The position numbers and the translations under genes are program-made. DNA of 61,470 nt, the filler included, from Globobulimina sp. (taxonomy: Eukaryota): NCBI GenBank assembly GCA_003354225.1. It is 21 parts of 21 records of this genome, joined end to end, with 100 filler letters (N's around TTAATTAATTAA, not from the genome) between each part and the next. Parts side by side here need not be neighbours in the genome. Positions count along the whole stretch, not along the records: positions 1 to 2,834 come from PIVH01004691.1; 20 more parts are not named here. One strand, 5' to 3'. Below are positions 1 through 61,470 of this stretch, in pieces. Within the stretch, counting starts at the first letter, position 1, and each line of letters starts with the position of its first letter. The notes beneath the pieces are model-generated. The model had not been told where the DNA came from and did not search any database. It was given only the letters and a program-made list of their open reading frames with translations.

Positions 1-191
1 TACAATTATTTGCTGTAAAAATGCTGGGAATTTATTGCTTGGGAATTGCATTCTACCTTTCTTGAAATTTGTATACGTATAACTTGTATACGTACAACTT
101 CTCAAATCATGTCTTGGACCATAATTTTGGGTATACGTAAAGTAAAAGGGATGGTTTTCTAACTGAAACAACGATGGTATTAGCATTCAGT

Positions 192-1070
192 TCAAAATTG
201 ATTTCGATCAATTTTTCTGATTTGCAATTGTAGAGCAAAGGATATTTTATTAATTGTGCAATCTGTTGGGATTCTGAATTGATTAGAAATACTTTCTATT
301 CTATGTTGAGAAAATGAGAAATATTGAACATCATTTGTATTTTTAGTATTTTTATTATACACTCTCTTCAACTCTCCAATTCCGATAATTTTATATTCTA
401 CAATCAACTCAGTGATATCTTTTGGTAATTTTAATAATTTCAACCATATTTTTAAATTATTTTGGTTATATTGACATAAATTTAAACATAAACACCAACA
501 TCCAAATACATCAGATTCTGTAATATTATTTGATATTTTATTTATATTTACTATCCATAAATATTTTATTCTGCGATTTTTATGTAACAATTGATGATAG
601 TCAGACAATTTATATTTCTTTAAATATTTGACATGGATTAGATCCAAAATCACAGTAAATTGTGATGGATGACGGTCAATGAATACTTTTGGTGATGAAT
701 GGCGGTCAATCTTTGTTAAAATACATGTTCCTCTGTTCCATGAATCATTATTATATTTGTATTGGTAAAATATCGTACAATTATTAATATTTTCAGGCAT
801 TCGATGAATTTTAATACATAAATGTGGGTAATGTTTTTTTTTATTGCCTGATGGATAAAATACACATTGAAATGTAATATCATTCACCATAATTGGCTTG
901 GAAGCATAATATAACCCATGTTTACAAGACGTAATTTTCGAAGAAGGTAAAGTCCAAATTAATGTTGTGTCAAAGTATGACATCATAAGTCCAATCACAT
1001 CATCAGGCATTATACATTGTACATATGAACGGCTATATCCATACCATAATAATTCTGCTATGGTTGCCAT
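192..1070 (-). CDS. Protein with N-terminal GY-x-R...P-x-D-hI motif and two MATH/TRAF-like domains
   Basis: Intronless ORF, likely ATG at 1070 (MATIAELL). Segments LIWTL..ASKPI..FQCVFYPSG and YLWIV..ESDVF.CWCLCL resemble tandem MATH beta-sandwiches. Confidence 0.55.
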   Translation of the reverse strand: MATIAELLWYGYSRSYVQCIMPDDVIGLMMSYFDTTLIWTLPSSKITSCKHGLYYASKPIMVNDITFQCVFYPSGNKKKHYPHLCIKIHRMPENINNCTIFYQYKYNNDSWNRGTCILTKIDRHSSPKVFIDRHPSQFTVILDLIHVKYLKKYKLSDYHQLLHKNRRIKYLWIVNINKISNNITESDVFGCWCLCLNLCQYNQNNLKIWLKLLKLPKDITELIVEYKIIGIGELKRVYNKNTKNTNDVQYFSFSQHRIESISNQFRIPTDCTINKISFALQLQIRKIDRNQF

Positions 1071-1127
1071 TTGAAAAACGTTTGAGGACTTACTCTGTGA
1101 TTTGTAAACTGTTATCACTTTCCTTAA

Positions 1128-2708
1128 ATGGCACACCCATCAGCACCAAATCCGAATAGGCAGATCATGCCAAATATGCCCCCACCACCAATGGCAATGG
1201 CACACCCTCCATTTCCTCATCCTCCGCCAGGAATGCCAGGAATGCCACCAATGCCAATGCAAATGCCACCGATGCCGATGCCAATGCAAATGCAAATGCC
1301 AATGCCACCCATGATGCCAAATGGAATGGCTCCAGGGATGCCGCCGATGCCTTTTCCTCCAATGCCAGGAATGTTTCCACCAAATATGATGTTTCCCGGA
1401 ATGAAAAAAGGAAAAGGACCTCAACCAATTGATAAATGGGCAAATGTTGCACCAAATAACACCATTTATGTTAACAATTTAAATGAGAAAACATCCAGAG
1501 ACGGTATGTCTGTATCCATTCATTTTACTTATTTCTTTTATGCGTTTGTAACTGTAACAGAGACCGTCAATGGTTTACGAGAAGTATTTGGTCAATTTGG
1601 TAAGGTGTTGGATGTTGTGTGTTATACCAAAATTAAACGGTGCAAAGGGTATGGACTTATCTTATAATTTAATTTGAATTTTAGTGCAAGGATACATAAA
1701 TAAATAAAAACACAAAAAACACAGACAAGCATGGGTTGTAATGGAAAAAACTGAATCCGCTACAAAAGCAATACACGAAATGCGGAATTTTATTTTTTTC
1801 AACAAACCAATGGTATGTATCATATCCATGCATTTCTATTAATTGCCACTCATTAATTGCACTCGTAATGATCCATGCATTTGTTTTTATTTTTTAAATA
1901 TTGTTTGTTTGTCTTTTTTGTTTAAACATATTGAATGAATGAATGAGTGGACTGATCATTGCAGCTTTTATCTTATCCATTTTTTGTATACATTTTATCT
2001 GTTTAATTGCTGGTTATTTTAAATTGTTTGGTTTTTTTGTGTTACTAAAAATATAATGGTTTCGGTATGTCACAATATTTTGTTATCTGTCGATATCTGT
2101 CAATATGCAATCAGAGAGTGTCGTATTCAAAAAGTATATCTGATGCAACATTAAAACGTGACGGAAAACAAGCTCCGCAAAGACAGCGTCCTCCAAAAAA
2201 GAAAAGTTAGGTTTACTATGTCGATCATTCCATCATTGTATCACTATCATTGCAATTGTATTGTTAATTTGTCATAGAAAAGAAGAAAATTGTGGTTCAA
2301 GAAACCATCATAATAAAAAAGAAGAAAAAACGTAAGAAATCAAAGGATAAAACAAAAAAAGGTGATGATGATAATGACCAAGACATTGATATCGATATGA
2401 AAAATAATCATAATCATAATCACAGCCATAATCATAATGCGCACAAAGAGAAGAAACGAAGACAGAATAATATGGCTGCCCCAAATAAGACATTATTTCT
2501 ACAGAATCTCCCAAAGGCCGTAACAAGTGAAGAAATGCATAGATTATTTATAGCATTTCCCGGTTTTCGGGGAGTTAATTTAATTGAAAATAAGCCAGGT
2601 ATTGGATTTGCTGAATTTGACGATACTTATAATTCTTCGAATGCTCAACGATCACTTAATGGATTTACAATTCATACACAAGATATTATTGTTGAATTTG
2701 CTCAATAA
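1128..2708 (+). CDS. SNRPA/SNRPB2: U1A/U2B''/SNF-family spliceosomal protein (2 RRMs); exons 1128-1503, 1561-1648, 1725-1812, 2115-2205, 2278-2708
   Basis: Spliced translation gives PNNTIYVNNLNEK...FGQFGKVLDV...KGQAWVV...ATKAIHEMRNFIFFNKPM|RVSYSK (RRM1) and PNKTLFLQNLP...FPGFRGVNLI...GIGFAEF (RRM2). Four GT-AG introns (57, 76, 302, 72 nt) preserve the frame. Confidence 0.93.
1850..1871 (+). promoter_or_regulatory. Intronic hairpin mimicking U1 snRNA stem-loop II (putative U1A binding site)
   Basis: TCATTA-[ATTGCACTCG]-TAATGA: 6-bp stem with a 10-nt loop matching the U1 SLII loop AUUGCACUCC at 9 of 10 positions, inside the U1A-family gene itself. Confidence 0.7.
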
Positions 2709-2834
2709 ATAAAAATAAACATTGTATTGTACCTATTAATGTTATGTAATTTAAAATCATTTAAGCAATCTGTCATTGATCCTGGCTCAACGTGTCCCAA
2801 CTTATAATAACTAGTTTCACATAGACACCGTCAG

Positions 2835-2934
2835 NNNNNNNNNNNNNNNNNNNNNNNNNNNNNNNNNNNNNNNNNNNNTTAATTAATTAANNNNNNNNNN
2901 NNNNNNNNNNNNNNNNNNNNNNNNNNNNNNNNNN
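2835..2934. other. Artificial contig linker (N44-TTAATTAATTAA-N44); first of 20
   Basis: Identical 100-nt spacers with an all-frame-stop core start at 2835, 5769, 8703, 11637, 14571, 17504, 20437, 23369, 26301, 29233, 32165, 35097, 38029, 40960, 43891, 46822, 49753, 52683, 55613 and 58542. Intervening contigs shrink from 2834 to 2829 nt, i.e. a length-sorted concatenation. Confidence 0.99.
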
Positions 2935-3258
2935 AATTTTGCTTTTAATTTCATTAAAAATTGCATGTTTCATTTCACACTCATTTTCGACTTAACACAC
3001 GACTCTTCGTTCTGTTGTACGTAGACTAGTAATGAATAGTTGCCCAAACCAGTTTCTTTTTAGTAAAACTGAATTATTGTACTGAATATGAAGTGACATT
3101 TGATAGTTTCAAACGTCAAAACCGTTCTGGAAGAAAACAAAAAAAATGTAGTTTTAATCTAATTTGATATATAAGAAATATTATCTAACAAGTAACGGAT
3201 GTGTACAATCAATTCAATTTTTATTCAGTTTTGTACGTAGAATGTCGTAGATGCATTT

Positions 3259-5304
3259 TTAATACATTGTATTATGGTACGATTGGATATCATCCCCTTC
3301 AATAATTATATCATCAATATCCCCTTCAGTCGTACCTACATTACAAATATCATCATCCTCATCATCACTATCTGTCATATCCTCAATTTTCTCATCATAG
3401 CCAAGACCGCCAAGTGTGACACGCTTTCCCTTTGTTGATCTGCCTCCCATCGCAACCAACTCCTCATCTGATTGCACAATAAACTCATCATCCCTTACAC
3501 CGCCATCATCTGTACGCTTACCATTCGTCACCTGCATCACAAGATCGTCACCATCCGATTCAATGATAAACTTATCGTGTCTGGCAGCACTCGTTGCGCT
3601 CACTGAGTGCATCGAAGTATTATATTTTATATTTATCGTCTTGCCCAACTCCAATGCAACCAACATCTGTTTCTGTTTCTGCTGTTTCTGTTTCTGCTGT
3701 CTCTGTCTCTCTCCCTCTGTCTCTCTCTGCGTTTTCCTCTCTTTCCCGTTTTTCAATTTAGCCTCTTTTATTCGTTTCCGCCGTCTAGAACTGCGAAGAA
3801 GTAGAGCTATTATAAAAGTCAACAATATCAACATCAACACTATGATCACCAACATCAATTTGGTAACATCCACAGATGGGGCAATCCCTCTTTCCCTTTC
3901 CTTGTTATTTAAATTGGTGCTGATTGCGCTATCTTCAGTGCTACGCATCGTTGCTGTTTCTGTAGTAATCGAGGTTGTATTGGTCGGAGATAACGTAGGC
4001 AGTGTCGGCATTTGTGTGGGAGGTATGGTTGGATACAATGTAGGAAAAAATGTTGGATATATTGTAGGGTTATCGGTAGGATAAATGGTTGGATATAATG
4101 TTGGAGTTACGGTTGGCGTTGTTGTCGGCATATCAGATGGCATTGTTGTGGGTAGATCGGATGGTGTCGTTGTTGGAATTATTGTTGTTGGGTTATGTGA
4201 AGGGCTCACACTGGGAATGTATGTCGGAGAATATGTTGGTTTCAATGTAGGACTTGACGTAGGATCAGATGTTGGATTATCCGTTGCTTCTAATATTCTA
4301 CAACTAAATATATAAAATATAATAGAAAAAATATTTTCCATCATATACAAAAACGTTTTTTAATATTAAACTCTGTCAATATTCAATTTTATACAGGTTT
4401 CACCCTCGAAAAGAGCATAAAATTCAAATTTTGAACAGAATATAATTTGGCCAACGTACCATATTGCATTGGCTAAGGAAAATGTGTCAGCTGTGGATGA
4501 AGTGTGTCTGGCAACACATTGATTTGCTGCATTTACATTATATGAACCTAAGGTTGACCACGCCGAATATCCGGCACATGAAGGCATAAAATAATCCGTT
4601 GTTGGACAAGAAACAGTGGAGGTTGGGTAAGCCCCAAATCCAGACCATTGGCCTGAAGCATCTCCCCACACAGTAACACATTCCATACTATATTCTGCAC
4701 TCAATGTAGTTGCATCAAAGCAGCGCGAATACGCTGTGGCTCCATTTCCTTCCCAGCCATTGTCTGCATTGCATTTGTTAAAAGTATTTGACTGTTTCGA
4801 TACAAACAATACCACATCGCCCGAATATGAGCCGTCATGAGCAACGGATTCGCCTTCTCCCGTACAGCCCACAATTTGTTCATTGTTGGCACAGTTAACG
4901 GAGGAGACAGCACCATCCTCTGTGGTTGATTTGGTAGCAGTTAAAGACCGTACTGACGAACTGGGGAACCATGCAGTATCACAACATCGTGCATAGGCAC
5001 GAATACCGCCAGAATATCCAAAAGGAATGTTGGATATTGCTACACATTGGCCATTGGAAATATAAACGCCTTGGAAACCATCATTTGTGGGCGGAGAGAC
5101 TGGCTCAGCACCACAACCCGTCAATGTGTATGAAGATGAACATGATGCAGTTGATACATATTGAGCATGGTCCAATCCTGGATTGCTGCCACTTGTGGTG
5201 ACACAATCGATGTGCATGGGTATGCTGACACTTTGTGTGGTGATAATACTTAGCCATGTACACACATGCATGTACATCAAAGATGTATACGATAAGTATG
5301 CCAT
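3259..5304 (-). CDS. Type I membrane protein: signal peptide, three PCSK9-C-terminal/resistin-like Cys modules, PT-rich stalk, TM, acidic tail; intron 4304-4459
   Basis: Modules end in AYARCC, AYSRC and (after splicing) ANAICC. CVTVW...SC...SC...C.A pattern; PTxxPT repeats; hydrophobic LMLVIIVLMLILLTFIIALLL followed by RRRKR. Confidence 0.7.
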
Positions 5305-5868
5305 GTTCTTTCGCTACTACAAATTTCAAAACAATAAAAAAACAGTTCAGTTAACGCCTGTGCATTTAACTTTCGTTTTGTTCGGATTAGTTAATCTCCT
5401 CTTTGGATTGCATTATGTGATTTATGTGTCTTGGGAAAAAACTACCAAATGTTTTGTTTTTGCAGGTCATTCCAACAATGCGTTAAAAAAAACGATAGAA
5501 ACTAATAATTTATATAAAAAAACGATAGAATATATTCGGAAATAAAAACAACAAAAAATCAGGAATATTAACAGAAACACAATAATACATTATTTGAGTC
5601 CACATTCAAAGTAAAACTATAATTGTTGCATGGATTATTATTATATTATTACGATTATCGAAAGGGTTAATTGTAGAAATTGGAATAATTATTGAAATCT
5701 TAAAAACTGTGGTATATTGCAAAAAAGATGAAATTACTAAAATTGTGGAATCTGGATTATCTTTTCCCNNNNNNNNNNNNNNNNNNNNNNNNNNNNNNNN
5801 NNNNNNNNNNNNTTAATTAATTAANNNNNNNNNNNNNNNNNNNNNNNNNNNNNNNNNNNNNNNNNNNN

Positions 5869-6786
5869 AAATTTCTGGGTGTCTTCCAGAATGTCTGACA
5901 TTTTCTGCACATAATCATTATGATTCAAGATTACAACAGAGTTACCTTTATCAGACTTCTGAATGACAATGTCCTTGTTTGTTGACAGTTCTTTGATGGC
6001 AGCAAATTCGGCTCTAGTCAGGTTTTTGGGAGTTGAATTACCATTGTAGTTGTAAAATGATGACAAAGCAATATCTTTCAATCTTGTTTTGAGTGAATTA
6101 GAATCACCATATGCAACAGGAAGTGACAAAATATCGCGCTGAAGTAGTTCAAATGGCAATAAATAATCAGCATATTTGAGTTTCGATGGTGGAATAGAGA
6201 AGTTCAACCCTTTTGCCAAAACCGATTTTTGTATATCAGACAATTGGACATTTGAGAAATTGAAAATAACCTTATCAGGGTCATTTCCTCTTTTAGACTG
6301 TTCTTTTTGAAGTCGTTGAAATTTCCTTTGTTGTATTTCTTCTTGTTTTCCTAAGCTCTTGGTGTTTCCTTCAAGGCTCTTGGTTGTGATATGTATAAAA
6401 TCCAAATTGCTGAGTTGACCAAGCAATAACACACGTTGTTGGTTAAATTGTGCTTCTAAACTTCGAATGGCAGTTCTTTTGGACAGAATCTCAGCCACTA
6501 AAAGACGTTTTTGACAAGAAACATAGGCAGAGGAGCTGCGTAACTGAGTATTAGCCAGACGAAAGTTCAGAAAATTAAGGAAAAGACCATTATTCTCACA
6601 ATTAAGTAAAAATTCTAAATCCAATTTTGCTTTGCGTCGCCTCCGATCCAATCTTTCAAATTTTCTAACATTCCTTAACACTGCGTTCCCATATCGTTGC
6701 CGGATGATAACAGAAATACTTTTTTGGCGAGGGAATCTGATTCTAATTATGAATAATAAAGCAACAGTTAAAACCTTTATTAACAT
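5869..6786 (-). CDS. Penelope-like element ORF, N-terminal part
   Basis: Contains NFSNVQLS..VLAKGLNF and NLT..E..AIKEL..KDIVIQKSDKGNSVVI, typical pre-RT motifs of PLEs. Its end overlaps the start of the 6991-8643 ORF. Confidence 0.9.
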
Positions 6787-6794
6787 TTCTCCAT

Positions 6795-6832
6795 TAAGAC
6801 GTTTCGAAATACACAGATTTCATTATCAATTA
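6795..6832 (-). ncRNA. Minimal type I hammerhead ribozyme (U3-A8 core variant)
   Basis: Minus strand reads UAA-UUGAUAA-U-GAAAU-cugugu-AUUUC-GAAA-CG-UC^-UUA: core, 5-bp stem II, palindromic ACGU stem III, GUC cleavage triplet, 11 nt upstream of the ORF ATG. Confidence 0.72.
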
Positions 6833-6990
6833 CATTACCTAAAAATACACAGAATAAGTTTAAAGAAACAATAAAATTCAAAGTCATGGAATAAATAATA
6901 TAAAAACGAAGGCGACGCGCAAATTAAATAGGGAAAACAACAAACTACAGTACCTAAGACACCAGTCATACAAACAACGCCGGGCAACTC

Positions 6991-8702
6991 CTAAAACAAG
7001 GCTAAAGGGACAGACCGAACAGTAGAATTTAACACAGGTTTTTCAGTACCTATACTTAAAGACTCTTTTAATAATAAAAACCAATTAATACTATCACTAC
7101 TAACAATAGAGAAATCACTTTCTAATGCCCTATATTTACATTTTAAAGAATGGTCATAAATAGCAGTAGTATTACTCTGAACAACACTTTTGCCTGTCAA
7201 TGGAGAGACACCCATATGTTCAGAAATTCTAGTGTGTAAGTGGCGTTTAGTTTTGCCGATGTAGGTGGCATTGCAGCCACCACATTGGTATTTGTATACC
7301 ACACCAGATTTCAAAGCAAAGGGCACTCTATCCTTGTAGGGAAATAAGTTGCTCAATCTAACAGTAGACTTGAACACAAAACGACATTTGACTTGTGGTA
7401 GACAATTCTTAAATAAACATTCAATTCTAGTCATTACTTGAGATGAACACTGTCCTAAATATGGTAACACTATTACAGTAACTTTCTTAGAAACAGTAGG
7501 TACAACAGTTTTAGGAATAGCAATTTTGTTAAGAAATTTTGATATACAATTATCAATAAAACTATTTGAATATCCATTTTTCAAAAGCACAGACTTAAGA
7601 AAAACGAATTCAGCATGAATTTTAGCAAAGTTATCACAAATTGAATAAGCTCGAAAAAGTAATGTAAACACTAAACCAAATTTAAATGACATAGGTATAA
7701 AACTATTAAAATTTGAGTAAACACCACTAAAAGTAGGTTTTCTATAAACTGCTGACCTAAATGATTCAATTGTTCTCTCAATGTTGATATCCAGAAATGG
7801 TAGTTTATTGTCAACTTCAATTTCCCGGGTAAATTGAATGTTTTTGTGCTGGGCATTCATATATGACATAAAAAGTTCCAAATGTTGTGGTTCCCGAAAT
7901 AGCAGAAAGGTGTCATCCACATATCTTCTGTATAAGACCGGTTTGAATTCCATAGGACAGTTTTGTAACCAAACCTTCTCATGATGGGCAAGGAAAGCAT
8001 TAGCTAATGTGGGGCCCAAAGGAGATCCCATTGCAACTCCATCGATTTGTTCATATAAAGAATCATTAAATTGAAAACACATGTTCTTGACTGCAAAATT
8101 TAACAGAATTTCGAAATCTGTTTTATTGAGGCCAGAAACCAATGGATCGGATTGGAACAGGTTCAAAAGGCAAATTTTTATGGTTTCATTCAGAGGAATG
8201 TTTGTGAATAACGATTTTACATCCAAACTAGCCATAATTAAACCACTTGAGCTCATGGTAGATAGTTCCTTGGCAAATTCAAATGAATCTTTTATGGTAT
8301 AAATGTTAGATGTTATTGGTGCTAGTAATGGAACCAAGAATTTTGCTATTTGGTAACCAGGGGTTCCAATAGCAGACAGAATGGGTCTCAAGGGGCAGCC
8401 AGGTTTGTGTACTTTTCCAAGTCCATACAGTATACCAGGACGGGAGCCATTGGGGATAAGACGTTTGCAGACATCATCTGGAATTTTCTTTTCTTTCTTG
8501 AGTCGATTGATAGCTGAAGTCATACGTTTTTCCAAATTTACAACATGATTGTATAATTTCCCTGATTTCAGATGTAATTTTCTAAATTTCTGGGTGTCTT
8601 CCAGAATGTCTGACATTTTCTGCACATAATCATTATGATTCAAGATTACAACAGAGTTACCTTTATCAGACTTCTGAATGACAATGTCCTTGTTTGTTGA
8701 CA
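6991..8702 (-). CDS. Penelope-like reverse transcriptase and GIY-YIG endonuclease
   Basis: LYGLGKVHK..PLRPI, SLDVKSLFTNIP, GVAMGSPLGP, RYVDD, LPFLD; endonuclease GVVYKYQCGGCNATYIGKT.RHL..RI.EH...LN. Confidence 0.96.
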
Positions 8703-8802
8703 NNNNNNNNNNNNNNNNNNNNNNNNNNNNNNNNNNNNNNNNNNNNTTAATTAATTAANNNNNNNNNNNNNNNNNNNNNNNNNNNNNNNNNNNNNNNNNN
8801 NN

Positions 8803-9878
8803 GTAAAGCAATAGCCATAGATCCCATTCACATTATACGTCACCGCGGATTCAATGGAATGTCTGATCCATTCATCATAATTATTAATAATATCCTCATC
8901 GCCTCGTTTCTCGGCCTGTTCATAATGGAAATGTGCCAAATCTTTTTGGTTATGAGATATCTGAAATAAATACGCATAAAACATGGCGTAAAAAATGCTA
9001 GAAATGATATGTAAAAAAAGCGTATAAAACACATTTCTATGCATGACGCAGGGAATAATTATAAATATCAAAAAATGCAAATAAACGTATTTGATATTAC
9101 CGATTTTCTCCTTCGTGATGGGATTAATTGGCACGATTTGCCGGATCGGCCCCACAAAATACAACATTGCAAACAAGAGCGGCGTGTAAAAAGATTGATA
9201 TTTATGGAACCATTTGATTTGAAAAAAAGGCGATTCGCACATAAAGGGATAGGTCATCCAAATGTCGTTATCTTCCTCGCTGTTCACGTAAATATGATGC
9301 GATTTTTGATGCACATCGATCCAACGACGCGTTGGAAATAAAATGTGCACGTTTTGAATGGCGGTATAAATGGGCGACAAAATCGTTTCTAATAATTTGT
9401 TGTCATATAATTTGCCGCAATGATGTCGAACGTGATGGATCGAGAAATTATGCGATAATACGAATAAACCAAAGGTGAATCGCGTCAACAATGAGGGATA
9501 AAATAACTGATAGTAAAAGGTTATGAATATAAGAATGGTGAGAAGGAAACAATAGATTTGATAAATTACGCCATGGATCCAATATTCTTTGATGATATTT
9601 GCAAAAATGGCTTGTAACTCGTCATGGAATGCTGTACGTTGCGGTAGTTTATAGCCATATTTTTCAGCGACGGCGTAACATTTATCGATGTTATGGCCGG
9701 TGTGGCAGGAAAGGAATAATAAATCGGATGCTTTTTCTTCCACTTCGTAGGCACTTTGTAAGTTGTTATAACCGCCGGGATGGCTATAAATCCATTTTTC
9801 ATCTTTGAATTGTTTGCCACCAAAAGGACATGAATAATTGGGGAAATCCATCGTCTTCCTGTGAGGTCGAAGTGCCAT
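8803..9878 (-). CDS. Cytochrome-b5-fused membrane fatty-acid/sphingolipid desaturase (3' end truncated by contig edge)
   Basis: HPGG heme motif, His boxes HHVRHH and W...HQKSHH, FQISH and hydrophobic spans. The third box would lie beyond the contig end. First ATG at 9878. Confidence 0.85.
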
Positions 9879-9960
9879 TTCTGTTTTTAGTGCTGAGTGC
9901 GAGGATGAGGATATATTCAAATCAACTAAAAACTTCTAGCTAGCTCTCTGAACTTAAAAC

Positions 9961-11412
9961 ATGGCACACTTCAGTTGCAACTCTAAGTTGTTGTTAATTG
10001 TATCGATTGGATTACTAGCAACTGTCTATCAAAGTTATGCAAACAGGAATAAACTCTACAAATTAGCAATCCAAGCTGGATTTAATTCGTTTGAATTTGG
10101 TGTTTTATGTTTTAATTACATTGACAGCAACGATGAAATAACCAACATCGAGAAATACGGTGTCAACGCACAGAATGATTCCGAATGCTCGGTAACTATG
10201 ATAATCAATGACGAAGTTTCATTTTATTCGACCTTGGCAGTGTCGGGCGGCGCCATCGGTTTCGGTGAGGCCTATTTTAAAGGATATTGGTCGGCGGACT
10301 CTGAGGATGCGCTAATATCCATTGTATATCACGTAATGTACAACAAATTGCATAAGAAATCCAATTTTGTAATGAAGAGATTTGCGTGGATGATCCAATA
10401 TATTTTCAGTGTGAAACATTTGTATTATTATATTTGCCGCCATCCATTATTTATGAACAAGAATGTTTTCGAAGACGTCAAATCCGTCCAAGCGCACTAT
10501 GACGTTGGCAACGATTTTTATGAACTATTTTTGGGTGAAAAATTGAGTGGTTATTCGTGTGCCATATTCAACGACAAAAATGACACTTTGGCGCAGGCTC
10601 AAGATAACAAATGGGATATCATCATAAAAAAAGCCAATCTTGAAAGAGAGACCAAATTAAATGTGTTGGATGTTGGCTGTGGTTGGGGCTATTTTCCATC
10701 GTATATCAACAACAAAACTGGCCACTATGTTGTGGGCATTACCATATCTTCCGAGCAGTTGCTTTTTATGAACAGAATGTACGGCAATCAATTGTCAGCG
10801 GACCAGCTCGCGTATAAATATTTGGATTATCGCGATTTGTATGCAACGTATGGAGCAAATCATTTTGACCGCGCTGTCTCTGTTGGAATGCTGGAACATG
10901 TCGGATATAATCGATTGAATGAGTATTTTGAATCGATTTGGGCTGTTTTGAAGGCAGACTCATATTTTGTGCTGCATTACATTTCGAGAATGGACATTCA
11001 TCCAAAATTCATTGAAAGGAGCAGAAGTACCGCTTGTTTGCAGACTAACTTTATAAATACTTTTATATTTCCGACGGCGTGCACCGTTCATACGAATTGG
11101 GTCTATCAGGCCGCCGACGAAACGGGTTTTGTGTTGGTCCACGAAGAGCATTACGGAAAACATTACAGCAAAACCGCACATTTGTGGCAGAAAGCGATGC
11201 AGCAAAACAAAGAGAAAATTGTGAGTAATCCCAGATATGGCGAGCAGTTCTTCAGAATGTATGAGTTTTATTTTGCATTCGGCGAAACTGCTTTGCGAAG
11301 CGGCTTAATCGAGTTGGTACAGCAGGTCTTTTATAAACCAGCCTCTGCCAAAACATATGATGTCGAATGGGACCATGATATAACTCGCAATCCTCACGCA
11401 GAAAATAAATAA
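9961..11412 (+). CDS. cfa: Cyclopropane-fatty-acyl-phospholipid synthase (CFA/CMAS) family SAM methyltransferase
   Basis: GFGEAY..G.W, AHYDVGNDFYELFL, YSCAIF, L.QAQ..K, VLDVGCGWG, GITIS.EQ, DYRD, SVGMLEHVG, FI..FIFP, HYSKT, F.RMYEFY. Confidence 0.93.
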   Translation: MAHFSCNSKLLLIVSIGLLATVYQSYANRNKLYKLAIQAGFNSFEFGVLCFNYIDSNDEITNIEKYGVNAQNDSECSVTMIINDEVSFYSTLAVSGGAIGFGEAYFKGYWSADSEDALISIVYHVMYNKLHKKSNFVMKRFAWMIQYIFSVKHLYYYICRHPLFMNKNVFEDVKSVQAHYDVGNDFYELFLGEKLSGYSCAIFNDKNDTLAQAQDNKWDIIIKKANLERETKLNVLDVGCGWGYFPSYINNKTGHYVVGITISSEQLLFMNRMYGNQLSADQLAYKYLDYRDLYATYGANHFDRAVSVGMLEHVGYNRLNEYFESIWAVLKADSYFVLHYISRMDIHPKFIERSRSTACLQTNFINTFIFPTACTVHTNWVYQAADETGFVLVHEEHYGKHYSKTAHLWQKAMQQNKEKIVSNPRYGEQFFRMYEFYFAFGETALRSGLIELVQQVFYKPASAKTYDVEWDHDITRNPHAENK

Positions 11413-11942
11413 ATAATTAACATTAATTTAATTAAATTTCAGTATTATAAATATAAATAATTCTCCTGTAAGTAAATGAAACTAGCGAGCGAAGCAAGGA
11501 GCGACTTTTTCTGTAGATTTCAATCTGAAATTCTGAATACATATTACTTGACTTACCATAGGTTCTCCGATATGTACTGAAAATTTCAGAACTGCTGCGT
11601 TCGCGGTCTTGGAATGCGCTAGTTTTAGTTTAGGATNNNNNNNNNNNNNNNNNNNNNNNNNNNNNNNNNNNNNNNNNNNNTTAATTAATTAANNNNNNNN
11701 NNNNNNNNNNNNNNNNNNNNNNNNNNNNNNNNNNNNAATCATGAATTGAAATTGAATAAAACTAATTGTGAAATATTCATTGCTGCAAATTACAAAGTGA
11801 AAAACTATCATGTTTTGCGAATATTGTGTTTCTCATAAAGTTTGTTGATGTCTATACAGTTTTTATGCAAAACATCAACAACTTTTTCCTTTTCTGTGAA
11901 AACCTTTGAAAGCAACAAAATCGATATCAATATATCGGTTAT

Positions 11943-12008
11943 CACCTCGCTTCGCTCGGCGTCGAAAAATTAAACTAGTTCTAGTTAGACTCACCTCGCT
12001 ACGCTCGG
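11943..12008 (+). repeat. Two copies of short GC-rich motif TCACCTCGCT(T/A)CGCTCGG
   Basis: Copies near 11943 and 11991. The reverse-complement core CGAGCGAAGC also occurs near 11486 in the previous contig. Confidence 0.5.
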
Positions 12009-12056
12009 TTTAGTTGAAAAAAACTAGTTTTAGTATTGAAAGCGGAGACAACTTAT

Positions 12057-12938
12057 TTAATTATTTAATTTATTTCGCTTGTGGCATGCCACAATTTTGA
12101 GAGTTATTTTTGTTATCTTTAACTTTGCCAAAGAATGATTTCTCAATAAAAATGACTGTATTTCTCTGGCCCCCAGAATGCCAAAGTCATTTGCAGTGAT
12201 ATTCAATGTTTGGAGTGAGTTATTTCTGTCAATTCCACGCCGCAAGAATTTCATTCCAATATCACAAATTTCGCAATTTTCCAATTCTAAATGTTTGATT
12301 TTATCTGAGAAGCAGAGAGCTTTTCCTATATAACCAATATTGCTCCCAATGGGATTATTTGATAATATCAATGTTTCCATATTTGTGCAGACATAGTCAT
12401 GATTGGTTCTATATGATATGGTCTCTCTTACTTCGAATGAGTCAAAATCAATATCTGTTACTAATAAATTTGATATCGCTTTTGTACCGCTTGCAATTTC
12501 GTTACCCATTAAATCCAAATATTTTAAGTTTTTGCATGCTTTCTGCAATCCATTGCATAGTAATTGCACACCTCTCGATTCTAATGAACACCATCGCAAT
12601 ATGATCTTTTTAATTCCGTCGTATATGTTGTTACTTAATACTTCTTCCCACAAATGCATTTTTTCTAAGCGACATAGTTTGGATGGAAACAGGTTATTTG
12701 TTATACATGTAATTGAATTCGAATTCGAGCCATGAGATTCATTCATTGCAAAATCTGTCACAGGATCGAATTCCCCAATGAACCGTACTGACAATCTGAT
12801 GATATCAATTGGTATGGTTTTATATATTTGGACGAAATTTAAATGTATTCTGATGTATCCACTGACAACATAATGGTACAACAATTTATTGTTTTTATCA
12901 ATTCTTTCAAACACGTTGTGTATTGAATGTTTATGCAT
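12057..12938 (-). CDS. Ribonuclease-inhibitor-like leucine-rich repeat protein
   Basis: LKYLDLMGNEI, METLILSNNPIG, IKHLELENCEI, LQTLNITANDFG. Likely ATG at 12938; N-terminal VSGYIR..IPIDII motif. Confidence 0.8.
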   Translation of the reverse strand: MHKHSIHNVFERIDKNNKLLYHYVVSGYIRIHLNFVQIYKTIPIDIIRLSVRFIGEFDPVTDFAMNESHGSNSNSITCITNNLFPSKLCRLEKMHLWEEVLSNNIYDGIKKIILRWCSLESRGVQLLCNGLQKACKNLKYLDLMGNEIASGTKAISNLLVTDIDFDSFEVRETISYRTNHDYVCTNMETLILSNNPIGSNIGYIGKALCFSDKIKHLELENCEICDIGMKFLRRGIDRNNSLQTLNITANDFGILGAREIQSFLLRNHSLAKLKITKITLKIVACHKRNKLNN

Positions 12939-13117
12939 AGAGTCACAAAAAGTCGAGATTGCAGAGTTTATAATAGAAAGAAAATAAGCAAAACTATACA
13001 AAAAGTGTTTGCAATATTCTTTCAACAAAAAAAAAACAAAACAAAGATACAAAAATATTTAATATTTCACAAACACACAACAAACAAAAATATATAATCG
13101 GTGTTTTATGAGATTAC

Positions 13118-14570
13118 TTATTTACCAGCAGCAGCCAACATTTCTTTCTCTTGTTTTACTTGTTGCGCTTTATCTCGTTTCTCTCTTTTCTTCCAAGCAG
13201 AAGCTTCATAATTTCTGAACAACGATTTAAAGGTTTCAGCTCTATCGATTTTATAATATTTATGCTGTTTATGTTTAATATGTTCAAACGCAAATAAATG
13301 AAACTGCACTTCCGCAACCACAGCTAATCCAGATTTAGCATCTCGAAACACACAGTTTACCAACATATCTCTATAACCATTATCAGTATAAAACTCCGGC
13401 AAAAATCTGTTTTTTATGCGCACAATCTCAGCAAAACCACATTTGGTTAACATCATAAATGCATCATACACATCATCCAACGTCTTACATTTGATCGAAC
13501 ACCGATTCACATCGCAAATACTCATCGAGGCCGGAAATGGCATCCCGTCCTCGACTCGATATTCCACCGCCTTCTCCATCATACGTTCATAAGTTTTGAT
13601 GGGTCCTTCCGAATATTCCATGCGTGCAGCAAACGGTTTATACAAATCCTCGATGGAAGTCTGAAACAACTTATTCACCAAATAACATCTGCCCCAAATC
13701 ATCATAGTCACCACTTTCTGGTCATAATCATTCTTAATGTGTTCCGGCACTTTTCTCCAACACTCATCCGTCTCCAATTCGACATGAATGCCGCCCTCGA
13801 AGCAATTTTGCCGATTTATGATACTTTTGTGCTTCCACTGCGCATTCTTAACATCGAATATCTTCCACTGTGGCCTGCCTTGCGTATGCGAGAATTTTGA
13901 CATCTTTGCAGTCATATTGGGATCGCGCAACTCATCAAACAACGTAAACTGTTGCTGCTTATACTTATTCTGCAAAGTCTTGGCCACTTCCTTCAATTTC
14001 TGAAAGTTTGTCTGAGTCTGACAGGGCACACAAGAGTCATAACCACCGCTATGTTGTAACGTGTTCTGTTGAGGGCAATGGTACACAATCGTATCGCCTT
14101 CGACATCTTTCGTACACACATCGCAACCTGACAACAATTACAATTTTATACTGCAGCCTGCAGCACACAAATAAAAGAAAATAGATACATACCAATGGAC
14201 GGATACTCCGCATAACAATCCTGAGCTCGAACTTGCACCATTTGCTCACCGCACACACACTCTCCGTTTGGCCGTTGGGTCCATATCTTCTCCCACGGCA
14301 ATATATATTCATTGAAGTACTCCCAGAGCTGTTTACCGCGGGTGAAATCTTGCTTTTTTGTCTTGCCTTTCCGTAACACCGTGCCGTCATTCACATTGAT
14401 CAACAATTCATGCGCGGCGTACAATAATCGATTCAATACATAGAAATTGCGCACTTCTTCATTGTTTATCATATTTTCAAACTCATATTTGGGGAAACGC
14501 TCCAATCGCGTCAACCGGTTCAAGCACGACGGAGTGATCAAATACTTTACAAAGCCAGCCACATCACTCA
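13118..14570 (-). CDS. RelA/SpoT-like nucleotidyltransferase domain protein with a Cys/His zinc finger (5' partial; intron 14128-14192)
   Basis: GPIKTYERMMEK, ICDVNRCSI, IVRIKNRF, GYRDMLVN, AEVQF match the order of RelA/SpoT synthetase motifs. Upstream CVC...C...GCDVC...YHC...H..GYDSCVPC. Confidence 0.7.
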
Positions 14571-15309
14571 NNNNNNNNNNNNNNNNNNNNNNNNNNNNNN
14601 NNNNNNNNNNNNNNTTAATTAATTAANNNNNNNNNNNNNNNNNNNNNNNNNNNNNNNNNNNNNNNNNNNNTTTGCAAGGAAAAAAGAAAATAAACAAAAC
14701 ATAAATAACTGAACACTAAATAATTTGCAAGAAACAAAACATATCAGATCCGAGGCATTCCCCTTGCTTTTTGCCATGGTGGGTACTTTTCGAACTGAAT
14801 GAAAAAAATGAGCGCTGTTCGAAAAGTTTTTCGAAAATGCAGTACTAATCGGAGAGCCCTATTTAGGGCAGCGACCGGATCGCGTCCTTGCAAAAAACTT
14901 TAAAAAACTTAGTCAATCACAAAAGAAGTGTTTAGAAGTGTGAACCTAAAAAAGTAAAACTCAAATTGAGTTAATTGACAAACTGAAGTGTGAATCAAAA
15001 AAGTGTGAACCTAGAAACGAAACTAAGCCAAACTGATTCGTATACTTTAGAATATGACCTGTTTGAAACACATTGTTTTTAAAATCCGCAAATTCGCAAG
15101 TCGTTTTGTTAGGAGATGGTGATGACCTCTCCATAGGTTTTAAAATTTTTCTAAAACGCAGTGTTTCAAACACGTCCTATTCTAAAGTATTTCACTCTCC
15201 ACATTTTCCGCAAAATATATCCGAACAGGAACATATATAATGTTAGTCAGTTGAGATTGAGGTGCCTACGTTTAGTTAAAAACAATTATCTCACTCTAAA
15301 CGTTAAATA

Positions 15310-16890
15310 ATGTCGTTGAGTTGGCTGAAATCAACACTTTCCTCATTTTCCCTTTTTCCATACATATACAGTGAGCAGTCATCAGCTGTCGATGACGTCG
15401 ATGACACGGAACAAAAAACAATTGCAATATCGATATCAGGTCCTGATGAGGCTGCAGTCAAAGGGTTGGAGAATTTAGGAAACACATGTTTTTTTAATGC
15501 AAGCGTCCAGGCATTGCTAGCATGTCCAAAATTTGTGCAATATATAACTATTTTATCTCGCGCACACAAAGAAAATACATTACACTCTTATTCCGAATAT
15601 ACGCCATATACATTAACATCTGAAGAGAATTCGAATTCGAATATAAATGATAATGGAAACAAAGTGTTTTGTGAGTTATTATTAGATTTATATTTAGGAA
15701 ATATAAGCTCGCCCAAACATTTATTTTTGCAGTTATGCGCCTTCCATCCCACCGAATTCTCCTCCTTTACCCAATCGGACGCGCATGAATCCTTTAACAA
15801 AATGATGGAAATCTTAGATATTGAACAGTTGTACATCTCTACAGAGGCACAGTCGGAGAATATTATCAATTCTATGTTTGAATTCTTATCGATCGACGAC
15901 GACAATGATTCAAATTCAAATTTAAATTCAAATTCAAATTATGACGTCGACATTATGCATGCAAAGAATCCATTTGGCGGTTTCTTGGGATCTATGGTTG
16001 AATGTACAATTTGTAAGCACTCAAATCAAAGCAAACAGACTTCATTTACATGCTTAACATTATCATTATGTGATACTAATATTTGTAATTCAGCTGCAGC
16101 CAAATTAATTGATCGAATCGCGGCATTTGAGATTGAGGAAGAAATTGAGGGATACCGATGTATTGTATGTGAATATAAAGCAATTCTAAAAATAATAAAT
16201 GCATATAATGATAATCGCAACGATGTACGTTTAGTGCTGTTTTTTGTGTAAATTTCTTGAAATTTCTGCTATTTTTTTGTAATTTATCAGGAGAAAAAAG
16301 AAATGAATGAGATTGAAATGATGGTATTGAATGAGCAATATCTCGAGATCTCAAATAATAAGAATGGACTCAATGGACTCAATGGGTATCATAATGGACT
16401 GCTATCTGGTAAACAGAGATTGAAATATCGGATTGATATGTCTTTGAATAAAGAATATCGAACGACTGCAAAGAAAAAACAATTTGTATCGAGATACCCC
16501 AATGTTTTATGTATTCATTTGAACAGATTACAATTTGGGGCAAAGGATGGACGCTATGTGTCATTTAATGCATTGTTGTCATTGGATATGGATATGGAGA
16601 ATAATATGAATAATATGAATAATATGCAATATATTTTAATGTCTGTGATCGTGCATCATGGCAATGATACCGGTGGACATTATACTACTTATAAACGGAA
16701 AATAAATTTGCTGGAACTGGAACTGCAATGGAAGTCATTGGCGGATTTCCAATCTATTGAAAGGAATAGCGAATGGTATCATATTTCGGATGAATTCGTA
16801 AATAAAGTGACAATTAATCAAGTGTTGATGTGCAAAGCGTATATGTTGTTTTATCAAAAAAATCAGTTCGAATTCTCGTTTATTCAATAA
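15310..16890 (+). CDS. Ubiquitin-specific protease (peptidase C19, USP30-like); intron 16225-16290
   Basis: Cys box GLENLGNTCFFNASVQAL, QSDAHE, P.VLCIHLNR, His box VIVHHG..GGHY, WYHISD, AYMLFY. Confidence 0.93.
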
Positions 16891-17128
16891 TTCAGTTCAA
16901 ACTTCAAATGTCGATTAAATTGTCGAAATCTTAGAATAATCTTAGCTGAATTTCTCATGCTTTTGTTTCTGACATACCCGAATCTGAACTGAGTGTCATC
17001 GATAACCTTAAAATTGATATCGTTGCTGAGACGAATGAAATTTATGGATACAAGACATACAATGGATATATAGAAAAAATCAGAGGTTAAAACAACAAAA
17101 AATAAAGGACTAACCCCCTTAAATTAAT

Positions 17129-17503
17129 TTAATTTCTCTGTATCAGAAATATTCCATGCTTAAAATTGCTTTGGTTGTTTACGTGAACTTTATCCCAAAA
17201 TGCTATAAGTTTGCAATTTTGTTCCCTTATAATATATTCAATTAGAATGGTTGGGGTATAATGCATTTGCATTACAGTTTTATTTTTCGCCATTTCAATC
17301 TGGTGATCCTCGGAATGCAATCTTTTGTTTTTTATACCGTATGGAATGTGTAAGTATGCCACACCATTTTTTGTTAACAATTGTAATAATTTTTTAATTA
17401 TAAATTGCTGCATTTCCGGAGGATTGTGTTGTATCACAATGAGGGAAAATATAAAATCAACTTTCACTCCATTTAGATCCAACGAACCCTCGTTCAATGT
17501 GGG
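17129..17503 (-). CDS. Class I SAM-dependent methyltransferase, C-terminal fragment
   Basis: VDFIFSLIVIQHNP...LLQLLTKNGVAYL matches motifs IV-VI. 5' end cut by the linker. Confidence 0.65.
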   Translation of the reverse strand, partial: PTLNEGSLDLNGVKVDFIFSLIVIQHNPPEMQQFIIKKLLQLLTKNGVAYLHIPYGIKNKRLHSEDHQIEMAKNKTVMQMHYTPTILIEYIIREQNCKLIAFWDKVHVNNQSNFKHGIFLIQRN

Positions 17504-17603
17504 NNNNNNNNNNNNNNNNNNNNNNNNNNNNNNNNNNNNNNNNNNNNTTAATTAATTAANNNNNNNNNNNNNNNNNNNNNNNNNNNNNNNNNNNNNNNNN
17601 NNN

Positions 17604-17930
17604 TATATAGAAGTACTTCTATAAAAGGTAAGAGTTACTATATAAAGTATGTACTTCTATATATAGTGGCATATTGAAGAATTTTTAATATACTTCCATA
17701 TATGAAAGTACATGCCATATGTAGAAGTACTTCTATAAAAGGTAAGGGTTACTATACATAGTATGTACTTCTATATATAGTGGTATATTGAAGAATTTTT
17801 AATGTACTTCCATATATGGAAGTACATGCTATATATAGTAGTACTTCTATAAAAGGTAAGGGTTACTATAGTATGTACTACTGTATTTAGTAGTACATTG
17901 AAGTATACTACTATATGTGGAAGTACATAC
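17604..17930. repeat. Tandem satellite, about 114-bp unit, about 3 copies
   Basis: TAG(A/T)AGTACTTCTATAAAAGGTAAG recurs at 17608, 17722 and 17836; internal GTAC/TATA subrepeats. Confidence 0.9.
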
Positions 17931-20170
17931 ATTTCGTTCAGAAATCGCTATCGATTATTTTACATTTGGGATTGCATGAAAAATAAAAAAGTACCTTCTC
18001 ACAAGTTTGACATCAGACAAGCAAGGGGTGTTCCATTCAATCATTGTCATAGTACAACATCGCATTTTGCTGCTTTCTTCTCTTTAAAGTTCCCCAAATT
18101 ATGATCCAAATCGACTTGAATACTGAAATACAATACCTACCTATATAATAGCATAATGTATAAAATATAGGATAGTTTTGGCCATGATTCTTATAGTCTT
18201 TTAACTAATAAAACGGACAACTGGTGGCCTATAAATAGTCTTAAACCCTACCACCGGTGACCGATAAATAGCCATAGCCCATAACAACCACCGGTGGTCA
18301 CTTTTAGTTATTTTAAGGCAAATTATCGGCCGCCGGTGGTTAGTTTTAGTAGTTTTTTGACCCAAAAATAACCTAAACACTACATACTATGAAATGAAAC
18401 ATACCACCGGCAGCAAATAAATTGCCTTAAATATTTAAAGACAGAAGATAGATGTCCAATTTAGGACAATTCACTATATCTATATGGAGTAATTAAAAAT
18501 TATTGGTACCTGGTCAAATATGAGAACCATCTTGATCACTTTCGCTTTCTTCTTCATCATTAAATAAAGCATCAATAAATATAAACTACACAGCTACACT
18601 ACTATACAACCTTATAAGGAACGATGTGTGACCTAGGATGCATAGTGACCAACGGCCAGTTGGCTTGGCTTGGGTTGGCAAAGGCCCAAATCTATAATTA
18701 CGGGATGCCGGGCGTCTGTTGTTGTGACCCCCAGATCGTTCAGCGTCTCTAATTGTTTTTAACTGCCTGGTCGCCTTGTGTCTGGCTGAGTGCATTTATA
18801 AGGAACTTGGTTGGTTTTCTGTCTATTTCTTTATATATCTTTATAATAAAGTCAGATCTTTATAGCAAAGAACAAATGGACATCAACAGCCTGAATTGTA
18901 AAAGAAATCTGAGAAGAAGAAATGATTACCTGACAAAGAAGACTAATAAACTAGAGAAGAAAATTCTAAACCTGGGTCTTGCTTCTTCTTCTCTAACCAG
19001 ATATTAGGTAAGTATTTGATTGTACTTGTGGAACCTTAGACCTACTCTAAACGAAATTGAACTAATTGTTTTATTTTAGTGTGATAATCGGGAACAGTCC
19101 ATGTATTTGTCTTGACATATCTTGGAACTTTTATCTGATCATGGCCATGTGACACAAAAAGATTGGTAAGTAGAAGAAGTACAATATTTAAAAGTAAATA
19201 TTTAGTTTATTGATATATTGTTTCAGTGATGCCAGCTGTCCAAACCGAATGATAGAAATTAAAAATGAATGAATTAGAAATGAAATACCGTATAAAATAT
19301 ATATGAAAATTTGAATCAAGAAATACTAAAACGTTACAGGTTAGTTGCATTGCTTTCTGTTCAGTTCACCTAGTAAAGGTTCCTCCCTTAGTTGGGCACA
19401 TAGACAGGCCATACACAAACGTTTCCATTTATATGGTAACATTTTGAAATCAATTTGAGTAATCCTTGTATTTCATTCTTTGATAATGGGATTTTATTAA
19501 TTTTTTTGGGGCGATTTAGTGTTTTTCTGACAGCCAGTCCTGGCAACTAAGCAGTTTTTACTGGTTTTTAAAACTTCCAACTTTTATTGAATATTAAGAG
19601 TCAAAAATATGTCTGGACTTTTATCGAATATTAAGAGTCGAAAATATGTCCAGACTATGTATTGCCTGGGTACTATGAAATCGAATCTGGTTTTGGGTTT
19701 GGGTAGATATTTATTTTTCTACCCAATCGGTATTGGATAGGTATTAGTAAAGAAATGTAGTAATTTTCGATAGCTTTTTATTTTTTTTCGCCAAATTTAG
19801 TGGATTTGGCCTATTTCGCGCAAAAAACATCAAATTTCGCGGGTTTTACCCAAATAGCAAATTTCGTGATAGCGAAATTTATCTAGCCCTAGGTTTTAAG
19901 GTTTTTTATGAGCATTTTTGGTCAAAAAACCATCGATTTTACATTTTAGGTTATTATTATTATTTTCTATGGGGATTATAAAAGTTTTTGCATTTTTTTA
20001 CGAAAAATGGTAGATAATTTCAAATTATCAAAAATTCGCCTTCTGAATTAATATTTTGTGACTGCAAAAATACCAGTATCCGTACCCAATTCGCATGCAA
20101 AAAGGGCAAAATCGGGTATGGGTATAACATTTTATTACCGATCAGGTATTGGGTATGGGTTAAAGATGAG

Positions 20171-20436
20171 CAGACAGGTTTCTTAAGGGACTGCAAGTTG
20201 AAACAGACAGGTTTCTTAAGGGACTGCCAGTTGAAATGCACAGGTTTCTTTTGGGACTGCAAGTAAAAACGGGTTCGGTTCATTAGGAACTGCAAGTTGA
20301 AATGGACAGGTTTCTTAAGGGTCTGCTAGTTGAAACAGACAGGTTTCTTAAGGGACTGCAAGCTGAAATGGGCATAGTTTGTTAGGGATTGCAAGTTGAA
20401 ATGGCCATGTTTCTCATGGGACTGCAAGTTGAAACC
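20171..20436. repeat. 33-bp minisatellite (ACAGGTTTCTTAAGGGACTGCAAGTTGAAACAG), about 8 degenerate copies
   Basis: Visible periodicity (20174, 20207, ...) running to the contig end. Confidence 0.92.
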
Positions 20437-20870
20437 NNNNNNNNNNNNNNNNNNNNNNNNNNNNNNNNNNNNNNNNNNNNTTAATTAATTAANNNNNNNN
20501 NNNNNNNNNNNNNNNNNNNNNNNNNNNNNNNNNNNNATGTCGGGTATTTAATGTTGACATGAAAAAAGCTTGGTGGATTTATTTTTTTTGCTCCACACTA
20601 CTGTTTCACAAGTAAGAAAACTCCACAATTCTGTTCCGCAAAAAATGTGCCCTCAATTATTTGGTTTTTTTTTGCTTGTTCTGAATTCTCATCTACTTTT
20701 ATCTCCCCTAAACCACTAAAAGTTCAAAGGATATGATGTTCGGAAAATGGGGTTTCCTTCATACAACGAAATTAGTTGTTCAAAATTCGTGTTTCTTTAA
20801 TTAAAACTAGTTTCAAAGTTGGTTCTCAAATTCTGGTGCTCCGAAAGCGTTTCTTAAATTATTCTGTCTT

Positions 20871-21004
20871 GCAGGCACATTTTTGATTTTTTGCCTCCTT
20901 TTTTATCTCAGCGTAAATTTGTCTTTTTCTTATGATATTTCGCACCAAAAAGACAAATTTGCGCTGAGATAAAAAAGGAGGCAAAAAATCAAAAATGTGC
21001 CTGC
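20871..21004. mobile_element. 134-bp near-perfect palindrome (MITE-like foldback)
   Basis: GCAGGCACATTTTTGATTTTTTGCCTCC...GTCTTTT and its reverse complement; arms about 56 bp with one mismatch. No target-site duplication recognised. Confidence 0.7.
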
Positions 21005-21700
21005 TAGTATAGTCTCTGAGATATGATTACTCACCGTCAGTCTACAGCCGATAATGACCCCTCCCACCGCTGGTATATCGCAACGCAATCTGTGCAATAC
21101 TCGCACCATTGCATTTCTTGCCAATCTCAGCCAAGACTGCCAACAATTCCTGAAACAAACTCCACTCATTATTGCTCCACAAACTTATCCATTTTTTATA
21201 CTTTTTCAAACTCGGAGTGTCCAAATCTCGCTTCTTTGGCTCTGCTGACTTTCCCAACCATTTATTACTCAAAAAGCCGCCCAATAAAGTGCCTAAAAAT
21301 TTGGACAAAAACATAAAATGGTTAGTTTATTATTCGAATTAGGAATGTGTTTATGTACCATTCTTCAAACAATACCATTCTTCAAGTGATGAGTTTTATA
21401 TCATTCTTCAAACAATAGTCAACCATTCTCTTCTCTGCTCTCCGAATGATGGAGTACGGCACATTTAGGCTATCTTTATATTCTCCACATTTTCTACGAT
21501 GTTTTGCATATTTTCTGTGTTGAAATTGCACAGTGCAATGTTTTTGATTTTGCCCTACTCTACAAAATGAAATGCAGCAAATTCAATGCATTGGTTTTCA
21601 TTCTTAGCAACGCTTTATTGATGGCACTTTCTGTCATTTCAAACGAGACTTTCTCATTTTTGCGCAGAAAAGTATATAGCGATACAATGGTTGAATAGTC
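21005..21700 (-). pseudogene. Degraded aldo-keto reductase family gene
   Basis: Fragments AINKALLRMKTNALNLLHF, GTLLGGFLSNKWLG..EP, SIAQIALRY and PAVGGVIIGCRL lie in different frames with stops, and end at the palindrome. Confidence 0.7.
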
Positions 21701-21980
21701 GAACATGTTTCAATAATTGTATGATATGTGAGACTATTGTTTCACACTAAAATGACTTTGATTAGCTCCGATATTTGGCATTCAATTTTACAGTAAAATT
21801 TCAATTTTCACTCTTCGTAGTGCGCTGGTGATGCATTTATTTGCACAAACTAAGAAAATATATTGATGCACTAACATAACACTAACACGCATATGCAATT
21901 TTATGCATCTGACAAGTGCGAAAGTTCATAAATTCAAAAAATAACCATAAAATAAATATATATATTAAAGTAATCACAAA

Positions 21981-22556
21981 TTACACAACTTCCATTTGAA
22001 ATCCAGCACAAAATAAACGCGAACCATCACTGCAATGAAATACAATCGACCGTCCATACACCGCTTGTGGAGTCAATCTATCTTTACATTTACAGTACTC
22101 ACGTGCATTTACTTTGAAATGTGCTTTTAATTTCACATTTAAAATAATCCACATTTGGCTGCATACTGGCACAGGTCGGAACTGAGAACGGATTAAAATG
22201 GCCTTTACATAAGTATGCACAAATGGGATTGGATTTACGGATTTATGCATGGTATTCATACCTGCGGTGTGCTCGGCCCCACAAACATCAGAGCCTAATC
22301 GATCCTCAAAATCGCCATAATTCCATTGGTTATGGATGTGATATGAAAATTCTGAGCCATTATCTGCACATTGGGACGCGTCTAAATTGGACACATCCAA
22401 ATCAACAGTGACTTTTCCATTGGGCTGTATTGCCACTGTCCCCACAACGCCGTTATCTCCGTCGAAATATGCAACTGCCTCTGAGCATGTGTCACATTCA
22501 TTCTTACCACAAAATGCAAATTCAATTAAAACCAACAACGAAACTACGAATGACAT
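21981..22556 (-). pseudogene. Secreted Cu/Zn-SOD-fold (Cu-only SOD-like) gene with internal frameshift; intron 22203-22261
   Basis: Signal peptide, FSYHIH, C...TAG|HFNP after splicing, and GRSIVFH..GSRLFCA. The usual GDLSGK segment after KCEI is missing and the frame shifts there. Confidence 0.65.
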
Positions 22557-22627
22557 TTGAGTAGGCAAAGTTTTGTCAGTGCAAAGTTTTGTCAGTGAAG
22601 TCTTAATTTGTTATTTCTTCATCAAAC

Positions 22628-23368
22628 ATGGCAGAACCGTTGGAAACAGACACATTGAAAGCGAACACAGATGAGAAACAAGAAAATGTGGTAGCCAACG
22701 TAGTCGAATCAGATGAGAAACAAGAAAACTTAGATTCATTACAATTTTTGGACGGTTTAGATAAAGTATATATTCAGCAACCTTTTAGGTCCAGTGAATT
22801 TTGGATCGAGTCCTTGTGTTGTTGGGAAATACAAAACCGATGTTATTTTCCTTATTTTTCATAATTATTTTATGCACTTTATGTCTTACAAACAGATGAA
22901 GCTTATCGCATAAACGAAGAAACAAATACGATTTCAGCACTATTTTCATTGTTGGAAGATTCAGACTGCTGTGCTCGTCAGTGTTGTGGCAATATGAGAC
23001 CATTTACTTTGACAGCGCAGTTGCCTGACACCGACACAGAGATCAAATTATTTCGAATTGACAGACCATTTAGTTGCGGTTGGATCTGTTGTCCGAGCAC
23101 GTGTTTTTGTGGTAGGGCATGTGTTGGAGTCTATGTTGGCCAACAATATATTGGGTCAGTGCGGGAAATGTGCATTTGCTGCAATTGGAAAATAAACTAT
23201 TCAATCTATGATGCAAATGGTGGCGAAGTGTGTCAATTACAAAGATTCTGTGTGGTGTGTGATGTTGTGCAGACTGGGTTTGATATATTGATCGATGGAC
23301 AGGACACTGGAAAGCAAATAACCAAGTTATTCAGCGGGTTATTGAAGGAATTGTTTACTTCCAATGAC
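22628..23368 (+). CDS. Phospholipid scramblase (PLSCR family), 3' partial; intron 22842-22895
   Basis: L..LD.VYIQQ...E...WE.QNRY, EDSDCCARQCCG.MRPF, IDRPF.C, G.I.K.FSGLLKELFT.ND. Confidence 0.9.
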
Positions 23369-23647
23369 NNNNNNNNNNNNNNNNNNNNNNNNNNNNNNNN
23401 NNNNNNNNNNNNTTAATTAATTAANNNNNNNNNNNNNNNNNNNNNNNNNNNNNNNNNNNNNNNNNNNNACATCCATGATTTTTTGTATGTGTAATTTGTA
23501 TGATTCATTTAATTATTATGTTTTAGGATTTTTCAGCGTCAGAAGCAAACCGTTTCTGGTGACTGGTTGAAAACATGAGGCTCTTTGGTTGCACAAAATT
23601 TTTTCGAACAGCAAAAAAAAAAGCAGTACACTTATCGGAGAGCCTTA

Positions 23648-26300
23648 ATGGCGTTTCTTTCTGCATGCGTTTGGTTATTGTTTATCATACAAAGAAATCA
23701 CGGTACATGCACCACAAAACGTACTGCAACATGTTATTCCAAAGAGTTGATATATGAGTTATGTGTCTCAAATATCATTAAATAACAGCACACACGAATA
23801 TGTTTTCAATACTCAGTCCAAATACATTCACGTCATCGTCAACTATTCAAATAACCAGTTTAATTGCCTCCAGTGCTGAATATGAGTTGTATTTTTACAG
23901 CAATCAATACCAATGCACCACTCCAACACTAACCATTTATTATCAGCAAATTCCTTCATTCACCATTCAATATCATCAAAATTATGCAGTAAAAAGAATT
24001 CAATGTAACCCAGATAATGATTGTTGGCCTGCCGCATGTGTTACAAACTATATATTATCAAATCAAACAATTGCATCAGGCACAGTCTATCCAATCATAA
24101 TAAACGCATCGGCGGTCAATAATGAATGTAACACGCTCCATCTGTATGCCAATGTGACTTTATTTTGCTACAACAATGGTCCATCACTTACCGATTGGTC
24201 TCAACGTTAAGTCTCTACTTCCAAATGACAGAAAGTCACAGAATAGCATGTTATTTGTAATAATAAAGAAACAACCAACAGATTTAAATTATGGTATACT
24301 GAAATCACACACTATATAACCTACGGAGGTACAAACTCAATTTCTTTTTTCCTTATTTTTTTGATAAACAACTGGCAATGTCTTAATTGCGCATAGATCG
24401 TCCAATATATTTTGGCATCATTGGCGGTATATTGTTATGTATTTGTTTTTGTTGTTGTATTGCATGTATTCGCCAACATGGACAGCCAAAGAATGTAACA
24501 ACACATCCAAAACCAAAATATGTTAAACCAAAAAAGTTAAAGAATAATACTGTATCAATGGATACAAGTAAATTAATTACTTATAAATCATCAAACAGAT
24601 CATCTAAATATGAAGCTATTGAATACAATGAGTTACTGAACAAATCCGGCATCGTTTATTTGCAGACCAGATATTATGACGATAAGCAGTTGCAAAATAT
24701 TACCAAAGCCTGGCATGATAATTATAAGAAAGGCCCAAAAATCTTGTTTGGTGATAATTATGCAGATAAATATAGGCCAAAACATAAGAAGCAACGCAGT
24801 AAATCGGGCGGGCAAAGTAAAGTGATTGGGAAATATGACAGAAAATATGGATTTGGAATAACCACAACGTTCGATGATGCAAAAGAGCAGGGATTCAATT
24901 TTACAAATAAAAACTTTAGGAATTTGATAGCAAAGGAATTTAAAATGTTGCACAAACATTTAAAATTTGGTGATGTAATTATTCCATATCCGACAAAGAC
25001 AGATTTGCAAGAAAGACCGCAGAAATATTTCAAAAATGGAGATTATAATTCGAAACAGTTAATATTCCACAATCTGGGAACTGGCATTTCTTCCTTGTCA
25101 TTTCAGAATTTGTTAGTGGTTCAACAAAACATTGATAAATTAAAAAAATCTGCTTCTGCTGTTATTAAAGTGAAACAAAAGATGTATGATCAGCCATATT
25201 ATAGCGATGCAGAACATGACAGTGACAAAATTATTGAAGAAGAAATGGACCCTTTTTTGAAAAGTTTATCAGTTAAGTTTTGTTTTCATGTATTTGGTGC
25301 AGGTATAAAACAACTCATTTATTGCAGAGTGAAGAAAATGTGCATTCGGCAGCTCAGGGCGAGTTAAATCAATTTGTTCGCGGTTTATTAATATTTCAAA
25401 CAGCATGGTACAGTAAACAACAAATGCAGCATATTCGCGGTCAATGCAAAACCAAATCTGATGTTAGAAAGCTCGGGAAAATGGTATTTGGTGATAATGA
25501 CGCAGATAAATTTAGAGCGAAAAGCGCAAAAAGGCAATTTTTTGGAGGTCAGGCCAGCGTTGTTGGTGATTATGATAAGTTATTTGGATATGGGATTACT
25601 ACCACATTTGTTGAAAAGGAGTTGCCTGAAATTAATAATTTTATGTTGATGATAGATCAGCAATTTATACCATTACAACAACATCTGCTCAAAGGATATG
25701 ATGTCATCATACCCAAACCAAGAAAGCGCGATGTTTTGACAAATAAGAAAAATTACTATAAAAATGGTAAGCAAGTAATATTCCATAATATTGGCACAGG
25801 AATAGCGTCATTGTCATTTGAATACGTATTATATATTCAACATAAAATTGATGAATTAAAGAAGTATGGCCGCGGGACAGAGACTGTTAAATATTATAAT
25901 TGTGCCAACAATGATGGCCTGTTTGATGTAAATAAGCTTAATATAAATGAACATGAACCAGAAATATATCATTGTCCACTATGTTCAGAGGAACAGCATT
26001 ATTTGATCCATTTAACAAATTGTATGCATTCAATTTGTGAACAATGTTTACGAGGTTACATTTATCAGCATTTAATTTATGAGGATAACCCAACGGAGCA
26101 GAGATTTAAATGTTGGGCTGCGACTATTGGAAAATGCAAAGGTGAAATATGTTTAACTGATATTAGATATACAGATGATCGATGTCGATGTGAACAATGC
26201 AAAAATAATAATTCCGATACAGGCACTGATACAATTTTAGATGTCGAGAGATATAAACAGTTTGTTCTAATTATGAATGCTTTTAATACCAAATCAAAAT
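23648..26300 (+). CDS. Type I membrane protein with two tandem FGDN-domain repeats and a C-terminal RING-like finger (3' partial); introns 23703-23788, 24206-24268, 24329-24396, 25272-25327
   Basis: Signal peptide MAFLSACVWLLFII; TM YFGIIGGILLCICFCCCIAC; duplicated domain FGDN.ADK.R..GGQ..V.G.YD..G.GITTTF..G.DVIIP.P..IFHN.GTGI.SL; CPLC...CMHSICEQC...C...C. The second intron acceptor is inferred from frame. Confidence 0.75.
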
Positions 26301-26420
26301 NNNNNNNNNNNNNNNNNNNNNNNNNNNNNNNNNNNNNNNNNNNNTTAATTAATTAANNNNNNNNNNNNNNNNNNNNNNNNNNNNNNNNNNNNNNNNNNNN
26401 ATCATGTTATATTATATATC

Positions 26421-26531
26421 CACTGCAGTCACAACTATTGAGCTAATTTTCATTGTGGTGATCGGACTTCAACTTTTGGAGTTGTTCGCTCAGCACAATA
26501 AATTAGCTCAAAAATAGTTGTGACTGCAGTG
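26421..26531. mobile_element. 111-bp MITE-like element with CACTGCAGTCACAACTATT terminal inverted repeats
   Basis: Perfect 19-bp TIRs extending imperfectly to about 30 bp. Single termini of the same family occur at 28693 and 29619. Confidence 0.75.
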
Positions 26532-26791
26532 GTTTAGTTCAAATAAATATTTTTTGCGGAATAAATCCGACAATTTTATATCAAAGGCCTGCATTCTAAT
26601 TGCAAAGACCTATAAATTGTCTGATTTACGAACAAATCATATCAATCTTTATAATAAAGTCCTTGCACTCAGTCTAAAATTTATTAATAATAACTTTTGT
26701 AAAAAATGATATAGTTAACAACTCAAAATAACACTGGACGTCCGCAACTAAAAAAAAATAACAAACACATATAATAATATTAATATTAAAT

Positions 26792-28684
26792 TTAACGAAG
26801 TGAGATTGAATTAGAATGTACGGTATGTTTTTTTTGTACTTTATTATTAAACGTATTATTCATTAAATTCGTCTGTTGAATATGGGTAATATTATATATC
26901 CGCTCATAAATTGTCCCATACTCTGATGTTGTTTTAAATCTATTAAATATTTGATTCGATATACTATTCCATACTTCATACAACGCACTGTCATACAATC
27001 GAAATAAATCATAAACAACATTCACATTCTGATCGCCATACACTCCATACACCCCATCCACACCGGCTATTCTATCCATTACATCATCAGCCACTGAATC
27101 TGGCACTATCCGCGCCGGCGAATAGGTTCCCCCATCCACACCACATCCACCATCCCTATCCTTATCCTCTCCCACCTCCACTAACTCTGCTTCCTCCTCT
27201 TCATCCTCCTCGTCCTCATCCACATCCTTCAACACTATTTGGTGCATATGTCCAGCTCCAACGGCTACCTCCTCATCCATCGCATCATTGGGCGTAGGAA
27301 ATTGCATCGTTAACGGCGACATACTTCGAGCCCGAAAATACGAATATATAAACCTTTGACATTGATCGGAGATCCCTAACTGTAAAGCAGCTCCATCCTC
27401 AATATACTTATCATATAAATGCACTGCAAATTGATACACGCTCCAAACAGGCAAGCGAGGGTCGCACGGGATCTTCAACTTTTTAATATTGATCTGTGAT
27501 AATACCAATATATCACTTTGCAACTGCTGCGCCGAATTAATATTGCAATTATTTATAGTATGATCATTTAACACATAATCTAATTTCAACCATTCAGCGG
27601 AGCATTTGTCATATTCGTCCAGCACATTCATGCTCAACAATCTCTTTTTAATTTGTTGCTTAAACTGCAAGACTTCGATGAGAAACAACATTTTTTCCAA
27701 TTGCAACTCGTTCACTAAGTGCAATAGAAAAGACTCGAATCCTTGTTCTGTGTTCAAGATAGCAATGAGGTCATCGGTATTGATTTTCTGCGCGGCTGTG
27801 TCATGCGGAACAGTGGTGGACTGAAACTGGCCAATGGATTGGAACAATTTGTAATGGCGGAACTGCTTTAAAACCCAATTGGTGCCGATATAAATCACCA
27901 ATGTGTTGGTGATTAAAGATAAGATGGATAAGAATAATATTTGTTGGGTGGGATTGATTGTGTTGGTGAGTAACAATAAGTTGCTAAATATTTCAGAAAA
28001 TAATAATAAGGCGCCATAGACACAGATTTCGTATACTAACTCCTTACGAATGTTGTATACATCCAAGACACGTCTGAGTTGCGATAATAATATGAACAAA
28101 GTGAAGATGATGAATAATAAAACCACGCCGATTCTGAATAAGATTTGGTTGCTATCACTGGTGAAGAAGAAGGGGATGATGTCTAACATTATAATAATTG
28201 GCAAGAATATTATAAAAAATATGAATAAATAACAACATTTTTTGTTGCCAAAGATTTGCCGATATTTGATGATACAGTTTGTTTCCAATGGGTTTATTTC
28301 GCGCTTCCATATCCAAGAAGACATATTGTAATGAAAGGACCAGTCACTAAATAAAAACCAGACTCGGCAGATGAAAATGGCGAAAATTATCACGGAGGTT
28401 AGGTCATAGATAATGTCTATTATGGCTAAGGTGGAGGTGTCTTCATAGCCAATAATACCTAAAATTACCTCTAATGGGTCAATTACAAATGTTGCTACGA
28501 AAAAACATAATAAAAATAAAATGTTTGAAATTGGATGGCGATGCCGGAAATATTTTTCGTTCCAATTTGATTTGGATATGGAAATAAATCGATAGATGCA
28601 AAATGCACAGTATGGTAGCACTAATGCTGTAAATACTAAATAAAATATACTTCCATAAATAAATGAAGTATGTGACGCTGGCAT
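26792..28684 (-). CDS. 7TM-RGS fusion protein (AtRGS1-like architecture)
   Basis: Seven hydrophobic spans, DVYNIRKEL, then RGS motifs IL..EQGFESFL.HL..E...E.MLFLIEV..FK, LYDKYI..GA.LQLGIS, and F.RF..T.EY, with an acidic insertion. Confidence 0.88.
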   Translation of the reverse strand: MPASHTSFIYGSIFYLVFTALVLPYCAFCIYRFISISKSNWNEKYFRHRHPISNILFLLCFFVATFVIDPLEVILGIIGYEDTSTLAIIDIIYDLTSVIIFAIFICRVWFLFSDWSFHYNMSSWIWKREINPLETNCIIKYRQIFGNKKCCYLFIFFIIFLPIIIMLDIIPFFFTSDSNQILFRIGVVLLFIIFTLFILLSQLRRVLDVYNIRKELVYEICVYGALLLFSEIFSNLLLLTNTINPTQQILFLSILSLITNTLVIYIGTNWVLKQFRHYKLFQSIGQFQSTTVPHDTAAQKINTDDLIAILNTEQGFESFLLHLVNELQLEKMLFLIEVLQFKQQIKKRLLSMNVLDEYDKCSAEWLKLDYVLNDHTINNCNINSAQQLQSDILVLSQINIKKLKIPCDPRLPVWSVYQFAVHLYDKYIEDGAALQLGISDQCQRFIYSYFRARSMSPLTMQFPTPNDAMDEEVAVGAGHMHQIVLKDVDEDEEDEEEEAELVEVGEDKDRDGGCGVDGGTYSPARIVPDSVADDVMDRIAGVDGVYGVYGDQNVNVVYDLFRLYDSALYEVWNSISNQIFNRFKTTSEYGTIYERIYNITHIQQTNLMNNTFNNKVQKKHTVHSNSISLR

Positions 28685-28692
28685 TGTTTAGT

Positions 28693-28740
28693 CACTGCAG
28701 TCACAACTGTTGACTAATTTTCATTGTGGTGATCGGACTA
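28693..28740 (+). repeat. Second copy (one terminus) of the CACTGCAGTCACAACT element
   Basis: About 47-nt near-identity to 26421-26468, starting 8 nt from the 7TM-RGS start codon. Confidence 0.8.
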
Positions 28741-29618
28741 CTTTTCTTTTGCGAGGAAGAACTACGTTTCAAATTTTGCATAAGCCTTACGTTTTAAATA
28801 TACATTTTAAATTCCATACTTTTTTAATCAAGCAAACACAACACAGAACATTGTTCGACATTTACATTTTGATCAACCCCACTTGTTTGACAAAATTTAA
28901 ATAAACAATTAATAATAACGGATAAAAGAAAAGAATCACATTGGCAGTGTTCTGCCTAATGCCATTAACATTCAGTTGAATATTTTGAAACCGCTGGAAC
29001 TGGAACAAGAAAGGCATTGCAGATTGAATTTTGTCCAATTCCTTGCGGCAGCTGCATGCAATATTCATTTTTGCTGGAAATTGACGGGAAAACGCATGCG
29101 CACTGTATGTCAGAACTTTAATTCATTTCATTTCTCGCAAATTCGACATTAACACAAACTAAAATTCATGATCAAGCTTTTAGTATTCTGCTTTATCGCT
29201 ATTATTTGGAATGTAGTGAATGCTGCAAATTANNNNNNNNNNNNNNNNNNNNNNNNNNNNNNNNNNNNNNNNNNNNTTAATTAATTAANNNNNNNNNNNN
29301 NNNNNNNNNNNNNNNNNNNNNNNNNNNNNNNNCTTCATTGAAATCGAATTATTCCGTTATGTTTTATTTACCATTTGCTGCGTTTACGCGAGTTGTATAT
29401 AACGGAGCGGTGATAACAAAAGATGAGAAGTAGAGTTTTAAGGATTATTTTAATAGTTTAATTTCCCATGAACATAAACATATTTTTAGCTTCATTCATT
29501 GGCAAATCATTTCCCCTTTAAATAGAGAGACACATTTTTTAGTGTTTATAAAATATTGAGTCCTCCCTAAAATATGCTACACTCCATCACTACAATGCAC
29601 CTTGACCCAGATAAATAC

Positions 29619-29638
29619 ACTGCAGTCACAACTATTGA
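29619..29638 (+). repeat. Third terminus of the CACTGCAGTCACAACTATTGA family
   Basis: Exact match to 26421-26440 in a different contig, about 75 nt upstream of the peroxidase ATG. Confidence 0.75.
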
Positions 29639-29713
29639 CCCAACCAGGCTAACCACCACAAAGTCGACAATGAACATTTTGTCAAAACCTACTTCAATTA
29701 ACTTAAGTCAGTC

Positions 29714-30854
29714 ATGAAGATCATTTTATTGATATTGTGGATCACTTGCACAATCATTCTATCTCAATCAACAACAAGCGAGGACATTCAAACAGCAACT
29801 ACTGTCATTGAACAATTGCGTTTTGATTTGATTGCAGCATTCGACGCATCTGGCAAAGACAAACCATTATTATCCTCAACTGTTCGCTTAATATTTCATG
29901 ACTGTGCAGGTCCCCCAGAATTTGGAGATCTTGGTCTATCTCCTTCCATTTGCAACGGATGTCTTTCATTTGCCAATATTGGAAACGGTGGATTACAAAC
30001 TGGCGCAGTAATACCTTTAGAAAATATTTACTTTTCCTATGAAAATCTAATGTCAAGAGCGGATTTCTGGGCTGCAGCAGGTACAGTACATATACACATT
30101 GCCCCATATGCCAAATCTCCGTAAATTCTCTGCAAACCAAACCAAACCAAACCAAACAGCCACAATCGCCATAGAGTACGCCCAAGCATTGGATCCCTTG
30201 AATACCAATGATATATTACCAGCCATACCTTTTTATTTCGGCCGTCAAGATTGCTTCAGCTCACCCAACGGCGCACAAAACGCACCGTTTCCCAGAGCTC
30301 ATGATGGATGGAGGGAAACCATAACTTGGTTTCGACGATTTTTAGGATTCAGTACACAACAAACGGTTGCGATAATTGGTGCGCATACATTAGGTGCAGC
30401 ACATGCAAGTTTTTCAGGATTTGGTTCAAAACCTTGGGTGCGTCGGCCCTATGTATTGAATAACCAGTTTTATCGCGATATTATTGATTTGAAATGGAGG
30501 CCGGTGGAAGTAAATTGTGGTTCGCAGTTTGGGTGCAAATGGGAATGGCATTCGAAAAATAATGACAGAGCTCGAACATTGATGTTGAATTCAGATATGG
30601 CGCTATGGAATGATATTGATAGCTTTTTAAATACAGGAACTGGCCAAGTTACATGTGACTGGAAAACATGTCCACGAAATCCTGATACAAGAGATATTAC
30701 AGCGAGTTATGCACGGGATAATCAGTTATGGCTTAATCATTTTGCAGATGCATTTGACTTTTTAATTACTGCTGGATATGACAGGAATCTATTATTAGCT
30801 GTCCATGTTTCTCGAAACATTGTGTTATGTGATATATGTTTGTTTGTATGTTGA
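29714..30854 (+). CDS. Secreted heme peroxidase (peroxidase-catalase superfamily, APx/CcP-like); intron 30081-30159, 3' exon uncertain
   Basis: Signal peptide; distal TVRLIFHDC, SRADFWAAA, FGRQD, proximal IGAHTLG, NNQFY, MLNSDMAL. Confidence 0.9.
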
Positions 30855-31184
30855 CTACTGTATGTTGTTTGTATTTTGGTTTTAATTATACAGAGTCATC
30901 CCGCGTGTTGGAAGTGACAGTCATGATGGTCGTGGTGGTGGTGGTCGTCGAGGACGTGGTCGTTTTAGAGGTCGTTTTTAATTTAATATATATTTATATC
31001 TTTTTAATATGGAAAGACATAAAAACTGTGTTTGTGATTTTGAGTTTGATTGTTTTCCTTTGCATTTTATCAGTGACATAATAGTTTAGATTTTTGTTTA
31101 GTTTTTAATACTCATAAGTCTCATAACTTTCAAATAAAGTGGTTTTTTCGTCAGACAATGTTTTTTTTCAAAAACGTGTTTACA

Positions 31185-32051
31185 ATGGGCTTGTTGCGAG
31201 GAACCTACATTAGACTTTTTTTCGCAGCATCAGCATTTTTGTTAGGCCTAACAATAATTGTCACATTAAAGGCAACATATTACGAGACATCGAGATGGTG
31301 CTCAATGTCATGGTCCATTCCACAATACAATGAAATACGAGAATTCACAAACATACAACGAGCAGAATTACGCGCCGTATATCCATCCTCATATTCCATG
31401 TATCATCATTATCAACGCCAGCATCACTTTGTCCCTCCAAATGCGCAAAATCCAGATAGATCAGATGCAAATAATATGGACATTGCAACAATAGTAATAT
31501 TTATACCAGGTCAAAGTGGTTCGTATTTACAAATACGTTCAATCGCAGCTCGCATATTACAGCAAAAATATTTATCGCCAACAGAGCATACAATGGATAC
31601 TGACACAGATATATTATTTTTAACATTCAATTTTGGAAACGAATGGAGTTCATTGTCCTCAGCAATAATAACCAGACAAACCTCATTTGTTTATACAATG
31701 TTAACAGAATATTTATGCTTTAACCATACCTTAAAAGTATGCGATGATGCTCTAAATAAGCAAACAAACATAATATTTATTGGTCACAGTATGGGTGGCA
31801 TAGTAACCGCATCATTGATCAATATATTATCCAAACAGCCGATTGAGTCGCAAGCAATAACGTTACTCGACAGATATAATAGCAATATTTTATCACTTAT
31901 ACGTGGCATAATACTTATCAGTTCGCCAATAAATAAGCCACTATTTACGTTTGAGAACGAATATAAGAAATATTATAACCAAATCATAAAAGAAAATGAG
32001 ATTTATACATTAAGGTATATACACTCAAAGATTGAAAATTGCTTAAATTGA
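31185..32051 (+). CDS. PGAP1: PGAP1/Bst1-like GPI inositol-deacylase (3' partial)
   Basis: N-terminal TM, CSMSWSIP.Y, VIFIPGQSGSYLQIRSIA, lipase motif IGHSMGG, LISSP. Confidence 0.82.
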   Translation: MGLLRGTYIRLFFAASAFLLGLTIIVTLKATYYETSRWCSMSWSIPQYNEIREFTNIQRAELRAVYPSSYSMYHHYQRQHHFVPPNAQNPDRSDANNMDIATIVIFIPGQSGSYLQIRSIAARILQQKYLSPTEHTMDTDTDILFLTFNFGNEWSSLSSAIITRQTSFVYTMLTEYLCFNHTLKVCDDALNKQTNIIFIGHSMGGIVTASLINILSKQPIESQAITLLDRYNSNILSLIRGIILISSPINKPLFTFENEYKKYYNQIIKENEIYTLRYIHSKIENCLN

Positions 32052-32786
32052 CTATGCCCAACTAAGTGATTTTCGAGACCGTTACATTTCATGTCTCCAA
32101 TGTCTACACTTGTCTTTTAGATTGGCGATCCTAAATATGAATCTCATTAATGAATTTCGTCTAANNNNNNNNNNNNNNNNNNNNNNNNNNNNNNNNNNNN
32201 NNNNNNNNTTAATTAATTAANNNNNNNNNNNNNNNNNNNNNNNNNNNNNNNNNNNNNNNNNNNNATATTTTATTCGAGTTTGTTTTTGTATCAAAGATGA
32301 GGACATCAAAAATGTGAAACAACGGTTGCTAAAATTAAATGAAATATTGGCGCAATTACATCATAAATGAAAGGCACACACTTTTTTTTATATGACAAAA
32401 TTCAAACTTATATTGAACAATAATTAACAAAACACACTGTCAATGCAAAACTAGGCTATGGCTGCTGCTAAATCTCCAGCACCGACAGCTTGCAAAAAAC
32501 ATCAAAACACACAAAACATGCACACAAAACACACAAGAAAATTAGTTTTTTAATTTGAAAGGTTTTTATATGACATAGATATAAAACACAACTCTGAACA
32601 CAAACGTTCAGGATCGATGATTTTAATTTATGCACTGCAAACAATGCATGTTTATACACAAAAAATTATAAAATTAGAAAAAAGAAAACTAAACATCTTT
32701 AAAAACAGATTTCACGAACAAAAAAAGAACCAAACTAAACACAAACAACACTACACGTATGTACAAAACGCGAAATTGAATTTTAT

Positions 32787-34669
32787 TTATAATCTTTTTA
32801 ATATGCCACTTTGCCGAGCATTTAAGCGTTTAGCAAATGCTGCATCAGTGGGCTGTGAGGGACATTGAACCAAACCCATATTACTGACGTTGTCGACAAA
32901 TAATGCAACATTATTATCCATCTCAAACTTATTATCCTCGTTAATAGAATGAAATGATTCTGTTGAGACAAACCGAGAAAATGAGTACTGTAACAACTGT
33001 ATTATCTCAATCGCGACCTCATCCATCACATTATACAGCGTATCATCGCTATATACCTCATCCAATGGTATCGGGATCAATCTTTTTCTGCCATTAATCA
33101 AATCTTTCTCTCTATGTTCACCATCAAATATTTTGGACACTTCAATACGAGCTGAACCGGATATATTTAATTCAAATTGACTTCCAACTTTTACATACTT
33201 GGTATACAAAGCAGCCATTTGCCAATACAAAGAATCTGAATATTTCTTAATCAGTGCAGGTGTTGGAATTTGTGTGGAAAGGCATAATTTCGTCATTATA
33301 GAGCCACTCGAATGAAATATATATGTAAAATGCCGGCCTTTCTCAGCTGAGTCTGCTCTAAAATCAACTTCTAAATCCATTGGATTTTTATTGAAGTCAA
33401 CCAAAATAATCTTTTTTTCTTTATTTTCGCTTTCAACCAAGATTTGAACACTGTAATTCATTCTTTTTTGATAGGCAATTTTACACTGAATCAATTCTGT
33501 CAAAAATAGCAGAGTTTCAGGACAAACTAAATATTTTTCAAACAACAATGGTCAGAATATTGTACTTAATTATTTTTGGTAATATAAAAACAGAAAAACA
33601 TACATTCGGATACGAGGTATGACATAAACGCAGCAAATGATGTGTATTCACTTAATATCTTATCCATTGTCATTAAATCTGAACTGACATTATTTTGCGA
33701 ATATTTGATGAGTTGTAGTTGGTTCAGCTTCTCCATTTTCATTTTCTTAATCAAATAAACCGGATACAGCGTACTCAAAATTGAACATGGAAATGCCACC
33801 AAATCCATAATAAATATGCTCACCATCGAAGACGCCCTGTTCCAGGCCGAACTGTCAGAGTTTGATGGGTTCAAATAACGCACCGAGAACACCACACTGT
33901 ACACAATGAGTGATAGGCCCATCATTGACATTGCTATGAACACTTCATCGCGAATGTGATAGATGTCATTGCCTAATAATCTCAATTTAAATAATATCAC
34001 AAAGCCAGCTGAAACAGGAATTAATATCTCCACCAAACGAACCATGTTGATTTCCCATACATCGCCATAGAAATTAGGGGTTTTATCCAGCATTGACGGC
34101 AGAATCGCATCTAAAAAAGCCATAAAAGTATAAGGAAACAATATTACTTTCATCAAATATGTCATGTCACCAAAAGTGTCTCTGTGTTTTATGAACCAGG
34201 AAGCAGCGACATCAGCATCTGCAATTTCTGAATTGATATTCTGTTTCCATGCCATATCTGCAATTGCTAAATTGTATTGTTGTCGGAAATAAACATAATA
34301 AATCAGGGCGATTTTGAGGTAGATCAAGCCATCCCAGGTGAGGGCGAATAGGAAATGTAGAGACCAGGCCGGGACCGCAGCGATATCGAAGACAGTGGCG
34401 AGTAAGAAATTGGTTCTTTCCACCATTAAACCAAAAATAACAATAATATTCATCAAAATAACTGCTAATGGCGCACGATAAGTGATTATCTCATTATCTT
34501 TGTGTTGATGGAAGGTATACAATCCATATAAAATGAGTGGAATGAATATGAAATAATTGAACACTGTGATTGAGGCTCCGAATATATCGATGGCGTCCCA
34601 TTCAATGACTGAATATTTATTGTATATATATTATATGTACTATGTTCTGAAATAAACCAAACTAGTCAT
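32787..34669 (-). CDS. Second 7TM-RGS fusion protein (intron between the two ORFs; tiny first exon inferred)
   Basis: ORF 33566-34564 has seven TM spans and DIYHIRDE. Splicing yields YLVSE|FCPETLLFLTE; LYTKYVK.GS.FELNIS; SFSRF..TESF. Confidence 0.85.
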
Positions 34670-35898
34670 GTCTTAATGTGGATCGACACCACTGTGAATC
34701 GACGTTATTACTATTCTCGGTTTTTGAAACTGGTTTTTTTTTCAAATCGTGAAAACTTTTAACTGTTTTAGCAATATCAAAATGGACGCTTGTGTGTCAG
34801 TTGACCAGAAGGAGCCTGATGATAACGACGAGAAAACTGAATATAATTTAGATACAAATAATCCAGCTGTAACATTATTAGATTTATGGGCATATATTGC
34901 AGGAGTTTATGGATTAAGCAAATCAGAAAGAGATATATTGATTCCATATTGTCTGAAATTCACACTTGATCAATTTTATGAACCAGCTTTTTGTACCACC
35001 ACCTTTTTCTATCCAATTTTTTCTGTGTTTTGTTTCTGGACCCTGAAAATCCAAAAGAGATTGCTTCACATCGCTTAAATTTGCAGTATTAAAAAANNNN
35101 NNNNNNNNNNNNNNNNNNNNNNNNNNNNNNNNNNNNNNNNTTAATTAATTAANNNNNNNNNNNNNNNNNNNNNNNNNNNNNNNNNNNNNNNNNNNNCATT
35201 GCTGACGTCGTTCAGGAGGGACGAATGTTTCTCGAAGAAGGTGCATTATGCTATATTACATATCACCAGGGGGGGTATGCAAATAGAAGGTTTGCTAAAA
35301 TATGAGTGTCCGCACTTAATCCGATTGATTAGTTTACAACCTTAATGTTGACCGATTCCAATAAAATTTGGTGGAGTGATAGAGTGAAGGAAGGGCTTTA
35401 AAACACACCATGACACAAAATTGGTCATTTCAAATTTGGCGGGAAATTTGAATTTTTCAAAAATATTTCAATATGGAAATTTTCACTTTTTTCAAACGCG
35501 TGTCGTTTCGACAGCTTGGGAGATGGAATTTCAGTGTCAATAGCAAAAACATTCTTTGGTTGAAGGGCTTTCCGATGGCGTAAACTAGAGCTTTCCATCT
35601 TCTCTGGTTGCCGAGTTACAGTGCACCAAAATTTGCACCTTAACTGCACTATTTCGAGTGCTGAAATTTCACTTTCGACCACCCTTCCCAGTAACGACAG
35701 TGCGGAATTTGGTCAAATGGGGTATCATTGGAACAACAAGGATGTCCTCTTTCGCAAGAAGTAGAAGACACCCACAACTGATCACAATTTTGTCATCTAC
35801 ACCCTTAAAATCGTGGTTCGTAATCGCCAATGTTGAAAATAGCCCTACTTTAGGAGCAAATTGCTGCCTGAAGAAGGCAATGAATAATTTTTCTGGTC

Positions 35899-36479
35899 GT
35901 ATCACGACATTCCCCGGAACCTGGGCTACCGTTTGAAAGAAGAAATTAGGCCAAACGGTAAAATTTTTATGCGGACATGGACAAAAAACTAAAAATTTCA
36001 AAAAAATCAACTTTTTATAATGGCGAAAGATTTTGATTTTTGGTGTCAGATATGTCATTTAGGCATCGAAAATACATTTTTATAGTACGATATGAACCGC
36101 CGCGATACCCTCTTTCCATAAACGTGCATATTAGCACAATTCTCTTACTGAGTCACGCCAAGCGCTCTACGAAGCACGCGCAGATTTTAGAAACTTGAAA
36201 TCGGCACCAACTTAGGAACTAATTTCGGTTTGAATAAGCCTAAAAATTATTTTTTAGTTGTATCACGACATTCCCCGGAACCAGGGCTACCGTTCGAAAA
36301 AAGAAATTAGGCAAAACGGTAAAAATTTTATGCGGACATGGACAAAAAACTAAAAATTTCAAAAAAATCAACTTTTTCGAGTGGTGAAATATTTTGATTT
36401 TCGGTGTCAGATATGTCATTTAGGCATCGAAAATACATTTTAATTGTATGTTTTATTATATGTACCGCCGCGATACCCT
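35899..36479 (+). repeat. Imperfect direct duplication of about 215 bp (35899-36110 and 36260-36479)
   Basis: GTATCACGACATTCCCCGGAACC...GCGGACATGGACAAAAAAC...CCGCCGCGATACCCT occurs twice. Confidence 0.9.
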
Positions 36480-36514
36480 ATTTTCGAAAATTGTGCATTT
36501 CAGTACAATATCAT

Positions 36515-37966
36515 GTGTTGACTGTTTTAATCAAAGTTATATTAAGTTTATCATTAAAACAAAGTGTAGTAGTGGTGAATTTATTGAGACACCAAAGTCA
36601 AACAAAAAATCCTGCCTAACATCAGATAAATGGTCATAACAAGCCATCACCAATACACAAATTAAACAATTCTACAGGTATTATTTTTGTTCAATGTATG
36701 ATGGGGTGCTGGAGGGGTCTGCTGGTAATGCACCCCTCTTGAATAATGCTGTATTCCATTTACATGGCATAGAGGGGTCGGCTGAATTCTATTTACATAC
36801 ATAAATAACGGATGGACACATTTTTGGTTAATTTTTAAATAAAAAATAGTACAAAAAATAATGTGTACGGATGAGAAAATGTAAATTTTTTATGGTGTGA
36901 AGTTCGTTTTTTATGATGTGAAGCTCCAATGTCGAGCGGTCTCGAAGAGAAAAAGAGGAACCCAGTAGGTCCCCGAGGAAAGGAGAATACTATTAGAAAG
37001 GCAATGATATTGTGTTTTATGTCAAAAAAGTGTTTGTTTTTTAAGCCAGTCATTGACATTATTACGAAAAGTGGGCAGAACAAAATATTTAATAGGATAC
37101 TATTTAGAAAAAGTGTTCAGAAATTCAACTTACAACTTTATTTGTTGAGATAACTAGATCTATTGAGATGGTTTTATGAGTAAATGATTTATTCAATTAA
37201 TTTCCAACAATAAGCTAGCATTGGAAATGATGGCACTAAACACAACGGCTGGATTGTACATAAGTTGGACACCAATTGGTACAACTTGTTTTATTGTTCG
37301 CAGGAACAAGTTGTTTGAGAATCGTTTAAAGAACTCCTGCACAGTTATGCAACAATGGCTTCACAGAAGCTTCCTTATGAAATGAGAGCCAATATTATGG
37401 AACCAACTGCAACTCAACTTTATAATGAAGCCCATACCCTATCAGATGCGGCAGAACCAATGTCGTCGGGCTGGGCCAGTGTTGTAGATGAATCAGCTAA
37501 AAAAGCTACGGTGGCAATAGCTCGGAAAGTCGACAACTTTTACAAAAATATTTAAAAATGAATTTGGTATATTTAGCTGGTGGCTTGCCCCAATGCGGTC
37601 AACTGGTCTTGGAGAAGGATGCATACTAATTTTTATAATAGTTATTTGTCTATTTACATATTTAAAATGCCATGTAAATAGAATACAGCATTACCAGCAG
37701 ACCCCTCCAGCACCCCCATCATACATTGAACAAAAATAATACCTGTAGAATTGTTTAATTTGTAGATGTATTGGTGATGGCTTGTTATGACCATCTATCT
37801 GGTTTTAGGTATAATTCTTTGTTTGACTGTGGTGTCTTAGTTATTGTAAAAAATTCCCATCTCAATAAATTGACCACTACTACATTTTCCTTTACTGAAG
37901 AAATGAACAAATTTTTGTTAAGAAATAGTAATTGATAGATAACTTTGATTGATTAAAACAGTCAGC
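36515..37966. repeat. Large imperfect inverted repeat (arms about 36515-36770 and 37666-37966)
   Basis: ACAAGCCATCACCAATAC...GGGGTGCTGGAGGGGTCTGCTGGTAATGC has its reverse complement at about 37688-37790, with further matching blocks. Confidence 0.85.
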
Positions 37967-38536
37967 AAATGATATGTTGCGGCTATTCCGAATAAAGATA
38001 AACCATTTTATCCATATAACAACAACCTNNNNNNNNNNNNNNNNNNNNNNNNNNNNNNNNNNNNNNNNNNNNTTAATTAATTAANNNNNNNNNNNNNNNN
38101 NNNNNNNNNNNNNNNNNNNNNNNNNNNNGGTTATCTCAGCAGAGGCTATAATTCGTTTTTTGGCAATCCACATTCAACAGGAAATATTGACTTAGGTTTA
38201 CGATCGCCAATATTTGACTTTTCCAATGTTAGTCAGCAGAATACGTACAATGAATATGTATACACTTTCAAGCATAAAAATAATCACAAATATATGATTC
38301 AATAATAACATTGATATCCATTGCGCAACGTTTTTTATTGCATTCCTTACAATGTCCCACTCATAAAATGTTTCAAAAACAATCCATGTATTAATGTTTG
38401 CCACGACTGATGTGATTAATATCTGTGGTCGTTTCTGATCGGGATGTTGTATCGTTTTCATTTTCGATAAATTTGAAGTGTGAACTACAAATGCAAGGAT
38501 AAATAACTTTGAAAACGAAACTAAGCCAAAAAAGTA

Positions 38537-39832
38537 ATGCAACCCTTTAGCCACAAAAACAAATCGAGTGAGACTGCTCGCGACTCACCAAATCGCTCAA
38601 ATAAATCAATTGAAGGAATTCGAACGCTTTTAATGCTTATTGTATTAATTCACCATATTGATATTTTAAATAAGAACCTATTAAAAGCAAACATATTATG
38701 GTCTCCCCATAGAACATTATTACACGCAGTCAATATCTGGAATATTCCAGAAAATGCATCACTATCAATGTTGGGTATACTTATTAATGTATTTAATGGC
38801 TATCTATCCGTCACAATATTTTTAATAATTTCTGGTTACATTCTATCATTTAAATTTTTCAAATTATATGTTATTGCTGAATCAGAGCCAGATATTAAAA
38901 TTGCAAAGTCAATATATTCAAAATGTTTTTTTAATTTAACTACACTTTGCATCAAACGTTCATTGCGATTAATTTTCTCCTTATTTGTAATGCAATGCAT
39001 AACGTGGTCAATGTATCATTTTCAAATTCTAACTGGTTCTTACTCCGCATATCGTTCATTACACACATTTTATGAGAAACATTTTAAATTTGATTTTTTA
39101 TTCTATTCCAACACAAACGGTGCTTTGTGGATAATGCCAGTTTTATTCAATGCGCCGATCATAGTGATCCCGGTATTAATTTCAGTTATTTTTATTAAAA
39201 AATTTAAATCCCGCTTTGTAATGTATTTATTTTTTGGGTTCGCTACTTTTGCTACAAACTATTTTGCGGTCCTTTTAGGTGTGATTATGGCCGATTTATT
39301 GCATTATGAAAATCATAAAAACAGCAAAATAATTTTATTTTATAAGAAATATAAATTGGTTGTAACAATGTCGTTATTTCCTTTGTTATTTACAAAAGAA
39401 TTATTTTTTAAAAACGTTTGGTTTATTATCGATTTTAATTCGTCAGATTCTTTTAGGGCAATAATATGGTTTAATATTTTTTTAATTATAATGTTATTTC
39501 CACAAAGTATTATATCCAAAATATTTTCCAATTATTATTTGAGTTTTTGTGGTAAATATACATTTTCTGTGTATATTTGTCACATACCGGTTTACCGAAT
39601 GCTTGCTGTACATTTTATTGATAAATACGATTTATTTCAAAAATTTGGTTCTTATGATATCATAATTTATCCAATCGCAATAATTATCACCGTATTAATA
39701 AGTGCTACATTTTATGCAATGATTGATAAGAACGCGAAAAAATATCTGGTTCAACCATTTGTTGTTTGGTTTCAAGCGCAATGCGAAAAGATGAACAATA
39801 TCGATGACAATGTTCAAATCAAATATATGTAA
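38537..39832 (+). CDS. Acyltransferase-3 (OafA-like) multi-pass membrane O-acyltransferase
   Basis: SIEGIR...IVLIHH, GYLSVTIFLIISGY, KRSLRL, NGALW, GKYTFSVYICH; about 10 TM spans; intronless. Confidence 0.88.
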   Translation: MQPFSHKNKSSETARDSPNRSNKSIEGIRTLLMLIVLIHHIDILNKNLLKANILWSPHRTLLHAVNIWNIPENASLSMLGILINVFNGYLSVTIFLIISGYILSFKFFKLYVIAESEPDIKIAKSIYSKCFFNLTTLCIKRSLRLIFSLFVMQCITWSMYHFQILTGSYSAYRSLHTFYEKHFKFDFLFYSNTNGALWIMPVLFNAPIIVIPVLISVIFIKKFKSRFVMYLFFGFATFATNYFAVLLGVIMADLLHYENHKNSKIILFYKKYKLVVTMSLFPLLFTKELFFKNVWFIIDFNSSDSFRAIIWFNIFLIIMLFPQSIISKIFSNYYLSFCGKYTFSVYICHIPVYRMLAVHFIDKYDLFQKFGSYDIIIYPIAIIITVLISATFYAMIDKNAKKYLVQPFVVWFQAQCEKMNNIDDNVQIKYM

Positions 39833-40127
39833 TTATACTCCACTGTTTTTTTTTCTTAGTGAAGTGGTAAAAAAAGTTGCAAAGTTTTTCTATCAAATTT
39901 TCGATGAAAAACGTTCCAAAAAAGCACCTCAAAAGCTGGATTATCGACTTTGATTTCAATTCATGTAATACACTAATTCTTATGGATGATATTTGTATAT
40001 CTTACCTGACACACGACTGCATTATGACATTATCATAGAATTAAAAAGATATAAATACTGAAAATATCGTAAATTAGAATATTAAATCATAATCGCTAAC
40101 ATTAGAATATTAAATTCCGATTCTTTA

Positions 40128-40643
40128 TTGATGGCAGCAATAGTTATAGTTATTGGTGCTTCTTATTTGGTTTGGTGGAGGAGACAGAAAAAACGGGCAG
40201 ACAACAAACGATATGGCTCAATAAAAGATAGCGACGAAGAATGGGTAAAAATAAATGTCAACCAAACAAAAAAAAGAAAGAAAATGAAAGTGAAAATAAT
40301 TAAACAAGAAATATCACATTCGAATTCGTTTAAATCTTGTAAATGGGAAGGAAAATTGAAATGGAAGACTCTTTTAAAAAGCAAGAAAACTGCATTGCTT
40401 CCATTTGAGTTATCATTCAATGAAAATGGAACAGTTCAAGGATCCATAAAAAATGTAATTAGTGGTTATTTTAGTCACAAAAATTTAAAGATTGCAATGA
40501 CTCAACATGTACATAAAAATGTTATTAAATCACGATTAATTTGGAACGAAAAAAAAGAGAGATTTGAAGGCAAAGCCTGGAGAATGGCTGGTGATGGAAA
40601 AATTAAATCCGAAGGAATTATTAAATTGAAACAAGTCAGTTAA
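40128..40643 (+). CDS. Small N-terminally anchored Lys-rich protein of unknown function
   Basis: 171-aa ORF with a hydrophobic N-terminus followed by WWRRQKK and a predicted beta-rich domain. Confidence 0.5.
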   Translation: MMAAIVIVIGASYLVWWRRQKKRADNKRYGSIKDSDEEWVKINVNQTKKRKKMKVKIIKQEISHSNSFKSCKWEGKLKWKTLLKSKKTALLPFELSFNENGTVQGSIKNVISGYFSHKNLKIAMTQHVHKNVIKSRLIWNEKKERFEGKAWRMAGDGKIKSEGIIKLKQVS

Positions 40644-41059
40644 TTGTCAAGAAGTTGTAAGGAAATAACCTTTTACCTAAAAACCTAGCTAAATCCTCTT
40701 GATTTATTGTATACCTCATTTAAAAAATACTATAGTTAAAAACATTAAATTAACTTAAATCATAGTTCTAACCAAAAACCAGGCTCTACTCTACCTACAA
40801 CAATGTAATTATAAAAGAGAATTATGTATTCAACGTTGATTATTATGTTTCTGAGAAACGGTTTGCAGAATAATATGCTGCCGTACGTTTTTGAAATTAA
40901 TCAAGTTTTTGTGCTTTACATAAAACCTTTGTTACATGCATAAAATCATATTTTCTTTTNNNNNNNNNNNNNNNNNNNNNNNNNNNNNNNNNNNNNNNNN
41001 NNNTTAATTAATTAANNNNNNNNNNNNNNNNNNNNNNNNNNNNNNNNNNNNNNNNNNNN

Positions 41060-41408
41060 ATATATGGTAAGGTATATGCAACATCACGATGAAGTGTCGG
41101 AACATGGTTCAAAAATGTTTGATGATGAGACATTTACATTTTTGGATGGTGCGCTACAAACAGTCGATCGAAAGTATGGCTCATTTATTGATAAAATGCA
41201 TCATAACATTACTGATGGTCATGTAATACATCATATTTATTTCACAAAAATACCACATTATCATTTAATGGATGCTACAAACGCAGTCAAACCTTATTTA
41301 ATGAAACAAAATAAATATAAATTTGTTGACTTAACCAATTATTATTTATATCCTTATTTTGTAAGTATGGCAAAAAAAACACATTTTGTTGGAACATGGA
41401 CAAAGTAA
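41060..41408 (+). CDS. Omega-3/delta-12 fatty acid desaturase, C-terminal fragment
   Basis: YMQHH, GALQTVDRKYG, HHNITDGHVIHH, IPHYHL.DAT. Confidence 0.9.
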
Positions 41409-41834
41409 ACCAGCTGTTTGTTTATTTGATGCCATATGTTTGTATTTAATAATATTAAAATATTTTAATTATTGTTTTGTTTTGATGACATCGTCCTTTG
41501 GGGATTTAAATGTAGCACATATGCATGCTATCTTTTTATAACATGTTTTTCATGATTTCCAATTGGTTTTTAGTTCTTAGTTTTTTTGATATTTCTCATA
41601 ATTGAGATCGAAATAGCAAAATTGATTGATTGCACTATCGAAATAGCACAAAATTGAGATCGAAATAGTATATTATATAAAATATATATATGCACCAACA
41701 AATCAAAATCCACTGGATTATGCTAGATACAGCACTGTAGACAGTTTTGGGTATTTAATAGCAAAAGTTGTTTTTTAGTAAAGTTGTTGCATCATATACA
41801 ACATACAGGTCACTACAAATTCGAAAGGGGAAAA

Positions 41835-42665
41835 ATGAAACGAAAACTAACGAACGGAATGTCAGAAAATAAGACAAAAAGGCAAAAACGTAATGGCAAT
41901 GATTACAGCAAATCACAAGTGGTATGCGGTATTAATGTACACAAAATGAAATTACGTTATGCGTCAAATTTAGATCCATTGCAATATGATAAATGTCCAA
42001 AATGTCTAACATTGAATACTTATGAATCAATGCATTTTATTTACGAATGCCTTCGCTGTGCATATTTTGTTTGTAATTTTTGTATGGCGGATGTTATCAA
42101 TAATAAGCAAAGCAAAGCAATAAACATATCTCATACAAACAATAAAAAACAATCAAAGAAATTCTCTAAGAATACAAAAATTGATAAGTCAACTGGTGTG
42201 TTGTTTGTTTGTCCGATACAAAAAAAAAACATCACAAATATTTTATAATTATATAAAGACATAAATGAAAAACCGCGTGTTTGTATAGGATCGCAATTAT
42301 TGATACCTGACGGAGCTTTGGATTACAATGGGAATGAATTAATGTCACATCAATTACACACTGTTAAATGGGTTGATCAGAGTGGTACAAACATACTAAC
42401 TGACTACGGTGACATTGATTTATTAAATACTCGTTATTATATTGTTGATGATAATGCTAAAGAATGCAGTGTGGGACAATTGGTGTGCAGTCGCTGGCCA
42501 TTTAATAAAAGTTCATGGGCACAATTTTATGTTGGCCGTCTTCTCAATAAGATGGTTGTAAAAGGTCTGGGAAATACCAAGATCAAATATCAAGTTAGAT
42601 TTCAAGATTCAGATGATTTTGTATCCAAAATAACACCCATTGTTTTTTGTGAACTTTCTAAGTGA
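41835..42665 (+). CDS. Hypothetical protein with a CxxC-repeat zinc finger and a Tudor-like C-terminus (intron-split)
   Basis: CPKC...CLRC...CNFC in ORF 41784-42248; VGQLVCSRW...FYVGRL...YQVRFQD in ORF 42300-42665. Confidence 0.45.
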
Positions 42666-42985
42666 AAATCCATTTTTTATTGTATTCTTTTTAACGAACT
42701 GTTCTCTTTCTTGTAAAAACGAATTAGAAAGAAACTCAAAAATGTTATTGTTAATTGGAAATCCGCAAACAGTAAAGGTTCATTAATACACCCATTCAGA
42801 AAATCTGACATTTAATATATCCGGCCATTCAGATGATAACAAGTACGTTCTGGGCGTCTTATCCCTTGCAATTGGTTATAATCAGTTTGTTTGTTGGAAA
42901 TACACACAACAGCGTTTTCGAAAAGAAACAACAAACCTATCAACAGAAAAACAAAAAACTGTTAAGCAAAGCTGATCGATCGAGT

Positions 42986-43776
42986 ATGAGTATAATCATT
43001 GCAATCACAGCGCTTCTCGTTATCACCGCAACACAAGCACAGAGTTGTAGTGGCAATGGATGGTCAGTAAATTATAACGGTAACGAATGTAGTTTATCTG
43101 GTGGTGAGTATACGATTTCGTGTCCTGATAAAAATAATTTACAATCCTGTGGTTCAAGATTAGACAATTCGGCACGAATTGGTGCAGGTCATTATACTGC
43201 ACAAATAAAAGCAGCCCCCGGTGATGGCACGGATACTGATTGGTATTTATTTACCTACGGACAAAATAATGATAAAAATAAACCCTGGAATGAAATTGAT
43301 ATTGAAATATTAGGAAATCAAATAAACGGAGGCACCACCAAATTATGGACAAATGTATGGTCTGGACAAGGTATCTAAAATGTGTATTAATTATATACAT
43401 ATGCATATATATTATATTTCTGATATATGATAATTGAGGTACTCAACATGGCGAATATGTGACATTAAATTTTGATGCATCTGCTGCTTATCATACATAT
43501 GAAATTCAAGTCGAACCATCACCGAATGCGACAATTTATTGGATAATTGATGGTCAGGTCAAACGTTATTTTTATTATGGTGGTTATAGTGATATTGTAT
43601 CGACTGTAAATAATAAGAATTTTCAAATGGAATTATCTTTATGGGGTGGCGATGGATCTTGGAGCGGCATGGGGGCGTTATCCGGAAATACAAATAAATT
43701 TCCAATCCATGCCTATTGGAAGAATCTTCAAGTGAGACCAAGCGATTTTGATCGTTATAACAACACTAGACAATAA
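42986..43776 (+). CDS. Secreted GH16 beta-glucanase (lichenase-like); intron 43371-43438
   Basis: Signal peptide, catalytic WNEIDIEILG, FDASAAYHTY, W.IDG, SLW. Confidence 0.9.
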
Positions 43777-43990
43777 TTGTAAATTTTACGTACATATATA
43801 AAATGCCTTGTGAATAATTAATAAACAAAAATCTTCAACAAAAATCTTCAACAAAAAGTTCTATTTAGTCTACAATTACAAATAAGATTTNNNNNNNNNN
43901 NNNNNNNNNNNNNNNNNNNNNNNNNNNNNNNNNNTTAATTAATTAANNNNNNNNNNNNNNNNNNNNNNNNNNNNNNNNNNNNNNNNNNNN

Positions 43991-44712
43991 AATTTAAGGA
44001 AGAGAATGAGAGAATATTTATCCACGGCCAATATCCAATGGCTATCACATCCATTCGATTAACAGAAACATGGACAAATTTTAGTAAATTCTTTGTTGCT
44101 TTATCTAAATTTGATGCTGCTCTGAATGGAGGTAATGGTGATGCAGTAAAAGGATTTAATGGCAAAGATGCAGAGATAATAAGTTTTTTATTTGAAGAGA
44201 ATAAATCAATCCCATCATATATTGAGGATACATTTAAAATGTTTAGATTTAGTAAGAAAACATTAAATATAAATTTGGAGTCACTTACTTATTATCCCTC
44301 AGTTTTACAAGATTTGATTGTGGAGTCATCATATTCTGTGGGTGATAGAGATAATATGTCATATAAAGAGATTATTGGTGGCAGGAATTTATTGAAGAGT
44401 AATTTGATAAATTTATTTCCAAATTTGAATCGTATTGTTATTCAATGTTCAGATTGGAGGGGATATTTTTCATATCAATTTTCATTATGTGGTTTATTGG
44501 ATATTTTAAGTGAAACAAATAAAATCAAGTGTTCATTATATGGGATTTGGAAGGACGCGGATGAAGAAAAAGGTGGAGATAGACGAAGTTGGTTATTTTA
44601 TGTATATTCATCATCATTAAATATTAAATATCCAAAAATAAAAATATCAGTACAACAAACAAGTACTGCTTATGGATATAGACAAGATTTCTTACTTTTT
44701 GAATGTATGTGA
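43991..44712 (+). CDS. Hypothetical protein, C-terminal fragment
   Basis: Open frame from the contig edge for about 240 codons; no family recognised. Confidence 0.5.
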
Positions 44713-44831
44713 TTGTTTGTTTGTTTTTAATTTTTGTTGTTGTTTGTTTGTAAGTATTATTGTTATAAACTGATTGACTGAGAAAGATATAAAATGTACA
44801 ACTGAAGCAATAACAATTACATATTTTACAG

Positions 44832-45218
44832 TCATTTCGAGTGGACCCAAGCATGCGCGATGTGGTCCAGTATGCGGACGCCATCATTGAATGAATTGTC
44901 CAATTGCTTGCAAACATATTTGCGAATCTCGTCGTAGTTTTCTGTCGCGGTGCAATTATTTATTTGGTTCCGCATATAAACGATATCGGCAATGGCCAAC
45001 AATTCGGGCATTTGCGACGGCAGCATCAAAATGAACAAATTAATCAACAGTCTCTGTTTCCGTTTGATCGCATCCATCGCCGTCGTGCACAAAGCAACAA
45101 ATTTCTGGTAATTGGCATTCTGCTCATCAAAAAATGATGGATTGGGGATCTTTTGTATACCAAACATTTGGATGGTCCTCCACTGCTTATAATGTCTATA
45201 CAAATGCTGCTTTGGCAA
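44832..45218 (-). CDS. Phosphoinositide 3-kinase-like C-terminal lobe fragment
   Basis: FVALC..A...I.RK..LLINLF.LML...MPEL....DI.YMR...IAH matches the PI3K C-terminus. No DRH/DFG motifs seen upstream, so it may be a remnant. Confidence 0.6.
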   Translation of the reverse strand: MPKQHLYRHYKQWRTIQMFGIQKIPNPSFFDEQNANYQKFVALCTTAMDAIKRKQRLLINLFILMLPSQMPELLAIADIVYMRNQINNCTATENYDEIRKYVCKQLDNSFNDGVRILDHIAHAWVHSK

Positions 45219-45527
45219 AAACGTTATTGTCTTGTTTAGTATCCGCTGCGTGGGTTATTGGAGTCTTATAAAACAAATGTAATGTTTTATTTTTTTTTAA
45301 TATTCTATGTATTGCGTACTGCGTAGTTTTTATTAAGTAAAAAAAAGTAATAAATAAATTGAGTATATCGAATTGTTGATTGTTTATTTATCGTTGTTTG
45401 GGTTTCTGGTTTTTTTGTTTTTTTTAATTGTTTGAAAATGATTCAAGAAAATGAGCTTCTTATCATTTTCGTTTTGTTGATACAGGCACTCGTTCACCAT
45501 ACGATATTATCATAAATCAAGAGATAT

Positions 45528-46688
45528 TTATAATTTCGAACATAAACAAATATTTTGTTGCTCTCGGTGCTGTGGTGTGAAATCACAAACATTTGTTTGT
45601 ATATTAAATGTTTGTATATTATTACCTAGGCCTTTATAGCACTCTTGCTTTGTTGTATTAAGATATCGTATGGCCGGCGCATGCCTGGTTGTTATGCATT
45701 TGTTGCATTTTGTTGAGGAAATGAATTCATGATATTTACAATCTGTTGCTAGTATTACTGATGCAAATGATGAACAATGACTATTTTTATCCAATTTCAA
45801 GCAGCTATCATGGCAATTATCATTCGATTCTGCTATTATCAATTTAAATGATGCCGATAATAATGCCATAATGCTATATTGAGTTGATGGATAGAATGAA
45901 TTTCCATAACAATATTTATGTTGCTGGTCAGTATAATATCGGTTGTGAACAGTTGATTTGGATGAGGTTCGGCAAATATATTTACAGGTATCATATTTAT
46001 ATACATTTTGAATGGATGAATCAAATGCTTTGCCTGTAAAACTATTCAAGCAAAACCCAATGCAGCCGGTGTATGAATCGCAACATTCGCACTTGTTTTC
46101 GACAAACAACTGATAAGGAACATGTTGGTTATGTTGTGTGGTGCATTTAGAACATGATATCGTATCCGTAATGTTTGTTATACCACCCTCTGAGCAGCAA
46201 CCTGTCTTTCTATGTATTAAATTAATATCATTGATGCTAATTATTTAATTAAAATGCATTTATATAACTCAACTGGTTGATGTCTGATAATTTGCATGTC
46301 TGAGTTTTAGAATCAATAGAGAATTCACCTAATTTTGTGTGATCGCATATGTTTGAATTGTGCCAATATGACTTTGAATTCTGTTTTATATTGTTTGATA
46401 AAAAAACAAATCAAAGAATGTACAAAGGATAAATACAGAACATACATTAAATAGTATATTGGGTAAATGCAGCCTATTTTCTGGTCTCTGTATGAATAAA
46501 CTCTGAGGCGTCTCTGAGTTTGAAAATTCTAGGACTTGGTAACGTACGTTTTGGAATACATTCAGAATGTTATTGAAACAAAAGTAACATATTCCAATGA
46601 ACAAAATTAAAATAATGGAAGGGAGCGAATGCTGCCGATAATTGCATCTATTTGAAATCTGTGAATTTACTCCTTTTGCGCGGAACAT
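45528..46688 (-). CDS. Intron-split type II membrane protein with Cys-rich repeats
   Basis: N-terminal TM (SIILILFIGICYFCF) in ORF 46386-46688. The Cys-rich 3' exon has NCHDSC...C...APA...C...C...ICLC, reminiscent of the MGAT5 C-terminal region. Exon junctions not resolved. Confidence 0.45.
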
Positions 46689-47043
46689 TTGAAATCTATT
46701 TAAAACAAATATTAATTATGAAATATCATGGACTCATGATGCAAATCGCATGTTGTGCTTGTTATAATGTTATTGGATGTCATTCCATATATACAAGGTG
46801 TGTTGGAATAAATACACGATTNNNNNNNNNNNNNNNNNNNNNNNNNNNNNNNNNNNNNNNNNNNNTTAATTAATTAANNNNNNNNNNNNNNNNNNNNNNN
46901 NNNNNNNNNNNNNNNNNNNNNCACGCCACACGCCACACGATAGTGAACAAAATTTGCATATTAAAAAAATAAGAGTGGATAGGAACACATATATAAAAAG
47001 AAACGATATAAATATATGAGTGAGTGATATGATATCATATCAT

Positions 47044-47964
47044 TTACACGATGCTACTAACTGTTGTATCAGCTTCCACATTTGCTGTTTGATGCGTTAC
47101 ATTATGATCGGTAATGTGTTTGCTCATCATAACAGATTGCTTATTGTTTGCATACATCGTTATTTTGGTACAACAACAACGACAAAGAGAATGAGGATAA
47201 AAACATATCTTTGAATAAAATGATTTACACGAATTACCACACAATGCAACGCAGACAGTATTTAAATAGACATGATTTAATTCAGTATAACGATAAAATA
47301 TTTCAATGTTGTCGTCACGATAAATAGTAGTGATGAGGTGAGTGATTGTGCCAAATAATATAACTGATGTCAATACTGTTATTTTTGTAATTGCACACAT
47401 TATCTTACCATCTATATCTTGTTTGCTGTCTTGGCGTAATCGATGTATTCCGAATAATTTGTATACAAATAACATACACAGTAATACAGTAATGACACTT
47501 GAACCAAATCCAACCATAAATTCACGAAGTAAATGATTATATGTGTACATTATAAATACGATTATATTTAATAATAGAAATAGCACAAATAAAATATAGA
47601 AAACAATCACTACGGTTTTGGATAATCTGAATATAGATTCTTCAAAAACACGCCATAATTTAGCAAATAATATTACAAGCAACAAATAAGACTGAATAAA
47701 AAATACGGTTAAAAATATCTGCTCAATCATTTCATTCATTTTATGAATTATGAATATCATTTTGTTTGATATCATTGCTTGAAAAGCCGTTAGCAATATT
47801 GCAAATATTGAGCAAATAAAGAATGAAATCATAATAATTTTTTGAACCATTGTTTCTTCTTTCATAGTAACAATATATTTGTGCACGAAAACAACTGCAG
47901 TTATCACAGCAATCACGCTAGCAATTATATAAGCAATTGTTAAAGCAAAATCCAAAAAATACAT
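47044..47964 (-). CDS. Seven-transmembrane GPCR-like protein
   Basis: Seven hydrophobic spans and a Cys-rich juxtamembrane tail (YSKIC...CRCCC). Confidence 0.65.
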   Translation of the reverse strand: MYFLDFALTIAYIIASVIAVITAVVFVHKYIVTMKEETMVQKIIMISFFICSIFAILLTAFQAMISNKMIFIIHKMNEMIEQIFLTVFFIQSYLLLVILFAKLWRVFEESIFRLSKTVVIVFYILFVLFLLLNIIVFIMYTYNHLLREFMVGFGSSVITVLLCMLFVYKLFGIHRLRQDSKQDIDGKIMCAITKITVLTSVILFGTITHLITTIYRDDNIEIFYRYTELNHVYLNTVCVALCGNSCKSFYSKICFYPHSLCRCCCTKITMYANNKQSVMMSKHITDHNVTHQTANVEADTTVSSIV

Positions 47965-48137
47965 CTTCAACCAATCTGCGGTTTAGCTAACTTCGGTTAC
48001 TCAGTTTTTGGATCAAAAACAATACTTATATCTCTATATCTTTCCTCTATATATATATCCACCAACTTGATTATTAATGACGTCAAAAAGCTTATGTATT
48101 AAATATTAATATTTTAACATGTTAAGCTGCTCTGCAC

Positions 48138-49752
48138 ATGTCATTGTCCTCCGCATCATCGACAAGATCGTCAACATCGTCAACACCAACTATTACAGGC
48201 TATCGTAATCGTGTCAATACTTTAATATATGCACCGCAATTGCAAGTGGATGTTGCGCGCCAAGAATTGAATGAAAAATGTTGTCTTATTCGAATGCAAT
48301 ACCATCCGTGTTTTCGTGTAACTTTTGAAGTTATCTGGAGATTACTGTTCATCATGGATTTATTCTTTGATATCGCATTATGTCTTCAATACACAACTTT
48401 CAGCACAATTTGGTGGTTATTTGTATCTGTTTTTTGTATTCCTTACATATTGTCATCAATTGTATTATTTCTACCTTTTCATCGAAGAATTACCGACCGA
48501 GAAAAAGCTATGTCCAGACCATGCCCAATTTTATACGACATAACAATTGTCATATTATACAGTATATTTTGCCTGCCATGCATTGTTCTTTTCGACTTAT
48601 ACATTTGTACTCGATTAATTATCACTGATTTGTCAACAACACGATATTTTTTGTATTACTGGAGATTGAAAACTTTGGTCGAATTGACTTTTGAAGCAAT
48701 TCCTCAAACCATTCTATTAATATGCATTGGTTTGGGACTACTTGATACGTCAAACGCTGCTGCATCAAATATAAATGTTCAAATGTTATATGGTTCATTG
48801 TCAATGTCGATTTTATGTCTAATATGGTATTGCATGGTAATCTATTCTGGCGCACAAAGCACCAAATTATCAGTATTTGACTATTTATTCAAATACTATA
48901 TTATGCAGGGAATGGATATGATACCTTATCAAGAAGCAATCACTCAAAATTTATTAAGCGATTTTATATTAACATCGGAAAATTTAACGTTATCGGAATG
49001 GACACAATTAATAAAAGATCTATTCCGAAATTTTAGTATTGTACAGTTTGATATTTCGGGTCAACAGCATTTACACTTTTCTTTATGGCTGGAATTGTTT
49101 GAATCTTTGGCTAATAATAACTTAACAACCTTGAAATTGAGAGACTGTTTTATCTTTCATCCAGATAACAGGCTTTCCAATTCAATTAAAAAAAAACATT
49201 CTTACCAATTCAACCAATCTGAACAGAATGCAAATAACTCAAATAAGTCAAATAACAGTTTAAATTTATTAAAAGCTGGATTCACTTCGTTGATATTAAA
49301 TGTACCGTCATTGGTTATTATTGATATTGGCAATAATTGTTTATCGAATGTACTCCGTGGACTCATAAAACCGATATCAAAATTAAAAAAGTTAAAAGAA
49401 TTATATTTAGATAGAAACAGATTATTCGAAACAGAATTAATTGAAAACGAATATACTATGTTGCTCAGAGGTTGTGTATCGTTAACAATATTGGATTTAT
49501 CTGGTAATCAGTTAAACGATACAGATATAGATATAATATGTAATTCAATTCAAAAATGTAAAGAGAAAAAGAGATTACAATCATTGGAAAAAATAAATTT
49601 AAATGAAAATAAGATCACCATTCATGGCGCAAATAAATTATTAAAAACTATACAACAATTTAGAAAATTAGCAATTACATTACAGCAAAATAATATTAAG
49701 GATCAGGTATTTGAAGATATGCAATCAAAATCTGCTATCAATATATTGATTG
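48138..49752 (+). CDS. XK-related membrane domain fused to RI-like leucine-rich repeats (3' partial)
   Basis: MDLFFDI, ELTFEAIPQTILL (XK ExxPQ motif), SLSMSIL; LRRs LTTLKLRDC, LKELYLDRNRL, LTILDLSGNQL, LEKINLNENKI. Confidence 0.7.
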
Positions 49753-50168
49753 NNNNNNNNNNNNNNNNNNNNNNNNNNNNNNNNNNNNNNNNNNNNTTAA
49801 TTAATTAANNNNNNNNNNNNNNNNNNNNNNNNNNNNNNNNNNNNNNNNNNNNAATTGGAAGATGGCCGAACATTAAGGTGTGTCCAGTACAGCCCACTGT
49901 CAATGCAAATAAATATATTAATCATTTTGTTTTATATTTAGTGATTACAACATCCAAAAAGAAAGTACCTTTTATTACTCAGATGCGGGTAGATGTGCAT
50001 GATGTTACTCAGATGCGGGTAATGATTTCGATGACCACTGGTTGTTTTTATATCCTGTTTGTAAGCGCCCTCCATACGGATGGCGTTCCTTATGTTGCAA
50101 AGCCATGTATGAGAAATAAAAACGGTCAGGAACCGAAAATCTTTAGTTATTTGTCTGTGAGGGTCGAC

Positions 50169-52103
50169 ATGCTTAGCAAACACCATCAAGAACCGATTGG
50201 TTCCCTGTTGAGATCACAACACCTTATCTCATCATTTGATACCACAGAGTACAATACACTCATCCAATCATTCCTTGCCACATTAGACCGGAATAACACA
50301 TTATCATTGATTTTCAATTCATTATTACAATCAAAAGATACACAGCTCATTAATACCTTGGATGAAATTGTTTCGTCCATTTTGAATGACAGATTGAAGC
50401 AAAACCAATTCATTCCACAACAAAAATTAGCAGAAAATGCTCCATGGCCAGTTACCAACAATTGCAAATTTTTATTAATCGATTTACCGTCGAATATTAT
50501 TGAATCCATCGCATCAACATTGTGTTTGGACGATTTGCTTTCATTTGAAAAAACTACTCGATTTATATCGTCATCCTGCAGAACCTCACAAGCATCGAAA
50601 TTTCTCATCGGCCGGCATGGCACACAGGACTGGTTTAAAAAATTAATTAGTCTCAATTATCCATTCTATAATGAACACACCAACACATTAACACATCAAA
50701 GTAATTTGACATCATTTGTGCATCGGTGGAACAATCCAGTTTCAATGCAATTAAAATTAGGACGGAAAATCAGACGCGGAATTGATGATTTTAGCATGGA
50801 AAAACCACATTATCCGTGGTGTAAGGACAAATATTTACACTTTGTCGGAAATTTAGTGCTTAAACCACTGTTCAAAACCGTCAAAAATTTAGCACTGACC
50901 ACGAAGGATCATAATAATTTAGCATTATTCGATAACATTCAATATGAATTTCCCAACTTAGAGAGCTTAGCATTATGTGCAAGTTACTCGCATGATGTGA
51001 TACAATTTGTAGGCAATCATCGTTTCCCAAATCTGAAACATTTAAAATTTAGCTCAGTGCGCCATGATACATCATTGGAAGATAATATTTCAAGACAAAG
51101 TATGACTGATAGCTTATTAGATCCTGGCAAAGATTATACGGCGGATATTGTACAATTTCTGAATACATTGATTCCAAATTATGATTCTATTCACAAGTAT
51201 TTGGATCCAGACAATGAGCTCAATGAAATACAAAAAATTCATGCTGAATATGAAGAGTTGTCACTGGTTTATTGCATATTTGAGTCGCAAATTGGGCAAT
51301 ATGATGATTTATTCACGGATGCGTTTTCCAATCAAGATGTGATACGTATTGCAATGAGCAATATAAAGCGGTTGGAGTTTACTGCAGACACTGCAAATGA
51401 TACTATTTGTGTAAGATTGGTCGTCTCTATTTTGATGGAGCATAGTAAGAATTTAAGAGCGCTCCATATTGAAATACCCACTCCGCCAACGACGGCAATG
51501 ACTGTGCATGCAATAACTACGGGATTATATGATGTGGATTTAGATTTTAGTAATCTTAAAGAGCTTTCTGTTGGTATTCAATCAAATGACGTTGCACCTG
51601 TTTTGGGCTATATTGTAGAACGGTGTCACACTTTACAAAGTTTTAAACTCAGTATTCAACACAATGCAATTGCAAATGCAAATGCTATAGGCTCTAAATT
51701 GACATTAGAGGCTGTGTTGGATGGTGTAGTCCATTTTTGTGTTAATAATGCAGAAAGCCTGGAATATGTGGAATTTGGTATATATTGTAATGATAATGTG
51801 TCAATTACGACTTCGTTGTCTTTTTTGAGCTTTGCGATTAAACACTTGGATACCAGAAAATTGAGATCATGCAAATGGAAATTGATATTTCGTGACGATA
51901 ATCATGATATTGCAGATTATTATAGATATATAGGACTCGCATTGGTTACAATTCATGAATATTGTGTAGAATGTATTGTTGTTATACAGTCGAGGTCTCC
52001 TGCTGAGGAATTGGGTGAAGCATTATTGCAATATTTACCAAACATGTATGAACTGCATTGGAAAGATCGGTTTTCGTTGTCTCTCAAGAAAATAAAGTTA
52101 TAA
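50169..52103 (+). CDS. F-box protein with degenerate LRRs
   Basis: F-box LIDLPSNIIESIASTLCLDDLLSFEKTTRFI; FPNLESLAL, FPNLKHLKF, NLRALHI, NLKELSV. Likely ATG at 50169. Confidence 0.75.
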   Translation: MLSKHHQEPIGSLLRSQHLISSFDTTEYNTLIQSFLATLDRNNTLSLIFNSLLQSKDTQLINTLDEIVSSILNDRLKQNQFIPQQKLAENAPWPVTNNCKFLLIDLPSNIIESIASTLCLDDLLSFEKTTRFISSSCRTSQASKFLIGRHGTQDWFKKLISLNYPFYNEHTNTLTHQSNLTSFVHRWNNPVSMQLKLGRKIRRGIDDFSMEKPHYPWCKDKYLHFVGNLVLKPLFKTVKNLALTTKDHNNLALFDNIQYEFPNLESLALCASYSHDVIQFVGNHRFPNLKHLKFSSVRHDTSLEDNISRQSMTDSLLDPGKDYTADIVQFLNTLIPNYDSIHKYLDPDNELNEIQKIHAEYEELSLVYCIFESQIGQYDDLFTDAFSNQDVIRIAMSNIKRLEFTADTANDTICVRLVVSILMEHSKNLRALHIEIPTPPTTAMTVHAITTGLYDVDLDFSNLKELSVGIQSNDVAPVLGYIVERCHTLQSFKLSIQHNAIANANAIGSKLTLEAVLDGVVHFCVNNAESLEYVEFGIYCNDNVSITTSLSFLSFAIKHLDTRKLRSCKWKLIFRDDNHDIADYYRYIGLALVTIHEYCVECIVVIQSRSPAEELGEALLQYLPNMYELHWKDRFSLSLKKIKL

Positions 52104-52782
52104 TAATGGTGTTATCATATTGGGATAATAGTAATGTGAATGAAATTAGCTTTAAATTTGATTGTTTTAATAATATAAAAATAATGTCAAACTATATTTA
52201 TTGGTTATAAAAATAACCCTTTAATTTAACAATTATAATTTTCTTATTTTATTAAAAAACTTTGAACCATGTCCTCAATGCGAATGCGCCCATATTCGTA
52301 CCATCAGCAACTATAAAAACTAGTAATAATGAAAGCAAAATCACCTCTAAAGTATACAGAAACGAATTAAATTAATTCTTCGTTCATCCTGCCACTCCAA
52401 ATTTATCTATGAGTATGAACGAAGAATTAACCTCATTTATCATCTTACCACCACATCACACAAACATGTGTTCAGAACAGCGTGCTACAAACGATTGATT
52501 TATTGATTGGAGGATATTTAAGAGATGTTGGTTTACAATATTTTGTTACTGCATTAAAAAATGGGGTTGAGGTTTCCTAGGAGGTCACTCTCATTGACTT
52601 TTTAGTCGCATTTGTCATTTGAATAGTCACTTAGTAACTACGTAGTCACTTACAATAACTAAATAGTCAATGAATTTTGTTGNNNNNNNNNNNNNNNNNN
52701 NNNNNNNNNNNNNNNNNNNNNNNNNNTTAATTAATTAANNNNNNNNNNNNNNNNNNNNNNNNNNNNNNNNNNNNNNNNNNNN

Positions 52783-54264
52783 TTATCAAATGCAAATACA
52801 AAGGAAAAAGATGAAATTGAAGAAATATATGAAGAAGAATTCGAAGATGAGGATGATGAGAATTTATTTATGCCAATAACACCGACATTATCTGGTTCAG
52901 CATTACGTGCGTTATTATCACAATTACGAAGGAAATGTAAAACCTTACAATTTAAAAGTAAACAGCAACGAAAATATATTATAAATGTACGAAATGAAAT
53001 CAATTCTTCGCAAAATGAAATATCAAATCAAAAAATACAAATATACGATCATGAACAAAGTATAATAATGCTACAAAACCAAAATGATGTTTCCCATTTA
53101 GAGTATTTGCGTGGTGCCGAATTACACCAAACAAGACAGGAATTAGTCTTTATAGTTAATAAAATGAATGAGTTGCAAGCGGATAATTTAAATCTCAAAC
53201 AACAAATGAAATTACAAGAACTGGACCATTCCACTTATAATAAATCATTAAAAGACGAATATCAAAGGTTGCTAAGAGAGATAAATCAACACAAAGTATT
53301 ATTTGATCAGAGAGGCAGAGAAATAAAGGGATTAAAAGAAAGCAACGACAATCAAAATGAGGATTTTTCAGAGCAAATGAAGCAAACAAACAGCTCCAAA
53401 GAAGAAATGAATAGTAAATTAATAACAGTCACGCAGCAATTAGCCACATTGCGAAAGAATTACGAAGACATAAAAGAGAAATTCAGCAAATTGAAGAAAG
53501 ATTTTGAATTGGAACTGGAGGAAAAGGAGCAAAATATCATCTCATTGACTCGCGTCAAAAATAATTTAGAACAGGAAATTGAAGCATTATGCCGCACGAA
53601 TAGGAATTTCCGAGAAATAAGAAACAAATCAACCTCACAATTATTAGAATCGCAAAAGTATGAAATTGATTCCATGAAACAACAAATCGGTCAACAATAT
53701 GAGAAATATTTGGAACAAGAAAAAATAAAAAATGATAAATTGGCGCAATTATTAAAAGAAAAGGATATGGAAATCAATAATATGAAGAATAATGGTAATA
53801 ATAATAATAATTACGACTATAATGAAACTTTGGAGATGTTGGAAACTGAAAATAACGAATTACGGAAAAAATTAGAAGAAAATTCGGATCCGTACAATTA
53901 CAATGAATTTAATGCATCGACAGCATCATCATCGATGGCCATGGACGAATTTGGAATATTAATGCTGAAATCCGCAAAGGAAGAAATTGAACAATTGAGG
54001 CAAACAAATGAAAAATTAATGAAATTGCATGCAAAAAATCATTTTAAAAAGCCAAGAATGCAGGATCAAGAAACACAAACTTATGATGGAACAACAAATT
54101 CACCAAATTCATCATTCGGCAGTATTTTCAATCAATCAACAATTGGCAATGAAGATAACCACCAATTTGAAGAGTTGTCATGTTCGCCATCAAAGAGTGA
54201 TAAAGTATTAATTAATGATTTGAGCATAGTCACAACTGTTGATAATTCATTCACAAATTCTTGA
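52783..54264 (+). CDS. Long coiled-coil protein (5' partial)
   Basis: Open from the contig edge; heptad-rich E/K/Q/L composition. Confidence 0.75.
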   Translation, partial: LSNANTKEKDEIEEIYEEEFEDEDDENLFMPITPTLSGSALRALLSQLRRKCKTLQFKSKQQRKYIINVRNEINSSQNEISNQKIQIYDHEQSIIMLQNQNDVSHLEYLRGAELHQTRQELVFIVNKMNELQADNLNLKQQMKLQELDHSTYNKSLKDEYQRLLREINQHKVLFDQRGREIKGLKESNDNQNEDFSEQMKQTNSSKEEMNSKLITVTQQLATLRKNYEDIKEKFSKLKKDFELELEEKEQNIISLTRVKNNLEQEIEALCRTNRNFREIRNKSTSQLLESQKYEIDSMKQQIGQQYEKYLEQEKIKNDKLAQLLKEKDMEINNMKNNGNNNNNYDYNETLEMLETENNELRKKLEENSDPYNYNEFNASTASSSMAMDEFGILMLKSAKEEIEQLRQTNEKLMKLHAKNHFKKPRMQDQETQTYDGTTNSPNSSFGSIFNQSTIGNEDNHQFEELSCSPSKSDKVLINDLSIVTTVDNSFTNS

Positions 54265-54583
54265 TATTTAATTTAATGCTTGAAACAAGAAAGAAGACTA
54301 AAGAAAGTTGAATGTCTAAATATGACTCTGTCACTCTGACCGTATTTTAATTGTTTGCTACCGTATTTTAATTAAGTACAATGAAATACTGTATACTGTT
54401 TTTTTACAGATATTCGGGTTTTTTTTATATTGAATGGGCGACCAGAAATTTCAAAAATTGAACAGTTCTTTCTGTGAAAACCTTTCAAGTAAAGTAGATT
54501 TTTCGTGTTTTTGAGAATTATTGAAATTCTTCAAGTGACGGGCCTGTACAATGCAATATGAGTTGGAACACGTTGTGAATGTA

Positions 54584-55537
54584 TTATAAACATGGTGTGA
54601 GTACATATTGTGTTGCATAATATTGAAGAGAGCTATTATTTATCCACCAACTATCTTTTTGTATGTAATAATAATAATCCTCAATGATTGACGCTTGTTG
54701 TTCTATTCCAAAATCAAAAAAATCTTTCCCTTCATACAATGCCTCATCCAAATCACCATAATCATAATTATTAACATCAGGTGGCTTTAATATTGCGCCA
54801 AACAAAAAATTAACTCCATCCGTTCCATAGAACATTCCATAATTAAACTGCCAAATATGTGCTAGTTCATGAATAAAGGCGTAATCATATATTACATGAT
54901 CACTGCTGACAATATGTACTGTATCGAAATATACATATGCTGCGGCATTAAAATTTACATCATCAAAATAATTGTTAACCATTGAGGATTGTGTTACATC
55001 TCTTACTTTAACCATTGATACATCTAAATTACAATCGAAAAATGTTTGAGATTTATTCAAATAATTTTTATATTTCTCAGTATAATTACCATGCGTCAAT
55101 GCATTATAACTGTATGCATTTGGAAATATACTTAAATTCGGCACAAATGTGGAAATCAATATTTCCATCACAAATAATAATATCAAATATTCAAATATTG
55201 AGATTAAACTGCGTATTATAACCCATTTTCTTATTTCGTTTCTGTGAATATGACATATCATAAATAATCCAAATACAATGAACTGCAGTATCAAAAACAT
55301 AAACAATGTCCAAATTGGAATTGTTGTAACAGATAAATTGAATGATAAACATGCAAATATGAACATTAGTAATAAAGACAAAAATGAAACAAAAATAAAA
55401 ATAAATATTTCAATCACAAAATAAATACAGTTCTTCAAATTATTGCAGCCACAATGTTCTTTTTTATCACTATTCTCATGATCCAAGTTTGCAGCCGATG
55501 CATTGGTGGTAATTAAACCTAATTCTGTTGTCGACAT
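54584..55537 (-). CDS. Three-TM protein with C-terminal zincin (HExxH) domain of bacterial DUF4157/Rhs-associated type
   Basis: Three hydrophobic spans, then LDVSMVKV, FIHELAHIWQ, YDY, F.DFGIEQQASIIEDY; intronless. Confidence 0.7.
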   Translation of the reverse strand: MSTTELGLITTNASAANLDHENSDKKEHCGCNNLKNCIYFVIEIFIFIFVSFLSLLLMFIFACLSFNLSVTTIPIWTLFMFLILQFIVFGLFMICHIHRNEIRKWVIIRSLISIFEYLILLFVMEILISTFVPNLSIFPNAYSYNALTHGNYTEKYKNYLNKSQTFFDCNLDVSMVKVRDVTQSSMVNNYFDDVNFNAAAYVYFDTVHIVSSDHVIYDYAFIHELAHIWQFNYGMFYGTDGVNFLFGAILKPPDVNNYDYGDLDEALYEGKDFFDFGIEQQASIIEDYYYYIQKDSWWINNSSLQYYATQYVLTPCL

Positions 55538-55715
55538 ATTTAACAAAAACACCTAAACCATGCTGTAAATGCCATGGTCAGTTGACTCAAAACAAGATAA
55601 AAAAAACAACAGNNNNNNNNNNNNNNNNNNNNNNNNNNNNNNNNNNNNNNNNNNNNTTAATTAATTAANNNNNNNNNNNNNNNNNNNNNNNNNNNNNNNN
55701 NNNNNNNNNNNNTAC

Positions 55716-55982
55716 TTACCTTAGCGCGTCTTCGCCATTCTTCGGGTTGTCATACTCAACGAAGGCGAAATCACCTTTGAATTCGATGTTGCTGACACTT
55801 CCGGCTTCTTCGAATATGCGTTCTAAGTCTTTTTGTGTCGCCTCGCGTGGAATATTCGCCACATAAATTTTGCGCGAATTTCGGGTTTGACCAAATCCTT
55901 TATTTTCTCCACCCACTGGTTTACCGCCACGACCACCTCCTCTATCCCCGTAACTGTTGTTGTTGTATGAATTGTAACTCAT
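55716..55982 (-). CDS. SR-protein-like RRM protein, first exon
   Basis: KIYVANIP.EAT.KDLERIF...GDFAFVEYD...EDALR, followed by a GTAAGT donor at the contig edge. Confidence 0.8.
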   Translation of the reverse strand: MSYNSYNNNSYGDRGGGRGGKPVGGENKGFGQTRNSRKIYVANIPREATQKDLERIFEEAGSVSNIEFKGDFAFVEYDNPKNGEDALR

Positions 55983-56199
55983 TTTGATTTAATTTGAGAT
56001 TAAATTGATTGAAATGAAACCGTGCAGTCAGTGCAAGGATTCTCTTGACTGCTGTTGAAAATGTAAATATTTGATCTACAAAAAAGTTTTTTAAGCTAAA
56101 CTTCGCAATCGACCCATCCCAGACAAGTAATTATTAATAATCATTATGGTTAAATAGAGAAAGAGTGCAAATCTGTTAAATAGAGAAAAATGGATACAA

Positions 56200-56949
56200 T
56201 TAATTACAAGCTGTAAATATACACGGCAACAGTAAATGTTTTATTTTGTTGGTTGTGCGCGAATTGTTTACTGTCGATTGGGTTGAGTTGATTTTTCTGC
56301 CTTTTAACCAGTTAACAATCATTGATCGTAATGTAGAGGCTGGTACTGGTTCAGTTCTTGTATACGTATTGTTTGCTACTCCTCTGGTTCGAGTGGCTTC
56401 TGTCAACGATGATGTTATGGTCCTTGATGGACGTGATGCCGCTGAGGAAGCCAACCGTGAATACCGAGTGGTTGTTTGCCTTCGCATTTGTTGTCTTGGA
56501 GGTTGCTGCTGCCGTTGGGCAATACGTTGATGGACCATTTGTTTCTTCACTTTGTTGGTTTTGGGTGGAGGCAATAAAGGTTTACGTTTACACTTTGGAC
56601 ATTCACCATTCCTGTCACACACAATTCGTATTAAACATCCAGTGCATAATTCAGAACCATGACAATCAGGGAAAAAGATGTTAAAATTAGTATTATTTGC
56701 ATCAGCTATTCTCTTCCATTCTTCTTCAGTCCAAGAGATATATAAACCTTCGTCATTTTGTTCTTTATCAAAACAGACAATACATGCATTGTCTTCATAT
56801 GGTTCATGATGATCATCCGACAATAAAGTGCGATAATTTCCAGCGGGTTTGTTGTATGCAGCGTTTGACGTTGAATGAGTAATGCTTGATAAGATCAATA
56901 GTGCACAAATAAATACAACAAATGTTGCTTTATTTGTATGCTGCAACAT
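56200..56949 (-). CDS. Protein with N-terminal hydrophobic segment, RING finger and low-complexity tail
   Basis: FVVFICALLILSSI; CIVC...CH...LCTGC...CPKC. Confidence 0.7.
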   Translation of the reverse strand: MLQHTNKATFVVFICALLILSSITHSTSNAAYNKPAGNYRTLLSDDHHEPYEDNACIVCFDKEQNDEGLYISWTEEEWKRIADANNTNFNIFFPDCHGSELCTGCLIRIVCDRNGECPKCKRKPLLPPPKTNKVKKQMVHQRIAQRQQQPPRQQMRRQTTTRYSRLASSAASRPSRTITSSLTEATRTRGVANNTYTRTEPVPASTLRSMIVNWLKGRKINSTQSTVNNSRTTNKIKHLLLPCIFTACN

Positions 56950-56997
56950 CCTGAAAACTATTTTCTACTCCAAAACTCACACTCACTCACTCACTCT

Positions 56998-57981
56998 ATG
57001 TTGATGTTGCAGACCGAAGGTCAAGTCCTGGTGGAATTACCATCCACGCTACCATCACCACTAAAGGCGTGTGAGGAAGAAAAAGAATGCCCCTTCTTCC
57101 CGGACAAATGCAACAATAAATATAAACTACCTTCAAAGAACGTGTGCCCAAAGTGGACGAGTCAAAAGTGGACGAGGAAGAATCCAAATAAAATATATCT
57201 ATTATTATACAATTTAATTATGCCATTTATAGTAATTACAGTTGCGGGATTATTTGCTTTTTTATTCCAATTACCGTTTCTATTCCCATCGTTAGGTCCG
57301 ACTGCGTTTCTACAGTTCTCTATTCCTGACAAACCACCAGCCGCTCCAAAAAATACATTAACTGGACATTTTATTGGCATTGTAGCCGGTTCATTAGCTC
57401 TGCAAATCTTTGATTTATACGAAGACGATGTTATGTTGGATGGTGTCAGCGTACAACGGATGTTTTGCGCGTCAACAGCAGTGGGGTTCACATGTTTTTT
57501 CATGATATTGTTGGAGGCGGCCCATCCGCCCGCGGGTGCAACCACATTGATTGTCAGCTTGGGTCTATTAAAAACACCCTTGCAATTAGCTTGTATTATG
57601 GGTGGTGTCTTATTGCTAACAATTCAAGCTTTGGGCATCAATCGTTTGTTCCGATTAGACGCTATTTATCCGTTTTGGAGTTCAGACGATGTCTCTAAGC
57701 CCGACTTAAAGCAGCCGGAACATCTTTTGTTGAGAGGATATTCTAAGATGAGATTGTCTCGAATGAATCTCAAAATCAACAAATTGAAGAATATGATGGA
57801 TACTTTGAACATGGATAATTTGTTGGAATATTTTGCACTTTGTACAGAATTAGAGAGTGATGAAGACCTTAAATTATTGATTAAATTTGCACAAAAAAAC
57901 AAAGAGCAGTTGTTTTCACTTAAAAAGTATAAGAAAGTAATTCCGTATTCTACGAGAGTTATCATAGCAGGAAGCGATTAG
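56998..57981 (+). CDS. HPP-family membrane protein
   Basis: FPSLGPTAFL.F..PD.P.A.PKN.L.GH, and AHPPAGATTL signature; 4-5 TM spans. Confidence 0.9.
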   Translation: MLMLQTEGQVLVELPSTLPSPLKACEEEKECPFFPDKCNNKYKLPSKNVCPKWTSQKWTRKNPNKIYLLLYNLIMPFIVITVAGLFAFLFQLPFLFPSLGPTAFLQFSIPDKPPAAPKNTLTGHFIGIVAGSLALQIFDLYEDDVMLDGVSVQRMFCASTAVGFTCFFMILLEAAHPPAGATTLIVSLGLLKTPLQLACIMGGVLLLTIQALGINRLFRLDAIYPFWSSDDVSKPDLKQPEHLLLRGYSKMRLSRMNLKINKLKNMMDTLNMDNLLEYFALCTELESDEDLKLLIKFAQKNKEQLFSLKKYKKVIPYSTRVIIAGSD

Positions 57982-58408
57982 TTGATTGAAAGAATTGGAA
58001 CACACCGTATTTAATTTATATATTGGATATGGAAAGAATCCGAGCCATATAGTATTAGCGTAAACATTAAGTTTTGTCCTCAGCAGTCTCTGTGTTTGGT
58101 GGCTCGCGTGCTTTCCGTTAACTATTTATTTTTTTATGCTGTTTTTGCCCTATTTAAGCTGTTTTTGTGTTATTTTAATTTTAAGCTGAATTTCCTTAGC
58201 CGTACATCTATAATACACTAGTATCTGTTATCGGAAATATGGTTTCATGCACAAACTTTCGTCAAGAAAAAGCACACAAACATGTTTGAGTATGTTCCAA
58301 CAGAAACACTCTCTGTTTTTTTGAAAGATATCATTGGACGAATTTACGTGATACATTTGTGATATTTGCGATTGTTTTTCTGTAAATAGTTTCAAATTTT
58401 GAATTGTT

Positions 58409-58541
58409 TATTTTGTTGGTTGTGCGCGAATTGTTTACTGTTGATTGGGTTGAGTTGATTTTTCTGCCTTTTAACCAGTTAACAATCATTGATCGTAATG
58501 TAGAGGCTGGTACTGGTTCAGTTCTTGTATACGTATTGTTT
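58409..58541 (-). repeat. Near-identical duplicate of the 3' part of the RING gene (56241-56373)
   Basis: About 133 nt with one visible substitution; the copies diverge after TTNKI. Confidence 0.85.
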
Positions 58542-58641
58542 NNNNNNNNNNNNNNNNNNNNNNNNNNNNNNNNNNNNNNNNNNNNTTAATTAATTAANNN
58601 NNNNNNNNNNNNNNNNNNNNNNNNNNNNNNNNNNNNNNNNN

Positions 58642-58888
58642 TCAATTAATATTGCAATATGAAGAGTTTAAGAGTAACCAAGATCAAGTTAATCATCTTC
58701 ACACTATGAATGATATTGTAATGTGGAAATCATTATTAAATGGATGCAACAAAAAGAAAAATACTGAAATGGCACAGGATATTTATGATGAAATGCAAGT
58801 AAGATTTGATATAAACAATTCAACTCAAGAAATGGCGTCGGCTGCTGTTCTGTTATCCAATTCGTATTGTTCTGTTACTGAGGAATAA
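58642..58888 (+). CDS. PPR protein C-terminal fragment with E-domain-like motif
   Basis: DIVMWKSLLNGC....N.EMA..IY.EM...SAAVLLSNSY resembles the E1/E2 extension of PLS-class PPR proteins. Confidence 0.65.
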
Positions 58889-59668
58889 TTGCTTTACACC
58901 TCACATTATAAAAAACATTATTTTCCACTTTCATTGCTAAACATTTTAACCATCCTTTCGTCCATCAAAGTGTTCATAATTGTCGAACACACAAACTTTG
59001 TAATATTAAAGGTACTCATAATTGTTCTATTATTATAGAGTTATAAATCTCTTTTTTCTATTTATTCTGATTACCTCCACAACTAATCACAATTCATAAT
59101 AATAAATTTATGACACATTAAACACGTCAAACTTATAGCAATTAACATCATCAATCTTAATGAACAATTCACAAATGAATACAACTGTAATTCAACAAAA
59201 TCTAATTCAAGCATCAGTCGACAAAGGTATTTATTACACACAACCGAACTGACAACGGCAACCACGCGATCATGGGATATGCATTAATTTCAAATAAATA
59301 AAACCAACAAATGATGAGATAATTTTAATTTCAATCCATGCTCAAGAATTTATTGGAATACGCATTTTCGCACTGAAAATAATAAAATTGGCGACGCATT
59401 ATTTATTAGTACGCCTTAACAAATTAAATCTAATTCTTCCTTAAGTCGTCAATTGCAATGTCGATCACTTGTTTGTTGGTCGCGATCTCACCACGAAAAC
59501 ACTGAAAACATGTTTGAATTGAATAGGGACTGTTTCTTTGTTTTTTTATTTATTTTATCCTCGCACCAGATCGGTTGGTTGTTTTTGTCGTTGTTCATTA
59601 TTTTGTATTCTCTCTGTTTTTAAAGCAAAAGTAATAACAATAAAAACAAATTAAATTGAAATAAACAG

Positions 59669-61470
59669 CACATCGAAGTAATCCGTCGCGGTCATCGCGG
59701 CGCAACAAATCAAGGGATAGATATAATAAAATAAATAAATCGAGCAAATCGCGAAGGAGTCGAAGTCGGGATCGGGACCGAAAAAAAGAACGAAGAGCTC
59801 ATTATGATCGAAACAAAAGAGATAGAAAAGAATCGAGAAAAGAAAGTAGAAAAGAGAGAGATAGGAAGAATAAGAGAGATTTGCGCAGAATGAATGGTGG
59901 CATTCTTATTAACAAAACTAATAAATCCGAGAGATCAGAAAGAGAAAGAAAGCGAAGACGCAGTCCATTACCTTTAAATAATAGAAAATCTAAACATTCT
60001 GAAGAATCACGGAGAAAAAGACGGAAATTGAACAATAACAAAATTGAGAATGGTAATAATAATTCTCTTTCTAATCAACAATATAATGTGACTTTTGATA
60101 TTAAGAGCAATGATAATATCAATGCTGTAAAAGATATTAAAAATCTTGTTTCAAATTCAAAAAATAAGACCAATATAGATATTGCCAATATTCCTGCTGT
60201 TTTACAGGATAAAAAAATTACCGCAAAAACACTTTCCGCACATGGAACACGCGGAAATGTTACAAGTTTAGTAAAAAAAACTGTGTACTTGCATCCTCAC
60301 CCAACATGTCGCCTTGTTCAAAACCGAACAGCACATCGATTAACAAGCAAAACCCGCAGTAAATCTAGGAGTGGCTCCGATGCATCGTCCTATTCGGGCA
60401 GTGATGTAAATATTAACCACAATAATGATCCAGACACTGATTCTTGCACTGATAATGAATCTGAAAATTCATCCGATGGCTCTTCATCTTATTCAGGCTC
60501 CGATAGTGATTACACCACAGATTCAAACTCATCCTCTGAGGATGAAGATGTTGAGGACATAAACACAAATCCATCGAAAATAAAAGCAAATAATCCAGCC
60601 ATGCCTGTAAAAATTAAGCGGGATCATCATGTTCATAGAGAGCGAGGGAGAGATCGAGAGAGGAGACAGAAATCAAAACATCATCATGATAGGGATAGAA
60701 CTCGCGAGCGAAGGCCCAGAGATCGGAGAGTCAGAGATAGAAATAATATCAATATCAATATGAATAACAACAACAAAGCCAATGGTATGGATAATATGCG
60801 TCGGAAAACTCGCGGCCGTACTCCAAATTGGTTGGACCATCAAGAAAAGGAATGGTTTAAAGCCATGGAGATGTTGACCAAGTTCAACCATCGCAAGAAT
60901 TATCGGGATAAATTCTTGCAAGTCTTTGAAGGTGCGGTATACAGTAAATTTGAACATTTTTGGCATAATAACGCCTTTCCCACTGCCCAGGACCTAAAAG
61001 CATTAGAGTCCATATTTGAGAAATCATATTTTGAACATTTCAATTCCATCCGCCAAGTCAGGGAATACCAACAAAACATGCAAAGACAACAAAATGCGCA
61101 TGCGACCACTGCCAATATTCAACATAATGCACGCAATAATAATCAAGCAATGATGGTCAACAATAACAATAACAATGACAATAATATTAATAACAGCAAT
61201 ACTAATAATAACAGCACTGTCTCCTCCTATCCACAAGTGCAAAACATCCAAAATCGAAATAAAAATAAGGCGTCAAACCATCCACAAATTCCGTCACAAC
61301 CAACGGACTTATTATCAATGTTGAATTTAGGCGATGACTTGAATGCAAATATACAAAATATACAAGCGTTGTTAGCAATGAGTGCGCAGCAACAGCAGCC
61401 GCAGCAGACTGATCAAAGGAGGACACTGAGAGTGCCATCTCGACTGCAACAAAACAACAATAATGCAGTC
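59669..61470 (+). CDS. Large exon of an RS/RD/RE-rich, Ser/acidic and Asn/Gln-rich low-complexity protein (partial)
   Basis: Frame stays open from the AAACAG acceptor at 59668 to the window end (HRSNPSRSSRRNKSRDR...RSRSRDRDRKKER...). Absent from the ORF track because no stop codon is reached. Confidence 0.7.

Follow-up and report, generated by a model that had tools for sequence, protein, structure and literature searches.

Candidate snRNA-mimic hairpins in the pre-mRNA of a foraminiferal U1A-family gene suggest self-recognition by its product

A U1A-family gene and its long third intron

We analyzed a window of 61,470 nucleotides, joined from 21 parts of the genome assembly of the foraminifer Globobulimina sp. 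(GCA_003354225.1). The first of these parts (PIVH01004691.1) carries a gene, at positions 1128-2708, that by its sequence is a member of the U1A/U2B''/SNF family. Its layout is as follows.

1128..2708, + strand: CDS span of the U1A/U2B''/SNF-family gene (gene model; 357 aa, two RRMs)
1128-1503, 1561-1648, 1725-1812, 2115-2205, and 2278-2708, + strand: exons of the gene (gene model)
1504-1560, + strand: intron 1, 57 nt (gene model, spliced contigs)
1649-1724, + strand: intron 2, 76 nt (gene model, spliced contigs)
1813..2114, + strand: intron 3, 302 nt, GT..AG, phase 0, 27% G+C (gene model, spliced contigs)
2206-2277, + strand: intron 4, 72 nt (gene model, spliced contigs)
1840..1842, + strand: in-frame TAA that translation of a retained intron 3 would meet after 9 codons

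Proteins from foraminiferal transcriptomes align colinearly with the gene model over its exon junctions, and the identity between model and foraminiferal transcripts is 72% over 370 aa. The best PDB matches of the gene's pieces were U1A and U2B''. When the ortholog P0001 was used as the query, the same two proteins were the nearest solved relatives over both RRMs, with E values of 4.7e-33 for human U1A (3pgw_A) and 1.9e-32 for U2B'' (5mqf_X). A match to RRM_1 was found in the exon 5 piece (E 1.1e-10), the ortholog contains two RRM_1 stretches (E 4.9e-22), and the gene has the two RRM domains with a basic linker between them that are a feature of the family. The homologs that were found come from transcriptomes, as proteins encoded on intron-free contigs about 1 kb long. 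One protein, P0012 (170 aa, from a 1,070-nt contig), was considered as a product of intron retention and rejected; its open frame spans the intron 3 junction, and it is uninformative on intron 3.

The alignment of RRM1 between P0001 and human U1A was judged by the residues that we take to be the RNA contacts. The RNP residues are aligned, and TIYVNNLNEK, GQA, KPMR, and SD are kept. Loop 3 is one residue longer than in human U1A, a Lys stands at the position of the human Arg in MRGQAF, and the next Phe is replaced by Trp. In human U1A, the Arg of MRGQAF contacts the closing pair of the RNA. Because of the loop 3 insertion and the substitution of Lys for Arg, the specificity of the protein may differ from that of human U1A.

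At 302 nt, compared with 57, 76, and 72 nt for the others, intron 3 is the gene's long intron, as the earlier note on this DNA had observed; the average intron in one foraminifer genome, not necessarily that of this species, is 87 bp long (PMC13746701). Its donor GT lies at 1813 and its acceptor AG at 2113-2114. The note had proposed a check of splice junctions across 1813-2114, and one contig from each of three public runs (X1, X2, and X3) joins 1811/1812 to 2114/2115, with 302 nt skipped. Intron 3 is removed exactly, with GT..AG ends, and the same spliced contigs show exact removal of all four predicted introns. Among these contigs, which are fully spliced only and which drop rare forms, no alternative splice form of intron 3 was found. 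The exon 3 frame runs from 1708 to 1842 and ends in ...NKPMVCIISMHFY followed by the stop. Two metagenome scans and one prokaryote-genome scan returned no relative, and orthologous genomic sequence was not found.

Cover of the intron 3 interior is absent or very low in X1 to X3, and for X2 and X3, cross-matches of T-rich low-complexity sequence may account for the low depth at 1841-1954 (compare X4 record 20). A poison exon was also considered, in the form of a 101-nt cassette at 1965-2065 with an acceptor-like TTGCAG and with GTATGT at 2066. From composition, we estimate about 0.1 occurrences of an internal GTATGT, and at the level of sequence alone the cassette is a possible idea. The spliced contigs contain no joint for it, and it was set aside.

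Hairpins with U1A-type loop motifs in intron 3 and the 3'UTR

In vertebrates, the U1A message carries in its 3'UTR two stretches that resemble stem-loop II, the PIE, and through these the protein regulates itself (PMC6884704, PMC5071671). The RRM1 of U1A recognizes the AUUGCAC atop stem-loop II of U1 snRNA, where, as in the intronic hairpin described here, the heptamer occupies the 5' part of the loop (PMC6325900, PMC13187837). Motifs of this type, and repeats around them, were found at the following positions in the non-coding parts of the transcript.

1824..1835, + strand: direct repeat copy 1, ATCCATGCATTT, exact; extends to 1844 (21 nt, 86%)
1838..1851, + strand: degenerate tandem copy ATTAATTGCCACTC, with an extra C inside the heptamer and without a hairpin of its own (repeat scan)
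1850..1871, + strand: hairpin 1, TCATTA/ATTGCACTCG/TAATGA, a 6-bp A/U-rich stem with a 10-nt loop (sequence, stem scan)
1871..1882, + strand: direct repeat copy 2, ATCCATGCATTT, exact; abuts the 3' arm of hairpin 1
1942..1950, + strand: AATGAGTGG, the complement of 1846-1854, inside a (TGAA)n microsatellite, TGAA x3.8 (inverted-repeat scan)
1958..1964, + strand: ATTGCAG, a second family-type heptamer in intron 3, with at best a 3-bp stem (motif scan)
2235..2260, + strand: intron 4, three ATTG[CT]A hexamers with starts at 2235, 2249, and 2255 (motif scan)
2718..2743, + strand: hairpin 2 in the 3'UTR, a 7-bp stem (6 Watson-Crick pairs and 1 G-U) with a 12-nt loop (local MFE)

Hairpin 1 starts 37 nt past the intron 3 donor. 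Its arms, 1850-1855 on the 5' side and 1866-1871 on the 3' side, enclose a loop at 1856-1865 that begins with ATTGCAC. The earlier note had placed it correctly, with the 6-bp stem and the 10-nt loop; the heptamer stands at loop position 1 (offset 0). The loop of human U1 stem-loop II is likewise 10 nt long. Hairpin 1 differs from stem-loop II in its A-U closing pair (A1855-U1866), about which the note had itself cautioned, in its six weak A/U-rich pairs, and in standing without the surrounding U1 sequence. The canonical closing pair of a U1A site is C-G. One or two closing pairs are contacted by U1A (PMC13187837).

In folding models, the stem of hairpin 1 is weak and does not present the loop stably. 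Forcing the stem gives -1.1 kcal/mol, and the local MFE, at -2.0 kcal/mol, consists of another pairing of 5 bp. The pair probability is 0.34-0.50 in 30 nt, about 0.05 with the flanking exons (0.00-0.06 in long contexts), and 0.00 in the whole intron, from whose MFE the hairpin is absent. The fold of the whole intron is no better than those of shuffles (z = +0.86), and local stretches of it gave z values from -1.17 to +0.24. When the loop is held unpaired, the constrained local MFE consists of hairpin 1 plus an outer ATGCAT stem; this loop-open two-stem design has an energy of -3.9 kcal/mol, 2.1 kcal/mol above the free MFE. The ATTGCAG at 1958 was considered as a mimic of U2 stem-loop IV and rejected on account of its short stem.

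The repeats around hairpin 1 also lie where the note had located them. The tandem copy belongs to a period-14, 2.0-copy array at 1838-1864 (92% matches), with the exact 9-mer ATTAATTGC at both 1838 and 1852. The 12-nt direct repeats at 1824 and 1871 are exact and can be extended to 21 nt at 86%, and the ATGCAT palindrome of copy 1 can pair with copy 2 to give the outer stem. The bracketing role that had been assigned to the first ATCCATGCATTT fared less well: intron 1 and another gene also have a TATCCAT some 10 nt downstream of a GTATGT donor, and this arrangement may be a general feature of introns. An alternative pairing of CCACUCAUU with AAUGAGUGG had been put forward as a switch. The 9 bp are present, within a 13-nt pairing of 1846-1858 with 1938-1950 that is 92% complementary, but the role as a switch is not supported. 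By chance alone, a 302-nt intron of this composition should contain about 0.5 perfect 9-bp pairings (an estimate from the base composition of the window), and folds with the alternative pairing are no better than shuffles (MFE of 1813-1960, z -0.56).

In hairpin 2, the arms 2718-2724 and 2737-2743 pair, and AUUGUAC occupies loop positions 2-8 (offset 1). This hairpin is the local MFE of 2709-2770, at -3.0 kcal/mol, and it has the stem core CAUU/AAUG in common with hairpin 1. Folds of the 3'UTR and of intron 4 gave z values of +0.1 to +1.0 against shuffles. The 3'UTR is transcribed to at least 2800, as seen in X1 record 5, the transcript of a relative that is about 95% alike. For this record, zero differences are listed in 2709-2800, and it differs at 2669 and 2702, within the last 81 nt of the coding sequence; the comparison weakly suggests conservation of 2709-2800.

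Frequency of the hairpins and the case for coincidence

Across the window, ATTGCAC shows no enrichment (12 sites versus 15.1 expected). A stem of at least 4 bp occurs at 1 of the 12 sites, and this site is hairpin 1, on the sense strand of the gene. Stems of at least 6 bp round a 10-nt loop were counted at 41 of 58,940 window positions. The strict class, to which hairpin 1 belongs, is defined by ATTGCAC from loop position 1, a loop of 10 nt, and a stem of 6 or more Watson-Crick pairs. The expected number of hairpins of this class is about 3.5e-5 (507 intron nt times about 1e-4 ATTGCAC per nt times 41/58,940). When the gene's introns and 3'UTR (633 nt) were shuffled with dinucleotides preserved, a strict-class hairpin appeared in 9 of 197,468 shuffles. 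An AUUGCAC hairpin on the sense strand of an intron of this very gene is very unlikely to have arisen by chance.

A looser class, which was fixed after hairpin 2 had been seen, allows three heptamers, an offset of 0-2, a loop of 7-13 nt, and G-U pairs. Two hairpins of this class, as observed, arose in 12 of the 197,468 shuffles, and at least three heptamers were present in 283. The class is unenriched window-wide, with stems of at least 6 bp at 4 of 47 heptamer sites versus 2.6 expected. Its members at 21098 (- strand) and 21525 (+ strand) were considered as marks of snRNA genes and rejected, as a U1 or U2 match was absent.

The hexamer ATTG[CT]A occurs 7 times in the 599 nt of non-coding transcript, versus 0.94 expected from the window rate and 1.5 from shuffles, and none of 2,000 shuffles reached 7. 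The density of the hexamer is over-dispersed. It reaches 8 per kb in a coding stretch at 51-52 kb, and at least 7 hexamers were found in 13 of 2,420 sliding 1-kb windows, at two loci. ATTG itself is enriched in the gene's non-coding segments (14 versus 5.5-7.4), which makes heptamers likelier there. At Rfam gathering thresholds, the window gave zero matches. When 1100-2830 was searched with cmscan at E up to 10, 8 weak matches appeared, among which U1, U2, and the PIE, a family that is present in Rfam, were absent.

These counts bear on a reading in which nothing is bound. An AT-rich intron would have grown by small duplications, ATTGCAC would have come to lie between inverted A/U repeats, and the 3'UTR hairpin would be a coincidence. 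We regard this as unlikely but far from negligible. Intron 3 bears the scars of duplication (a 21-nt direct repeat at a spacing of 47, a 14-nt tandem pair, and repeats at spacings of 119 and 151) as well as TTGT and TGAA microsatellites, and the 5' stem arm, as we read the sequence, was made by the junction of two tandem copies. The stem of hairpin 1 is marginal and unpredicted in context, ATTGCAC and the looser hairpin class are both unenriched window-wide, and motif density is over-dispersed. Moreover, the observation was picked from a very large scan, with a class definition that is partly post hoc. Against coincidence, the strict class is the natural a priori question for a U1A gene and appeared in just 9 shuffles, the two looser hairpins appeared in 12, and the empirical product is about 3.5e-5. 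Both hairpins also lie on the sense strand of the window's one gene whose product is of a type known to read the motif.

Candidate self-binding and feedback, and comparison with known systems

We tentatively favor, with slightly more doubt than belief, the reading that hairpins 1 and 2 are real self-binding sites for negative feedback. The arrangement suggests that the U1A-type protein senses and limits its own production, and the presence of a second, AUUGUAC hairpin in the 3'UTR strengthens the idea of self-recognition. We infer binding, an effect on splicing, and feedback in the following way. The pre-mRNA would carry two mimics of snRNA targets, the AUUGCAC hairpin of intron 3, which a degenerate second site precedes by 14 nt, and the AUUGUAC hairpin of the 3'UTR. 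Protein outside snRNPs would have a free RRM1 and would bind these sites in its own pre-mRNA, and binding would supply the roughly 2-4 kcal/mol required for the open-looped, weak A/U stem. With the intron site bound, removal of intron 3 would be slowed or blocked. Translation of the retained intron would stop after 9 codons, inside RRM1, and the truncated product would have no use and would probably be degraded. Binding at the 3'UTR site may in addition affect 3'-end formation in the manner of PIE. Taken together, these steps would exert negative feedback on the free protein.

The earlier note had called such a design distinct from PIE. This claim loses force with the 3'UTR hairpin, through which a PIE-like route could still operate. 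A more specific proposal is that the foraminifer-type U1A, independently of vertebrates, exerts self-control through snRNA mimics, with an intronic splicing gate (retention leading to an early stop) and a 3'UTR mimic; we hold this to be doubtful, if still credible. In the full-text literature searched, with supplements and subscription papers outside the search, an intronic stem-loop-II mimic in a U1A-family gene is undescribed.

Alternatively, the sites could be real sites for the family protein, with the intron site having no role in splicing. The 3'UTR site would then act as a PIE-like block to polyadenylation, or the sites would serve nuclear retention, assembly, or buffering. We consider this improbable. 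It is consistent with hairpin 2 being the local MFE inside a transcribed 3'UTR, with the constitutive splicing that is all the spliced contigs show, and with the demonstrated self-regulation of U1A, which acts on polyadenylation only (PMC6884704, PMC5071671). By our own reasoning, hairpin 1, 37 nt from the donor, would also lie beyond the expected cover of a 5' splice-site complex. However, a match to the PIE model is absent, and the best-formed canonical heptamer is the intronic one. Transcripts run past 2800 and the sequence is N beyond 2834 (from 2835 on); PIE is defined by its distance to the poly(A) signal.

It is very unlikely that the hairpins derive from capture of a U1 stem-loop II fragment, with a 12-nt target duplication and a later partial duplication, the insert being neutral or subsequently co-opted. 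Exact 12-nt direct repeats do flank a 35-nt segment with both heptamer copies, and the CAUU...AAUG core appears in both hairpins as if from one template. Nevertheless, a U1 model match is absent at E up to 10, the first repeat copy resembles a general donor-proximal motif, and a 35-nt insert without a poly(A) tail or other mark of retroposition is thin evidence. An intron-hosted box C/D snoRNA at about 1867-1955, with hairpin 1 as part of its processing structure, is scarcely credible and was rejected: a box-C-like AUGAUC at 1868-1873 and a CUGA at 1952-1955 are about 85 nt apart, a typical snoRNA size, but TGATGA is absent from 1813-2114, a terminal stem next to the boxes is absent, no snoRNA family match overlaps 1813-2114 (cmscan, E up to 10), and the interior is mostly T-rich low complexity.

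Self-binding is not a rule of the family: the U1A of Arabidopsis shows no binding to the 3'UTR of its message (PMC5829640). As a feedback system based on self-binding, the layout described here would be a variation on the themes of the vertebrate PIE and of ribosomal-protein intron feedback. With PIE, the candidate would share the protein family, copies of the snRNA-loop motif in the protein's own pre-mRNA, and two close sites. The vertebrate element is a 3'UTR feature, set shortly upstream of the poly(A) signal and at a constant distance from it; it carries its motifs in internal loops of one conserved stem and blocks poly(A) polymerase. In contrast, the best site here is a terminal hairpin loop on a weak A/U stem, and it lies in an intron, so the 3'UTR placement of PIE fails for hairpin 1. 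Where PIE has two internal-loop copies, to which two protein molecules bind, those of intron 3 are 14 nt apart, one in a terminal loop and the other, with its inserted C, in a 16-nt one-sided bulge.

Intron feedback by ribosomal proteins is known in yeast for RPL30 as well as for RPL22. In the case of the RPL22 paralogs, the protein reportedly binds an intronic stem-loop in the pre-mRNA of its own gene or of its paralog, whose splicing it inhibits (PMC13630204). The candidate resembles this system in combining an RNA-binding protein with a stem-loop in its own intron. It differs in the protein family and in the RNA that is mimicked, which is rRNA in yeast and would be snRNA here. In the cross-regulation of U1C and U1-70K, the levels of U1-specific proteins are reportedly tuned by unproductive splicing of their own transcripts (PMC3798272). 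That system depends on a conserved cassette exon and on U1 snRNP bound at an alternative splice site, whereas the alternative joint is absent from the spliced contigs here.

If true, control of a rhizarian protist gene through an intronic mimic would mean that this solution evolves repeatedly and that U1A self-control can act at splicing, not just at polyadenylation. The self-regulation of U1A is a textbook case of an RNA-binding protein that reads a copy of its natural target; to our knowledge, it is documented for the vertebrate 3'UTR element only, and we know of almost nothing on gene regulation in foraminifera. Self-binding at hairpins 1 and 2 would also imply that tiny A/U-rich hairpins missed by folding programs can regulate, and it would offer a simple handle on foraminiferal gene regulation, consisting of one hairpin and one recombinant RRM. 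The CAUU/AAUG core, the closure by A-U or G-U, and the Lys in place of Arg may together represent a co-varied protein-RNA interface, which, if true, would predict the shape of the lineage's own U1 stem-loop II.

A U1A-family gene and its introns

The window is AT-rich eukaryotic DNA (G+C, ~27 to 38%) and contains a predicted five-exon gene encoding 357 amino acids, with all introns GT..AG.

Gene model at 1128-2708 (+)
1128-1503, +, exon 1, followed by intron 1 (57 nt)
1561-1648, +, exon 2, followed by intron 2 (76 nt)
1725-1812, +, exon 3, followed by intron 3 (302 nt)
2115-2205, +, exon 4, followed by intron 4 (72 nt)
2278-2708, +, exon 5

Single-exon pieces of the gene matched RRM_1, with U1A and U2B'' as their top solved relatives. 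The nearest full-length relatives are foraminiferal transcriptome proteins (54 to 72% identity, plus a 138-aa fragment at 87%), and colinearity with them holds over the exon junctions. One such ortholog, P0001, matched human U1A (4.7e-33) and U2B'' (1.9e-32) over both RRMs. Together, the P0001, solved-structure, and foraminiferal matches identify the predicted gene, at the sequence level, as a U1A/U2B''/SNF-family member from a foraminifer-like rhizarian; the two human paralogs are equally close to its protein. A low-complexity, Pro/Met-rich extension of ~95 residues precedes RRM1 (1128-1420, +). It is common to the foraminiferal orthologs and missing in the aligned human U1A and U2B'' chains. 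By alignment, loop 3 of RRM1 has one more residue than in human U1A, and Lys occupies the position of the Arg in human MRGQAF. An intronless 315-codon open frame (192-1139, -) lies head-to-head with the gene, their starts ~10 to 50 nt apart; it matched no Pfam family at E values up to 0.01.

Contigs from three public runs (two samples), ~95% alike to the window within exons, joined the exons precisely as the model predicts, and the stretches left out measured 57, 77 (76 and a substituted letter), 302, and 72 nt. No joints occurred where a DNA run matched the window. Intron 3 (1813-2114), delimited in the earlier note from sequence, was thus confirmed, with exactly 302 nt skipped in contigs of all three runs. 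No further joints in the gene were listed among these contigs, which drop rare forms. If intron 3 is retained, the reading frame closes at a TAA 9 codons in, still within RRM1. Intron 1 (1504-1560, +) is open in frame, so retention of its 57 nt would add 19 residues within RRM1 without truncation. A 101-nt cassette (1965-2065) is conceivable in intron 3 between an acceptor-like TTGCAG, overlapping an ATTGCAG heptamer, and a consensus GTATGT donor at 2066. This possible poison exon had no joints in the run contigs.

A U1 stem-loop II-like hairpin in intron 3

U1A RRM1 recognizes the heptamer AUUGCAC atop U1 stem-loop II (PMC6325900, PMC13187837). ATTGCAC opens the loop of a hairpin in intron 3, here termed hairpin 1.

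Hairpin 1, 37 nt past the donor
1850-1855 and 1866-1871, +, stem arms
1856-1865, +, loop

A second heptamer copy with one inserted C lies directly upstream, derived from a 14-nt tandem duplication, and identical 12-nt direct repeats lie on either side of the pair. The coordinates of the hairpin, tandem copy, repeats, and alternative pairing in the earlier note were all correct.

ATTGCAC as such shows no enrichment across the window, with 12 sites against 15.1 expected; the notable feature is the hairpin context. Hairpin 1 is the only one of the 12 sites with a Watson-Crick stem of at least 4 bp (offsets 0 to 2 and loops of 7 to 12 allowed). Stems of at least 6 bp on a 10-nt loop occur at 41 of 58,940 window positions which, multiplied by a heptamer rate of ~1e-4 per nt and 507 intron nt, gives ~3.5e-5 expected hairpins. 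This estimate agrees with Monte-Carlo sampling: when the introns and 3'UTR of the gene (633 nt) were shuffled 197,468 times with dinucleotides preserved, a hairpin of this type arose in 9 of the shuffles. The feature is real and statistically striking. Its origin by chance within a duplication-rich intron is somewhat less probable than the feedback mechanism proposed below, yet is the foremost rival to it.

When forced, hairpin 1 folded at -1.1 kcal/mol, compared with -2.0 for a rival 5-bp pairing, and its pair probability, 0.34-0.50 when 30 nt were folded, dropped to 0.00 once the whole intron was included. No stretch tested (intron 3, local stretches, 3'UTR, intron 4) folded better than its shuffles. 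With the 10 loop letters held unpaired, as they would be by a bound protein, the local optimum matched hairpin 1 exactly and added an outer stem in which the ATGCAT palindromes of both direct repeats pair with each other. Its energy exceeds that of the free optimum by 2.1 kcal/mol in the local stretch and by 4.1 kcal/mol across the whole intron, a cost that would be small beside a tight RRM-RNA interaction.

The proposal that pairing of 1846-1854, which overlaps the 5' arm, with its alternative partner, 1942-1950, forms a switch did not hold up: the pairing is at chance level, within a microsatellite, and without energetic signal. Exact repeat copies do flank the hairpin, as had been described, but the first ATCCATGCATTT copy (1824-1835) may fall outside the element, because TATCCAT is over-represented (29 found in the window, 14.9 expected; 0 of 100 shuffles reached 29) and recurs near other donors.

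TATCCAT ~7 to 10 nt downstream of donor-like GTATGT/GTATCA
1513-1519, +, U1A-family gene
1823-1829, +, U1A-family gene
17044-17060, -, another gene
48912-48924, -, another gene

It lies ~10 nt past GTATGT donors in intron 1 and at 17044-17060 (-), and introns of this genome may carry it generally near their donors.

A second hairpin in the 3'UTR

Folding of the 3'UTR brought up another hairpin (hairpin 2), which the earlier note does not mention.

Hairpin 2
2718-2724 and 2737-2743, +, 7-bp stem (six Watson-Crick pairs, one G-U), local MFE

Positions 2 to 8 of its 12-nt loop read AUUGUAC, the variant box of the polyadenylation inhibition element (PIE) of vertebrate U1A, and both hairpins share the stem core CAUU...AAUG. 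For a looser class (three heptamers, offset 0 to 2, loop 7 to 13, G-U allowed, stem at least 6), two hairpins occurred in 12 of 197,468 shuffles and at least one in 2,017, an optimistic p-value since the class was fixed after hairpin 2 was seen. Window-wide, 4 of 47 sites belonged to this class (2.6 expected), which is no enrichment. A transcript contig of a roughly 95% relative spans 2628-2800 with three differences; those listed (2669, 2702) are both coding and none is listed for the 3'UTR, a weak hint of constraint.

The 599 nt of non-coding transcript contain seven ATTG[CT]A motifs (two in intron 3, three in intron 4, two in the 3'UTR), compared with 0.94 expected from the window rate and 1.5 from shuffles, 0 of 2,000 of which reached seven. 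The motif is over-dispersed (8 per kb in a coding stretch at 51-52 kb), sliding windows with seven or more numbered 13 of 2,420 and came from two loci, and ATTG by itself is also enriched in the gene's non-coding segments. Its density therefore gives soft support to self-recognition. Directly past the 3'UTR, 2835-2934 comprises two N runs with TTAATTAATTAA between them, a masked stretch or assembly linker that hides the poly(A) region.

Proposed feedback and known systems

Through the PIE, vertebrate U1A recognizes motifs in its own pre-mRNA that resemble snRNA (PMC6884704, PMC5071671). The candidate resembles that system in protein family and in having snRNA-like motifs, here predicted sites, in the gene's own pre-mRNA. 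It is not a PIE member, because a covariance-model scan of 1100-2830 (E up to 10) gave no PIE match, hairpin 1 is misplaced, and the architecture is wrong. Even so, the earlier description of the design as distinct from PIE is insecure, because a 3'UTR hairpin is also present. Compared with a U1 stem-loop II-type site, hairpin 1 has the characteristic loop but differs in its closing pair, A-U, and in its low stability. In its working the scheme would be like the intron feedback of yeast ribosomal-protein genes (RPL22 paralogs, PMC13630204). Not all members of the family bind their own transcript: the Arabidopsis U1A protein shows no binding to the 3'UTR of its message (PMC5829640). The main texts of openly accessible papers yielded no description of an intronic mimic in the U1A family.

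An autoregulatory reading is plausible, and negative feedback through self-binding mimics is, tentatively, the likeliest mechanism. From the parts and their improbability, we infer that free protein would bind both hairpins. Binding at intron 3 would hinder splicing, the retained intron would end translation at the early TAA inside RRM1, 3'-end formation may be affected through the 3'UTR site, and the net result would be negative feedback. That the hairpins are genuine sites with a role other than splicing is improbable; capture of a U1 fragment with target duplication, for the repeat-flanked heptamers, is highly so. A hosted snoRNA is the least probable reading of all.

Elsewhere in the window, a long near-perfect inverted repeat at ~20860-21015 is a long hairpin or palindromic element; numerous microRNA-precursor models, unrelated to one another, hit it on both strands, at no more than 74 bits and always under their gathering scores.
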